56,225 bases of DNA, taken from positions 1 through 56,225 of the forward strand of contig JAYUUO010000036.1 in the NCBI GenBank assembly GCA_043754515.1, given 5' to 3'. The notes beneath the pieces were generated by a model. That model saw only the letters and a program-made list of their open reading frames with translations, was not told where the DNA came from and did not search any database. Origin of the DNA: Armatimonadota bacterium (GTDB taxonomy: Bacteria > Armatimonadota > Armatimonadia > Armatimonadales > Armatimonadaceae). Positions 1 to 56,225 of the stretch are shown in pieces. The stretch's first letter is position 1; every line of letters begins with the position of its first letter. The position numbers and the translations under genes are program-made.

Positions 1-12
1 CCGATAAAGGGA

Positions 13-107
13 CGCCCGCCTTGTCGGACTCCCGCCCCCCTAACCCCCCTCTCTCAAGGATTGAGGGAGAGGGGGCCAGGGGGGTGGGAGTCCAAGCGAG
101 GCGGGCG
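13..107. repeat. Long imperfect palindrome (REP-like hairpin) downstream of the DUF1559 gene
   Basis: cgcccgcctt..ggactcccgcccccctaacccccctctctcaa pairs with ttgagggagagggggccaggggggtgggagtcc..gaggcgggcg. Confidence 0.7.
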
Positions 108-146
108 AGCGGAGACTTCCCCTGCTCCTATTCACACAATCTGTTA

Positions 147-1046
147 CTACGGCGTAGAAGGGTTCCGCCGCCAATCGTTGTCGTTATAAGTCCGCCACGT
201 CGGATCGGGGTTCGGGACCGAGACGACCGCTGTGCCGTTCGTATCCGCCGCGCTCTGCTTCGGCGTGATCTTCACCCACTTGACATGTCCATCGGCGTAG
301 GCGAAGTTGGTGCCGTTGCTGTGGCGGATGGCGGGGCGAGCCTGAGCGTTCACGCTGAACGCGTACGGTTGCGGGTACATGCCGCCGCGCGACGGGTTGT
401 ACGATTTCGGGCCGAGGTCGTACCGGTTCGCGTCGCCGATCAGAATGAAACTCGCGGGGCGGGCGATGGTGCCGAGAGGTGTATCATCGTTCACGCCGAA
501 ATCGCGTAGGTCAATGATCGCTCCCGCCGAGTTGGCATAGCTCGCTGCCTGGTTGTTCGCGCCCGCCGCGAGCTTGCCCTCGTTCAGGTGGAAACCGTAG
601 TCGGTGGGGTAGAAGTTACCGGGCACGTTCCAGTCGCCGGAGCCGACAGTGCCGTTGCCTTTGTTGCCCCAGTCCGGCGCGGACGGGTCTTTGTAGATAG
701 CCCGCGTTTTGACATAAGGGTCAATCCGGTTGGTGTAGGAGAATGGGGCGCGTGCGTCCGCCGTGTTCGGAACGGCGACGGGTGGGATCAAGAAGTCGGC
801 CTGACGCTCGGTCGCGGTCGGGAAGAACGTCTCGTCGTAGTCTTGCAGATACTGAAGGACGCCGAGCGAGATCTGTTTCAGGTTGGACGCGCCGGTCACC
901 TGTCGCGCCTTCTCGCGGGCCTGCGCGAACACTGGGAACAGTATCGCGGCTAGAATCGCTATTATAGCGATAACTACGAGTAGCTCGATCAGCGTGAAGC
1001 CGGTTTGGGCGACCCGTGTCGGCGTATTGGGTGTTTGGTTCGTCAT
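147..1046 (-). CDS. Prepilin-type N-terminal methylation protein, DUF1559 / H-X9-DG family
   Basis: [34 protein letters not shown]-terminus; SNLKQI; C-terminal [16 protein letters not shown]. Confidence 0.93.
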
Positions 1047-1094
1047 GTTGGTTCCTCTTTCGGTCGTTGTGGGCGTTGTGCTTCTGCACGTCGG

Positions 1095-2207
1095 TTATCT
1101 GGCGTGCGGTGATGCTTTCACCGGATCGGTTTGTGTCGCCGGAAGCGTCGCGAACAGATGGGTCAGAGCGGAGCGGTCCTGCCGTAGGTAACCCGCCTCC
1201 TTGCCCCAATCGGCGAACGTCAGCACGGAATCCGGGAGCGGGTCGGCGGTGATTTCGGTGCGTGACAGTGCCGTTTTAAGCACATCGTCAGGGATCTCCC
1301 TGCCCTGATTGAGTTGCGCTATCCGCGCACCGATCACTTTGCGGGCTTCGTCGGGGTGGGCGTTGATCGCGGCCACGGCCGCCTGATGCGCGGCGACGAA
1401 CTTCGTGACGAGTTCGGGATGCTCGCGCAGAAACTGTGCGCGGACTATCACCACGGCGGTCGCGAACTTGCCCCCCTTCCACAGAGTCCGCTCGTCTGTA
1501 ACCAGTCTCGCCCCCGCCTCCTTTTGTAGGCGCGTCACCCACGGCTCGGGCATCCAGGCGGCGTCAATAGTCTTCTGCCGGAACTGGTTCAGCGTGTCGG
1601 CGGGCGCGAACTCCAGAACGGTGACGGTGCCGCCTTTATCCTTGGTGACAAGCCCGGCGGATTTGATGGCGTGCCGCAGGGACAGATCCTGCGTCCCCCC
1701 CTTTTGCGGGATGGCTACCGTTTTACCGGCGAGATCCGCGATCTTGCCGATGGGCGTGTCCGCCCGCGCCACCAACGCCGCGCCGCCCGACGCCGCGCCG
1801 GAGACGATCTGGAGGGCGTCGCCGGACGATTTCAGGTAGCCATTGATAGCGGGCCCCGGTCCGATGTATCCGAGGTCCACTTCGCCGGAGAACAGGGCTT
1901 CGATCTCGGCTGGGCCGGCGGTGAAGACGCGCTCCTCGATCTTCGCCGAGGTGCCGAGAGCCTTCTGGAACGAACCGGTGCCGGTGCCGTAAAGCGCGGC
2001 GGCGTGCGTCAGGTTTGGGAAAAAAGCGAGGTGAACCGTGACCGGCTTGACCGTGCCGACGTCGGTTCCCGATACCGAAGCCGTCCCGCTCCCGCCTTTA
2101 TCGCCGCACCCGATGAGAACGAGTGGGAGCGCGAAAGTTACGAGCGCTGTTAGGGCGCGAACCAAATACTGACGCCGCGGAATGCTGTTTTTGCCTGAGG
2201 GGTTCAT
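1095..2207 (-). CDS. Aliphatic sulfonate/nitrate-type ABC substrate-binding lipoprotein (SsuA/NMT1-like)
   Basis: Lipobox LIGC; FFPNLTHAAA, FTAGPAEIEAL, DLGYIGPGPA, DAAWMPEPW motifs. Confidence 0.85.
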   Translation of the reverse strand: MNPSGKNSIPRRQYLVRALTALVTFALPLVLIGCGDKGGSGTASVSGTDVGTVKPVTVHLAFFPNLTHAAALYGTGTGSFQKALGTSAKIEERVFTAGPAEIEALFSGEVDLGYIGPGPAINGYLKSSGDALQIVSGAASGGAALVARADTPIGKIADLAGKTVAIPQKGGTQDLSLRHAIKSAGLVTKDKGGTVTVLEFAPADTLNQFRQKTIDAAWMPEPWVTRLQKEAGARLVTDERTLWKGGKFATAVVIVRAQFLREHPELVTKFVAAHQAAVAAINAHPDEARKVIGARIAQLNQGREIPDDVLKTALSRTEITADPLPDSVLTFADWGKEAGYLRQDRSALTHLFATLPATQTDPVKASPHAR

Positions 2208-2215
2208 ACAAAAAC

Positions 2216-2249
2216 ATTATTACATTAATCGGTCGGAATTGTCAACATT
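2216..2249 (-). promoter_or_regulatory. Sigma70-type promoter with overlapping Rrf2-like operator candidate
   Basis: Minus strand TTGACA-N18-AATAAT then 8 nt to ATG; 25-mer AATGTTGACAATTCCGACCGATTAA at 2225-2249. Confidence 0.5.
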
Positions 2250-2286
2250 AAAATATGTTTCCAAAGCGGAGGGCGCGATTTATTTT

Positions 2287-3207
2287 TCAGCGGGTCGGGA
2301 GCGGGCGCAGAATACCGTCGTTCAAGCCGGGACGTTGCGGAGCGGGGGAGCGGTTTCCGGCGGACTCTGGATAGGCGAGGCGCGCGACGACGCGGGTCAT
2401 GCTCTCCCCGGCGATCACTAGGCTCGTCACAGCAGCGCGTCCGAGGCGGCGGGCCAGCGGCGGCGCGGCGATGTCGTGGCGCAGGATGATGAGGATTTCC
2501 GCCTGTTCCGTGAGAACGGTTCGGTAGTGATGGGCGACTTCGGCGGCGGCGGCCCTCTCCGTGCCGTTCCCTGTTTCCAGTACCATGGACACTTTGCCGT
2601 TGAGTTCGGTGACGGCGGCGACGAGCCGCTTGACCCGCGCGAACGTCCCGTTGCCGCCAGGTATGGACGTCAGAATCGCGCATGTTTGCCAGGCGTACCG
2701 TGCCGCACGCAGAGCGACCGATTGATCCTGCGCGTTCTGAGTGGCGCAGAGCACACGGGGTCGTTGCTCGGCGGTCAGAGACGTTTCGAGCAGGAGGCTA
2801 CGCCCGCGCTGTTCAATGCGCTCGGCTATCTCCATACCTTTTTGTAGAGGCCCGAGCGTCCCCTCCGTCTTGCCGCCGACCTGCGGGCGCATCGAGCGGG
2901 TGAGGGTGCTCTGGGTTAGATTTACGAGTTTGAGAAGATCCTCGTTGAAGGACAGGAGAATCAACTCGTTGTTTTGCGCCCCTGTTAGAGAACTAGCGGC
3001 ACCGAGGTCGTCCACAACGGTACTGCGTCGCGCGGCGAGCGCGAGGTCACCGTCATCAAGCAGTGACCCTCCCCCCCCGGCGCGGCCGGAGTATGAAGCG
3101 GCCGGGTCCTTGTAAGGGGTGGGTTCCGCGGTAGCGATGTCCTCGGGAATCTTCTTATCACGAGGGCGAAGGAGCGAAGATAGAAGGGAGGTGCCACGAC
3201 GCAACAT
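2287..3207 (-). CDS. Hypothetical helical protein, possibly divergent PhoU-like (start uncertain, ORF open to 3402)
   Basis: Long ORF with a repeated helical pattern; ends AVTSLVIAGESMTRVVARLAY, resembling the PhoU C-terminal helix. Confidence 0.5.
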   Translation of the reverse strand: MLRRGTSLLSSLLRPRDKKIPEDIATAEPTPYKDPAASYSGRAGGGGSLLDDGDLALAARRSTVVDDLGAASSLTGAQNNELILLSFNEDLLKLVNLTQSTLTRSMRPQVGGKTEGTLGPLQKGMEIAERIEQRGRSLLLETSLTAEQRPRVLCATQNAQDQSVALRAARYAWQTCAILTSIPGGNGTFARVKRLVAAVTELNGKVSMVLETGNGTERAAAAEVAHHYRTVLTEQAEILIILRHDIAAPPLARRLGRAAVTSLVIAGESMTRVVARLAYPESAGNRSPAPQRPGLNDGILRPLPTR

Positions 3208-3585
3208 GATGAGTGAAGGTATTCTTTCCTGAAATGGATGCCGTTCCCCGAGAGAAGCCGCCGTTCCCATTGTCGGTTGATACGCGCGCGATCCTTCGGC
3301 TATTTCGCGGGCGGGTAAAAACAGGTGGTCTGGTGCTGGTGGCCGGAGTGGAAGGACATCCTCCCAATACGCAAATGCCACGTCGCGGCGGGATTTTAAC
3401 ACGAATTATTTCGTGAGCCGCCCCGTGATTGCCAGACGAGGCTCAAAGAATCAAGCGATAGCGAGGCAACGAGCGTGTGCCCATCCACGCAGAACATCCA
3501 GGGCAAACATAGCGCGCTGGTTCCCGCGCATCGCGCCAACAGTTGAATTGCACTTTCCCTACAGCACAGACGGCTGGTACGTGAA

Positions 3586-6402
3586 CTACTCGTCGTCCTC
3601 CAGTGCTTTGAAGCGGGCTTTGCGTTCCTGGACACGTGTTTGTACCTGCCGGAACTCCTGCTCGCGGGCGGTGCGCACCGACTCCTGACGCTGGACTCGT
3701 TGCTTGACGATGGTCTCCTGTACTTGCTCAACCGCGGCGCGGGCGGTGTCGCGCGTCCGCCAGAGTGAGAGTCTGCGGTTGGCTATATCAAGCGGCAGGA
3801 GAAGCAGCGCGGTGAACAGGAGCGGCAACGCGAGCGGAGTCGGCAGACGCTTCACGCCACGCGCGGCGAAAATATCCTTGCCGCTCTTCAGGACGCGGCC
3901 GCCCGATATGTCGGCGATACGCGATAGGAGCGCGGTGTTCGGTTCGAGGGCGGCGAACTCCGGGGAGTAAGCGACCGCGAACCCGACCGGCACCGACCGT
4001 TCCTCGCCGCCGGCTGACTGATACTGAACGCTCGCCGTGTAGGAGCCGACCTGCCCGGCGTCGAACGCGTCCCCTTCGTAGCGTCCCGGCCCCGTCTGGG
4101 TCAGCGGCACGGATTCCGGGTCGCCGTCCGGCTTTGCGATCCGCGCCCGTGGGGATAGGCCGTTCAGGAAAGCACCGGTCTTAGCGTCCACGGCGTCGGC
4201 GACGAGCCGCGCCCTGCCGTTCTCGCGCACGACGCGCACCGAGATGTCGCCGTCCGCGCCGCTGTTTCGCGGCGACTTCAAGGTGTAGCGCACGGTCTGT
4301 GCCCAGAACGGCGCGAATCCGCTCCACGAAAGCCAACCGGCGGACCAGCGCGGCGCGGCGTCCGACGTCCAAGCGACGGACTTCCCCAGACCATACTGCC
4401 ACGTCGCTAGAAGCGGGTCATCGCGGTGTGTCAGCAGGAGCGATTCGGCGGCGGGCTTGACGAACGCAACGTCGTAGCCGAGGAGCGGCGGGGCGTTGTC
4501 CGCCGCGATGTTTTCCAGGAGCGGGTGATTCACGCCGTTCGGACCCAGCTTGGGCACGAACGGCTCCTCGATCAGCGGCGGCTTACGAATCGTGCGCACC
4601 TCGCGGGTGTATATCTTCGGCAACTGCGCGGCGTCCGTGACGAAGTAGTAGCGACCGCCAGTCTGCGTCGCGAACCGCTTGAGTGGTTCGATGGAGTCGG
4701 GAGATTGCCCGTCATCAAGCACCACGAGCGTGAACGTCATGTTCTTTTTTTTGTAGTCGGCGATCATTTGCGCGTAGTCGTGCGGCGGCGTTTCGCCGTC
4801 CGTGATCAGGATCACGTGCTTGACGGACAGTTTCGCGTCCCTAAGCATGTCGTAACCCGCTTCGACGCCCGCCGCCATGTCGGTGCCGCCGCCTCCTCCG
4901 AGTTCGCTAATGCCCGAGTGAATCGCGCCCTTCTTCGCGGCGGGAGTCAGTTCTACGATGGTAGTGGCCGCCGTATCAACGCCGATCACGCCGACGTTGT
5001 CCTGGCTGGAAAGGGCGTCTACGGCGCGGTGGGCGGCCTCCTGGGCGAGTTCCATCTTCGACAAGGAGCCGCCGCTACGCGGTGCCTCCCCCATCGAGCC
5101 GGAGATGTCTACCGCGAGGGCGAGAGCGACGGCGGGGTACCGCTTCTGTTTCTTGGAGTCCATTTCGACCGGGAGCGCGGCCTCGACCGGAGTTCCCAGC
5201 CAGCCGCCCGCCGCGTAGCCGTATTCGCCACCGATCATAATCAGCCCGACCCCCAGGTCACGGACCGCCTCCTGGATCGCGGCCATCTGGTTTTTGTCGA
5301 AGACTTCCGCCGGAGTATTGACCAGGATGATGCCGTCGTAGGCGAGGAGCGGCGCGGGCCCCGTGGCGGGAATCGCTTCGGGTCCTGCTTCGACCACGGT
5401 GAGTTTCTGCGTCCGCAGTGCGGCGATTAGGGAGGCCGCGTCGGCTTCGGTACCGTTCATAGGATCGTGGATCACCAGCACGCGCGGCTCGCCGGAGACG
5501 TGAACGAACCCGATGGCGCGGTTGTTCTCGGTGATCGTGTCGGCGGACTTCGGAAGTGACAGCCGGGCCTCGTAGGTGTAGAAACCCGGATCACCGCCCC
5601 GGTCGTTGACGGAGACGATGTTTTTGCCCGGCGAAAGCGTTACTTTTTGGGTGCGCCACGACTTCCCATTCCGAAAAATAGTGAGGGATCCTTCCCCCCC
5701 CGTCCGGGAGTTTACGGCGACGGAAAGGCGGAAAGGCTCGCCGCGCCGGGTAGCGGTCGGCGCGTCCATCCGCTCCACAATGGTCTCCGGCGCGTTCTTG
5801 AGATCGTCGCCGATAACCACGACGTCAACGGGCACCCCGGCGGCCTTCGCGCCCCGTGCCGCTTCGAGAGACTGGCCCGCGTTCTCGTTGCCATCGGAAA
5901 CTAACACGATCCTACCCGCGGTGTCGTCCGGTAGCGAGGCGAGGGCGCGGTTGATTCCTCGCGCCAAGTTCGTCGCCATCGGCTCGGGCGGCTCGGGCAA
6001 CTCTTTGGGTACCGAAGTGGCCCGCTTCTCGTCGGGCGGTATCACCAGAGTGCTGTCCCCCCCCGCGGAAACAACACCCAGGCGGTCGCCATCACGCAAC
6101 GAATCGTGTGCGTCCGATACCACCGCCCGCGCGACCTGTCTGCCACGGTCTCCGACACTATAGGAGCAGTCCGCGACCACGATCACGGTCTGTTTGTGAG
6201 ATGTTTGTACGCATTCAGCTTCGGCGAGCGCGAACACAACGCAACCGAATATGAGGAGACGCAGCACGACGGCGAGAAGGCGTTGCCGCGCATCCGACAG
6301 AGCCGCGCCGCGCCCGAGGTAAGTGGTTACCAGGGCGAGCGGCGGAAGCGCGAGTAGCCAGAAAGGATTATGGAACGCGACGGGCGAAAAAGAAGCGGGC
6401 AC
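3586..6402 (-). CDS. Membrane protein with two VWA domains and a class-I glutamine amidotransferase-like domain
   Basis: BatA-like N-terminus FHNPFWLLAL; MIDAS-like DCSYSV and DISGSM; LVSDG/LITDG; GLIMIGGEYGY; PLLATWQYGLGKSVAW; C-terminal TM. Confidence 0.85.
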   Translation of the reverse strand: MPASFSPVAFHNPFWLLALPPLALVTTYLGRGAALSDARQRLLAVVLRLLIFGCVVFALAEAECVQTSHKQTVIVVADCSYSVGDRGRQVARAVVSDAHDSLRDGDRLGVVSAGGDSTLVIPPDEKRATSVPKELPEPPEPMATNLARGINRALASLPDDTAGRIVLVSDGNENAGQSLEAARGAKAAGVPVDVVVIGDDLKNAPETIVERMDAPTATRRGEPFRLSVAVNSRTGGEGSLTIFRNGKSWRTQKVTLSPGKNIVSVNDRGGDPGFYTYEARLSLPKSADTITENNRAIGFVHVSGEPRVLVIHDPMNGTEADAASLIAALRTQKLTVVEAGPEAIPATGPAPLLAYDGIILVNTPAEVFDKNQMAAIQEAVRDLGVGLIMIGGEYGYAAGGWLGTPVEAALPVEMDSKKQKRYPAVALALAVDISGSMGEAPRSGGSLSKMELAQEAAHRAVDALSSQDNVGVIGVDTAATTIVELTPAAKKGAIHSGISELGGGGGTDMAAGVEAGYDMLRDAKLSVKHVILITDGETPPHDYAQMIADYKKKNMTFTLVVLDDGQSPDSIEPLKRFATQTGGRYYFVTDAAQLPKIYTREVRTIRKPPLIEEPFVPKLGPNGVNHPLLENIAADNAPPLLGYDVAFVKPAAESLLLTHRDDPLLATWQYGLGKSVAWTSDAAPRWSAGWLSWSGFAPFWAQTVRYTLKSPRNSGADGDISVRVVRENGRARLVADAVDAKTGAFLNGLSPRARIAKPDGDPESVPLTQTGPGRYEGDAFDAGQVGSYTASVQYQSAGGEERSVPVGFAVAYSPEFAALEPNTALLSRIADISGGRVLKSGKDIFAARGVKRLPTPLALPLLFTALLLLPLDIANRRLSLWRTRDTARAAVEQVQETIVKQRVQRQESVRTAREQEFRQVQTRVQERKARFKALEDDE

Positions 6403-6480
6403 GACGCGCTCAGTATATCATTCGCGGCCCGTAGATTCGTCTTACCCAAACGCCGCGCCGCGCCGTATACTGTCCGTATC

Positions 6481-9123
6481 ATGCTAGCCCGCGAACTACG
6501 ACAACAATATCTCCAGTTTTTTGAAGGCAAAGGGGCGTTGCGCCTCCCGTCCGACTCACTCGTTACCGACGATCCGACACTCCTATTCACCGTCGCCGGA
6601 ATGGTGCCGTTCAAAGCCTATTTCGAGGACCGCGCGACGCCCCCCCGGAACTCGCTCGCCACGTCGCAGAAATGTCTACGCACAAACGACATCGAGGACA
6701 TCGGCGACACGTCGCACTGCACCTTCTTCGAGATGCTCGGCAACTTCGCGTTCGGCGACTACTTCAAGACCGAGGCGATTAACTGGGCGTGGGAGTTCCT
6801 TACGGGCGTCCTGAAACTCGACCCGAAGGACTTGCGCGTGACCGTATTCGCGGACGACGACGAGGCGTTCCGGCTGTGGCACGAGGGTTGTGGGTTGCCC
6901 GCCGAACGTATCTCCCGGCTCGGCGAGAAGACGAACTACTGGCCCGCGAACGCGATCAAGACGAAGTCGCAAGGCCCGTGCGGGCCGTGCTCCGAGATAT
7001 TTTTCGACACGAAGCCCGAGGAACCATTCGACGCCGACTGGGATGGCGAAGGCAGCCGCTGGCTCGAAATCTGGAATCTGGTATTCACGCAGTTCACCGG
7101 GCGGGGCGAGGGTGACGCTTACCAACTTGTCCCGCTCCCCAAAAAGAACATAGACACCGGCATGGGCCTCGACCGGACGGCGGCGGCGATCAACCGGCTC
7201 TCCGGCCCGTTCGAGACGGACCTGCTCCGCCCGGTGATCGCGGACCTGGAGAAACTGTCGGGGAAAGTTTACACGTCCACGCCGGACTCGACCATTGACA
7301 TCGCGTTCCGCCGCATCGCCGACCACGTACGCGCGGCCACATTCCTGCTCGCGGACGGCGTAACGCCGGATCGCACCGGGCGCGGGTACGTCCTGCGCCG
7401 CCTGATGCGCCGCGCCATCGTCGCCGGAATCCGAACGCTCGGGTTCGCGGACGAGCCGTTTCTGGACCGCGCCGTGCCTACCGTGGTCGAGGTCATGAAG
7501 GACGCTTACCCCGAACTGGTTGACCGGATGGAGTATATCCTCGGGCAGGTCCGAACCGAGGAGTCGCAGTTCCGGCAGACACTGAAGCGCGGCCTGTCGC
7601 TCCTCGACGAACTGCTGGAGCGCGGCACCCTTTCCGGCGAGGAGGCGTTCGACCTGTATCAGACAAACGGTTTACCGTTCGAGGTGACTAAGGAAGTAGC
7701 GGCGGAACGCGGCATAGCGGTTGACCGCGCGACATACGACTCCGCGCAGACCGAGCATGAACGCGCGTCGGGCAAGGGTAGCAAAGTCACCTGGGTCACC
7801 GGCGACGAGGATCTAAAGGAGATGCTACGCTCCCTGCCGCTGTCGAAGTTCGTCGGTTACACGACTGGCCTGCGCACACCGTCCACCGTGCTTGGCATCA
7901 TCGCGGACGGCAAACCAGTACAAACAATCGCGCCGGGACAGGCGGCGGAGATTATCCTTGATGTGACGCCGTTCTATGCCGAGTCGGGCGGGCAGGTCGG
8001 CGATACAGGCACCCTGGACGAGGCGAACGGGATCATGTTCGAGGTCGCCGACACCCACAAGGCGAACGGGCTGTGGTTCCACCACGGCGTCGCGAAGGGC
8101 GAGATCACGGTCGACACCCCAGTCGTCGCGGGCGTGGACGCGGGCCGCCGCGCCGACATCCAGCGCAACCACACCGCGACGCACTTGCTCCACGAAGCGT
8201 TACGAAGCGAACTCGGCGCGCACGTGCGACAACGCGGCTCGCTGGTCGCCCCCGACCGGCTGCGGTTCGACTTTGCTCACGCCCACTCGCTGACACCGGA
8301 CGAGATAAGAACTGTCGAAAAGCGCGTTAACGAGGCGATACTGAACGCGCTCCCGATCGAAATACAGGAACTCCCGATCAGCGAAGCCCGCGAGCTGGGC
8401 GCGATGATGCTCTTCGGCGAGAAGTACGGCGACGTGGTGCGCGTCGTGTCCATCGGCGGGGATTTTTCCCGCGAGTTCTGCGGCGGTACGCATGTCCCGA
8501 ACGCAGCGACCATCGGCTCATTCCGCATCGTGTCGGAGTCCTCGGCGGCGGCGGGTGTCCGCCGAATCGAGGCGTTGACTGGGCGCGGCGCGGAAAGCCT
8601 GAATCGGGAAAATACCGAGACGCTGAGCACACTCGCCGCGCTCCTGAATACCAGGCCGGACGCCGCGCCCGAAGCAGTCGAGAGATTACAAGCCGAAATT
8701 AAAACGCTCCGCGCCGAACTTGCAAAGCAGAGGCAGACACAGGCTGGGAATCAAGCCGGGGAGTTGATCGCGGGCGCGAAGGCGATCGGCGCGGTAAAGG
8801 CAGTAGTCGCCCAAGCGGAGGGCGTCGAGGACGGTGCCGCGTTGTCGGGACTAGCGGACGACATATTAAACCGCGTCGGCTCCGGTGTGGTAATACTCGC
8901 GGCGGGCGTGGACGGCAAAGCGTTGTTTGTTGTCAAAGCGTCGAAGGACGCCGTGGCGGCGGGCGTACACGCGGGGAACCTAGTTAAGGCGGCGGCGACC
9001 GTGGCAGGCGGCGGTGGCGGCGGGCGTCCCGACTTCGCGCAGGCGGGCGGCAAAGACGCGACAAAAATAGCGGACGCGCTCGCGGCGGCGGAGTCGGTGT
9101 TGGTCGGGGCGGTTGGCGGTTAG
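6481..9123 (+). CDS. alaS: Alanine--tRNA ligase
   Basis: DPTLLFTVAGMVPFK, FFEMLGNF, IDTGMGLDR, NHTATHLLH, EFCGGTHV, GGGGGRPDFAQAGG; start set at MLARELR. Confidence 0.98.
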   Translation: MLARELRQQYLQFFEGKGALRLPSDSLVTDDPTLLFTVAGMVPFKAYFEDRATPPRNSLATSQKCLRTNDIEDIGDTSHCTFFEMLGNFAFGDYFKTEAINWAWEFLTGVLKLDPKDLRVTVFADDDEAFRLWHEGCGLPAERISRLGEKTNYWPANAIKTKSQGPCGPCSEIFFDTKPEEPFDADWDGEGSRWLEIWNLVFTQFTGRGEGDAYQLVPLPKKNIDTGMGLDRTAAAINRLSGPFETDLLRPVIADLEKLSGKVYTSTPDSTIDIAFRRIADHVRAATFLLADGVTPDRTGRGYVLRRLMRRAIVAGIRTLGFADEPFLDRAVPTVVEVMKDAYPELVDRMEYILGQVRTEESQFRQTLKRGLSLLDELLERGTLSGEEAFDLYQTNGLPFEVTKEVAAERGIAVDRATYDSAQTEHERASGKGSKVTWVTGDEDLKEMLRSLPLSKFVGYTTGLRTPSTVLGIIADGKPVQTIAPGQAAEIILDVTPFYAESGGQVGDTGTLDEANGIMFEVADTHKANGLWFHHGVAKGEITVDTPVVAGVDAGRRADIQRNHTATHLLHEALRSELGAHVRQRGSLVAPDRLRFDFAHAHSLTPDEIRTVEKRVNEAILNALPIEIQELPISEARELGAMMLFGEKYGDVVRVVSIGGDFSREFCGGTHVPNAATIGSFRIVSESSAAAGVRRIEALTGRGAESLNRENTETLSTLAALLNTRPDAAPEAVERLQAEIKTLRAELAKQRQTQAGNQAGELIAGAKAIGAVKAVVAQAEGVEDGAALSGLADDILNRVGSGVVILAAGVDGKALFVVKASKDAVAAGVHAGNLVKAAATVAGGGGGGRPDFAQAGGKDATKIADALAAAESVLVGAVGG

Positions 9124-10957
9124 ACTCCTCCTCGCCCTTCTCGCGTCGCTCCTGATCGCCTTCCCCGCGCACGCTAGCGGGGAACATAAAGTCGTGCTGG
9201 TGCTGGTGTCAGGGGCGACTTTGGACGATCTACGGGAAGGCGGTGATCTGCCCTCCGTGCGGCAACTTGCGAACGAGGGCGGGGTCGCCCTCCTGCATAA
9301 CCGGACGTGGGGCACGTTTAACGAGAACGCGGCGTACCTCTCGGTCGGGGCGAGCGAGCGGATGGCGGCTCCCGCGTCCGGCGACCTATCGGGCGGTGCC
9401 CTGCGCCGCTTCCAGCCGAACGTGGCGGACCGCGCGGCGAAGGTCGGCGCGCTCGGGCGGTCCCTAGCGGGGCGGGCCGTTGTTCTGGAAGATCATCACC
9501 CCCCCCTCGGCTCCCTGGTCACTCTTGACGCCAGAGTTTCTCCCGCTACAGCGAACCCGGATGTACAGATCATCATCGCGGGGTCGAAGGCGGATTGCGA
9601 GGCAATCATGCGCCAGTTACTGGGCGACAAACGGACCGATCCCCCCGCTACCATCGTCGCCTCCCCCGAGACGCCGGAGATCGTTGACGGCGCGCCCTAC
9701 CGCCGTCTCGGCTTCCTGGTGTGGGGAGGTTCCGGGATCTCGCCGGGTTCGCTCCTCATCTCGCCGACGACGCGGACGCCGGGGCTGATCGCGAACGTGG
9801 ACATCGCACCCACCGTCGCTGCGTTCGCCCCCCGACGGATTCCGGGAGCCGCCGGTGCCGTCATCACCACGCTCCCGAACCCGCCAGGGCGGGCCTGGGA
9901 AGTCCTGGCCGACCTCGACCGGCAGACGATTGGGGCGGCGCGAGCGACCACGCCCGTCCTCGCCGGGTATGGCCTCTTCGCGGGAGTGTCGTGCCTTCTC
10001 GCCGTGGGTGCCCTCCGCATTCGCTCCCCGAAGCTCGTTGGTGCCGCGCGGTTCGCGCTCCTGATAGCGGCGAGCACATTACTTGCCCTGCTCCCAACCG
10101 GGATCGTCGCGCCCCGGACTTCGCTAATTTACGGGGCGGTCCTCGCCGGAATCGCCGTCGCTGTAGCCGCCACGGCGCAGGTAATCGCAAAGCCTCTGCG
10201 CGCCGATCCGCTCCGACTCGTTTTGTACGCCCTTGTCGCTACCATAACGGCGGACTCTTTTTTTCACGCGCATCTAGTCGAACGCTCGGTGCTTTCCGGT
10301 GCCACCCTGACCGGGATCCGGTTCTACGGCATGGGAAACGAGTGGTTCGGTTTATATGTCGGGGCGGCCATCGCATGCGCCGCGCCCTGGTGGATTGGCG
10401 TTCTGGTCGTCTGCGCGGACGGCTTGCCCTACTTCGGCGCGGACGCGGGCGGGACGCTCGCCGCCTCCACCGCGTTCGTTCTGCTCGCGCTTTGCCGGGA
10501 TGGGAAGGTGAACGTGAAGCGTGTCGCGGGTTCGTTCGGTGCCGGGATAGCAGTCACGCTCCTGTTCGCGCTACTGGACCGGTTGCAACCCGGCTCCGCC
10601 CGTTCCCACGTCGGCGCGGCGGTCGCGGCGGGGCAATCGCCGTCCGGCCTTCACGCGCTCGCCGACATCGCCCTGCGCAAGGTGACGATGAACGCAAGCC
10701 TGCTATTGTCGCCGTGGACACTGCTGACGCTGGCCGGGATGGCACTGATGTTGTACTGGATCCGCCGCGCCCCTGCGAGCAGCAGAACCCCGGAATGGGC
10801 GGGGGGCAACTTGGCGGTGCTTCCGGTAGCGGTAACGGGTGCCGTCGTCTCACTCCTTTTCAATGACGGTGGCGTGGCGGCGGGGATACTATTTCTCGTG
10901 CCCGTTCTTGTCCGGTGGCTTGACGCGGCACTCGCGGGTAAGGTAGAACCGGAGTAG
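9113..10957 (+). CDS. Multi-pass membrane protein with N-terminal alkaline-phosphatase-like extracellular domain
   Basis: Signal peptide; VVLVLVSG; TTRTPGLIANVDIAPT; many TM segments with RFYGMGNEWFG and GADAGG motifs. Confidence 0.6.
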   Translation: MAVRLLLALLASLLIAFPAHASGEHKVVLVLVSGATLDDLREGGDLPSVRQLANEGGVALLHNRTWGTFNENAAYLSVGASERMAAPASGDLSGGALRRFQPNVADRAAKVGALGRSLAGRAVVLEDHHPPLGSLVTLDARVSPATANPDVQIIIAGSKADCEAIMRQLLGDKRTDPPATIVASPETPEIVDGAPYRRLGFLVWGGSGISPGSLLISPTTRTPGLIANVDIAPTVAAFAPRRIPGAAGAVITTLPNPPGRAWEVLADLDRQTIGAARATTPVLAGYGLFAGVSCLLAVGALRIRSPKLVGAARFALLIAASTLLALLPTGIVAPRTSLIYGAVLAGIAVAVAATAQVIAKPLRADPLRLVLYALVATITADSFFHAHLVERSVLSGATLTGIRFYGMGNEWFGLYVGAAIACAAPWWIGVLVVCADGLPYFGADAGGTLAASTAFVLLALCRDGKVNVKRVAGSFGAGIAVTLLFALLDRLQPGSARSHVGAAVAAGQSPSGLHALADIALRKVTMNASLLLSPWTLLTLAGMALMLYWIRRAPASSRTPEWAGGNLAVLPVAVTGAVVSLLFNDGGVAAGILFLVPVLVRWLDAALAGKVEPE

Positions 10958-10960
10958 CTT

Positions 10961-11437
10961 ATGCGATTCATGGCGGTTGACTACGGGACGAAGCGGATCG
11001 GGCTTGCGACGTGCGACGAACTGGAGTTCGGCGCATACCCGCTCACGACGATCCGCCGCTCACGTGCCCTCGGGCACGACCTGGGTGAGATCCTGCGGCT
11101 CGCGGCTCGGGAACAGACGCAGGCACTCGTGGTCGGGCTACCGCTCAACGCGGACGGCTCGCACGGCCCCTCCGCGCAGGCCGCCACCGAGTTCGCGAAC
11201 GCCCTCAAGAAACGCACCACGCTTCCCCTTTCCATGCACGACGAATACGGCACTACTATGGACGCGGAAGAGATCCTTCTGGAAGCGGACGTTTCGCGGG
11301 CGAAGCGGCGTCAGCAGATTGACCAGATGGCGGCGGCGAGTCTACTCCGCTCTTTCCTGAGACACCGCGCCGACGAGCAGCGGAAACAGCGGACACCGGA
11401 CGACACAATGCCCCCCGCCGAAACGACCACGCCATGA
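10961..11437 (+). CDS. ruvX: YqgF/RuvX pre-16S rRNA nuclease (putative Holliday junction resolvase)
   Basis: MAVDYGTKRIGLA, VVGLPLNADG, DE, IDQMAAASLL. Confidence 0.95.
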   Translation: MRFMAVDYGTKRIGLATCDELEFGAYPLTTIRRSRALGHDLGEILRLAAREQTQALVVGLPLNADGSHGPSAQAATEFANALKKRTTLPLSMHDEYGTTMDAEEILLEADVSRAKRRQQIDQMAAASLLRSFLRHRADEQRKQRTPDDTMPPAETTTP

Positions 11438-12495
11438 TGCCACCCACGCCGACTGAGGGTACCGAGCCGCCATCACCCGCCCCGCCGCGCAACCGCGTTC
11501 CCATCGCCGTAATCGCGGCGGTTGTCGTCGCTCTACTTCTGCTCGGGGGGGCGGGCGGCACGCTCCTGTATCTACGCTGGGCGAAGGCTCCTGTCGCGGC
11601 GGGCGGCAGGCCGGTCCGGGTGACGGTGGCACCGGGTGCGAGCGCGGACGCCGTGGCGCGGGATCTGGAGGCGCGCCACCTGATCCGGTCCGCGCGGGTT
11701 TTCGTGACGGCGGCAAAGGGCATCGTCATCCGCCCCGGCATCTACGACATCTCGCCGTCCGAGTCACCCGCGCACATGGCCGCGCGTCTGGAGCGCGGCG
11801 ATGTGGTAACGGTTCGGGTGACGTTCCCCGAAGGCTTCACGTTGCGGCAGATCGCGCGGCGACTCGCGAGAAATAAACTCTGCGACGAGGCCGCGTTCTA
11901 TGAACTGGTGACGACGCGCGGCGACACGCTCAAAGCGTCCTTCACCCCGCCGAAAAATCTGGAAGGGTACCTATTCCCGGACACCTATCGCTTCCCCCTC
12001 GGCGCGAGCGAGATCAGTATAGCAGAACGGATGCTGGCCGGATTCGACACGGTTTTCGTCCGGCGACACGCGGAAGGTATTAGCCGATCCGGTCGGACCC
12101 TGCCCGAACTCGTTACGGTTGCTTCGATGGTAGAGCGGGAAGCCGAAGTTGATAAAGACCGGCCCCTCATCGCGGGTGTTATCTACAACCGGCTCCGTCG
12201 CGGGATGCGTTTACAGATTGATGCCACCGTGCAATACGCCCTCGCGGAGCACAAGACGCGCCTCCTGTATCGCGACCTCAAAGTTGACTCGCCGTACAAC
12301 ACCTACCGGGTGGCCGGTCTACCGCCCGGTGCTATCTGTTGCCCCGGCTTGCCGTCCCTTATAAGCGCGGTCGACCCGGCGCGTCATGACTACCTTTTCT
12401 ACGTCGCCCAGGCGGATAGGTCACATGTCTTCGCCCGGACGGGCACCGAGCACGAACGGAATATCGCCGCGGTTCGGCGGGAGAAGGGACGATAG
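11434..12495 (+). CDS. mltG: Endolytic transglycosylase MltG
   Basis: VTFPEGFT, LEGYLFPDTY, ASMVERE, NRL..GMRLQIDATVQY, SPYNTY..GLPPGAI. Confidence 0.95.
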   Translation: MMPPTPTEGTEPPSPAPPRNRVPIAVIAAVVVALLLLGGAGGTLLYLRWAKAPVAAGGRPVRVTVAPGASADAVARDLEARHLIRSARVFVTAAKGIVIRPGIYDISPSESPAHMAARLERGDVVTVRVTFPEGFTLRQIARRLARNKLCDEAAFYELVTTRGDTLKASFTPPKNLEGYLFPDTYRFPLGASEISIAERMLAGFDTVFVRRHAEGISRSGRTLPELVTVASMVEREAEVDKDRPLIAGVIYNRLRRGMRLQIDATVQYALAEHKTRLLYRDLKVDSPYNTYRVAGLPPGAICCPGLPSLISAVDPARHDYLFYVAQADRSHVFARTGTEHERNIAAVRREKGR

Positions 12496-12498
12496 CGT

Positions 12499-12528
12499 TT
12501 GACGGCTGTCTATCCAACATGGTACGAT
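12499..12528 (+). promoter_or_regulatory. Putative sigma70 promoter upstream of the foldase gene (long 5' leader)
   Basis: TTGACG-N18-TACGAT; AGGAG at 12731 ahead of TTG at 12744. Confidence 0.4.
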
Positions 12529-12743
12529 TCGCACAACCGTGCTTCCGCTGGAGATTCTCCCACGATGCTCTCTCGTTATGTCAGTGATGTTTTTGGCCAT
12601 CCTGCGGCGATGCCGGGAAACATTTGTCGGTCGCACACCGTAAAGATACAGGATAGGCGTCGGCTCGTACCATCCCCTGCATTTTAGCCGCACGTCTTGA
12701 AGCTTGTATTTCATATCTATTCCCAATGTCAGGAGTTTTTTCC

Positions 12744-13907
12744 TTGAGTCGTAAACCCTCTTATTTCATCCCCAGCCGGAGACGGACACCAGTACGTGCC
12801 GTAGCATTAGCCATCGCCCGTCCCGCCAACAGTGCCGAATGGAATGCCTTGGTCATCGCGGCACTCGCGGGTGCCGCCGCGCTCGGCGTATTGCTCTTGT
12901 CCGGATGTAATTCCGGCTCGAAAACATTCGCCAAGATCAATGGCCAGATCGTCACGCAGGACGAGTATATGCACCAGCTCGAGCGACAGACGGTAACCGT
13001 ACCGGGCGGGCAACCGACCAACGCCGAGCGCGTCGTCCTTGACCAGATCATCAGCAACCGGGTGATCATGACGGAGGCGTCCAAGAACGGCGCGCAACCG
13101 AGCGACGACGACGTGGCGAAGATGTTCGACGTACAAAAGAAATTGTTCGTCGCCCAGTTCCCCGGCAAAGTCTACGAGGACGCTATGAAGGAGCAGGGTA
13201 CAACCCCCGACGAGATCAAGAGCGACCAGCGCGTTCAACTCGCCGAGACGGCTCTCTACGGCAAACTTCTGAAGCTCGACGAGAGCGAAGTGAGAACCAC
13301 GTATGACAAGTTCCGCTCCCAGTTCGGGCTACCAGCACGCGTGCAGATGCGCCTCGTGGTCGCGGGCGACAAGACGCCCGAGTACACCAAGATCGCTCAG
13401 GCACTTGCGAGTGGCAAACCGTTCGATGAAATAGCGAAGACAATGAACCCGCTCCAAATGCGCGGAACGGGCGGCCTGTTGCCGCAAGCGATTGCGATCA
13501 ACACGCTCGCGCCGCAGATGCAAACGAAGATCACGCAAACTGCGGAAGGGAAATACTTCGGGCCGATAGACTTCCAGCAGAAAGGCGGGAAGGCTTGGGT
13601 GAAGATCGAGAAGAAGCTCCCGGAGTACATGATCCCCTACGAGGATGCCGCGCCGCTTGTCCGCCGCCAGCTAGTGCAGGTCAAGTTGCAGGATCCGAAG
13701 AATCAGGCGATCAAGAATGACATCCTGCAAAAGAAGATGCAGGCGAAGTTCGAGTCCGAGAACAAGTCGTACGAAGCGGTCTGGAACGCGGTGAAGGATG
13801 CCGCGAACAAGGCAGGCGTCGGACAATCCCCGGCCACATCCGCCCCTGCCGCGCCCGCGACCGGGGTCATGCCGGGTAACGCGCCCGCCGCGCCCGCGCC
13901 GCAGTAG
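12744..13907 (+). CDS. SurA/PrsA-like foldase lipoprotein (SurA_N + degenerate parvulin)
   Basis: Lipobox LLSGC; AKINGQIVT; VLDQIISNRVI; SGKPFDEIAK..GGLL. Confidence 0.75.
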   Translation: MSRKPSYFIPSRRRTPVRAVALAIARPANSAEWNALVIAALAGAAALGVLLLSGCNSGSKTFAKINGQIVTQDEYMHQLERQTVTVPGGQPTNAERVVLDQIISNRVIMTEASKNGAQPSDDDVAKMFDVQKKLFVAQFPGKVYEDAMKEQGTTPDEIKSDQRVQLAETALYGKLLKLDESEVRTTYDKFRSQFGLPARVQMRLVVAGDKTPEYTKIAQALASGKPFDEIAKTMNPLQMRGTGGLLPQAIAINTLAPQMQTKITQTAEGKYFGPIDFQQKGGKAWVKIEKKLPEYMIPYEDAAPLVRRQLVQVKLQDPKNQAIKNDILQKKMQAKFESENKSYEAVWNAVKDAANKAGVGQSPATSAPAAPATGVMPGNAPAAPAPQ

Positions 13908-13920
13908 AAACATGCGAATA

Positions 13921-13958
13921 AGAAACAGCCGCGCGATGTGAATCGCGCGGCTGTTTCT
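13921..13958. terminator. Bidirectional intrinsic terminator between the foldase gene and the tRNA
   Basis: Perfect 17-bp stem agaaacagccgcgcgat / atcgcgcggctgtttct. Confidence 0.85.
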
Positions 13959-13967
13959 GTTCCCGGA

Positions 13968-14040
13968 TGGAGATAAGGGGGCTCGAACCCCTGACCTCTA
14001 CAATGCGAATGTAGCGCTCTCCCAACTGAGCTATATCCCC
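13968..14040 (-). tRNA. tRNA-Ala (anticodon CGC), CCA not encoded
   Basis: GGGGATATAGCTCAGTTGGGAGAGCGCTACATTCGCATTGTAGAGGTCAGGGGTTCGAGCCCCCTTATCTCCA; G3-U70 alanine identity pair. Confidence 0.95.
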
Positions 14041-14052
14041 GTAGCGATTGCA

Positions 14053-14081
14053 ATGTTATCATGGCCGCGCAGCGGTGTCAA
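14053..14081 (-). promoter_or_regulatory. tRNA promoter
   Basis: Minus strand TTGACA-N17-TAACAT just upstream of the tRNA 5' end. Confidence 0.7.
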
Positions 14082-14110
14082 GACGTACGGAAACGCCGTA
14101 CAATACCCAC

Positions 14111-14833
14111 GTGCCCTCCCAATATCTCGCCACCCTCCTACAACCAGCCGCCCCCGTCGCGTCGCCGCTCTGTTACGCTCTCGGATACGCGGCCGGGGTG
14201 GGCGCGTTCGCATGGCTTGCGAGGCGGCGCGGTCTGTCAACGGCTGGGGTGTGGTCGGTCGCGCTGGTCGGCTTGTTCGGTGGCTTGATCGGTGCGAATC
14301 TGGCGCAGTTCATGGCGGGGGGCGGCAACGGCGCCGGAAAAACGGTGTTGGGCGGGGTCATCGGCGGCTATTTTTGCGTCCACCTTTACAAGCACCGCAT
14401 CGGGATCACCCGCCCGCTCGGTGATCTGTTCGCGTTCGCTCTGTCTGCGGGCGAGGCCGTAGGGCGGTGGGGGTGTTTCTTCGGCGGCTGTTGCTACGGC
14501 CGCGAGGCGGGGCGTGCGGCGTGGTGGACGATACATCAACACGGCGCGGACCGCTACCCGACCCAGATTCTTCTTTCGCTTACTTCCGGCCTGATCTTCG
14601 CGCTCCTCGTGGCACTCGAGAAACGCCGTGCACTGCCAGAGAACGGCCTCTTTTGGGTGCAGGGTTTATTGGCCTGTAGCGCACGGTTCGTGATCGAGTA
14701 TTACCGGACGGGGACACCGGTACAAATGGGGCTGACGGCGGCGCAGTGGGCGTCGCTCGCGGGCACCGCGTTTTTCGGCGTGATGCTGATCCGGATATTA
14801 CGCGGGATGTCGCCGCGCGGTGTTCCAGCATGA
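14111..14833 (+). CDS. Prolipoprotein diacylglyceryl transferase family paralog (Lgt-like)
   Basis: GKTVLGGVIGG, GEAVGRWGCFFGGCCYG, YPTQ, RFVIEYYR; GTG start 6 nt after TACAAT. Confidence 0.85.
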   Translation: MPSQYLATLLQPAAPVASPLCYALGYAAGVGAFAWLARRRGLSTAGVWSVALVGLFGGLIGANLAQFMAGGGNGAGKTVLGGVIGGYFCVHLYKHRIGITRPLGDLFAFALSAGEAVGRWGCFFGGCCYGREAGRAAWWTIHQHGADRYPTQILLSLTSGLIFALLVALEKRRALPENGLFWVQGLLACSARFVIEYYRTGTPVQMGLTAAQWASLAGTAFFGVMLIRILRGMSPRGVPA

Positions 14834-15429
14834 CGTGCCCAAACTGTCTGCATGAAGATGGCGACAAGCAGAGCGGATTTTGCTCCTACTGCGGCGCGCT
14901 GACACGGCTTTCGTCACCGGACGGGGTTCAAAAACACGCTGCCCCTGCCCCACCTAAATCGGAGCCGATGTCGCCCGGTCCTTTGCTAACAGGTAGGATT
15001 GCGCTGGATGCCGCGCTCGGGTTTATGGGAGAAGCAGTGGCGACCGCGATGCTGATCTACGCGGCGTGGCTCTGCCTGACTGACGGCAACGGAAACTTTC
15101 TGATGCGCGGCGTGACGGCGGTGGCGTGCCTCTCGACGGCCATCTTTCTCTTCTGGCACACGAAGCAGATGCGCGAGCGGTACCCAGCGTTCGCGCGCGG
15201 CTGGCGGCGGGGGCGCGATACACTGGGGGTCGGCGGGGAGCACTTGAGAACCCTCTGCTTCGGGCTACTCACACTCGCCGTACTCTTCCCGCTGGGCGGG
15301 CTACTGATCTGCTTCGGCATGGCTTGTGGGCCAGCGGCTTGGATCGCCGCGTTAATGATTGCTTACCTATTCGGGATGCTCACACGCCGGATGTCGTTCG
15401 GCAACAACAAACCGGGGGGGCCAAAATAA
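14830..15429 (+). CDS. Zinc-ribbon membrane protein, paralog 1
   Basis: MTCPNC..FCSYCG, then Pro-rich linker and about 4 TM; ATGA overlap with the Lgt-like gene. Confidence 0.75.
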   Translation: MTCPNCLHEDGDKQSGFCSYCGALTRLSSPDGVQKHAAPAPPKSEPMSPGPLLTGRIALDAALGFMGEAVATAMLIYAAWLCLTDGNGNFLMRGVTAVACLSTAIFLFWHTKQMRERYPAFARGWRRGRDTLGVGGEHLRTLCFGLLTLAVLFPLGGLLICFGMACGPAAWIAALMIAYLFGMLTRRMSFGNNKPGGPK

Positions 15430-15854
15430 TGACCGAGGGAACCCTAGGCCGGATGCTCTTGTTTGCGGGGGTGCGGGCGCGCCGAGACGCGCGCGGGGGT
15501 AGGCTTCTGTCCGAACTGTGGGGGCACCCTGATCGGTGCCGCGCACGTTTCCGTTCCCCCGCGGGAGAAGCCGGAGAAGAACGAGGGCATGGGAGCAGTA
15601 CCAAAATCGGATGTGCCACTACCTCCTCACCTATCTCCCCCGCCCCGTCACATCAGCCGTGGGCGGTGACTGCGGACGCCCCGCGACCCGTGCTAAATGG
15701 CCCGCCGCCGAGAGGCCCACGCAACGGCGTGGCCGTTGGTCTCGGCCTCCTCTGGGGATGCGTGTCCGTGGTACTCACGGCATTCGGCGTCGTCTTCGTA
15801 ATCGTCGCGCTGTGGATCGTCGTTGCGATGGCGACGAATCGGGAGCACCCATGA
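15429..15854 (+). pseudogene. Zinc-ribbon membrane protein, paralog 2, scrambled by three apparent 1-nt deletions
   Basis: PDALVC, GCGRAET..FCPNCGGTL and QPWAVT..TM lie in three different frames and match paralog 3. Confidence 0.65.
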
Positions 15855-16624
15855 GCGAACCTGATAATCTGCCCGCCGCCGATTCGGTCGTCTGCCCCAA
15901 CTGCGGGCGCGCGGAGGCGGACTCTGCCGTCCGCTTCTGCCCGAACTGCGGGGCGGTGCTACCGGTGTTCGCGTCTCGGCGGACGACGCAGACCGGGTTC
16001 GCGGCCCTCGCCCAGCAGATCCCGCCCCCAGAACAGACCGCGGGAAACACCCCTCCCGCTCCGCCCGTCAAAGTGGAAACACCGGCGACGCGACAACCCT
16101 GGGCCATCACCCCGGACGGCGTCGCCGCCGGTTTCACGCCGCTGGAGGACGACGAGTCGGGTCCCTTCCTTTCGAGGAATCTGTGGGGGGACCGTGCACT
16201 CGGATTCATCGGCGAGGTCGGCGCGGTCACCCTCGGGGTCGGCATCCTTATCGCGACGGGCGAGGCGGCGAACGGCAACACGTTGCCTATTTGGGCGGCT
16301 CCGGTGATATTCGTGGCTGGCGGGGCGTTGCTCGCCCTGTGTCTGTGGCAGGCGAAGCGGCTACGCGAGACCTACCCGCAACTGGCGCGGGGCTGGTATG
16401 CCGGACGTTCCATCTGGGAGAATACGATCCTGCCTATTCTGATCGGGATCGTGGTGGTCGGTCTGATGCTTCTGCTACTGGGGCCGCTGGGTCTGCTCGC
16501 GGTCTGTCTGGGTGGCGTCGCCATCGCCGCGCTCGGGCCATTCGGATGGCTTCTGCTCGCGGTGTTTATCTTCGTCGTCGGCCGCGTAATCCTGTTCCTG
16601 ATCCGGCGCAACCGGAAGCGTTAA
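15851..16624 (+). CDS. Zinc-ribbon membrane protein, paralog 3
   Basis: VVCPNCGR..FCPNCGAVL; shares ALGFxGE and RExYPxxARGW with paralog 1; RBS GGGAG. Confidence 0.8.
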   Translation: MSEPDNLPAADSVVCPNCGRAEADSAVRFCPNCGAVLPVFASRRTTQTGFAALAQQIPPPEQTAGNTPPAPPVKVETPATRQPWAITPDGVAAGFTPLEDDESGPFLSRNLWGDRALGFIGEVGAVTLGVGILIATGEAANGNTLPIWAAPVIFVAGGALLALCLWQAKRLRETYPQLARGWYAGRSIWENTILPILIGIVVVGLMLLLLGPLGLLAVCLGGVAIAALGPFGWLLLAVFIFVVGRVILFLIRRNRKR

Positions 16625-16651
16625 GCGCGTAACGCTCCCGGCCCGAAAGAG

Positions 16652-19600
16652 CTACGGCCCCGCGAGAATCGCGGCGCGGGCCGCCTTGTATTCGGCATCT
16701 TCGATCAGCCCCTCGTCGAAAAGCCCCTTGAGTTCTTGTAGCCGCTCCTTTTTGGAAAGAAGCGTGGCCGACGCGGTAATAGCAGGCATGGAAGCCGTCG
16801 CCGCAAGTGCCACGCCACCCCCGCCCCCGTTCAGCGAGGGGAACGGCGCGACAGTGGTAGCGACGACAGTCACCGGCACGTTCGCGGCGGGTGCTACGGA
16901 AACCGCGTTCCCGAACCCCGCGTAGTTGACGCGCTCCAGATAATCCGAGATCGCCTTCTGGTACGGGCGATAAATCGCGGGCGGCAGTACCCGTTCCTGC
17001 ACCTGCACGTGCCGCACGAGTTGCCCACCGAGTTCGCTCACGCCCAGTTCATGCAACTTCGCCTCGATTCCCTGATCCAGTTGCTCGCGGAGAGTCTGGT
17101 TGTCGCACAGGTTCATGATGATCTCGCGGCCTTCTTTCGGCGGGCGTGACGCCTGCGTCGCCTCCGATTCGCCCTGCGCTATCAGTTTCGCCATGTCCCC
17201 GGTAATATTTATGAACGCGCCGAGCGGGTCCGTTTTCGGCATCCCGAACCGGTCGTTGTATTTGGCTATGAACTTCACCGTCTCGCGCGTGCCGGTCGCC
17301 GTGTAGCGGGTGTCCCGCTCTTCGTCAATCACCCGCGCCGCCCATCCGACGCAGAACGTCTGCCACGCCTGCGACTGCGTTAGGAACGAGGGCGGCGAGA
17401 TGCGGATCCATTCGCGGATGTCGCGCCGTGTGTGGATCGGGTTCGCCGACGCCCCCTGCGCGAGTGCTTGTTCGTAGGCGAACCGGTACTCCTCGATCCC
17501 GACCAGAAGGCGGAGCGGGAACGCCGCCCGCTCGCGCAGGAAGAGTGCCTGGTGCTGCTCGTCCGCGTTCGAGATCTGTCCGTCGCGGATCCCCTGCACC
17601 GTGTCTTTCAGCATCGAGCGGAACCGCTGCTCGGCGTCCGTGCGCGGCTCCGCGCCGTTCATCACGCCCACAATGGTCTGCTCTTTATTCTGGTTGTGCT
17701 TGTAGTTCGGCGCGTTCTCCTGAAGGTGGATAAACGGCGACGATAACGAGTAAACGTGCGAGAGTTGCGCAACAGAACGCTCTGTTCCTTCGCCGTATTT
17801 TTGAAAGAACTTGTCGAGCACGGACTCCGACTCGAGCGCGCCGAACACACGCTCCGAGCGGGATGTTAACGCCGCCTTGATGCGGTTCAGGTCGGCGTCG
17901 CGTATGCCGTAAATATTGCCCGCCGTGCCGAGTTCCGCTAGCACGTCCGCCGACGCGGTGGTTACCACCGGGTTCGATGGGTCGAGGCCATTGCCGACGT
18001 AAGCGGTGTACCGGTTCTCTATGTCGCCCCCCTCGTAGTTCACCACGCCGTTTTCCGTTTCCACGCGCCGCCCCCGGTCGAAGAGCGAGTCGCCGTTCAC
18101 GCTAACGCCGGACTCGATGGCGGCGTTCTCTTCCTTTCGGTAGTACGCCTCCAGAGACTTCATGCGCTCGATATACGCGTCCATCTCCTCCTTCAAACGA
18201 TCAAGCACCGGGAGCATCGCCGTGTAGAAGTAGATCGCCGCGTCTTGTGCGCGGATGTCAATCATCGCCACGTCCCACCGCCGCGCCTGCGAGAAGTAAG
18301 CGTCCTTCTTCTCGTTGATCTCGCGTCGTCGCGCGCCCATGATCAGACCCAGCATCGGGTCGGCGGCGAAGCGGGTGATCTCGCCGAGTTGCGTGTCGCG
18401 CTGGATGGCCGTCGGCGCGAGTGATTCCTTGCTCTGGTCACGGGTCTTGCCGACGACGTCAACGAACGAGCGGAACCGTTCCGTCGCCTGATCGAGGAAG
18501 GCGCGGGCGACGCCGTGACGGCGGTTGGGGTCGTTCACGCAGTCCGACAGGAACGACCGCAGGGCGATTTCCTTCGCCGGTATCAGGGTGCGAAGGTTTT
18601 CCCGCATCTGCCACAGATACTCACCAAGGTTGGTGCGCGCCTTGCCCAGAATATCCGGGTTCGGGTCGGTGTCAACGAGTTTCGCTTCCTGTTCCTTCTG
18701 CTTCACGGTGAGTAGCTCGACCACACGGTTGTCTCCGGGATACGCGGTCTCGTACTGGCGGTTCACGTTGTTCCAGAAGCCCATGGCGATGTCACGGATC
18801 AGTTCGCCCGACTCGGCGTTGAGCACCTGGATCTGTCGTTGTACCTCGTCCATGCTCAGGCCGAGGCGTCCGAGTTCGCCCTCCGTGAAGGCGCCGATGT
18901 GGGCGACTTTTTGTAGCGGCTCGGTCCAGCGGGCGACGATCTGGCGGCAGAGGCGCGACGAACAGGCCCGCACCACCTTGTCTTTGGGAAAGTGAATGGC
19001 GGACAAGCCCATGCTCATGAAGTTCTGCGGGCAACCCAGGTCATCCGGCACGGTCAGGTACTGATCGAAGTTGTTGCGGTTCGACTTCTTCTGACGCTGG
19101 AACTCGGAAGTAAGGTCGAGGAACACCGAGTTGCCAATCATGCCGACCAGTTTATCCACGCTCCCGAGGTTGGTTTTCGGCGATGACGTGTCCACCAGGT
19201 AGCAGTAGCGGAACGGCGGCTCGGGATTGCCCGCGCCGTTATTGATACCCGGCTGATCCGGCTTGTACTGCGCGTGGAACGTAGTCGAGACGTCGGTGAA
19301 GTGGTTCAATTCCACCAGCCCCGCGTAGGCGTTCGGCTTGTTGTCGGTCGCCACCGCGGCACCCGACGGCGGCACGGTGAAGATGCCGATCACCTCCAGC
19401 AGGCTCTGCGACTTGAGCAGTTCCTTCACGGTGTAGGCTACGTCAATGAACATGCCCGAGCCGGTGCCTCCGAGGAGCGAGCCGAGAACGTAGACCGTCA
19501 CGTCGTCGGACACCTGCAACCCGTTGCGGATCGCCGCCGCTTTGCTAGCCTCCTTAGTAATCTCGCCGTACTCCTCCTGGATCCGCCCGACGATCTTGTC

Positions 19601-20041
19601 GTAGTTCCAGTAGAACGCCAGCCGACCCCGCGCCCGCACGGCACCCGCGCCCTGATGGATGTCGCCGGAGAGAGTGCGCGGGTCGAGCCAGTCCTTGAGA
19701 TGCGGGTACTCCTGCAAACTGCGGCGCAGTTGTTCCACCCCCTGCACCGTGACGTGGATCTTGTCCGACTCGTCCAGGTTCGCGGCGTCCGAATAGTTCG
19801 GGTTACCCGCCAGCCCCTGCTGATCCGTGTCTATCTGAAGGAACGACACGATGGGCAATTTGCCGAACGACCCGTACTTCTGAAGCAGTCGTTCGCGCAC
19901 GTCCAGCAGTATCTTGTGCCCGGTCCCGCCGACTCCGATCAGGAGTGACCGTGAGATGCCCTGTAGTTTCTGGTCCTCGGCGGTCGGAGCCGCGCCCGCT
20001 GTTGCCGCGGTGGTAGTGGGAGTGTTAAATGTTTCCGCCAT
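16652..20041 (-). CDS. Large tubulin/FtsZ-like GTPase (Tubulin_2 / FtsZl1-like) with C-terminal SHOCT-like domain
   Basis: LLIGVGGTGHKI, IDTD, GAGAVRARGR, GSLLGGTGSGMFID, PNAYAGLVEL; C-terminal ERLQELKGLFDEGLIEDAEYKAARAAIL. Confidence 0.88.
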   Translation of the reverse strand: MAETFNTPTTTAATAGAAPTAEDQKLQGISRSLLIGVGGTGHKILLDVRERLLQKYGSFGKLPIVSFLQIDTDQQGLAGNPNYSDAANLDESDKIHVTVQGVEQLRRSLQEYPHLKDWLDPRTLSGDIHQGAGAVRARGRLAFYWNYDKIVGRIQEEYGEITKEASKAAAIRNGLQVSDDVTVYVLGSLLGGTGSGMFIDVAYTVKELLKSQSLLEVIGIFTVPPSGAAVATDNKPNAYAGLVELNHFTDVSTTFHAQYKPDQPGINNGAGNPEPPFRYCYLVDTSSPKTNLGSVDKLVGMIGNSVFLDLTSEFQRQKKSNRNNFDQYLTVPDDLGCPQNFMSMGLSAIHFPKDKVVRACSSRLCRQIVARWTEPLQKVAHIGAFTEGELGRLGLSMDEVQRQIQVLNAESGELIRDIAMGFWNNVNRQYETAYPGDNRVVELLTVKQKEQEAKLVDTDPNPDILGKARTNLGEYLWQMRENLRTLIPAKEIALRSFLSDCVNDPNRRHGVARAFLDQATERFRSFVDVVGKTRDQSKESLAPTAIQRDTQLGEITRFAADPMLGLIMGARRREINEKKDAYFSQARRWDVAMIDIRAQDAAIYFYTAMLPVLDRLKEEMDAYIERMKSLEAYYRKEENAAIESGVSVNGDSLFDRGRRVETENGVVNYEGGDIENRYTAYVGNGLDPSNPVVTTASADVLAELGTAGNIYGIRDADLNRIKAALTSRSERVFGALESESVLDKFFQKYGEGTERSVAQLSHVYSLSSPFIHLQENAPNYKHNQNKEQTIVGVMNGAEPRTDAEQRFRSMLKDTVQGIRDGQISNADEQHQALFLRERAAFPLRLLVGIEEYRFAYEQALAQGASANPIHTRRDIREWIRISPPSFLTQSQAWQTFCVGWAARVIDEERDTRYTATGTRETVKFIAKYNDRFGMPKTDPLGAFINITGDMAKLIAQGESEATQASRPPKEGREIIMNLCDNQTLREQLDQGIEAKLHELGVSELGGQLVRHVQVQERVLPPAIYRPYQKAISDYLERVNYAGFGNAVSVAPAANVPVTVVATTVAPFPSLNGGGGGVALAATASMPAITASATLLSKKERLQELKGLFDEGLIEDAEYKAARAAILAGP

Positions 20042-20092
20042 AATGTTTGAATAGTTACCAGATGTATGATTTTGGGTTAACAACCCGGTAGT

Positions 20093-20350
20093 TTACGACG
20101 CCATAAACGCCAGAATCCCCAGGATGTTCGGCAGCTCCGGGATCGTGTATTCCCGCAGATCAATTGTGATCGCGTTGCCCTCCAGTTCAAGGAAACGCCA
20201 GCGGGTACCGTCGGTTACGGTTCCATATATAATTCCCACGGTCTTATCGCGCCGCGCGTTGAACCGTTGCGCACCGACCATCTCGGCGGCGCATTGGGGG
20301 ATGCCCGCGTTCAAGTCCTCTTTCTTCGCTTCGGCGACCACGATAAGGTG
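20093..20350 (-). pseudogene. C-terminal remnant of a PD-(D/E)xK restriction-endonuclease-like small protein
   Basis: IVVAEAKKEDLNAGIPQCAAEM..IYGTVTDGTRWRFL; no plausible N-terminus. Confidence 0.65.
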
Positions 20351-20379
20351 AAGGATTCGTAAGCCATGGGTTCCGGATT

Positions 20380-21378
20380 TTAACCGGCGCGCCCCTGCCA
20401 CCACTTCGCGCCGCCACCGGGCGCGGACACCCCGACTGTCTGCCGCGCGGGTTCGCTGGATATATTGGGCGTCGGCACCAGCGTTTCGGGCACGGACGGG
20501 AGCGGTGCTGGGTTGGGAGCGACGCCCGCGCTAAACAAGTCCGATAGCGGCATGCCTAACTCCTCCTCCAGTTCCCGGTGCGCCATCGCCTGTGACGCGG
20601 CTTCGACACCGAGCCTGTCGAGCGAGGCGGATGCGACACCGACCGCGCCCGCCCCGACCGCCGCGCTTAGCCCGCTATCGAAGGTCCACACGGCGTCCCG
20701 TAGATGGGCAACCTGGAGTAGCGTGTTTTTATACACCGCCGCCGTCACGCCGTGACTCGGTGGTTCCCCCGGTAGCACCGAAATCGCCTCGCCCAGCGCA
20801 GCAAGCGACGCCTGGATCTCAGCACGCGCCGCGCCCTCAGGTATCTTGATGCGCTGGATGTCGAGCGCGAGTGACAGGAACTGCCTCTCCAAGTTGCCCC
20901 GAGCGGTCGGCAGAAGCGACTCGACCTCGGGAGCGGAAAGCGGCAACTGCTCCATCTTTCGTAGCCAGTGCCGGGGGGCGTAACGCCACATGCCGTACAT
21001 ACCGGCTCCCCAGATCGCCGGTAGCAACAGGGCAAGTTCGGCGTGGCTGAACAGCGCGGCGAAGATCGAGGGGACGATGACCAGATAGATGCCGGAGAAG
21101 ATCGAAGCCAGCATCAAGCCGCCGCCGCTGTCTCCCCCCTGAGCGATGGTCGCCACGCGCGCCCTCGTCTCGTCGTCGCGCACCCGCAGATCCTTCGTCC
21201 AGAAAGAAACCAGAGGGTGTCGGCTCGGCGAGATTTCATCAGTGGCTAGGGTAACGGACGTGCCCATCGCGGGGCTGACACCCGTGCGCACGTTCGCGTT
21301 GTGCATGCTCGCCCACGCCCGCCGACGTAGGAGCACCAGATACCGATTTTTGCCCAGGTCGTTCGGATAAAGTTCCAT
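20380..21378 (-). CDS. Hypothetical 2-TM + helical protein, paralog B
   Basis: MELYPNDLG..RRRAW; two TMs; LLPTARGNLER; C-terminal AKWW. Confidence 0.75.
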   Translation of the reverse strand: MELYPNDLGKNRYLVLLRRRAWASMHNANVRTGVSPAMGTSVTLATDEISPSRHPLVSFWTKDLRVRDDETRARVATIAQGGDSGGGLMLASIFSGIYLVIVPSIFAALFSHAELALLLPAIWGAGMYGMWRYAPRHWLRKMEQLPLSAPEVESLLPTARGNLERQFLSLALDIQRIKIPEGAARAEIQASLAALGEAISVLPGEPPSHGVTAAVYKNTLLQVAHLRDAVWTFDSGLSAAVGAGAVGVASASLDRLGVEAASQAMAHRELEEELGMPLSDLFSAGVAPNPAPLPSVPETLVPTPNISSEPARQTVGVSAPGGGAKWWQGRAG

Positions 21379-21438
21379 AGATGATTGTTCAGGGAGAGGA
21401 GACGAAGCAACGCCCGCTCTTTTACCGCATTAGCACGA

Positions 21439-22575
21439 TCAACCGTTCCCGCCACCGCGATGCCACCATTTACTTCCCGCCCGGTACGTGACACCGCCCG
21501 AAGAAGAAGCGTCTGCCGGTTTCCCGCCGTTCCCGACCGTCTGCGTCAGTAGTGTAAGTAGCGGCGCGCCGTACGAAGCCACCTGCCCCTCCTCTTCCAG
21601 TTCTCGCTTTGCGCTCGCGGTAGCCATCGCTTCGCTAGACACACGTCGTACCGCGTCTTGAAGCGCGTCGGCTTGCCGCAGACGGGCGGCGGTCTCCGGT
21701 GACTCATAGACAGTGAGCACGGAACGAAGGGTGTTGATGTGTCCCATTGTCTCGTCGTGTCGCGCCCGTGCTTGCTTCGCTGCGGCCCCCGAGTGTTGCA
21801 GGATCCGCGATTGCCTCTCCTCCCCGTCCGCCTGCCTGAGTAGGGACGCCTGTACGAGAGAGTCTGTCTCCGCCTCGGCCAGTCGGTGCTTGGCGAGTGC
21901 CGCCGCCGCCAGAACCGCCGGGTCATCGTGGCCGACCGCGAATGGCTCTCCCGGAAGAGCTGACACCGTGTCCCCGACCGCCCGTAGCGCGGACCGGATG
22001 TCGGGACCCACCGACACCAGGACGGGTTGCCGCAACGTCTGCGCGACGGTGTTCAGGTAGGCGCGATCAAGTTCGCCGCGCGCCGTCGGGAGGAACGCCT
22101 CGAGCTCGCCCGTGGTTACGGCGTCCGTGTTGATATGCCGGAGCGCGTTGCGTGGCAGGACGAAAGTGGCCTGCGCCGCCCAGATCAGCCAGAGTAAGGA
22201 GGCGAGATAAGTGATAGCCAGGTAGAAGTTACCGGCGTCCACATAATGAGCAGTGGTTAATCCGATGGCGAGCATCGCGATACACCAGAGGAAGAAGGTG
22301 TAGGTGAAGGTCGCGGCGAGATTACGCCACAGGGAGACCCCGGTGTTGGTGTAAGTTAGGAGGGGGGCGAGTTCGACGACATCCTGCTCGGGCAGGTTCG
22401 CCGGTCTGAGCCAGTACCGCGCCAGCCGACTGATTCGGCGGGGCTTCGCGGCGGTGTACGTCGCGTCGCCGCTCACGCCGACATGACCCATCCGGGCGCG
22501 AACGCGGGACAGGGCGCGGCGCTTGATCAATTCCCGACGCCACTTGTCACCCAGATCGCGCGGTGTGATTTCCAT
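21439..22575 (-). CDS. Hypothetical 2-TM + helical protein, paralog A
   Basis: MEITPRDLG..KRRAL; two TMs; FLPTARGELDR; C-terminal SKWW; TATAAT 5 nt before ATG. Confidence 0.78.
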   Translation of the reverse strand: MEITPRDLGDKWRRELIKRRALSRVRARMGHVGVSGDATYTAAKPRRISRLARYWLRPANLPEQDVVELAPLLTYTNTGVSLWRNLAATFTYTFFLWCIAMLAIGLTTAHYVDAGNFYLAITYLASLLWLIWAAQATFVLPRNALRHINTDAVTTGELEAFLPTARGELDRAYLNTVAQTLRQPVLVSVGPDIRSALRAVGDTVSALPGEPFAVGHDDPAVLAAAALAKHRLAEAETDSLVQASLLRQADGEERQSRILQHSGAAAKQARARHDETMGHINTLRSVLTVYESPETAARLRQADALQDAVRRVSSEAMATASAKRELEEEGQVASYGAPLLTLLTQTVGNGGKPADASSSGGVTYRAGSKWWHRGGGNG

Positions 22576-22634
22576 ACCGTATTATACCGGACGCGGTACC
22601 GCATTTGAGGTGCGCGATTGAGGCCGGGAAGTGT

Positions 22635-24011
22635 TCAATCGGCGGGGAGCGCGGCGTGCGCACGCTCCAGTTGCGCCCGCACCGCATCCGGCGCGGTACC
22701 GCCGTAACTGGTTCGCGCCGCCGCCGACGCTTCTGGTAACACCGCCTTGAGCGCGTGCTCGGTGAACCGTGCATCGTAGCCGCGCAGGTCTGTGAGCGTG
22801 AGGCTCTCCAGCATGTCCCCCCGCCCGATACAGTCGCGTACGATTTTGCCGACGATCTCGTGAGCCTCGCGGAAAGGCACCCCGCCCGCCGCCAGGGAGT
22901 CGGCGAGATCGGTTGCGGTCGAGAAGTCGCCGCGACAAGCCTCGGCCATCCTCTCCGTCCTCCACGCCGCCCCCGCGAGAAGCCGGTTCATCAGGCGGAC
23001 ACACATCAGGGACGTGTCGAACGCGTCGAAGAGCGGTTCTTTGTCTTCCTGCATGTCTTTGTTATAAGCAAGCACGAGGCCCTTCATCAGCGTCAGGAGT
23101 GTGACGAGATCGCCGTACACCCGCCCTGTTTTGCCTCGGATAAGTTCGGCGACATCGGGGTTTTTTTTCTGCGGCATAATACTGGAGCCGGTGGTCACCG
23201 CGTCCGAAAGATCCACGAACCCGAACTCTGGTGACGACCAGAGCACGAACTCCTCGGCCAGCCGCGACAGATGCATCATGAGTAGCGAGGCGCAGGAACA
23301 AAACTCCACGGCGAAGTCGCGGTCGGAGACCGCATCGAGCGAATTTTCCACAATGCCCGCGAACCCGAGTTGCTCCGCGACGAAGGCGCGATCCAGCGGG
23401 AACGGGGTTCCCGCGAGTGCGCCCGCCCCGAGCGGCGACAGATCCATCCGTTTCCGGCAGTCCGCGAGCCGCCCGTCGTCCCGTGACAACATCCAGAAGT
23501 ACGCGAGAAGGTGGTGCGAAAGCAGAACCGGCTGGGCGTGCTGGTGGTGCGTCCGCCCAGGCAGGATCGCACCGAACTGCTCCTCCGCGACCGAGAGTAG
23601 ACCCCGCCGCAGTTCGGTTACCGCCCCACGCAATTCACTCACCGCGCCCTTGAGCCACAGGCGGATGTCCGTCGCGACTTGGTCGTTGCGCGACCGCCCC
23701 GTGTGGAGTTTGCCCGCGACCGCCCCGATCCGCGCCTTGAGTAGCCCTTCGACGGCGGAATGAATATCTTCGGCGTCGTCGGGGAGCGTAGCCCCCCCCG
23801 ATCCGAGGTCGTCGCGCAAGGCGCACAAACCCGCTACCAGCGCATCCGCCTCCTCGGGGGTGATTATCCCCTGCTTGCCTAGCATCGTCGCGTGCGCGAC
23901 GCTCCCCGCTATATCCTCGCGCCAGAGCCGTCGGTCAAAGCCGAGCGACTGATTGAACGCGAAAACGAGCGAATCGGTCCCGCCCTCGAATCGTCCGCCC
24001 CAGAGTGCCAT
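22635..24011 (-). CDS. argH: Argininosuccinate lyase
   Basis: LWGGRF, LHTGRSRNDQVATD, GSSIMPQKKNPD, YNKDMQEDKE. Confidence 0.98.
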   Translation of the reverse strand: MALWGGRFEGGTDSLVFAFNQSLGFDRRLWREDIAGSVAHATMLGKQGIITPEEADALVAGLCALRDDLGSGGATLPDDAEDIHSAVEGLLKARIGAVAGKLHTGRSRNDQVATDIRLWLKGAVSELRGAVTELRRGLLSVAEEQFGAILPGRTHHQHAQPVLLSHHLLAYFWMLSRDDGRLADCRKRMDLSPLGAGALAGTPFPLDRAFVAEQLGFAGIVENSLDAVSDRDFAVEFCSCASLLMMHLSRLAEEFVLWSSPEFGFVDLSDAVTTGSSIMPQKKNPDVAELIRGKTGRVYGDLVTLLTLMKGLVLAYNKDMQEDKEPLFDAFDTSLMCVRLMNRLLAGAAWRTERMAEACRGDFSTATDLADSLAAGGVPFREAHEIVGKIVRDCIGRGDMLESLTLTDLRGYDARFTEHALKAVLPEASAAARTSYGGTAPDAVRAQLERAHAALPAD

Positions 24012-24188
24012 AATGCGTCCATCCTATCATGCTTGCCGCGCACGGTGTGTGTCGCGGGAGAAGGCGATTAGGGCGATGGGACTAGTCTCGCATAGCTCGC
24101 GGCGGCTTCCGGCGGTCGCGGAACGGTGGGCGCACGCCTTCGCGGTCAGGCGTGGGCGTGCCTTGCTCTTTAAATCACGATTCATAAA

Positions 24189-24311
24189 ACTGACGGCACG
24201 CGCTGGCGATTCTTGCGGTTGTCCGGCACTACCATGACGCTCGACGGGCGCGAGTACGGTATCGCCGAACTATCCCACATCATTGGCATACTGGTACACA
24301 TGGTCTCATAG
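24189..24311 (+). pseudogene. Second C-terminal remnant of the same endonuclease-like family as 20093-20350
   Basis: Manual translation TDGTRWRFLRLSGTTMTLDGREYGIAELSHIIGILVHMVS* aligns to TDGTRWRFLELEGNAITIDLREYTIPELPNILGILAFMAS*. Confidence 0.75.
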
Positions 24312-24375
24312 ATCAAGGCGCGACCAAGATGCAACCCGTCAGGGTTGAAGCTGGCACGCTTGATCCCGCCCACGG

Positions 24376-24831
24376 CTACCGCGTGGCGGAGTCGCTACCC
24401 AAACTCCGCTTGCTTTTGCCAAACAGGTAATGGTCCATGGATAGGGTCCCCGGCCCGGTGAGGAAAAGTGTGAGGCCCACCACGAAATAGGTCAGGGCGG
24501 GTTCCTTACTAGGCCCCTCCCCCTTGCCAATGATCGGCGCGGCACCGAGCGCGATAAATGCCGCGAACAGCATAGTCGCCATGATCCCGAGAGAAGCGAG
24601 AGAGGTGAGCAGACCGGCGACGAGAGCCATGCCCCCGACAAATTCGCTGAACGCGCCGAGGAACTGCAAGAAGCCGGGAACCGGTGCTGACGGCCCCATC
24701 CAGTTCGTCGGATGCTGGATCTTCGGAAAGCCGTGTACCATCAGGGCGAGTCCCGCGAGGACGCGCAGGACCAGAAGCCCGGTAGCACCCCGCCCGCCGA
24801 CGAAGGGGCCGTAAAAAAATCGCTTAATCAT
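24376..24831 (-). CDS. DoxX family membrane protein
   Basis: LLVLRVLAGLALMVHGFPK, EFVGG..GLLT, GPGTLSMD. Confidence 0.9.
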   Translation of the reverse strand: MIKRFFYGPFVGGRGATGLLVLRVLAGLALMVHGFPKIQHPTNWMGPSAPVPGFLQFLGAFSEFVGGMALVAGLLTSLASLGIMATMLFAAFIALGAAPIIGKGEGPSKEPALTYFVVGLTLFLTGPGTLSMDHYLFGKSKRSLGSDSATR

Positions 24832-25027
24832 CGCTCATTACTTCATCATACAGCTATGCCGCCTGATCGAAGCCGACATGGGCGCGATCCGTGACGACCG
24901 GCGCATCCGCCAAACGGTTCCTGGCACTATTGGCTCATTCCCCATCGTGGCCTATCGCAAACAAATCCTTGCCCGCGTACGTAACGGGGTATAAAATAAG
25001 TGGTAAAGGCTACAAATCAGGAAACAC

Positions 25028-26086
25028 ATGGACTACCAATCGAGCATTGTCAAGACTTTAGCGGGAACGGCGGCGATATTGTCGCTAAGTACCGCCGCGT
25101 TCGCCGTGGGTAGGACGGATACGGCGTCGCCCAAATATCCGTACGGGGAAACAAGCACCTTCGCGTCGTTCGTGAAGGAATCGTTCCGCACAGCCGGGGC
25201 CGATGATCCCGGTGCCGCGCACTCCTTCTTCACCTACATGGGTGACGCGATCCCGGCGTCCATGGACGCCGCGAAGCCCCGCCTCAATCAGATCAAGGAC
25301 CCGAAGGCGCGGGCGGAACAGGAGCGGGTTCTTTGCACCGACCTTCACAAGGCGATCAAGAAACAAATCCCTAAGTTCTCTCTGGACCGCGGGTTCGAGT
25401 TCTCCAACACGGTGAAACTCGGCGAGCGACAATGCTTCTTGCAGTCCGTGGTGATCGCCTCGCTTTTGCAACGGGCGGGCGTCCCAGCGGGGGTCGCGAT
25501 GGTGTCCCGTAATGACAAAGGTGCCTACTGCAATAACGGTCACGCGGTCGCTATCGCTAGGCTCGCCGATGGCAACGACGTCATCGTAGACGCGTCCGAC
25601 CCGATTCCGTTCATGACGCATCAAGGGCTGATGGTGGCGGTGCCTTCTACTAGGACATACGCCTATGTCCAGCCCATCTATGATGCCGAAAACCGCATTG
25701 TGTCGTACAAGCGGTTCGGGAACGGGAAAAACGTCGCGCCGACTTCCGTTGCAATGCTGGACGTGCCCTTCCTTCGCTCACAGTTCGACTACTACCGTGG
25801 GGAGCGGACGCCGGGTGGTTTGTTCACCCCGCCGCTCGCGAAACCCGCCGGTCTCGCGCAGTCGGAGAAATGGCTGAAACGGAGCGTGTCGGAGTGCCCG
25901 CGCAACCCGCTCGCTGTTTACATGCTTGGGAAGGTACAGGAGCGACAGGGTGAGATCGCGGCGGCGCGTAAATCTTACACAAACGCATACGCGCTCTACT
26001 CCCAGTTCGGGTGGATCCCGAACGAAGAGTCGCGTTCGTTGGTGGCAATAAAACAGAAGCAACAGCAGGCAGTGGTCGCCCCTTGA
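25028..26086 (+). CDS. Secreted transglutaminase-like (Cys-His-Asp) protein with C-terminal TPR
   Basis: Signal peptide; RQCFLQSVVIASLLQRAGVPA, NGHAV, IVDAS; C-terminal TPR-like helices. Confidence 0.6.
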   Translation: MDYQSSIVKTLAGTAAILSLSTAAFAVGRTDTASPKYPYGETSTFASFVKESFRTAGADDPGAAHSFFTYMGDAIPASMDAAKPRLNQIKDPKARAEQERVLCTDLHKAIKKQIPKFSLDRGFEFSNTVKLGERQCFLQSVVIASLLQRAGVPAGVAMVSRNDKGAYCNNGHAVAIARLADGNDVIVDASDPIPFMTHQGLMVAVPSTRTYAYVQPIYDAENRIVSYKRFGNGKNVAPTSVAMLDVPFLRSQFDYYRGERTPGGLFTPPLAKPAGLAQSEKWLKRSVSECPRNPLAVYMLGKVQERQGEIAAARKSYTNAYALYSQFGWIPNEESRSLVAIKQKQQQAVVAP

Positions 26087-26108
26087 ATGGCACGAAGGAG
26101 TAGATGAC

Positions 26109-27272
26109 ATGGCGACAGCCGTCGCGACGAAAACAGCCAGTGGACAAACGCGCGGGTCCATCGAGTCGAAAACCGCCGCCGATAAGCCTGCTCCAGCGCG
26201 CCTCGCCGCGCTGGATGCCTTCCGGGGACTCACCATTCTGCTGATGTTGTTCGTAAATAACATTGTGCTAAATGCGGACACTCCTCAAGGTCTGATGCAC
26301 GCGGAGTGGTCCGGTCGCGTCAATCTGGCCGATGTCGTCTTCCCCTGGTTTTTGCTGGCGGTGGGCGTCGCGATACCTTTCGCCGTCGCCTCCCACCGCA
26401 GAAAAAGCGAGAGTTGGCTCGGCTATTTCGCGAAAGCCTTGAAGCGCGCTATCACATTGGTCGTTCTCGGGATCCTCGTAGACTCCACGATCAACCACGC
26501 CCTGACACCCAGACTCGGCGTTCTGCAGATAATCGGGTTGGCATACCTCGTCGCCGCGATGCTGTCGCCGCTCCCTACCTTCTGGCGCGTGGCGTCGGCA
26601 CTCGCGCTTCTAACCGCGCATACGGCTTTTCTACTAGTCTGGCACGTGCCGGGCCTCTGGCCTGGCGTAGTGACTCCAGGCCAGAACGCGGTCGCGTTTA
26701 TGAACGAGATCTATCTCGCCCCGTGGGGTCTGAAGGGTGTGCTGTCGGTGATCCCCACGGCGGCTATGGTGCTGATAGGAACTGCTACAGGGGATCTGTA
26801 CCGGCGAGGCGAGATGACCGTGCCGCGTCGGGCATTACTCTGCACGGTGGGCGGCGTGCTGTTGCTAGGCTTGGGTTACCTGGCTAGTTTCGCGTTGCCA
26901 ATGAACAAGCCGTTGTGGACGGCCTCCTATATCCTCTACACGGCGGGGTTAGGCGCGGTGCTACTGGCTTTACTGCATCTGTTGGTTGACGGTAACCGGT
27001 TCGGCGCGGGTCTCGCGTTCCCGCTACTCGTCCCCGGCTCGAACGCGATCACCGCATACGTCGCACCTATATTGTTTAAGATAAATGTGTTGCAAGGCTG
27101 GAGTGTCGCGACAGGCGCGGGTCGGCTGTCCATAGAAGCGTTCCTCCAGAGCGTCTGCTATCATGTGGCGGGAAAAATAAACGGCGGCTGGCTCTACACA
27201 TTCTCGTACATCGCAATCTGGTGGCTGGTGCTGTATTATCTGTATAGAAAACAATGGCTTCTTCGAGTATAA
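26109..27272 (+). CDS. Heparan-alpha-glucosaminide N-acetyltransferase-like membrane protein (DUF5009/NagX family)
   Basis: RLAALDAFRGLTILLMLFVN, ADVVFPWFL, GVLQIIG, PMNKPLWTASY, GSNAI. Confidence 0.88.
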   Translation: MATAVATKTASGQTRGSIESKTAADKPAPARLAALDAFRGLTILLMLFVNNIVLNADTPQGLMHAEWSGRVNLADVVFPWFLLAVGVAIPFAVASHRRKSESWLGYFAKALKRAITLVVLGILVDSTINHALTPRLGVLQIIGLAYLVAAMLSPLPTFWRVASALALLTAHTAFLLVWHVPGLWPGVVTPGQNAVAFMNEIYLAPWGLKGVLSVIPTAAMVLIGTATGDLYRRGEMTVPRRALLCTVGGVLLLGLGYLASFALPMNKPLWTASYILYTAGLGAVLLALLHLLVDGNRFGAGLAFPLLVPGSNAITAYVAPILFKINVLQGWSVATGAGRLSIEAFLQSVCYHVAGKINGGWLYTFSYIAIWWLVLYYLYRKQWLLRV

Positions 27273-27982
27273 ATTCAAACGCCCATGACCACGTCAGCCC
27301 CGGCGACAGCCTCCTATCCGAGGTTAAGGATCTCGTGGACAAGCGTAAAGTTGAGTCCCGAGTCCCAGTGATTGTGACGATACTTGCCGTCAGCGCGTTG
27401 ACGTTCGCCCTGCCGCACTCGCTCGCGCCTTACCCAAAGTGGATACCTCTCGCGGTGCTCACGTTTCTGATGATCCTTGCCCGATGGACTTACCAGGAAG
27501 GACATCACGTGTGGAACCATTTTATTGGCAATCTCGCGAACGGCGTAACCACCGGCTTCCTGCTGTATTCGGTCGGTTTATTGGTCCTGTCGCTGCCCAA
27601 GCACAAGGAGACGCCGGGACAATTGTTGCTGTCCGCCGGAATATTGTGGGTTACGAATGTGATCGTGTTCGCCCTCTGGTACTGGCGCATTGACGCGGGC
27701 GGCCCCAATGAACGCGAGCGCAGGGAGAGACACGATTGTGGGGCGTTCTTGTTCCCCCAGATGGTGCTCGACGACGAAACGGCGGCCGCCTCCCACTACG
27801 CGCAGTGGTCACCGCAGTTCGCCGACTACGTATTCCTGGCGTTCAACACCAGTACCGCTCTCTCACCTACCGATACCTCCGTGCTATCGCGATGGGCGAA
27901 ACTGATGATGATGGCGCAATCCGCGATCTCGCTGATAATCATCGTCTTGCTCGCCGCGCGCGCCGTGAATACCCTGCAATGA
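27254..27982 (+). CDS. DUF1345-like membrane protein
   Basis: WVTNVIVFALWYW..DAGGP, FLFPQ, WSPQFADYVFLAFNTSTALSPTD. Confidence 0.8.
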   Translation: MASSSINSNAHDHVSPGDSLLSEVKDLVDKRKVESRVPVIVTILAVSALTFALPHSLAPYPKWIPLAVLTFLMILARWTYQEGHHVWNHFIGNLANGVTTGFLLYSVGLLVLSLPKHKETPGQLLLSAGILWVTNVIVFALWYWRIDAGGPNERERRERHDCGAFLFPQMVLDDETAAASHYAQWSPQFADYVFLAFNTSTALSPTDTSVLSRWAKLMMMAQSAISLIIIVLLAARAVNTLQ

Positions 27983-28887
27983 AGTGCGCCAAGAACGTCC
28001 TGATATTGGCGGCTTCGCTAGTCGCGTTAGCCATCCTACTCGCTATCTTCGGGGTGATCTTCATGCCGCCCAGCGAGGCGCAGGCGATCCCGCCTTCGGG
28101 CATTCGTCCCCCCAACACGCCGGGTAGCCGAACCATCGCCCCAAATAAGCTGACTTCGGCGCAGGCTATGGCGAAGATCATGGCCGACCGGGATGCTTAT
28201 TTCCAGAATGCTAGGCGAGAGGTGTACCGGGGGGCGCGCGAACTTCTGGCGCAAGACATGGATGAGGTAGATAAGGGCTTGAAATATCACAAGCTTATTC
28301 GGGGGCATTTGCGCGGCAAGGACATCGCTCTCACATTCGACGACGGCCCACACCCGGCGTATACTCCCCGGATTCTGGAAATTCTGCGCAAATACAAGGT
28401 GAAATCCACCTTTTTCGTCGTCGGGTCACAGGCGGAGAAATATCCTAACCTCGTCCGGGCGGAGTTGAACGAGGGGCATAGCGTTGGCAACCACACGTAT
28501 CATCACGTCTCTCTCCCGAAGATCCCGCAGATATATGTCGCCGACGAGATCAAGGCGTGTGGGGATGTGATCAAAGCCGTGGGCGGGAAGCCCCCGCGCC
28601 TGTTTCGCCCTCCGGGCGGTGAGTATAATCAGCAGGTCGCGGAGGTGGCATCCATCCTCGGCTACACAATGGTGCTCTGGACAGACGATCCGGGCGATTA
28701 CGTTTCGCCGGGAGCGCAGGTGATTCTAGATCGCACCCTCGGCAAGGCGTCCGACGGCGGCATCATCCTCGTCCATGATGGCATTGAACAGACGGTCGAG
28801 ATTTTACCGCAACTCATCGAGACGCTCCAAAAACAGGGCTATCGGTTCGTCACCGTGGACGAGATGATTGACCGCAATGGGAAGTAA
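27979..28887 (+). CDS. Polysaccharide deacetylase (CE4/NodB family), membrane-anchored
   Basis: IALTFDDGP, GNHTYHH, LFRPPGG, GGIILVHD; start set at MKCAK (ATGA overlap). Confidence 0.93.
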   Translation: MKCAKNVLILAASLVALAILLAIFGVIFMPPSEAQAIPPSGIRPPNTPGSRTIAPNKLTSAQAMAKIMADRDAYFQNARREVYRGARELLAQDMDEVDKGLKYHKLIRGHLRGKDIALTFDDGPHPAYTPRILEILRKYKVKSTFFVVGSQAEKYPNLVRAELNEGHSVGNHTYHHVSLPKIPQIYVADEIKACGDVIKAVGGKPPRLFRPPGGEYNQQVAEVASILGYTMVLWTDDPGDYVSPGAQVILDRTLGKASDGGIILVHDGIEQTVEILPQLIETLQKQGYRFVTVDEMIDRNGK

Positions 28888-28890
28888 CCC

Positions 28891-29769
28891 TCACGTCACG
28901 TCGCACGCGCGTAGCGACTGCACTAGCGCATAAGCGTCATTGCGAGAAAGGCCTGTCGCCGTCGCTACCTCACGGGCGGCATCTTTTGGCGACAGGTCAC
29001 GACCGAGCGCGGCTCGCGCGAGGTCTTCCGGCGACGCGGCTGGTTCGCCGTCGCTAACGGCGTCCACCCCGGCTCCCCCCGCGAGGATGATCACGCATTC
29101 GCCCCGGGGGGCGGTGGCGTCGAAATGCGCCGCGACCTGTGCGAGCGAGCCGCGAACCCACTCCTCGAACTTCTTCGTGACCTCGCGGGCGACGCAGGCG
29201 GCACGGTCATCGCCAAACGTCTTGCGGAGGTCGCTCAACGTCTCCTTCAGGCGGTGCGGGGCCTCGTACAGCACGATGGTGCGTTGCTCGCGGGCGATCT
29301 GCGCGAGACGCTCTCGACGATCCCCACGCGGACGCGGCAGAAACCCCTCGAAAACGAACCGCCCGGTCGGGAGGCCCGAGGCAATAATCCCCGCTACGGC
29401 GGCGCAGGCACCGGGGATCGGCTCGACCCGGATGGACTCGGCGACGGCGAGCGCGACCAGTTCCGCGCCGGGGTCGCTAATCGCCGGGGTTCCCGCATCC
29501 GAGACGAGCGCAACGGAATCACCCCCTAGCAACCGGGTAATCAATGCCCCCTCTTTAGCATCGGTGCTAAACGCGTGGTATGCAGTGAGGGGGGTATGAA
29601 TGTCGAAGTGCGCCAGCAATTTGCGCGTCACACGCGTGTCTTCCGCCGCGATCAGCGCGACCTCCCGCAGAACGCGCAAAGCCCGCGCCGTTATATCCTC
29701 CAGATTCCCGATCGGCGTCGCGACCAGAAAAAGGGTGCCAGAAACGGGCGCGGGCGAGTCCTCGCTCAT
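28891..29769 (-). CDS. rsmI: 16S rRNA (cytidine1402-2'-O)-methyltransferase
   Basis: LVATPIGNLEDIT, AEDTR, VSDAGTPAISDPG, FEGFLP, YEAPHR, REVTKKFEE. Confidence 0.96.
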   Translation of the reverse strand: MSEDSPAPVSGTLFLVATPIGNLEDITARALRVLREVALIAAEDTRVTRKLLAHFDIHTPLTAYHAFSTDAKEGALITRLLGGDSVALVSDAGTPAISDPGAELVALAVAESIRVEPIPGACAAVAGIIASGLPTGRFVFEGFLPRPRGDRRERLAQIAREQRTIVLYEAPHRLKETLSDLRKTFGDDRAACVAREVTKKFEEWVRGSLAQVAAHFDATAPRGECVIILAGGAGVDAVSDGEPAASPEDLARAALGRDLSPKDAAREVATATGLSRNDAYALVQSLRACDVT

Positions 29770-31403
29770 TATTTTTTTGCCGGGGCTGACTGTCGCGGCG
29801 CGGACGGCGCGGGCTGCTTCGCCTGTTGCTCCTTGAACTGCTTCATCATGGCATCAATCTGTTGTTTGGACATCTGCTCGGCTTTCGCCTTCGCCGCCTT
29901 CGCTTTATCCGTCTCGCCGAGCTTGTCATAGAGTTGCGCCATGCCGCCCTCCATCTGGGGGTCGGGGATGACGCCTTCTTCCATCTTCGCTAGTTGCTCC
30001 TTCGCCTTGTCGTTCTGCTTGTCGGCGACGTAGGCTTGCGCGAGGGCCAGCCGCGTCTCTGGCGTGGAGCGGTAGGTGAGCGCGTCCTCGTAAGCGGCGA
30101 TGGCCTCTTTGGTCTTACCCGACTGCGTCAGGAGTTGCGCCTTCTTAAGCGGGGCGATGCCTAAGGGATCGTCTTCCTTACGTATCTTCGAAAGCTCGGC
30201 CAGCGCGAGAGCGCGTTTCGCCGCGACATCTTTCGGATTCGTTGCTTTCTGGGCATCGGCAAGGTACTGCTCGGCCTGCAACGCCGGATCGGAAAGTGTC
30301 ACTTTGATGAACGGCTCGGCGGCCTTGACCGCGTCCTCGATCCGCTTCTGGGCGTGCTCGCCAACATACCGCGCGAGTAGTGCCGCTTTGTTTTTGTCGA
30401 AGTCTTTGGGGAACTCTTTGCCCTCTTTCACGGCCTCCAGGCGGATGATATGAAAGCCGCTGTATCCAGGGCTGACGACGCGTACAGTCTGCCCGTAGGT
30501 CTCGCCCGGTTTGAGCGTTTCGAGCGCGGACTGGAACTCGGGCACGATGCCCTTCCGCGCGGTCGGTGTCCACTCGTAAACGCCGCCCTTGAGTTTCGAG
30601 CCGGGGTCGTCGCTGTTCGCCTTCGCCAGATCCCCCATTTTCGTCGGGTCCGACTTCACGGCGACCAGCAGTTTATCCGCTTTTACTTTCGCCTGCTCTT
30701 CGGGCAGGGCACCCGCCCCGAACTTGATCAGTACATGTCGTATCGTCATGTCGGAGAATGCGCGGCGCAGAGATGGCTCATCCGCCGCGATTTGCGTTTT
30801 GTATTTTGCGGTGAGTTTTTCGACCAGGAGGGACAGGCGGAGCGATTCGTCCGGCAGGTAGCGGTTCTTGACCGCCTCCAGTGCCATCCCGTTCGGCATA
30901 TTGGCGAGCGCGGCACTGACCTTGCCGTCGTCGGCGTCGGCGGACAGTCCTAACTGCTGGGCCACACCCGCTCGAACCTGGGACGCCCAGCGTTTATCCC
31001 GCTCGCCCCGCAGATCGGCGTCGGTAACAGTCACTCCCGTCTGCTTAGCAATATCCCGAAGTGCCTCCTGTTGCTTGACAACTTCGGTCGCGCCGAGACG
31101 GTACTGATCCATCTGTTCCGGTGTCGGTTGCTTGCCCGCCAGCATCGGATTCCCCATCGTCTGCTGTTGGACGAGTCGCTGCGCGAGTTGATCGAGTTCC
31201 GACTTCGTGATCTGCTGGCTCCCGACAGTCGCGATGACCGGCTCTTCCGCCGCGCCGGGCGTGATCATTCGGCGCGTCGTCCGCCCGCCGATGTTGCCGC
31301 CCAGGCCAGACAACACTACCCCGCCGATCATCAAGGTCGCCATCACCGCGCCGACCAACCAGCCGTACTTCTTCGCGGTCCGGTTTATTGCCATCAAGGA
31401 CAT
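29769..31403 (-). CDS. SurA_N + PpiC-type peptidyl-prolyl isomerase with C-terminal TPRs
   Basis: N-terminal TM; IRHVLIK, LAKANSDDPGSKLKGG, VPEF, GFHIIRL; TPR helices. Confidence 0.85.
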   Translation of the reverse strand: MSLMAINRTAKKYGWLVGAVMATLMIGGVVLSGLGGNIGGRTTRRMITPGAAEEPVIATVGSQQITKSELDQLAQRLVQQQTMGNPMLAGKQPTPEQMDQYRLGATEVVKQQEALRDIAKQTGVTVTDADLRGERDKRWASQVRAGVAQQLGLSADADDGKVSAALANMPNGMALEAVKNRYLPDESLRLSLLVEKLTAKYKTQIAADEPSLRRAFSDMTIRHVLIKFGAGALPEEQAKVKADKLLVAVKSDPTKMGDLAKANSDDPGSKLKGGVYEWTPTARKGIVPEFQSALETLKPGETYGQTVRVVSPGYSGFHIIRLEAVKEGKEFPKDFDKNKAALLARYVGEHAQKRIEDAVKAAEPFIKVTLSDPALQAEQYLADAQKATNPKDVAAKRALALAELSKIRKEDDPLGIAPLKKAQLLTQSGKTKEAIAAYEDALTYRSTPETRLALAQAYVADKQNDKAKEQLAKMEEGVIPDPQMEGGMAQLYDKLGETDKAKAAKAKAEQMSKQQIDAMMKQFKEQQAKQPAPSAPRQSAPAKK

Positions 31404-31406
31404 GAT

Positions 31407-32252
31407 TTATGATTGCTCCATAATTCGTAACATATTCGCGAGTGACTCGCGGGACGCGGCTTCCGCATCCTGCCCGTCACCGCGGTAGTGTGTCTCGAGC
31501 GAGACGCCGCCCCCGTAACCCTCCGCCTTCAGAGCGGCGAATAGACCGGCGTAGTTGATCTCGCCCTCCCCCATCGCGCGGAACCGTGGCATACCGTCCG
31601 CGCCAACGCTCGTATCTTTTACGTGTAGGTGAGCGATGTGCGCCCGCGCCGCCTCATAACCCGCCGGGAACGGTTGCTCCCCGGCGAAAAACGAGTTGCC
31701 CGGATCGTACACCATCTTCAACGCGGGCGATCCGATCTTCTCGATCATCCGCGCCGCCTCCGCTCCGGTGCCGAGGTAGCAGGCGTGCTCGTTCTCCAGC
31801 AACAGGATGATCCCCGCCCGCTCCGCCAGTTGACAGGGGCGCACCAACTCGTCGGCGATCCTATCCTCAATCTCCGGAGTGAGCCGCCCGCGCTTCCAGA
31901 ACGAAAATATTCGCAGGTAGGAGGTTCCGAAGCGCTTCGCGAGGTCAATGGCGTGCAGGAGTAGCGTTTGCTGATCCGCCAGGGTGCGCTCGGAAGCACC
32001 ATGTGTCGGCCCGGACGGGGCACTCGCGGTGACCAGATCGCACTTGAACAGTGGGGTATCGAGGCAACATACGCTGGCACCATGCTTACGCAGATCGGCC
32101 TCGACGCGATCGAGCAGTACCGGATCGGCGTCCACTATATACCTGTCGTACACGTTGCGCAACTCGGCGGAAGTGACGCCGTACTCCCCCATAACGGCGA
32201 GCGCGTGGTCAAGGTTTTGGGATATTTCGTCGGTGATAACGGCAGGGCGCAT
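31407..32252 (-). CDS. Sugar phosphate isomerase/epimerase (xylose-isomerase-like TIM barrel)
   Basis: AVITDEIS, LRIFSF, LLENEH, YDPGN, HLHVKD, SLETH. Confidence 0.88.
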   Translation of the reverse strand: MRPAVITDEISQNLDHALAVMGEYGVTSAELRNVYDRYIVDADPVLLDRVEADLRKHGASVCCLDTPLFKCDLVTASAPSGPTHGASERTLADQQTLLLHAIDLAKRFGTSYLRIFSFWKRGRLTPEIEDRIADELVRPCQLAERAGIILLLENEHACYLGTGAEAARMIEKIGSPALKMVYDPGNSFFAGEQPFPAGYEAARAHIAHLHVKDTSVGADGMPRFRAMGEGEINYAGLFAALKAEGYGGGVSLETHYRGDGQDAEAASRESLANMLRIMEQS

Positions 32253-32355
32253 GAGGGTCGGGGCGTTCCTTTCGGGAGTCGCACCCTGAAGTGTACCTTC
32301 TCTACCCGATCCGGTCAAGAAGCAACTGATTGGATTGTCACCGTATAGACATGCG

Positions 32356-32400
32356 AACAAACAAAGGCGGGGGCGGGACGCCTAATGCATCCCGCCCCCA
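32356..32400 (-). terminator. Intrinsic terminator after the BON-domain gene
   Basis: Minus strand gggggcgggatgc-atta-ggcgtcccgccccc followed by tttgtttgtt. Confidence 0.7.
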
Positions 32401-32425
32401 CCAACCAATCTACCCACCCCGCGCA

Positions 32426-33070
32426 TTAAGGCGCGACAGTCAACTCGTTCTTAACCTTGTACGTCTCGCCCGCGCCCTTGATAGCCGCCATAGCGGTTTG
32501 CGCCGCCTGCGTCTTCTGGGCGGCGGATTTGACAGTGCCTTTCAGAACGATCGTGTCGGTCGAGCCTATCGTATCAACGTTGATCTTGGACGTATCCAAG
32601 TCTGTTTTCATCAGTGCCGCCTTTACGGTGGGTGTCATCGCCGTAGCCTTGCCTACGTTCGCGGCATCCTTACCCGCTACCTTAGCCGTATCGCCAACCG
32701 CTTTACCTGCTACCTTAGCCGTATCGCCGACCGCCTTCCCCGCTACCTTAGCCGTATCGCCGACTGCTTTACCCGCCACAACCGCAGTGTCTTTAACCGC
32801 CTCGCCTGTTTGCACGACGGCCTTGCCAGTCGCGTCAACGGCTTTGTTCGTGGCGTCCGCCGCTTTCTGACCGGTAGCCATAGCCGCGTCGCCGGTCTTC
32901 GTAACTACCTGACCCGCCGCCGCCGCGTGGTTAGCTGTATCCTGCGCGACGCCGCTCGCGGTGTTGCTAGCGGCTTCCTTTGTCTGATCACTACAACCTG
33001 TGAGCGTCATGCCAATTGACGTCAATACGCCAACGGCCACGCCTAGTAACACACTGTTTCGATACGTCAT
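32426..33070 (-). CDS. BON-domain lipoprotein with 11-aa tandem repeats
   Basis: Lipobox LTGC; (GKAVGDTAKVA)n; BON domain TPTVKAAL..INVDT..IVLKGTV..VKNELTV. Confidence 0.85.
   Translation of the reverse strand: MTYRNSVLLGVAVGVLTSIGMTLTGCSDQTKEAASNTASGVAQDTANHAAAAGQVVTKTGDAAMATGQKAADATNKAVDATGKAVVQTGEAVKDTAVVAGKAVGDTAKVAGKAVGDTAKVAGKAVGDTAKVAGKDAANVGKATAMTPTVKAALMKTDLDTSKINVDTIGSTDTIVLKGTVKSAAQKTQAAQTAMAAIKGAGETYKVKNELTVAP
32669..32800. repeat. 33-bp tandem repeat, three near-identical units plus one degenerate
   Basis: gctaccttagccgtatcgcc core repeated at a 33-nt period. Confidence 0.9.
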
Positions 33071-33094
33071 CGCTTTGTCCTTGTCAGATCTTTT

Positions 33095-33379
33095 TTAGAT
33101 GGCACGCCGGGTACCGGTAACGAGTCGCATGATCGCGATCACCGCTATCGCCCCGACGGTTGCCATTAGAATACCCGGAATCGAGAAGTTTCCCGACCCC
33201 GCGCTACTCCCGAACAGCAGACCACCGAGCCAGCCGCCGACGAACGCGCCAACCACGCCGAGCACCATCGTCATCACCCAGCCTTGCGGCTTGTCTTCGG
33301 TTCCCGGCATGATCATCTTCGCCAGCCCGCCCGCGATAAGTCCCACTATCAGGAAACTGATTAAACTGAAAAGTCCCAT
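33095..33379 (-). CDS. GlsB/YeaQ/YmgE family stress-response membrane protein
   Basis: IVGLIAGGLAKMIMPG, LGVVGAFVGGWLG, ATVGAIAV. Confidence 0.92.
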   Translation of the reverse strand: MGLFSLISFLIVGLIAGGLAKMIMPGTEDKPQGWVMTMVLGVVGAFVGGWLGGLLFGSSAGSGNFSIPGILMATVGAIAVIAIMRLVTGTRRAI

Positions 33380-33556
33380 TTTTTGTTGCTCCGTTGTGTT
33401 CTTACCGACCACCCGTCGGCATTCCCGTCGAATTAGCAGGGTTCGTTCCGCTAACTGTATTTACCTCGAAGCACGCGCTGTTAAACATGCCACTTCCATC
33501 ACCTTCTCTGTTCTCTGATATGAACGTGTTGCCAGGAGCGGGCGCGGCACAGAATC

Positions 33557-34729
33557 CTATCCGATCCCCGTATCGCCTTCCCCAGATGACTCATCACGGG
33601 TCCACGCCGCCAGACACCCGGCGCGGAACGCAGGGTAACGATCCGCCTCAATGGCGGCGCGGATGCCCTCCATGAGGCGCGCGTAAAAGGCGAGATTATG
33701 ATACGTCGCTAGACGTGCGCCGAGTATCTCGTTCGTCTGGTGCAGGTGTCGCAGATACGCCGCGCTGTGTTTCTGGCAGACCTTGCACGGACACTCGGGA
33801 TCAATCGGCCCTTGCTCGTCCGTCCATCGCGCGTTCTTGAGATGCGCGCGTCCCTGTGAGGTGTAGAGGGTGCCGTTTCGGGCCACCCGTGTAGGAAGAA
33901 CGCAGTCGAACATGTCAATACCGCGGTACACGGACTCCACGAGATCCGTGGGAGTGCCGACCCCCATCAGGTAGCGCGGCTTGTCGGAGGGCAGGTACGG
34001 CATCGTCTGATCGAGAGCGCGGAGCATTTCGGCGGGCGGCTCCCCCACCGACACTCCCCCGACCGCGATCCCGGCGAGCGGACGCGACGCGACGAATTCC
34101 GCCGACTCGCGCCGCAGGTGGCCGTAATTGCTACCTTGCACTATCCCGAACAGCACCGAGCCGGAGCCGTCACCACCCCGCTCGTCATGGGCCTCTATGC
34201 AACGATCCAGCCACCGGTGCGTCCGCTCCACCGAAAGACGCACGTACTCCTCCGTTGCCGGGTACGGCGGACACTCATCGAATGCCATGATGACATCCGC
34301 CCCCAGTTCGTGCTCGATACGCATCACCGACTCTGGGGTGAAGTCGTGATACGCGCCGTCGGTCGGCGAGCGGAACCGCACGCCGGACTCGGTGATCGTC
34401 CGTAGATCCTTCAGCGAGAATACCTGGTAGCCGCCGGAGTCGGTCAGCATCGCCCCGTCCCAGCCGACGAACTCATGCAACCCCCCGAACCGCTCGATCC
34501 GCTCGGAGCCGGGGCGCAGATACAGGTGGAACGTATTGCCGAGGCAAAGACGGAAGCCCAGTTCCGCGACCTCCTCCCAGGTCATCGCCTTCACGGTGCC
34601 CTGCGTGCCGACCGGCATGAACACAGGCGTTTCTACCGTGGCATGTTTCAGCCGGAGCGTCCCGCGCCGGGCGGCGCAACCCGGCGCGGTCTTGTGGAGG
34701 GTGAAAATAGAGGAGGGCGGGTTCTGCAA
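33557..34729 (-). CDS. tgt: Queuine tRNA-ribosyltransferase
   Basis: TPVFMPVGT, NTFHLYLRPG, TDSGGYQVFSL, FGIVQG, PRYLMGVG, DMFDCVLPTR, CPCKVC. Confidence 0.97.
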   Translation of the reverse strand: MQNPPSSIFTLHKTAPGCAARRGTLRLKHATVETPVFMPVGTQGTVKAMTWEEVAELGFRLCLGNTFHLYLRPGSERIERFGGLHEFVGWDGAMLTDSGGYQVFSLKDLRTITESGVRFRSPTDGAYHDFTPESVMRIEHELGADVIMAFDECPPYPATEEYVRLSVERTHRWLDRCIEAHDERGGDGSGSVLFGIVQGSNYGHLRRESAEFVASRPLAGIAVGGVSVGEPPAEMLRALDQTMPYLPSDKPRYLMGVGTPTDLVESVYRGIDMFDCVLPTRVARNGTLYTSQGRAHLKNARWTDEQGPIDPECPCKVCQKHSAAYLRHLHQTNEILGARLATYHNLAFYARLMEGIRAAIEADRYPAFRAGCLAAWTRDESSGEGDTGIG

Positions 34730-34734
34730 CAGTC

Positions 34735-36030
34735 TCAGAAAGCTCCCTCGATAGAATAGGCGCGGTCGAGAAGTTCGACGGGGTGTACCACTTCCGGTGC
34801 CCGCGCCCCGATTCGCTTCATACCCTGCTGAATCCAGGCGAGACAGCCCGGATTCCCGGTCGCGACGACTTCGGCACCGGTCGCCAGCAGATTAGCCACT
34901 TTCCGATCCAGCAATGTACCCGCCATCTCTGGTTGCAGATAGTTGTACACTCCCGCGCTTCCGCAACAAAGGTCGGACTCGACAGTTTCGACGAAAGAGA
35001 CGCCGGGGATGGACTTGAGCAACGTACGCGGGGCGTCATAGATCCCCTGCCCGTGGCGCAAGTGACATGCGTCGTGGTAGGTCAGGCGCATCGGAAGCGG
35101 GCGCATCGGGCGCAACCCGCCGGGTAGCGCGGCGAGATATTCGCTGATGTCCTTGATCTTGTTGGCAAACTGGGCGGCACGGGAGGCGAAACGCTCGTCC
35201 TCGGCGAGCAGGTGCCCGTAGCCCTTCAAGAACGAGCCGCACCCCGACGAGTTTAAGATGACCGCGTCTACGGAAGGCAATCCCGCGCCCCCGCACGCCG
35301 CTTCGTACGACTCGATGGTCGCTCGCGCCATCGCCCGCGCCGCCGCGAGCTTCCCCTGGTGGCCGTGCAACGCCCCGCAACAAGGCTGATTGCGAGGGGC
35401 GATTGTCTCCACCCCGTTCGCGGCAAGAACACGCGCCGTCGCCGCGTGGACGGGGGCATACAGGACGCGCATGACGCACCCAGTGGCGAGCAGGACGCGA
35501 CCGCGCTTCACCCCGGTCGCCGGGGTCAGCGTCGCGACGTCGCGGCTAGAGACGGCGAGATCCTCCGGCAGAGGCATACGTGTGTCCGAAGGCAGACCGA
35601 CGAACTTCGCGACAGGTAGCGGGATCGCCCCCCCCGTCACGCGCCCGGCTATCAGTGCCGCTTTCATCCGCGCGGGATTGGTGAGCAGGGCGAGCATCCC
35701 CTCGCGCAAGACGACCTGTCCGACCGGGCGTTTCGTCTCCCGTTCCTGCCGGTCGCGCATCTCCTCTAGCAGAATGCCGTAGGGAACCCCGGACGGGCAC
35801 GCCGTTTCGCAGGCGCGGCACCCCAGACAGCGATCCAGGTGGTAACCGACAGAGCCGTAACCTTCGGACGCGAGCGGCAACTTGCCTTCCGCCGCCTCGC
35901 GCATCAGCACGAGACGCCCGCGCGGGCTGTCCGCCTCGTCACCCGTTTCTAGGTAGGTCGGACAGGCAGGGAGACAAAAACCGCAATGGACGCAGGAGAG
36001 CAACCCCGCTTCGAGTTCTTCAGGTGACAT
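34735..36030 (-). CDS. glcF: Glycolate oxidase iron-sulfur subunit-like protein
   Basis: CVHCGFCLPACPTY, SPRGR, CLGCRACETACPSGV, CCG domains, YHDACHL. Confidence 0.85.
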   Translation of the reverse strand: MSPEELEAGLLSCVHCGFCLPACPTYLETGDEADSPRGRLVLMREAAEGKLPLASEGYGSVGYHLDRCLGCRACETACPSGVPYGILLEEMRDRQERETKRPVGQVVLREGMLALLTNPARMKAALIAGRVTGGAIPLPVAKFVGLPSDTRMPLPEDLAVSSRDVATLTPATGVKRGRVLLATGCVMRVLYAPVHAATARVLAANGVETIAPRNQPCCGALHGHQGKLAAARAMARATIESYEAACGGAGLPSVDAVILNSSGCGSFLKGYGHLLAEDERFASRAAQFANKIKDISEYLAALPGGLRPMRPLPMRLTYHDACHLRHGQGIYDAPRTLLKSIPGVSFVETVESDLCCGSAGVYNYLQPEMAGTLLDRKVANLLATGAEVVATGNPGCLAWIQQGMKRIGARAPEVVHPVELLDRAYSIEGAF

Positions 36031-36076
36031 CGTGTCCGTATTGTACCGCGCGGCGGCGATAACGGTCACGAGTACG

Positions 36077-38509
36077 CTACGAGTTCGCGACGGCGATCAG
36101 GTTAGCGACACACTCCGGGTCCCACTGCGTCCCAGCACCACCTTGCAACACCTTCTGCGCCATCGTCGGCGTCATCCCCTTTCGGTAAGGGCGGTTGTTC
36201 GTCATCGCGGCGTACGACGACGCCACGTTAAGAATCCGCGCCAGTCGCGGGATCTCCTCGCCCGCGAGTCCGGCGGGGTAGCCGGTGCCGTTCCAGTTCT
36301 CGTGGTGATACAGGATGGCCTCCACCGTGTCCACGTCGTCTACCGCAGAGCCGACTAGCATGGCACCGATCTTGGGGTGTTGTTGGACCACGGCGAAATC
36401 GGTGTCGGAGAGCTTACCGGGCTGCCGCAAGATGCGCTCGTCAATCCCGACCTTTCCGACGTCGTGAAGAAGGGCGGCGATGTCCAGGGAACGTTTCTCC
36501 CCATCCGTGAGGCCGAACTTCTCGGCGATGCGGCGGCTGTAGATCAGCGTGTCCTCGCTCTGACGGCGCGTCATACGGTCTTTGCCGTCAATCGTGGCGA
36601 TTAGCGTGTCGAGCATGCCGAACGAGTCAACCGCCTCGCGCAGTGACTCCCGGACGCGCTCCGCCTCGCGCGAGTGTCCGCCCGTGTGATCCGCGCGCTG
36701 TCTCTCCTCGGCGATGTCACAGGCGGCGGAGGCGGAGGCGGTATCTTCCGGGAGCAGGGCATGCCCGATGGTCAGGTGGAGCGGGATCGAGTCTGCGCCG
36801 TCGGGGGATCGCAACCCGATGCAGTCAACCGCCGCCCGCAGACGGAGCACATAGGGGCCCACCTCCGCCCGCGTCATGCGCGGGGCGACGATGCCGAATT
36901 CGTCCGGGCCGATACGCGCGAGCGTGTCCTCGGGGCGGCAACAGCCGACTAACTCCCTAGCCATCCGAACCAGCAAATCATCTCCCGCCGCCCGCCCATA
37001 CGCCTCGTTAAAATACCGGAAGTTGTCTAGGTCAATGAGCAAGACGCACAGAGCAGGTGGGCCCTGGCCTGTTTCCTCCACCGCCTTTAACAGTTCACGG
37101 TGGAAGGCCCGGTGGTTAAGCAGTCCGGTGAGCGGGTCAAAATCGGCGCGCGTGATGGCGTCCTGCAACAGCCGTTCCCGCTCCCCTTCGAGTGTTTTGA
37201 ACCCGGTGATGTCCCGGGCGACTGTCACGATCTGCGTCGGCTTACCCGACGTGCCGATGATGGGCGTCACTACCACGTCCCACCAGAGCGGGGTGCCGAC
37301 CGCAGTCTTCGCCACGCCCTGGAACCGTTCCGTGCCGCCCGCCATAGCAGCATTCAGGGCACGCCTCGCAAGAGAGCGGTAACTCTCCTGAAAGAGTAGC
37401 GTCCACTCCGCCCCGACGAGCGGGCCGAAATCCTCGATCTCCATCAGGGCTTTGCCGCGCTCGTTGATCTGGATCAGCCCCCCCTGAAGGTCGAGGGTTA
37501 GGATACAGTCGGGCGTACTCTCCGTTAATCGGCGCGAATATTCTTCGCGCTCGAATAATCTGTCGAGAACCCGCCGCCGATCAGTGATGTCCCGTGCGAA
37601 ACCGAGTAGCAACCGCGGTTCGCCATTCGGACCACGACCGAACACCGTCTCGCGGCTACAAAACCAGCGCGTCGAACCGTCGTGGTGCCGCTGGCGGAAC
37701 TCGTACTCAACCGGCACCTCGCTGGATAAGAGCCGATTACGAGACTCAATCCGACACGAGGCATCCTCCGGTACCGCGAGCGCGGCGAGTTGCTCGGGAG
37801 CCATCGCCTCCATTTCGGCGGGGGTATAGCCCAAAGAGACGGCGACAGCACCGTTCGTAAATACGTCCGCGCCCGCGGCGAGATCGTGAATGTAAATCAT
37901 GTCCGGTGCCAACTCCACCATCTGCTCGACGAGGCGGTGGCTCTCGGCCAGTTCGAGGAGTTTGACCTGCTGGTCGCTGGTGTCACGCAGACAGAGGAAG
38001 ATTCCGTCGGAATACGGCGTGACAAAAGCCTGATAATGTCGGCCGTTCGGGACGAAGGCCATCTCGAATCTGTCAGCGATTCCGTCCCGCAGAGCGTCGC
38101 GCAGACGCACCACCAGTTCGCTCGCGCCCTTGCCCGCGTCGGGCGCGAGCGCGGCAACGGGGCGTCCGCGCAGGGCGTCGAACGAGTGGCCGAAAAACTC
38201 TTCCGCGGCGCGGTTAGCGAACGTGAACCTAAGCGCACGGTCGAGGGAGACGAGTATGTCGCCGCCGATCGCCTCGGCGAGGGCACTGATTTCGCTCATG
38301 GGAAAGGCACTATCGGCGTCCCATGTTCCCGATTCGCCCGCGATACGGCCATCGCCTCCTTCGTCGGTGGATGCGGCTATAACCGCGGGAAGCGCGCGGC
38401 GGGTCGGCGTCGCCGTCAGCTTGATCTGCGTGCGCTTTTCGACAGGCGGGTACGTGGTAGTTGCCGTATCGTTAGGTCGGGCTACTATGGTTTGCGTTTC
38501 ACTCTGCAT
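36077..38509 (-). CDS. PAS-PAS-PAS / degenerate GGDEF / degenerate HD-GYP signalling protein
   Basis: Three PAS/PAC segments; DPLTGLLN; RPED..RIGPDEF; LLHDVGK; HHENWNGTGYP. Confidence 0.88.
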   Translation of the reverse strand: MQSETQTIVARPNDTATTTYPPVEKRTQIKLTATPTRRALPAVIAASTDEGGDGRIAGESGTWDADSAFPMSEISALAEAIGGDILVSLDRALRFTFANRAAEEFFGHSFDALRGRPVAALAPDAGKGASELVVRLRDALRDGIADRFEMAFVPNGRHYQAFVTPYSDGIFLCLRDTSDQQVKLLELAESHRLVEQMVELAPDMIYIHDLAAGADVFTNGAVAVSLGYTPAEMEAMAPEQLAALAVPEDASCRIESRNRLLSSEVPVEYEFRQRHHDGSTRWFCSRETVFGRGPNGEPRLLLGFARDITDRRRVLDRLFEREEYSRRLTESTPDCILTLDLQGGLIQINERGKALMEIEDFGPLVGAEWTLLFQESYRSLARRALNAAMAGGTERFQGVAKTAVGTPLWWDVVVTPIIGTSGKPTQIVTVARDITGFKTLEGERERLLQDAITRADFDPLTGLLNHRAFHRELLKAVEETGQGPPALCVLLIDLDNFRYFNEAYGRAAGDDLLVRMARELVGCCRPEDTLARIGPDEFGIVAPRMTRAEVGPYVLRLRAAVDCIGLRSPDGADSIPLHLTIGHALLPEDTASASAACDIAEERQRADHTGGHSREAERVRESLREAVDSFGMLDTLIATIDGKDRMTRRQSEDTLIYSRRIAEKFGLTDGEKRSLDIAALLHDVGKVGIDERILRQPGKLSDTDFAVVQQHPKIGAMLVGSAVDDVDTVEAILYHHENWNGTGYPAGLAGEEIPRLARILNVASSYAAMTNNRPYRKGMTPTMAQKVLQGGAGTQWDPECVANLIAVANS

Positions 38510-38653
38510 GGCTTCGCTACGAACATCACGAACACAAGTAGGTCCTCGGGGGTGAATCAGGGAGACCCGGAAATGAGCCGATTCTCGTTCCAACACGAGG
38601 GAAGGCACTTTCCGTGCCACGCTGCCTTTGCCCCCCAAATGCGCGAATTATTT

Positions 38654-39427
38654 CTACGTCTTGAAGAGGTCGTGGTCGCGGCCGAGATAGCCACGAAGCC
38701 GCAATACAGCCTGCGTATGGAGTTGGTACACCCGCGACTCGGAAACGGTAAGCACCTTTCCTATCTCCTTGAAGGTTAAGCCCTCATAGTAGTAGAGGGC
38801 AATGACGAGCCTCTCACGTTCTGGAAGCCGGTCAATCGCGCCCGCGATCTGACGTATCTTTTCCCGCGCCTCGACGTCCGACACGGGACCCGCCCCGTCA
38901 TCAGGCACGACATCCGACAGGTGAAGCCGTTCCACCCCCTCCCCGCCCATTATTAAGTCATCCAGCGAGACAACCGTTCCCCGAGATGTATCGGAGATTA
39001 TTTTAGTCAATTCCTCGATGGTAAGGCCCAGATGCGCGGCGACTTCGGATTCGGAGGGTGGCAGACCCGTGCGGTTTTCCAGCTCTTGAAACGCTCTTTC
39101 GAGCATTCGGGATCGCTCGCGAATGGAACGAGGAACCCAATCCTCTTCGCGGAGGGATTCAAGAATGGCCCCACGAACCAGTGCGATCGCGTAGGTCTCG
39201 AACTTGACTTGGCGGCCCGGATCAAATTGATCGACCGCTTTGATCAGGCCCATCGCCCCGGCGGTGTGTAAATCTTCGCGCTCGAGGTTGGGAGGAAGGC
39301 TAGTGACGACGCGGCCCGCAGTGATTTTGACGAGATATGCGTAGTTGTCTATTATCGCGGAGCGGGCCCTACTATCCCCGTTCGCCTTGAACCGCCGCCA
39401 TTCATCATCTAAAGACCTTAATGCCAT
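38654..39427 (-). CDS. FliA/WhiG family RNA polymerase sigma factor
   Basis: GLIKAVDQFDP..KFETYA, DWVPRSIR, LPERERLVIALYYYEGLTFKEIG.VL.VSESRVYQLH. Confidence 0.93.
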   Translation of the reverse strand: MALRSLDDEWRRFKANGDSRARSAIIDNYAYLVKITAGRVVTSLPPNLEREDLHTAGAMGLIKAVDQFDPGRQVKFETYAIALVRGAILESLREEDWVPRSIRERSRMLERAFQELENRTGLPPSESEVAAHLGLTIEELTKIISDTSRGTVVSLDDLIMGGEGVERLHLSDVVPDDGAGPVSDVEAREKIRQIAGAIDRLPERERLVIALYYYEGLTFKEIGKVLTVSESRVYQLHTQAVLRLRGYLGRDHDLFKT

Positions 39428-39871
39428 GAGTTATCCGCCTGACTACACGCGATTGATCGCCGAAGATTTAGGAACTAAGCCCTCTGATACTAGGAAGCCT
39501 AACCCGGTGCTGTAGACGGAAATAATACCCACCGACTGGCACTTTATAACTTCATTATAACATAATTAGCCGCAGAAGAGTTCCCCTTATAACTACCACC
39601 GGAACAGCGGGATTGGGCATGACCGCCGGGTTGCGGGTGTGGCCTCGGTGCCAACCGCGCGCGAGCTTGCCCTCCCGAATCAAGCGCGGTCACGTCGGCT
39701 TCGCGGATGACGTATTAATAGTTAGGTACCCGCGCCTGAACACACATGGCCGCCAAAACGGCGGTTTGACTTCGGCGCAATCACGGTATCAGTTAACAGT
39801 GGTACCCCAGCGCGACCGATGGGTCGGCCGAGCGAGTGACCCTAAATAAGGTGTGACAAGGATTAATCAAG

Positions 39872-40252
39872 ATGATCACGTTAAGAAATATCGCCAGGCT
39901 AACGGCGGTCGCCATGACATTGGTTCTCGTGGGTGGCGTTGTCACGCCAAACGCGGCGTACGCGCAGTCGAAGAAAGACAAGGCGCGACAGAAGGACAAG
40001 AACCTTATGCGCAACCTTGGGGTGGGTGCCGGTGCCGCCGCTGTCTACGAGGGTTTGCACGGGCGGACGACCAACGCGGTCGTAATCGGTGCCGGTGCCG
40101 CCCTCGCGGGCAAGAAATACGAGGACTCGCGCAAAGCACAGCGGCGCGAGGGCGGCACTTACAAGGTGTACCGCTATCGAAGCGGAAAGAGAGTCGGCTA
40201 CACGCAGTTCGTGAACAATCGACGCTCGGGATACCATCGAATCGGCGGTTAG
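39872..40252 (+). CDS. Small secreted basic protein with glycine-zipper-like core, paralog 1
   Basis: Signal peptide AYA-Q; DKARQKDKNLMRNLGVGAGAAAVYEG. Confidence 0.75.
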   Translation: MITLRNIARLTAVAMTLVLVGGVVTPNAAYAQSKKDKARQKDKNLMRNLGVGAGAAAVYEGLHGRTTNAVVIGAGAALAGKKYEDSRKAQRREGGTYKVYRYRSGKRVGYTQFVNNRRSGYHRIGG

Positions 40253-40274
40253 ACCGCAGTAGGTGAAGGGGTAA

Positions 40275-40310
40275 ACGGGGCGCATCGGAATCAGGTCCGA
40301 CGCGCCCCGT
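40275..40310 (+). terminator. Stem-loop terminator between the paralogs
   Basis: acggggcgcatcgga / tccgacgcgccccgt followed by cacatttatt. Confidence 0.6.
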
Positions 40311-40419
40311 CACATTTATTATCCGCCCGGCGTTCACCTCATCAGATGCGCGGACCGAACCGAAAGCATCGCCGGATGACCGGACCGCAAACGGTGTCCA
40401 CGACGAAGGGATCCTGAGG

Positions 40420-40875
40420 ATGAAAACACACTCTTTACAAACCGCCGGTAGGCCGGTCTCATTGGCTCTACTAGCGGCTCTCGCGCTCGGTGTAGGTCTA
40501 ATGACACCCGTGAGTGGCCACGCCCAGTCGAACAAGGACCGCGCCCGCCAGAACGACAAGAACCTGATGCGCAACCTGGGATTCGGCCTCGGCGGGGTCG
40601 CGATCTACGAAGGCATTAAAGGAAAAACCACGAACGCGCTGATAGCCGGTGCCGGTGCCGCCTACGCGGGAAAGAAGTACGAAGACGCTCGCAAGGCACA
40701 GGGGCATGGGAGCAACGAGCAACGATACGGCTACCCCCGCCCCCAGTATGACGGGGACGAGGAGACGTACCGGCCCGCCCCCCGCGAGACCTACTGTTCC
40801 CGCCGCGACGGCGGGCGAGACAACGGCGAGCATCGTGGCTGGTCGAAGCGCAAGCACCACCGGGATGACGATTAG
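40420..40875 (+). CDS. Small secreted protein with glycine-zipper-like core, paralog 2
   Basis: Signal peptide GHA-Q; DRARQNDKNLMRNLGFGLGGVAIYEG. Confidence 0.75.
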   Translation: MKTHSLQTAGRPVSLALLAALALGVGLMTPVSGHAQSNKDRARQNDKNLMRNLGFGLGGVAIYEGIKGKTTNALIAGAGAAYAGKKYEDARKAQGHGSNEQRYGYPRPQYDGDEETYRPAPRETYCSRRDGGRDNGEHRGWSKRKHHRDDD

Positions 40876-41171
40876 TTAGTAGGGTGGAGCGAACACAGGC
40901 GGGCGGGAGAGCGTGCCACGGCGTTTGGGCGGTGCCGGACGTTGTGCCCCGGCGACTTCAACCGCCGGGACACCCGAAAGAGGCACGTTCCTCGCCTGTC
41001 AACCTGATATTTGAAGACAGGAGTAAGAAATATGAAGATAGTTGCCGTGCGCGGGTGTAGGGCGAAGGAGGAACGCTAAGAGATGGCGAACCATAGAGAC
41101 GACGTTGCTTCCCCTTCTCGACCCCAGTGATCGTGCCGACCCGAGATACATCAAGAGCGTCAGGAGACTTT

Positions 41172-41352
41172 ATGCATTATCTCGCTCCGCACCCTCCCAC
41201 CAGGATTCGCCATCTCGCTCTCGCCAGCGCCTCAGTGCTAACCCCTGCCATCACCATTTTAGCCCCCAAACCCGCCACCGCCCAACTCGTTCTCACGGGG
41301 TAACCCTGTCTGACACCGCAACACTCACCGTCGCGCAGGGAGCGTACGTGAC
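41172..41352 (+). pseudogene. 5' remnant of a secreted protein
   Basis: RBS AGGAGA; MHYLAPHPPTRIRHLALASASVLTPAITILAPKPATAQLVLTG* with a frameshifted continuation SDTATLTVAQGAYV. Confidence 0.4.
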
Positions 41353-41449
41353 TCAAGCGGAAATGTTCCCAGCCGTCGCGCAGGTCGGCGAAGAAAGCCT
41401 CCGCGAACTGAAGCGCATATATCGGCGGTTCCGGTTCGTCGTCGCTCAT
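41350..41449 (-). pseudogene. Truncated RelE/ParE-like toxin (N-terminus only)
   Basis: IYALQFAEAFFADLRDGWEHF fits the RelE/ParE beta1-alpha1; ATGA-coupled to the antitoxin-like gene. Confidence 0.55.
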
Positions 41450-41685
41450 CTTGCCCGCGCTTTGTGTTCGTCCATACGGGCGATGAGGGTTTCGAGCGAC
41501 ATGAACTGCCCCGCCTCGTCGTCGGCTACACCGCGCCGGATGGCCGCCTCGTCGTCGAGTCGTAAGTCATCCTCGGTGTCCCAGACATCGGCAAGCAGTT
41601 CGGCGATCAGTGAATCCCGCTCGGACTGTGGCAGTAAGACGAGTCGGCGGGCGATAGTATCAGGGAGGGTAACAGTGAGTGTCAT
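41446..41685 (-). CDS. Antitoxin-like small acidic protein
   Basis: MTLTVTLPD..DEAAIRRGVADDEAGQFMSLE; RBS AGGAG; TATAAT upstream. Confidence 0.7.
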   Translation of the reverse strand: MTLTVTLPDTIARRLVLLPQSERDSLIAELLADVWDTEDDLRLDDEAAIRRGVADDEAGQFMSLETLIARMDEHKARAR

Positions 41686-41972
41686 CGGCTTCTCCTCATA
41701 CAATTATACCGGCTGTCGTCGTAGCCCGTGTCCATGCCCCACGCCGGGATCATCGCGGGGCACTGACGGTCACCGTGTAGCCACATACGTACACGACTTG
41801 TGGCGAAGCGAGAATCGCACGCGGGCCGGTTTTGGCCCTCAGGTGCTCGTAGGCGAGCTACGCTTCAACGCGATGGCGACGCGAAACTCCCATCAGTCGG
41901 CGGGCGACAGACGTCACCCCGGACGCGGTTGCGATTCGCGCACCGGGATTCAGCGTGATTAGTATAGCGCGG

Positions 41973-42950
41973 TCAATACGGCCCCCGAATGTGCGCGGCA
42001 ACTCGCGCGGCGTACCACTCCCGTAGCCTTGCGTGTAGCTCCGGTGAGAGCGGCGGCAGATCGGAAACGGCGGCGTTCGCGCGGACCTGCTCCGGGTTCT
42101 TCGCGCCCGGAATGATCACGGTCACTTCCGGGAAGTCGAGGCACCAGCGTAGTGCCATTTGCGCCAGCGTCAGGGGGGACGGCATGAGCGGCTTTAGCTC
42201 GTCGGCGAGCGCGACGCCTAACTCGAACGGCAGGCCGGCGAACGTCTCACCGACGTTGAACGCCGCCCCATCCCGGTTGTAGGTGCGATGATCTTGTGGC
42301 TCGAACGTGGTGCCCGGCGTGTACTTCCCAGTCAGCAGTCCCGATGCGAGCGGCAACCGAACGATGATCGCCACCCCCTTCGCCCGTGCGTCCGTGAACA
42401 ACGTGTCAATCGGCTTCTGGCGGAAGAGGTTGAAGATGATCTGGAGCGAGGCGATTCCCTGCGCAGCGAGACAGATTAGTGCCTCCTCCATGGACTCGAC
42501 ACTGGCACCCCAGTTCGCGATCTTCCCCTCGGTTTGTAAATCGCGCAACGTGTTGAAAACATCCCCGCGACGCAGTTCATCCGTCGGAATGCAGTGTAGC
42601 TGGGTTAAGTCCAGCCGCTCTACGCCCAGCCGTCGCAACGAATCCTCTGCGTGCGAGCGCATGACCGCCGGGGTAAAGTTGGCTGCTCCACCGGGATCAC
42701 CTCTGCGCCCGAGTTTCGTCGCGATGAACACATCGGCACGGGTACGAGCGAGGAAACGCCCAACGATCTCCTCGCTCAAGCCGCCGCCATAAACGTCCGC
42801 CGTGTCGAAGAACGTCACGCCGTTCGCGAACGCGGCTTCGAGCGTCTGCTGTGCGTCCTCCTCCGGCACGGTGCCCCAGTCCCCGCCGAACTGCCAGCAA
42901 CCCAAACCGACTTCCCCGACCCGCGCCCCCGCGAAAATGCGTTCCCTCAT
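41973..42950 (-). CDS. Aldo/keto reductase
   Basis: GLGCWQFG, FFDTADVYGGGLSE, IATK, SLRRLG..DLTQLH, PLASGLLTGK, IPGAKNPEQV. Confidence 0.93.
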   Translation of the reverse strand: MRERIFAGARVGEVGLGCWQFGGDWGTVPEEDAQQTLEAAFANGVTFFDTADVYGGGLSEEIVGRFLARTRADVFIATKLGRRGDPGGAANFTPAVMRSHAEDSLRRLGVERLDLTQLHCIPTDELRRGDVFNTLRDLQTEGKIANWGASVESMEEALICLAAQGIASLQIIFNLFRQKPIDTLFTDARAKGVAIIVRLPLASGLLTGKYTPGTTFEPQDHRTYNRDGAAFNVGETFAGLPFELGVALADELKPLMPSPLTLAQMALRWCLDFPEVTVIIPGAKNPEQVRANAAVSDLPPLSPELHARLREWYAARVAAHIRGPY

Positions 42951-42981
42951 ACTACTGATCCCACCCTTCCTGTAACTCTTT

Positions 42982-44136
42982 TTACAGCCGTGACACGAAC
43001 CGCTCAATGCGCCGCAACGCCTCTTGCAATTTATCGGCGGCGGTCGCGTAGCAACAACGTATATGTCCCGCCCCCCCCTCGCCGAAGACAGGGCCGGGCA
43101 CGACCAGCACCTTCTCCTCGACCAGCAGACGCTCGGCAAACTCCTCGGCGGACAGGTCCCACCGCTTCACGGACGGGAACGCGTAAAAGGCCCCCCCAGG
43201 CATCGGGCAGTCCAGACCGATCTCGTTCAGCCCCTTCACGAACAGACGGCGGCGGCGGTCATAATCCGCGCACATCTCTTCCGCATCCCTATCGCCACGA
43301 CGCAGGGCTTCCAGGGCACCTATCTGCGCCGTGATGGGGGCGCACAGCATCGTGTACTGGTGAATCTTCATCATCACCTCAATGATCGGAGCAGGGGCGC
43401 ACGCATACCCGATACGCCATCCGGTCATCGCGTATGCTTTGGAGAAACCATTCAACAGAATCGTGCGCTCGTAGGCACCGGGGAGCGAAGCCACGCAGAC
43501 ATGCGGCGCGTCGTAGGAGAGCCTGTCGTAAATCTCATCGGAAATGATGTATAAATCGTTCTGGACGCACACGTCCACGATGGCCTGCAACCCCACCGCG
43601 TCCATCGTCGCCCCCGTCGGGTTCGTCGGATAAGAAAGTAAAATCGCCTTCGTCCGGGGAGTTATCAGCGCGGCGACATCGCCGCTTCGCGTCCGGAATC
43701 CGGTGTCGGCCCGCGTCGGCACCGGCACCGGCACGCCGCCCGCGAACGCGACGCACGGCGCGTACGAGACGTAGCACGGCTCGGGGATTAGCACCTCGTC
43801 ACCGGGGTTGAGCAGGGCGCGGAACGCCGTATCCAGTGCCTCGGAGACGCCGACCGTGACCAGCACTTCCTGGCGCGGGTTCCACTCGACTCCGTACCGC
43901 TCCTTCATCTTCCGGACGATCTCGATGCGCAACTCCAGTAGCCCGTAGTTACTCGTGTACGTCGTCTGTCCCTTTTCGAGCGACCAGATGGCCGCCTCGC
44001 GGACACGCCACGGCGTCACGAAGTCCGGCTCGCCGACGCCTAGCGAGATGACGTCATCCATCTCGGCGACCAGATCGAAAAATCGGCGTATCCCCGACGC
44101 CGGGACCGATATTATTTTTTCACTCAAAGATTTCAT
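42982..44136 (-). CDS. Class I/II PLP aminotransferase, YugH/AlaT-like
   Basis: SGIRRFFDL..DVISLGVGEPDF.TPW, PTNPTG, SDEIY, NGFSKAYAMTGWRIG. Confidence 0.92.
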   Translation of the reverse strand: MKSLSEKIISVPASGIRRFFDLVAEMDDVISLGVGEPDFVTPWRVREAAIWSLEKGQTTYTSNYGLLELRIEIVRKMKERYGVEWNPRQEVLVTVGVSEALDTAFRALLNPGDEVLIPEPCYVSYAPCVAFAGGVPVPVPTRADTGFRTRSGDVAALITPRTKAILLSYPTNPTGATMDAVGLQAIVDVCVQNDLYIISDEIYDRLSYDAPHVCVASLPGAYERTILLNGFSKAYAMTGWRIGYACAPAPIIEVMMKIHQYTMLCAPITAQIGALEALRRGDRDAEEMCADYDRRRRLFVKGLNEIGLDCPMPGGAFYAFPSVKRWDLSAEEFAERLLVEEKVLVVPGPVFGEGGAGHIRCCYATAADKLQEALRRIERFVSRL

Positions 44137-44271
44137 CGTTAATACCCTCCGCCCCGCTCGACCCACTCGTCAAGTCATGGCGTATAAAAGCAGGTGTTAC
44201 GCCACCCGTCACGCTAAAATAGACATCATGCCAGTCCGACGCCGCACGCAGACCCGCGCATAATCCTCAGC

Positions 44272-44766
44272 CTATGGGGTCACCGCCAACCGGCGATCTT
44301 CTTTCTCGTCGCCCGTGAAAAGCACGCCGTCTTCCTTATACTTCTTGAGCAAGAAATTGGTCTGCGTGCCCTTCACTCCGTCAATCGTCGCGACCCGCTC
44401 GGCGACGAAGTTAGCGACTTCCTGAATCGTATGCCCCTCGACCACGACGCGCAGGTCCTGTGTGCCGGAGACCAGGTACACCGAATGCACCTCCGGGAAG
44501 CGGTATATCCGCTCGGCGATCCGGTCGTAGCCGGAGCCGCGTTCGGGCTGCGCGGACACGTCTATGAACGCGAACACGCGCGGCTCCCCGGCGCGTTCCC
44601 AGTCCACGCGGGCGCGGTAGGAACGGATGATCCCGGTGTCCTCGGCGTCCGCGATCACGGCCTGCACTTCGGGTTCGCCGGTGCCGGTCTGCGCGGCGAT
44701 TGTCGCGGCGGGGGTACGGGCGTCGGCTTCAAGTATGTGTAAAACGGCGTTTTGCAGTGAGTTCAT
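44272..44766 (-). CDS. Lrp/AsnC transcriptional regulator, YugG/AlaR-like
   Basis: ILEADAR HTH; GYDRIAERIYRFPEVHSVYLVSG; T.FLLKKYKEDG; RLAVTP. Confidence 0.92.
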   Translation of the reverse strand: MNSLQNAVLHILEADARTPAATIAAQTGTGEPEVQAVIADAEDTGIIRSYRARVDWERAGEPRVFAFIDVSAQPERGSGYDRIAERIYRFPEVHSVYLVSGTQDLRVVVEGHTIQEVANFVAERVATIDGVKGTQTNFLLKKYKEDGVLFTGDEKEDRRLAVTP

Positions 44767-45239
44767 AAGTTGGGTTCTTCATCCGGCTCGATAGCGACTA
44801 CACCCGACGCCCGCGCGAGGTCGACGAGTTGCGAGCGGTAGCTACGGTATACAGAACGCGGTATTGCGTCAGGGCGCACCAAGCCTGTGATTCCAGCATG
44901 GCCAATTGCCCCCGGTCGGGGGGCGGGTTTACCGTCCGCTTTCATTAGCACATGCCAAACGACATCCAGGGGCGAGACAGCGACGGGATCGGGCACCGGG
45001 CGTAGCGCACGGATGCCGTCCACCGGTAGCCGAGGTGCCATAGTGTGGCGGGGCGAAACAATCGCCCGCGCCTGTGTCGGCATTGTACGACTAGTGGCGA
45101 ACACGGAGAGTGAGCGCAACCCCGAAGCTTCATTGAGCGATGATGGAATGAGCGCGGCGATCAGTGTTTCCCCTACTCCAGGTGGCGTAGCCATGCGTAG
45201 AACGACTTCGCCGGCGGCTAGCGGTTCGGCATGAGTCAT
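44763..45239 (-). CDS. Hypothetical protein, possible ADP-ribosyltransferase-like fold
   Basis: VVLR..LSVF..GHAGITGL pattern; ATGA overlap with the Lrp start. Confidence 0.55.
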   Translation of the reverse strand: MTHAEPLAAGEVVLRMATPPGVGETLIAALIPSSLNEASGLRSLSVFATSRTMPTQARAIVSPRHTMAPRLPVDGIRALRPVPDPVAVSPLDVVWHVLMKADGKPAPRPGAIGHAGITGLVRPDAIPRSVYRSYRSQLVDLARASGVVAIEPDEEPNL

Positions 45240-45295
45240 TCGCGCACACGATCCAATTTCTCCTTGACGCCTTGCGTGACTGGCGTTTCAATATC

Positions 45296-45715
45296 TCAGT
45301 CCTTCTCCCAAACCACGCCGGTGGTTCGATTGCAGTAGAACCATTCGCCATCACCAGAGGCAAACACCTCCAACTCGAGATGATGTTCTCCCCTGTCCCA
45401 AGCGCATGCGACCTGTTGCTCCGCCGCGCCCATGTCCGGTAGCGGTGCGTCCGGCACATCCGCGAGCAGTCGTCGCAGGCAGAGCAGCACGCACCCCGCC
45501 GCACCGGGCGTTGTTCCGCCCTGCGCGACTTCTCGGAACAGGTAATTTTGGTAACGTTCCAAGGGCGGGGGGAACGCGTGACGCGAGAATTCCTCCGCCT
45601 TACTGTAGCGCCCCCACGTCAAGATAATGTAGTCAGTCACTGTTTCGCCGTGCCGTATTGCTTCGGCTTCCAGAGTGGAAAATACATCGTTATCAAGTGT
45701 TAAAGTCGCGGACAT
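45296..45715 (-). CDS. Hypothetical protein with N-terminal RHH/antitoxin-like segment (possibly truncated by a premature TGA)
   Basis: MSATLTLDNDVFSTLEAEAIRHGETV; acidic C-terminal domain AWDRGEHHLELEV; reading frame continues to 45236. Confidence 0.6.
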   Translation of the reverse strand: MSATLTLDNDVFSTLEAEAIRHGETVTDYIILTWGRYSKAEEFSRHAFPPPLERYQNYLFREVAQGGTTPGAAGCVLLCLRRLLADVPDAPLPDMGAAEQQVACAWDRGEHHLELEVFASGDGEWFYCNRTTGVVWEKD

Positions 45716-45751
45716 TCTCGGTTCATACCCTCTTTAATAGTTACAGGACAG

Positions 45752-45792
45752 GAAACAAAACGACCCTCCGCGTTTGTTACACGGAAGGTCGC
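45752..45792 (-). terminator. Intrinsic terminator (attenuator 3:4 hairpin)
   Basis: GCGACCUUCCGUGU-AACAA-ACGCGGAGGGUCGU-UUUGUUUC, 14-bp stem with G-U pairs. Confidence 0.85.
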
Positions 45793-45825
45793 TTTAAAAA
45801 CAGGCCGGAAATCCGTGCGGGAGGG

Positions 45826-45888
45826 CTAAGCGGTAGCGGATGCTATCGCGGCGGCTTGCGTTGCGGATGCCGAAAGGTTGGTTTGCAC
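45826..45888 (-). CDS. Alanine-rich leader peptide MQTNLSASATQAAAIASATA
   Basis: GTG start 9 nt after TATACT; 8 Ala in 20 codons; TAG immediately before the antiterminator/terminator elements. Confidence 0.6.
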   Translation of the reverse strand: MQTNLSASATQAAAIASATA

Positions 45889-45897
45889 TCTGCCGAT

Positions 45898-45927
45898 AGT
45901 ATAACTTGAAGCGAGTGCCTTTGTCAA
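45898..45927 (-). promoter_or_regulatory. Sigma70 promoter of the leader/Lrp/aminotransferase unit
   Basis: Minus strand TTGACA-N18-TATACT. Confidence 0.8.
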
Positions 45928-46024
45928 CTTACGAAAAGTAACTCCGTCAAGCGCGTGCCGTCGTCAGTGCATCCAATCCGGCGGTTCAAGCGAAATCCGT
46001 CACATTTTGGGTACAACGGGAATC

Positions 46025-46642
46025 ATGGAACGAGCCGTGACCGACGACAACGAACTGCCCCGCACACTAACCACGGCCTTGAAAGAGTGGGCCGTAGCGA
46101 TCCGCGCCCTACGCGAGGGCCGCCAGGTCATGCTCCTCCGCAAGGGCGGCATCCGCGAGGCAGAGGGCGAGTTCGTGGTCGAATCGCGCGACGTGTTGCT
46201 GTTCCCGACGTTCGATCATCAGGCCGAACAGGCCGGCACGTTGCAACCGTGCTATGGCGCATGGCGCGAGGACGAGGAGAAGCATCGCCCGAAAGGAGAG
46301 AATGTACGGCTCGACGCATGGGCGCGGATCACTGACATCCTCCTAATACAGCCGGAACGGTTTCCCAAACTATTTACGTTCGGCTCGCAACACATATACG
46401 GGAACGCGTTCCTGAAGTTCCGCTCCGAGAACGAGCCGACTAAGCCATTATACTGCCTGTTTCTGCGCGCGTATAATTTGCCGGAGACGGTGACGTTGCC
46501 TATGGAACCGGATTATTACGGTTGCCGTTCTTGGATTACCCTCGCCAAGGAGCTATCCATCGCGGGGGCGACGCCCGCTTTAACACGTTATACCTATGAG
46601 GAACGTGTCCGCGTGACCAAACGAATACTCACCACCGACTAG
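46025..46642 (+). CDS. DUF1802 family protein
   Basis: ALKEWAVAIRALREGRQVMLLRKGGIRE, LLFPTFDHQ, YYGCRSW. Confidence 0.9.
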   Translation: MERAVTDDNELPRTLTTALKEWAVAIRALREGRQVMLLRKGGIREAEGEFVVESRDVLLFPTFDHQAEQAGTLQPCYGAWREDEEKHRPKGENVRLDAWARITDILLIQPERFPKLFTFGSQHIYGNAFLKFRSENEPTKPLYCLFLRAYNLPETVTLPMEPDYYGCRSWITLAKELSIAGATPALTRYTYEERVRVTKRILTTD

Positions 46643-46658
46643 ACTGAAGGAACAATCC

Positions 46659-47411
46659 ATGATCACCCCGAACCTGCCACAGGGCTTCGCGCTAACGTAT
46701 CTCGGACACGCCACTGTGCTTTTTGAGACCGCGAAGGGAGCGCGCGTTCTTATTGACCCGTTCGTAGAAAACAATCCACTCTGTCCATTAAAGAACGCCG
46801 ACATCGGCAAGTTGGACATGATTCTGATCACCCACTCGCACGACGACCACTTCGCCGACTGCTTGCCTATCGCGAAGGCGACCGGGTGCCGAGTCCTCGC
46901 AGTGCCGGAGGTATGCGGCTACCTCGGTTCCAAGGGCATAGCAGGCGATAATCTAGTCATGGTCAACAAAGGCGGAACGATGCCGTTCGACGACCTCGGA
47001 TTCGCGGTCACTATGACACATGCCGACCACACATCGAGCATCAGCGACGGCGCGAACACGCTCTATGGCGGCGAGCCGATGGGTTTCGTGCTCCATATCC
47101 CCGATGGCGACGACATGTTCACGATTTACCACGCGGGCGATACGGCCATCTTCGGCGATATGCGGCTCATCTCGGAGATATATACGCCCCGCCTGGCCCT
47201 GCTCCCCATCGGCGACCGGTTCACGATGGGCCCGCGCGAAGCCGCCGCCGCGTCCGCCCTGCTCTCCTCCGTTGAGTATGTGATACCAATCCACTACGCG
47301 ACATTTCCCCTCCTGACGGGAACCCCCGACAAGTTCCGCGAGGCACTAAAGCATGTCGAGGCAACCGTTCAGATAGCGGAGATGGAACCCGGACAGACCA
47401 TCCGGGGTTAA
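46659..47411 (+). CDS. Metal-dependent hydrolase, metallo-beta-lactamase fold (UPF0173-like)
   Basis: YLGHA, IDPF, THSHDDH, YHAGDT, LPIGDRFTMGP, IPIHY. Confidence 0.92.
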   Translation: MITPNLPQGFALTYLGHATVLFETAKGARVLIDPFVENNPLCPLKNADIGKLDMILITHSHDDHFADCLPIAKATGCRVLAVPEVCGYLGSKGIAGDNLVMVNKGGTMPFDDLGFAVTMTHADHTSSISDGANTLYGGEPMGFVLHIPDGDDMFTIYHAGDTAIFGDMRLISEIYTPRLALLPIGDRFTMGPREAAAASALLSSVEYVIPIHYATFPLLTGTPDKFREALKHVEATVQIAEMEPGQTIRG

Positions 47412-47422
47412 CTGCTTGCGAT

Positions 47423-47953
47423 ATGGTACTCGATCTGAACGTGCTGTCGGCGCATGTCGAAGCGGAAGAGTTTCGCGCCCTGGGCGACGCCCGATTCGCC
47501 CAGGGTGACCACGAAGACGCCGCCGCGTATTACCAGATGTCGCTCGAGTTGTTCCCCACCGCCGAGGCGCATGTCGCCCTCGCCTGGACCATCGCCGGGC
47601 GCGGTCTGACGGATGAGGCGATCGCGCACTGTGAAGCCGCGATAACCCTCGAACCGGATTTCGGCAACGCCTACAACGATTGGGGGGTTTACCTCCTCCG
47701 CAAGTCCGACGCCGAGGAAGATAAAGAACAGGCCACCGAACTGATAGCGTGTGCCGTCGCGCTATTCGAGCGGGCCATCGTCGCTCCGCGCTATGACTGC
47801 CGCAACTACCCATATTACCACCTGGGTCGTATCCGCGAACTAGAAGGTCGTTTCGCGGAGGCGCGTGACTTGTACAAGAAGTCAATGGAGCTACGCTCGG
47901 AGTTCGCCCCGGCGCGGGGGGCGTACCTCCGCGCGTTGTCGTGGACGAACTAG
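47423..47953 (+). CDS. Tetratricopeptide repeat protein
   Basis: FPTAEAH, EPDFGNAYNDWG, YPYYHLGRI helical repeats. Confidence 0.85.
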   Translation: MVLDLNVLSAHVEAEEFRALGDARFAQGDHEDAAAYYQMSLELFPTAEAHVALAWTIAGRGLTDEAIAHCEAAITLEPDFGNAYNDWGVYLLRKSDAEEDKEQATELIACAVALFERAIVAPRYDCRNYPYYHLGRIRELEGRFAEARDLYKKSMELRSEFAPARGAYLRALSWTN

Positions 47954-48038
47954 CGGAGCCCCCGGACTCTCCCGCGTGATGATCGGATTCCATATAGCGC
48001 ACAACCGTAACAACTAAGATTGGCGGTAAGATGAATCC

Positions 48039-48975
48039 ATGTTCACGCACGACCAACTGTTCTAAAAAGCTACTCCGGCTTTTCTTCCGCGGTTTCATGG
48101 AGTTGTTCTTCCCGCAAGTCGCCGCGTTGATAGACTTCACTTCGGTCCGCTATCTGGAACAAGAAGTGTTTACCGCCTTTCCAGACGGCGATCCCCGCCG
48201 TGCCGATTCGGTTATAGAGGTGCGCACGCTAGACGGTCCCCCCGAGGTAGTGGTTTTTCACGTCGAAACAGAAGTCTGGCGTCGGTCGCCGTTTAACGCC
48301 CGGATGTACGAATACTATGAGTTGCTCACGAGACAACTCAAAAAACCTATTTATCCCATCGTCATCTACCTTTCGCCAGGAACAGGAGGGATAGTCACCG
48401 AAATATACCGGCGGGAGCTATTCGACTTGCTTGTGTTGCAGTTCCAGTACGCGGCGGTAGGCTTGCCGGATCTGGTCGCGGACGACTACCTGCATAGCGA
48501 GAATCTGATAGGTGTTGCTCTTAGCGCGTTGATGAAGCCGGGCGATGCGACGCGCGATTCGGTCGCGCGGAAGTGGAGGGCGATACAAACTATCTTGCAA
48601 AGCCGGGTTAGCGCGCCGCGCAAGGTGTTGCTGACGAATATGGTTGAGCATTAAATTGAACTGACCGAGGCCGAGGCGGTACAATACAGAGATATAGTTG
48701 CGAAACAAGCGACGGGAGAAGAACAAAAAATGCTTTCTATTTACGAAATTCGCGGCATGGAGAAGGGGCGGAAAGAGGGACTGCAACAGGGCCTCACGCA
48801 AGGCTTGCGCGACGGGCAACGGGCTCTCGTTCTTGGTCTGCTGGCATCTAAGTATGGTAATACTCCCGATGCCGTGGTGGCTCGAGTCGGGGCGATGGAC
48901 GAAGCTTGATTGACAGAGACCGCGCGGCGTATACTGGTCGCCCCGACTTTGGCCGAACCAGGGCTACTCGCATAA
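48039..48975 (+). pseudogene. Rpn/YhgA-like recombination-promoting nuclease (putative transposase) pseudogene
   Basis: MFTHDQLF then frameshift to KKLL..FFP; RRADSV; HVETE; RMYEY; EKGRKEGLQQG; in-frame stops at 48652 and 48907. Confidence 0.85.
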
Positions 48976-48977
48976 GT

Positions 48978-50852
48978 CTACCCGCCGCGCAAATGATCGT
49001 ACACGGCTTGCGCGGCGGGCTTGCTCATTCCGGGGGCTTTCGCTAGATCTTCCACCCCGGCGTTTTTCATCCGCTCCACCGAGCCGAAATACTTGAGCAG
49101 ATTCCGGCGGCGCAGAGGCCCGATGCCGGGAACCTCGTCTAGCACTGACATGTTCGCCGCCCGACCGCGCACGGCGCGGTGGTACGTGATTGCGAAGCGG
49201 TGAACCTCGTCCCGGACACGTTGCAGAAGGAACAGTGCCGGCGAGTTGCGCGGTAGCTCTATCGGCTCGTCGCGCCCCGGCACGAACACGGACTCGAACT
49301 GCTTTGCGAGGCCGATCATCGGGAAATCAAACCCGAACTGCTTCATGGCATCTTGCGCCGCCGAGAGTTGACCTTTCCCGCCGTCAATCAGGATCAGATC
49401 CGGTTTCTGCGCGAACTTTGCGTTATTCTCCGACATCTGATTGAAGCGGCGCGACAGCATCTCGAACATCATCGCGAAGTCGTTCGGCGTTCCCTCCGAC
49501 TGCTCGATCTTAAAGCGGCGGTACTCGCTCTTCTTCGGCTTGCCCTCTTCAAACACTATCATGCCACCGACGGCGTGCCGCCCCTGGACGTTCGAGTTGT
49601 CGTAGGCTTCAATACGTCGGAGCGAATTGTCGGGCATCTCCAGATATTTGGCGAGTTGTTGCAACGCGCCGTCAATGCGCCCCTGCTCAGCCGCCGAACT
49701 CGCCTTGATCTGTTGCAGGGCTAGCTCGGCATTCGTCGCGGCCATCTCCAGAAGTTTTTTCTTTTCGCCCTGCTTCGGCACCGTTAGAGTGACCTTCGCG
49801 CCTTTCTTCTGTCGTAGCCACGCCTCAATGATTTCGGACTCCTCCACAAACGTCGGGAGCACGATCTCGCTCGGCACGAACGCGGCGTCCTGATAGTATT
49901 GCTTTAAAAACTCGGTGGTCGCCTCGGTCACACCACCCTCGCCGTCGGTGCCGTCCAGCAAAAAGTGCTCCTGACCGATCAGTTTGCCGCCGCGAATAAA
50001 GAACATCTGCACGCACGCCCCGGCTTCGTCGGCGACCACAGCCATCACGTCCTGATCGCCCGTGGTGGTAGAGATCACCTTCTGCCGCTCGACGATCTGC
50101 CGCACGGAGTGGAGTTGGTCGCGCAGTTTCGCCGCCCGCTCGAACTCCAGATTGTCGGACGCCGCTTCCATCTTCGCCTCCATATCCTTGATCAACTTAT
50201 CCTGACGCCCGGACAGGAACATCTCGACGTCCTTCACCCCCTGCGCGTAGCGATCTTTGTCGGCGAGTCCCGCGCAAGGTGCCTCCGGACACCGCCCCAT
50301 GTGGTGGTAAAGACACGGCCGTTCGTGCTCCTTGTTCGTCCAGGCTTTTCTGCAGGTCACGAGCGGGAAGATTTTGTAGATCAGGTCCATGCTCTGCCAC
50401 ACGGCATGCCCGGAGGTGTACGGCCCGAAGTACCGGTTGCCGTCCCCGTTCTTCACGCGCCGCGTCACCAGTAAGCGTGGGAACGGCTCCGACATCGTTA
50501 ATTGGAGATAAGGGTAGTGCTTATCGTCGCGCAGACGGATGTTATATTTCGGGCGGTGCCGCTTGATCAGGTTACATTCCAGGACGAGTGCTTCGAGTTC
50601 GGTGTCGGTGACTATCCACTCCATGTCAACGATGTTCTGCACGAGCCGCCGGGTCTTCGGGGAATGGTTGGCGGACTTCTGGAAGTAGGAGCGGACACGA
50701 TTTTTGAGGTTTACCGCCTTCCCGACATAGATAATCGTCCCTGTTACATCTTTGTACAGATAGCAACCGGGGTTCGTCGGGAGCGTCGCAAGCCTGTCCG
50801 CGAGCGTCAGGTGGGGAGTCGAGGCGGTGTGATCTACGGGTTCAACAGTCAT
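48978..50852 (-). CDS. uvrC: Excinuclease ABC subunit C
   Basis: LPTNPGCY..IIYVGKA.NLKNRVRSYF, FERAAKLRD, IEAYDNS, LIDGGKGQ, RDEVHRFA, HhH. Confidence 0.98.
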   Translation of the reverse strand: MTVEPVDHTASTPHLTLADRLATLPTNPGCYLYKDVTGTIIYVGKAVNLKNRVRSYFQKSANHSPKTRRLVQNIVDMEWIVTDTELEALVLECNLIKRHRPKYNIRLRDDKHYPYLQLTMSEPFPRLLVTRRVKNGDGNRYFGPYTSGHAVWQSMDLIYKIFPLVTCRKAWTNKEHERPCLYHHMGRCPEAPCAGLADKDRYAQGVKDVEMFLSGRQDKLIKDMEAKMEAASDNLEFERAAKLRDQLHSVRQIVERQKVISTTTGDQDVMAVVADEAGACVQMFFIRGGKLIGQEHFLLDGTDGEGGVTEATTEFLKQYYQDAAFVPSEIVLPTFVEESEIIEAWLRQKKGAKVTLTVPKQGEKKKLLEMAATNAELALQQIKASSAAEQGRIDGALQQLAKYLEMPDNSLRRIEAYDNSNVQGRHAVGGMIVFEEGKPKKSEYRRFKIEQSEGTPNDFAMMFEMLSRRFNQMSENNAKFAQKPDLILIDGGKGQLSAAQDAMKQFGFDFPMIGLAKQFESVFVPGRDEPIELPRNSPALFLLQRVRDEVHRFAITYHRAVRGRAANMSVLDEVPGIGPLRRRNLLKYFGSVERMKNAGVEDLAKAPGMSKPAAQAVYDHLRGG

Positions 50853-51041
50853 AGCGAACTATTGTACCGCCCGTGGTGACATAACAAAACGCCCCAGCTA
50901 TCTACACAATCCGGAGCGCGGACCTTTCCCGCGTCGGTTTGAACGAAACACCAAACGTGGACCGGAGACAAACAACCAACCATACCTTCGGGGGCGAGCA
51001 TCGTCGGGCGAGATGCTGAGTCATCCCGCCCGTGATACCCA

Positions 51042-51503
51042 TTACGCGGCAGGAGATAGATCGTCGGCGGTCGAGGCGTCCACGGCGACATCCGTCCCGC
51101 GCAATCGGTTCCACAACTGATAATCGGTTTCCGATTTGGGGACATACAGATGCGGGTCTTGCGCCTCCTGGCTACCCTGCGCGGTGAAGACTACCGGCGT
51201 TTCCAGCGACAAGTCCAGGTACTTCGCGCCCTGCTCTAATCGCTCGCCGTGCGCCAGTATGGGGATCCGCTTGAGTTCGCTGTTGTCGAAATCCGCCATC
51301 TTCTCGTGGAGCGACTTGATATCGTAGGCAGAGTAGGTGCGCGTGACATGCGGCCCGCCGTGCTGACCCGCGCGGTCCTCGCCGCTCAGGTTCCCGTCGA
51401 ACGTGTCGGTAGATTCGGCGACCTTGTGTGTGTGCGTCTTCTGCGGGTCGTGTCCCGGCGCGTTGGCGGCACCGCTTCCCTGTTTAACGGAGTGAGTAGA
51501 CAT
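51042..51503 (-). CDS. Hypothetical protein
   Basis: RBS GAAGG; hydrophilic N-terminus and globular-looking C-terminus (RLEQGAKYLDL, YVPKSETDYQLWNRL). Confidence 0.7.
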   Translation of the reverse strand: MSTHSVKQGSGAANAPGHDPQKTHTHKVAESTDTFDGNLSGEDRAGQHGGPHVTRTYSAYDIKSLHEKMADFDNSELKRIPILAHGERLEQGAKYLDLSLETPVVFTAQGSQEAQDPHLYVPKSETDYQLWNRLRGTDVAVDASTADDLSPAA

Positions 51504-51566
51504 AAGTGTAAAGTTCCTTCCCGTGCCTTGTTCCCACTTCGTCCCGTTTTCACTCCAACCGTCTGC

Positions 51567-52850
51567 TCATTCCAGGACCCGGAGCGCGGTATCCACGCTA
51601 CGGACGACCGGGAGGGCGTGGATCGCTTCGAGCGCGGCGAGTATGTCCTGTTCCCGCCCCTCGTGCGTCACCCAGACGATCTCCGCTTCCTCATCCGGCA
51701 TCCCGCGCTGGATGACGGATTCGATAGACACATCGTGGTCGCCGAATATGGTCGCGATAGCAGCGAGCGCGCGGGGGCGGTCCAGCACCCGCACCCGCGC
51801 GTAAAACTTCGAGAATGCCGACGCGCCTGGGAGTAATGGCAGGTCGGCGGACGCGGTGTAGGGGACGCGCCCTGTCGCCCCAGCCAGAATGTTGCGTGCG
51901 CAGTGTATGATGTCACCCACGACCGCGCTACCAGTGGGAAGGCCACCGGCACCGCGCCCGATTAGGGTCAGGTCGCCCACCCGGTCGCCGCGCACGAAGA
52001 CGGCATTGAACACGCCATCCACGGCGGCGAGCGGGTGACGTAGCGGGAGCAGAGCCGGGTACACGCGCACCCGGATCCCAATCGGCAGGCCCTGCGCGAC
52101 GGCAAGGAGTTTGATCCGGTAACCGAGTTCGCGGGCGACTACGATATCACGCGGCGAGATGTCGCGTATCCCCTGCGCCGCTACCTCCTCGACGGGGACG
52201 CGCGTGCCAAAGGCGAGGGACGCCAGGATCGCAATTTTATAACGGGCGTCGTGTCCGTCCACATCGGAGGACGGCTCCACTTCGGCATACCCGAGTGCCT
52301 GCGCCTCGGCGAGCACCTTCTCGAAAGCCGCGCCCTCCTCGGTCATCCGCGTCAGAATGTAGTTCGTGGTCCCATTCACGATCCCGGCGATTTCGCGCAC
52401 ATGGTTGCCCGCGAGCGACTCGCCGAGTGTGGCGATGATCGGGATTCCGCCCGCGACGCTCGCCTCCATAAAAAAGTCTTTGCCAGCAGACTGAGCGGCA
52501 AGACGTAGCTCATGCCCGACTTTCGCGACCATCTCCTTATTAGCGGTCACAATGTTCTTGCCGTTCGCGATGGCGCGTTCCACCAGGCCCCGCGCCGGTT
52601 CCACGCCGCCGATCAGTTCCGCGACGATCTCGATCGACGGGTCGTTCGTGACGTCCGCGGGATTCGCTGTTATCACTCCCGCTGGCAAAATCAAATCGCG
52701 CGGCTTGCCGACGTCGCGCACTGCTACCCGGTGCAAAACCACTCGAGCACCGACGCGCGAGGCTATCGAGTCCGCGTTCTCCAACAGTATCCGGGCCGTG
52801 CCGGAGCCCACCGTGCCCAAACCCAGTATCCCGACTTTGATTTCACGCAT
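51567..52850 (-). CDS. hom: Homoserine dehydrogenase with ACT domain
   Basis: GILGLGTVGSG, VTANK, EASVAGGIP, NGTTNYIL, GAGGLPTGSAV; C-terminal ACT. Confidence 0.96.
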   Translation of the reverse strand: MREIKVGILGLGTVGSGTARILLENADSIASRVGARVVLHRVAVRDVGKPRDLILPAGVITANPADVTNDPSIEIVAELIGGVEPARGLVERAIANGKNIVTANKEMVAKVGHELRLAAQSAGKDFFMEASVAGGIPIIATLGESLAGNHVREIAGIVNGTTNYILTRMTEEGAAFEKVLAEAQALGYAEVEPSSDVDGHDARYKIAILASLAFGTRVPVEEVAAQGIRDISPRDIVVARELGYRIKLLAVAQGLPIGIRVRVYPALLPLRHPLAAVDGVFNAVFVRGDRVGDLTLIGRGAGGLPTGSAVVGDIIHCARNILAGATGRVPYTASADLPLLPGASAFSKFYARVRVLDRPRALAAIATIFGDHDVSIESVIQRGMPDEEAEIVWVTHEGREQDILAALEAIHALPVVRSVDTALRVLE

Positions 52851-52977
52851 GGACGATAGTATCGCGGACCGGCGGTATATTCGAGCGGCCCACGACATGC
52901 CTATGGGAATCCGGGTACAGTCGCGCGTGGAACCCGCGCCCGATAGGGAAGCGTAAACAGAGGGAGAACGATACACT

Positions 52978-53385
52978 ATGCCCAAAACAATGAAGCGCAA
53001 CGACCTGGATCTCGCATCCTATAAAACACAACTGCTCGCCTTGAAGGCGTCCGCCGAGGAAACCATCGCCCGGATGAACGCGGCGGACGATGACGGTTTG
53101 AACACCACCGGCTCCGACCGCTCGGACAACAAGACGATCGACCTCGGCACGGAGGTTCAGTTGCGCACGCAGGACGCGGCGTTGATTGAGAACGAGCGCG
53201 ACATGCTCGCCCAGATCGAAGGCGCGCTGGCGAAACTGGAGGATGGCACTTACGGGCTTTCCGAACAGTCGGGCGAGCCGATCCCCCGCGAGCGGCTCGA
53301 CGCGATACCCTACGCGACACTCACCGTCGCCGAGGCGGAGGCGGGCGAGTCCGACCGGACCGCTACACAGGACGAGAACGGTTGA
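52978..53385 (+). CDS. TraR/DksA family protein lacking zinc-finger cysteines
   Basis: IEGALAKLEDGTYGLSEQSGEPIPRERLDAIPYA. Confidence 0.88.
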   Translation: MPKTMKRNDLDLASYKTQLLALKASAEETIARMNAADDDGLNTTGSDRSDNKTIDLGTEVQLRTQDAALIENERDMLAQIEGALAKLEDGTYGLSEQSGEPIPRERLDAIPYATLTVAEAEAGESDRTATQDENG

Positions 53386-53984
53386 GTAGCCCATCGGTAA
53401 GCCCCCTTGATACGATAGTGACGGCAACGAAACCCACGGCGAGCGAGAAGACCGTGCCCGCCACGGCCTTGTATGTTGTGGCGGCTTCGGTCGCGCTACT
53501 CGATCAGGCAGTTAAATCGTGGGCGTTCGCGCACCTGACCATGCTCGGCCGGGACGGGCTGGCGGTGTTGCCGGGGATATTTCATCTGACGTACACCGAG
53601 AACCGCGGCATGGCGTTCTCGCTCCTCGAAGGGCAACGGTTCCTGCTGATCGGCGCGGCCCTGCTCGTCATGGGGGGCATCGTCTGGGCGCAGAGGCGTC
53701 TGGGCACGCGCCTCCCTTTGCCACTCGCCGTATCCCTTGGGCTGGCACTCGGCGGCGCGCTAGGGAACGGTCTCGACCGCGCCCGTCTTGGGCACGTGGT
53801 GGACCTTTTCGACGCCCGGTTCATACACTTCCCGATCTTTAATGTCGCCGACACCGCCATCACGTTCGGGATACTGCTCCTCGCGCTTCGAGTCGCCCAG
53901 TCGCCCGCCGAGGGCGCGGAGATGGTAACCCCCAGCCGCGAATATCAAGGGCACCCGGTTGCCGGGGAAGGGAACACGCCGTAA
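53382..53984 (+). CDS. lspA: Lipoprotein signal peptidase II
   Basis: DQAVK, NRGMAFS, GGALGNGLDR, VVD, FPIFNVAD. Confidence 0.95.
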   Translation: MSSPSVSPLDTIVTATKPTASEKTVPATALYVVAASVALLDQAVKSWAFAHLTMLGRDGLAVLPGIFHLTYTENRGMAFSLLEGQRFLLIGAALLVMGGIVWAQRRLGTRLPLPLAVSLGLALGGALGNGLDRARLGHVVDLFDARFIHFPIFNVADTAITFGILLLALRVAQSPAEGAEMVTPSREYQGHPVAGEGNTP

Positions 53985-54794
53985 ATGTACCCGATCCTTT
54001 TTCACGTCGGTAGCTTCCCCATTCATGCCTGGGGCGTGTTGCTGATGATCGGCTTCCTGCTCGGTACGTGGCGCGCCGCGCGGCACGCCCCCCGCTATCG
54101 GATCGCGTCGGAAGATCTGTGGGACGCCTCCCTGTTCGGGTTGTTCGGCGGCGTACTGGGCGGGCGGTTAGCTTATGTCGCGCAGAACCTCGGGGTATAC
54201 ACACACCACCCGGACCAGATATTCGCGATGTGGAACGGCGGCATGACGTCGTTTGGCGGCTTCCTCGGCGGCGTCGGCGTCGGGCTGTTCGTGATGCGTG
54301 CGCGAAGGCGGAACCTGCTCGACTGCGCCGACCTCGCCGCCCCGTCCCTCGCCATCGGCTATTTCTGGGGGCGTATCGGGTGCTTCCTGAATGGCTGTTG
54401 CTACGGCGGCGCGTGCCCGGAACCGATCGGGATGCATTTTCCTGGAATCGCGGGATCGGTGCATCCGACCCAACTCTACTCGGCGGGCGCGGCGGCGGTT
54501 ATTTACGGCGTCCTAACCGTTGTCGAAAGGAAGCGACAGTTCCGGGGCCAATTGATCCTGTTATTTTGTCTCCTTTACGCTCTGTACCGCTTCATCGTCG
54601 AGTTCTTCCGCGAGGGCGCGACGGCGGACCTTTCCGGCGTCGCCTCGCTGACGACCGCGCAGGTCGCCTGCCTGATGATCGCGCTCCTCGCCGGTGCCCA
54701 CTACCTTTACCGGATGCGGGCACCCGATAAGACGCTCCAGGAAACACCTATTTCCGCCGACGAAGACGCGCCTTCCCCCGTAGCGGCGGCCTGA
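53985..54794 (+). CDS. lgt: Prolipoprotein diacylglyceryl transferase
   Basis: MYPILF, GGRLAYV, GGMTSFGG, GRIGCFLNGCCYG, HPTQLY, RFIVEFFR; adjacent to lspA. Confidence 0.92.
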   Translation: MYPILFHVGSFPIHAWGVLLMIGFLLGTWRAARHAPRYRIASEDLWDASLFGLFGGVLGGRLAYVAQNLGVYTHHPDQIFAMWNGGMTSFGGFLGGVGVGLFVMRARRRNLLDCADLAAPSLAIGYFWGRIGCFLNGCCYGGACPEPIGMHFPGIAGSVHPTQLYSAGAAAVIYGVLTVVERKRQFRGQLILLFCLLYALYRFIVEFFREGATADLSGVASLTTAQVACLMIALLAGAHYLYRMRAPDKTLQETPISADEDAPSPVAAA

Positions 54795-54817
54795 TCACTT
54801 TGTCGCTCGCCTCATCC

Positions 54818-55882
54818 ATGAAAATAATCGAACTAGAAGCCGACGATGACGACGTGATCGTCGAGGAGTTCTCCCCCGCCGCCTCGGAGAGTAGTGAGTA
54901 CGTCTTCGCCGCCACCACGGAGCAGAACGGCGAGCGGCTCGACGTGTTTCTCGCGTCACGCCTGCCCGACATTTCCCGATCGCAGATTCAGCGGATTGTG
55001 ACCGCGGGCAACGCGCTGGTGAACGGAGTCACAGCGAAGCCTTCCTTGAAACTGTTCGCAGGGGACGCTATCCTGCTGGACGTGCCCCCCGCTCACCCGA
55101 CCGAAGTTCTCCCCGAGGACATCCCGCTCGACGTGGTTTTCGAGGATGGCGACCTGCTCGTGATCAACAAGGCGAAAGGGATGGTGGTTCACCCCGCGCC
55201 CGGTGCCGCGTCGGGGACGCTGGTCAATGCCCTGCTGTACCACTGCCACGATCTGAGCGGCATCGGCGGCGAGCAACGCCCCGGCATCGTCCACCGGCTC
55301 GATAAGGACACGACCGGACTCATGATGGTCGCCAAAAACGACCTGACGCACCGGGATCTACAAACGCAGATACAGAAAAAGACGGCGGAACGGCGCTACC
55401 TCGCGTATATCTGGGGCCGCCCCCAGTTCAACGAGGCCGTGGTAGACGCCCCCATCGGGCGCCACCCGACCGACCGCAAGCGGATGGCCGTTGTCGAGCC
55501 GGGGAGTGTTAATCCGGGGAGAAACGCGCAGACCCATCTCTTCGTGCGCGAGCCGAACGGCGTGATCTCGCTGGTCGAATGCGTTCTGCAAACGGGACGC
55601 ACGCATCAGATACGCGTCCACTGCGCCTACATCGGCAACCCCGTTGTCGCCGATCCTGTATACGGCGGTGAGCGCAAAGTCAGTCCTGAATGGGCGCGTG
55701 ACGCCCGACTCAGAACGCGGATAAACGAGCACATCGCGGGGATGCGCGGGCAGGCGTTGCACTCCCACAGCCTTTCTTTCACCCACCCGCGAACCGGCGA
55801 ACGCCTTGCATTCGCCTTGCCGCTTCCCCCCGAGATGAAAACCCTACGCACGCTTCTACAAGCGGCGAAAGGCGGCGCATAG
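54818..55882 (+). CDS. RluA-family pseudouridine synthase (RluD-like)
   Basis: S4 domain [44 protein letters not shown]. Confidence 0.95.
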
Positions 55883-55923
55883 GTGTCCGCTTGGAAATGC
55901 GCCCGGTACATGAGAGGGGCGAG

Positions 55924-56225
55924 ATGCTAAACGGTCTGCGCGTCGTGGTGGTGCTTCCGGCTTACAAAGCGGCGAAGACGCTGGAGCGCACGCTGGCGGA
56001 AATCCCGCACGACGTCGTGGACGACCTGATCCTCGTGGACGACGCGTCACCGGACGACACGGTGCCCGTGGCGCAGGCACTCGGGATTCACGTCGTGGTG
56101 CATCCCAAGAACCGCGGCTACGGCGGGAACCAGAAGACTTGCTACCGGGAGGCGTTGCAACGCGGCGCGGACGTGGTCATCATGCTCCACCCCGACTACC
56201 AGTACACACCCAAACTGGTGGGCGC
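55924..56225 (+). CDS. Glycosyltransferase family 2 (runs off the window end)
   Basis: Manual translation [49 protein letters not shown]. Confidence 0.9.

Follow-up and report, generated by a model that had tools for sequence, protein, structure and literature searches.

The minus strand of the window (the whole 56,225-nt stretch of Armatimonadota contig JAYUUO010000036.1 that was analysed) carries a short, alanine-rich leader open reading frame (ORF) and an intrinsic terminator upstream of genes for an Lrp-family regulator and an aminotransferase. Judged by sequence comparison, the leader element is real and conserved, and it is most likely a ribosome-mediated, alanine-sensing transcription attenuator. 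An earlier note on this DNA had proposed that stalling at Ala codons causes read-through into an AlaR/AlaT-like operon. This core of the proposal is supported, because the leader is conserved in 10 genomes and orthologous Bacillota operons carry Ala T-boxes, whereas the proposed helix between segments 1 and 2 is not conserved.

Translation of the leader, stalling and the RNA switch, as we infer them, would work as follows, with charged tRNA-Ala as the sensed signal. Transcription would begin immediately before the leader GUG, with a ribosome following the polymerase. With alanine plentiful, the ribosome at the stop codon would mask the beginning of segment 2, allowing the terminator to form. 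With alanine short, the ribosome would stall at the Ala codons, and segment 2 would pair with the 5′ arm of the terminator before the 3′ arm is made. Transcription would then continue by antitermination into two inserted genes, followed by lrp and the AlaT-like aminotransferase gene. An untranslated leader should give read-through rather than super-attenuation, because there is no conserved 1:2 helix.

Promoter, leader and inserted genes

The promoter proposed earlier, TTGACA and TATACT 18 nt apart, was borne out (Table 1) and matches the consensus at 11 of 12 positions. Between positions 43000 and 48000 two promoter-like sites occurred, this one included (shuffle expectation 1.6); on the minus strand of that region the leader promoter stood alone, with no second promoter-like site found. 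The GTG-opened leader also agreed with the earlier description, using all four Ala codons (GCA 3, GCC 2, GCT 2, GCG 1), all within codons 7–20, the last 14. Its start lies 9 nt past the −10 box. As this gap is 6–9 nt in all 10 leaders found, the mRNA that carries the leader probably has no 5′ untranslated region or a very short one. Promoter-like boxes were also seen 6–15 nt before the start codons of lrp in a sister family (L016–L030) and of alaS in the window (6493, plus strand), which suggests that leaderless mRNAs are common across the order. The hairpin at the 3′ end of the leader ORF is a possible pause hairpin.

Table 1 Features of the leader and its operon, with positions in the window
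Feature	Position	Strand	Remarks
−35 box TTGACA	45922..45927	−	sequence; TTGAC likewise placed in 3/3 congeners
−10 box TATACT	45898..45903	−	sequence; 18 nt from −35 box
Leader ORF	45826..45888	−	20 codons, 8 Ala; GTG start 45888, TAG 45828-45826
Hairpin within leader ORF 3′ end, UAGC:GCUA core	45830..45849	−	core pairs kept in 4/4 genomes of the window's genus
Putative antiterminator strand (segment 2, GCACGGA)	45812..45818	−	pairs with UCCGUGU 45785-45779; starts 8 nt past stop
Intrinsic terminator	45753..45792	−	14-bp stem 45792-45760, −24.1 kcal/mol, then U tract
960-bp insert	44768..45727	−	absent in G001, G002
Orphan ORF 1, 139 aa	45296..45715	−	singleton cluster; Atlas leads <0.9 only
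Orphan ORF 2, 158 aa, stop overlaps lrp start	44763..45239	−	singleton cluster; Atlas score 0.95 with unnamed clusters, recognition under the threshold
Lrp/AsnC-family regulator, AlaR/YugG-like	44272..44766	−	PF01037, 54 bits
Class I aminotransferase, AlaT/YugH-like, probable ATG 44136	42982..44136	−	PF00155; predicted
Divergent DUF1802 gene	46007..46642	+	same neighbour in 3 congeners

The regulator and aminotransferase genes lie downstream on the minus strand, as the earlier note had it, but lrp is not adjacent to the leader, since two orphan ORFs intervene. They lie in an insert bounded by a 7-bp direct repeat (45727-45721 and 44767-44761, minus strand) that contains the lrp start codon, and neither had a Pfam or NCBIfam family above cut-off. 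The insert is probably recent, because two congeners are without it. Contigs from other studies cover pieces of it and bridge the junction of orphan ORF 2 and lrp. Past the terminator, a strong ribosome-binding site opens an 8-codon mini-ORF (45726-45700) that overlaps the start of orphan ORF 1. By eye, the two orphan proteins have the look of a toxin-antitoxin-type cassette, which is a guess. Unrelated inserts between terminator and lrp were found in G003 (a 292-codon gene, L121) and G041 (~430 nt, L111). With 3 of the 10 leaders having an insert there, the site may be an insertion hotspot that places newcomers under the attenuator. Elsewhere in the window, two tandem paralogous small proteins (39872-40252 and 40420-40875, plus strand) have signal-like N-termini and a glycine-zipper-like stretch.

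Alanine codons and predicted competing helices

Alanine makes up 11.9% of the long ORFs in the window's genome; against this background 8 Ala of 19 residues has a binomial P of 9e-4, and 8 Ala in any frame were reached by 0.1% of 2000 dinucleotide shuffles. Genome-wide, 270 pairs of a short ORF and a terminator were present, five of them with at least six Ala within the last 16 codons. Among the 15 entries combining short ORF and terminator with a −10-like box 5–10 nt ahead of the ORF start, the window leader had the top Ala count. In-frame enrichment was found in 10/10 leaders (binomial P 2e-5 to 5e-3), with 0–2 Ala in the other forward frames. Equal Ala counts on the reverse strand were rejected as an artefact, GC being palindromic.

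The caveat raised earlier, that Ala codons abound in GC-rich DNA, does not account for this enrichment. GC bias is excluded as the cause because five of the eight Ala codons in the window leader are GCA or GCT, which form 14% of the genome's Ala codons; codon choice runs opposite to GC bias. GCA and GCT make up 66 of 105 Ala codons over the 10 leaders, versus 8–25% in lrp and the aminotransferase gene of eight loci. The genome has three tRNA-Ala genes (CGC, GGC, UGC), so GCA is decoded by the UGC species alone. The tRNA-Ala(CGC) gene (13968-14040, minus strand) and alaS (6493-9051, plus strand) are on the same contig as the leader.

The 14-bp terminator with its U tract was present as described. 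The fold of the window leader had a z-score of −3.64, with none of 200 shuffles equally stable, and a search of 71 genomes from the order found the terminator arm pattern in three, always at the leader locus of the lrp operon. All 10 leaders had a terminator (−16 to −27 kcal/mol) and a U tract.

For the pairing of segment 2 with the terminator 5′ arm the results were mixed. GCACGGA is there, and its 7-bp core was kept in 4/4 genomes of the window's genus while the spacer diverged, with two one-sided changes in G003 and an extended helix in G001 and G002; the window helix itself was no better than those of shuffled spacers (38/300). In a second genus of the family a 5-bp core right after the stop was kept in 6/6 genomes, with C-G to U-G changes. 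The search for covarying helices gave one two-sided change, in the terminator of the second genus, and none in the antiterminator cores of the 10 leaders. Base pairs were counted on motif anchors, which biases the counts towards the proposed structure, because a MAFFT alignment had misplaced segment 2 in two of its four rows.

When the transcript was folded up to the terminator loop, the antiterminator formed if the region past the stop was free. Compared with shuffled spacers it was significant (P<0.05) in G001 (2/300), G002 (6/300), G003 (0/300), G008 (2/300) and G042 (14/300). It was not significant in the window, the weakest of its genus, or in G018 (24/300), G021 (123/300), G023 (118/300) and G041 (272/300), the last three being at chance level.

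Ribosome footprints range from 5 to 9 nt past the A site. With a 9-nt mask, the energy sequestering the terminator arm dropped at the stop in 4/4 genomes of the window's genus (from −6.2 to −4.0 in the window, from −15.4 to −9.1 in G003) and near the stop in 4/6 of the second genus, in total 8/10 leaders. With a 5-nt mask there was no switch in G000 (the window genome), G002 and G003, and G018 and G041 showed none with either mask. In this model the switch works only if the ribosome covers about 9 nt beyond the stop. The position of segment 2 fits that of the Ala codons in both genera: in the first, Ala codons extend to the last or third-last codon and segment 2 begins at +6 to +9, whereas in the second genus the main Ala run stops several codons short of the stop, where segment 2 begins.

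The protector helix between segments 1 and 2 (AUCCG:CGGAU) had to be given up. It was absent from the predicted fold, had no counterpart in three congeners, and is disrupted in two runs, where strains vary at 45840; the hairpin inside the ORF is kept instead. Of the trp/his/thr attenuator logic that the earlier note invoked, the upstream ORF (uORF) and the terminator are present, the 1:2 helix is not conserved, and the predicted design is 2:3 versus 3:4 only. An Rfam search of the window gave no match at gathering score or at E<=10, and a riboswitch or T-box there was rejected; a likeness to the c-di-GMP-I motif, seen by eye, was likewise dropped. The leaders of seven family loci and L128 matched no T-box or other Rfam family.

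Relatives of the leader and the probable link of the operon to alanine

The nearest named loci to the window operon are from Armatimonadota. Of 32 family genomes 25 have lrp, and we scanned 450 nt upstream of all 25, and up to 3.5 kb for 12, for an Ala-rich ORF starting 6–9 nt past a −10 box and followed by a terminator. The proposed check for Ala-rich uORFs upstream of orthologous operons was positive in 10 of these 25 genomes, comprising 4/4 of the window's genus and 6/6 of the second; these are two kin groups and not 10 independent cases. The leaders have 20, 41, 45 and 20 codons with 7–16 Ala in the window's genus, where each ORF spans from 6–9 nt past the −10 box to 5–8 nt before segment 2, and 24 codons with 9–11 Ala in the second genus.

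No leader was seen in 14 of the 25 genomes, six of them viewed over 450 nt only; in the genus of those six, lrp lies closely behind another gene and the 5′ end of the operon is beyond the scanned 450 nt. In G015 (L128), a 53-codon ORF with 12 Ala (P 0.017, shuffle 0.035) and a terminator were found, with weak statistics and no −10 box by the start, and it was not counted; it is possibly a modified or decaying attenuator. This Ala-rich ORF resembles the leader of the second genus and is followed by two tandem terminators. Four family genomes that have the aminotransferase gene and no adjacent lrp had no visible leader. These aminotransferase orthologues (L280–L283 in G011, G013, G019 and G012) come from three genera of the family.

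Outside the family, no leader was seen at any of 15 sister-family loci, in which promoter-like boxes immediately precede lrp, or upstream of 76 further named loci. A scan of 140 wider loci (80 metagenomic and 60 of 182 phylum matches), many with short upstream DNA and some duplicating family genomes, gave one loose match, 950 nt upstream. Within the window's genome there was no attenuator in the 450 nt upstream of alaS, ilvB, trpE, leuA, a leuA paralogue and a second aminotransferase gene, and a genome-wide search for others gave none that was convincing. In G023, a SAM-I riboswitch (L009, 550-658, minus strand) and a tRNA gene precede the leader by about 0.6 kb. In a single-gene, midpoint-rooted tree of the aminotransferase, a 97/94 clade unites the window's genus with genera without this element and leaves the second genus outside. 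As the two genera are not sisters there, repeated gain and repeated loss would both be compatible with the history.

The operon resembles AlaR (YugG)/AlaT (YugH) of Bacillus subtilis in having an Lrp gene followed by a class I aminotransferase gene, and in sharing the best PDB homologue: the window aminotransferase matched 1DJU best, which is also the homologue given for B. subtilis AlaT in PMC6522883. According to that 2019 review, the AlaT annotation was then without experimental support; a later study reports that deletion of alaT causes alanine auxotrophy (10.1101/562850), and yugG (alaR) is an Lrp gene (PMC2885750). The best NCBIfam model for the window enzyme was PRK07682 (548 bits, 155 ahead of the next), which we take to correspond to YugH. 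This is below the cut-off of 620; three Bacillota orthologues with T-boxes are also below it (572–582 bits). PRK07682 matched in 38 of 61 Bacillota genomes, and among the best 25 loci, 21 of them over the cut-off, an orthologous lrp lies directly upstream of the aminotransferase gene in 25/25, as in the window, with 43–53% identity to the window Lrp. In the two top-scoring PRK07682 loci (L303, L304), the Bacillus sRNA ncr1241 adjoins the aminotransferase gene.

T-boxes (RF00230, gathering score) preceded the Bacillota operon at 5 of 40 loci scanned: L055, L081 and L082 in a set of 20, 12 of which were chosen non-family loci, and L310 and L311 in a further 20. Read by eye and by the usual T-box rules, all five have a GCC specifier and a bulge with UGGU. 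A T-box motif scoring under the cut-off was present at three more loci. Ala T-boxes on alaRT have reportedly been published before. The T-boxes seen here are the strongest independent sign that the operon responds to alanine, the presumed product of its enzyme.

Alternative explanations and known attenuators

In one alternative the leader acts as RNA only: a GC-periodic hairpin would yield the Ala run incidentally, and a ligand or protein, not translation, would control termination. GCN repeats are self-complementary and a hairpin in the ORF end is present in all leaders. In the second genus, moreover, Ala third positions are frozen, with differences at 7 of 99 pairwise sites (lrp: 101 of 209). 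The leader there has 94 non-synonymous and 42 synonymous differences, mostly outside the Ala run. Because of these frozen positions RNA structure appears to contribute, and constraint at the nucleotide level could explain part of the Ala run there. Yet the reading frame, its start and its stop are retained despite indels as large as 75 nt, the Ala-rich stretches of G001 and G002 reach beyond the hairpin, and no Rfam family matches, so we regard RNA-only control as highly unlikely. In an identical 8-residue stretch of the window and G008, six of eight third positions differ, all synonymously, and strain variation at 45829 leaves the encoded Ala unchanged; other strain contigs change Ala7 to Thr (one) and Ser17 to Pro (two). 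We read the leader as doubly constrained, by its codons and its hairpin. Barely credible is a stand-alone small gene with a constitutive terminator, the operon being fed by leak-through or another promoter, or a switch decayed in this genome. The weak window antiterminator and the insert that parts terminator from lrp would suit it. Against it stand the single minus-strand promoter-like site, the poor conservation of peptide length and sequence except for Ala, and segment 2, kept amid a diverging spacer. Positions 45753-45818 had no variant in the covering contigs of two other studies, which also speaks against decay; a run labelled RNA is probably DNA, and the leader is outside its coverage.

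Attenuation by stalling might instead sense several amino acids, Ala with Val or Thr, or any translation stress, as in mycobacterial whiB7. Its Ala-enriched uORF attenuator, as described in PMC10274678, answers many amino acid starvations, alanine among them, and antibiotics. Near the stop, Val and Thr rank directly after Ala in frequency (six Val in G001, six Thr in G002). Ala, however, is the commonest residue in 10/10 leaders while Val and Thr counts vary, the orthologous operon has Ala T-boxes, and the leader is short and directly upstream of the enzyme operon. We therefore consider a sensor of several amino acids unlikely and prefer alanine as the signal.

The earlier note knew of no characterised alanine leader-peptide attenuator, but whiB7 is published, though its action is indirect, by way of a regulator, and many amino acids trigger it. 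Its activator induces the alanine aminotransferase gene aspC in trans (PMC10274678). The Armatimonadota leader would share with whiB7 the Ala-enriched uORF, stall-driven antitermination and feedback on an alanine aminotransferase. Loss of the whiB7 start codon raises read-through, according to the same paper, and the same is predicted here. Unlike whiB7, the leader has 20–45 codons and would act in cis on the enzyme's own operon.

Classical leader-peptide attenuators are trpL, thrL, leuL and pheL of Escherichia coli and hisL of Salmonella. Like these, the Armatimonadota element places a short uORF rich in the product amino acid, and a putative antiterminator competing with an intrinsic terminator, before a putative biosynthetic operon. 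In contrast to the trpL/hisL class, it would read alanine, without a conserved 1:2 helix or an Rfam family, and its start codon is probably at or near the mRNA 5′ end. The classical architecture is summarised in 10.1101/834739, which also describes leaderless polycysteine small ORF attenuators in mycobacteria. These resemble the leader in having the sensor ORF at the mRNA 5′ end and amino-acid-specific stalling, whereas they read cysteine and use a duplex sequestering the Shine-Dalgarno sequence, in place of the terminator/antiterminator pair proposed here. The Bacillota Ala T-box (RF00230) shares with the leader the operon, the inferred tRNA-Ala charging signal and the antitermination output; T-box RNA binds uncharged tRNA directly, while the proposed sensor in Armatimonadota is the translating ribosome.

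Our literature search, with most subscription journals and all supplements outside its scope, gave no report of this leader, of a dedicated cis-acting Ala attenuator or of this lineage. The logic follows the textbook, and a uORF that senses alanine has been published before; alanine is an amino acid seldom reported for this classic type of switch. A fuller account, which we put forward tentatively and with some doubt, is that of a dedicated, cis-acting and near-leaderless Ala attenuator with two competing helices only, which replaced the Ala T-box on this operon and was gained at least twice in one family (the two genera have different RNA elements and are not each other's sister), the rare GCA/GCU codons sharpening the sensing.

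If the attenuator is confirmed, alanine would join those amino acids whose own biosynthetic operon has a dedicated leader-peptide attenuator of the classical kind, and attenuation would be present in Armatimonadota. It would also give a second argument, mechanistically independent of the Ala T-boxes, that the widespread pair of Lrp and PRK07682-like aminotransferase makes alanine outside Bacillus. The L011 aminotransferase is identical to an NCBI protein named from Armatimonas rosea, and the leader is testable because it appears to be present in a cultured, harmless species. With T-box, leader peptide and bare promoter as three regimes on one operon, the system would offer a clean case for regulator swapping.
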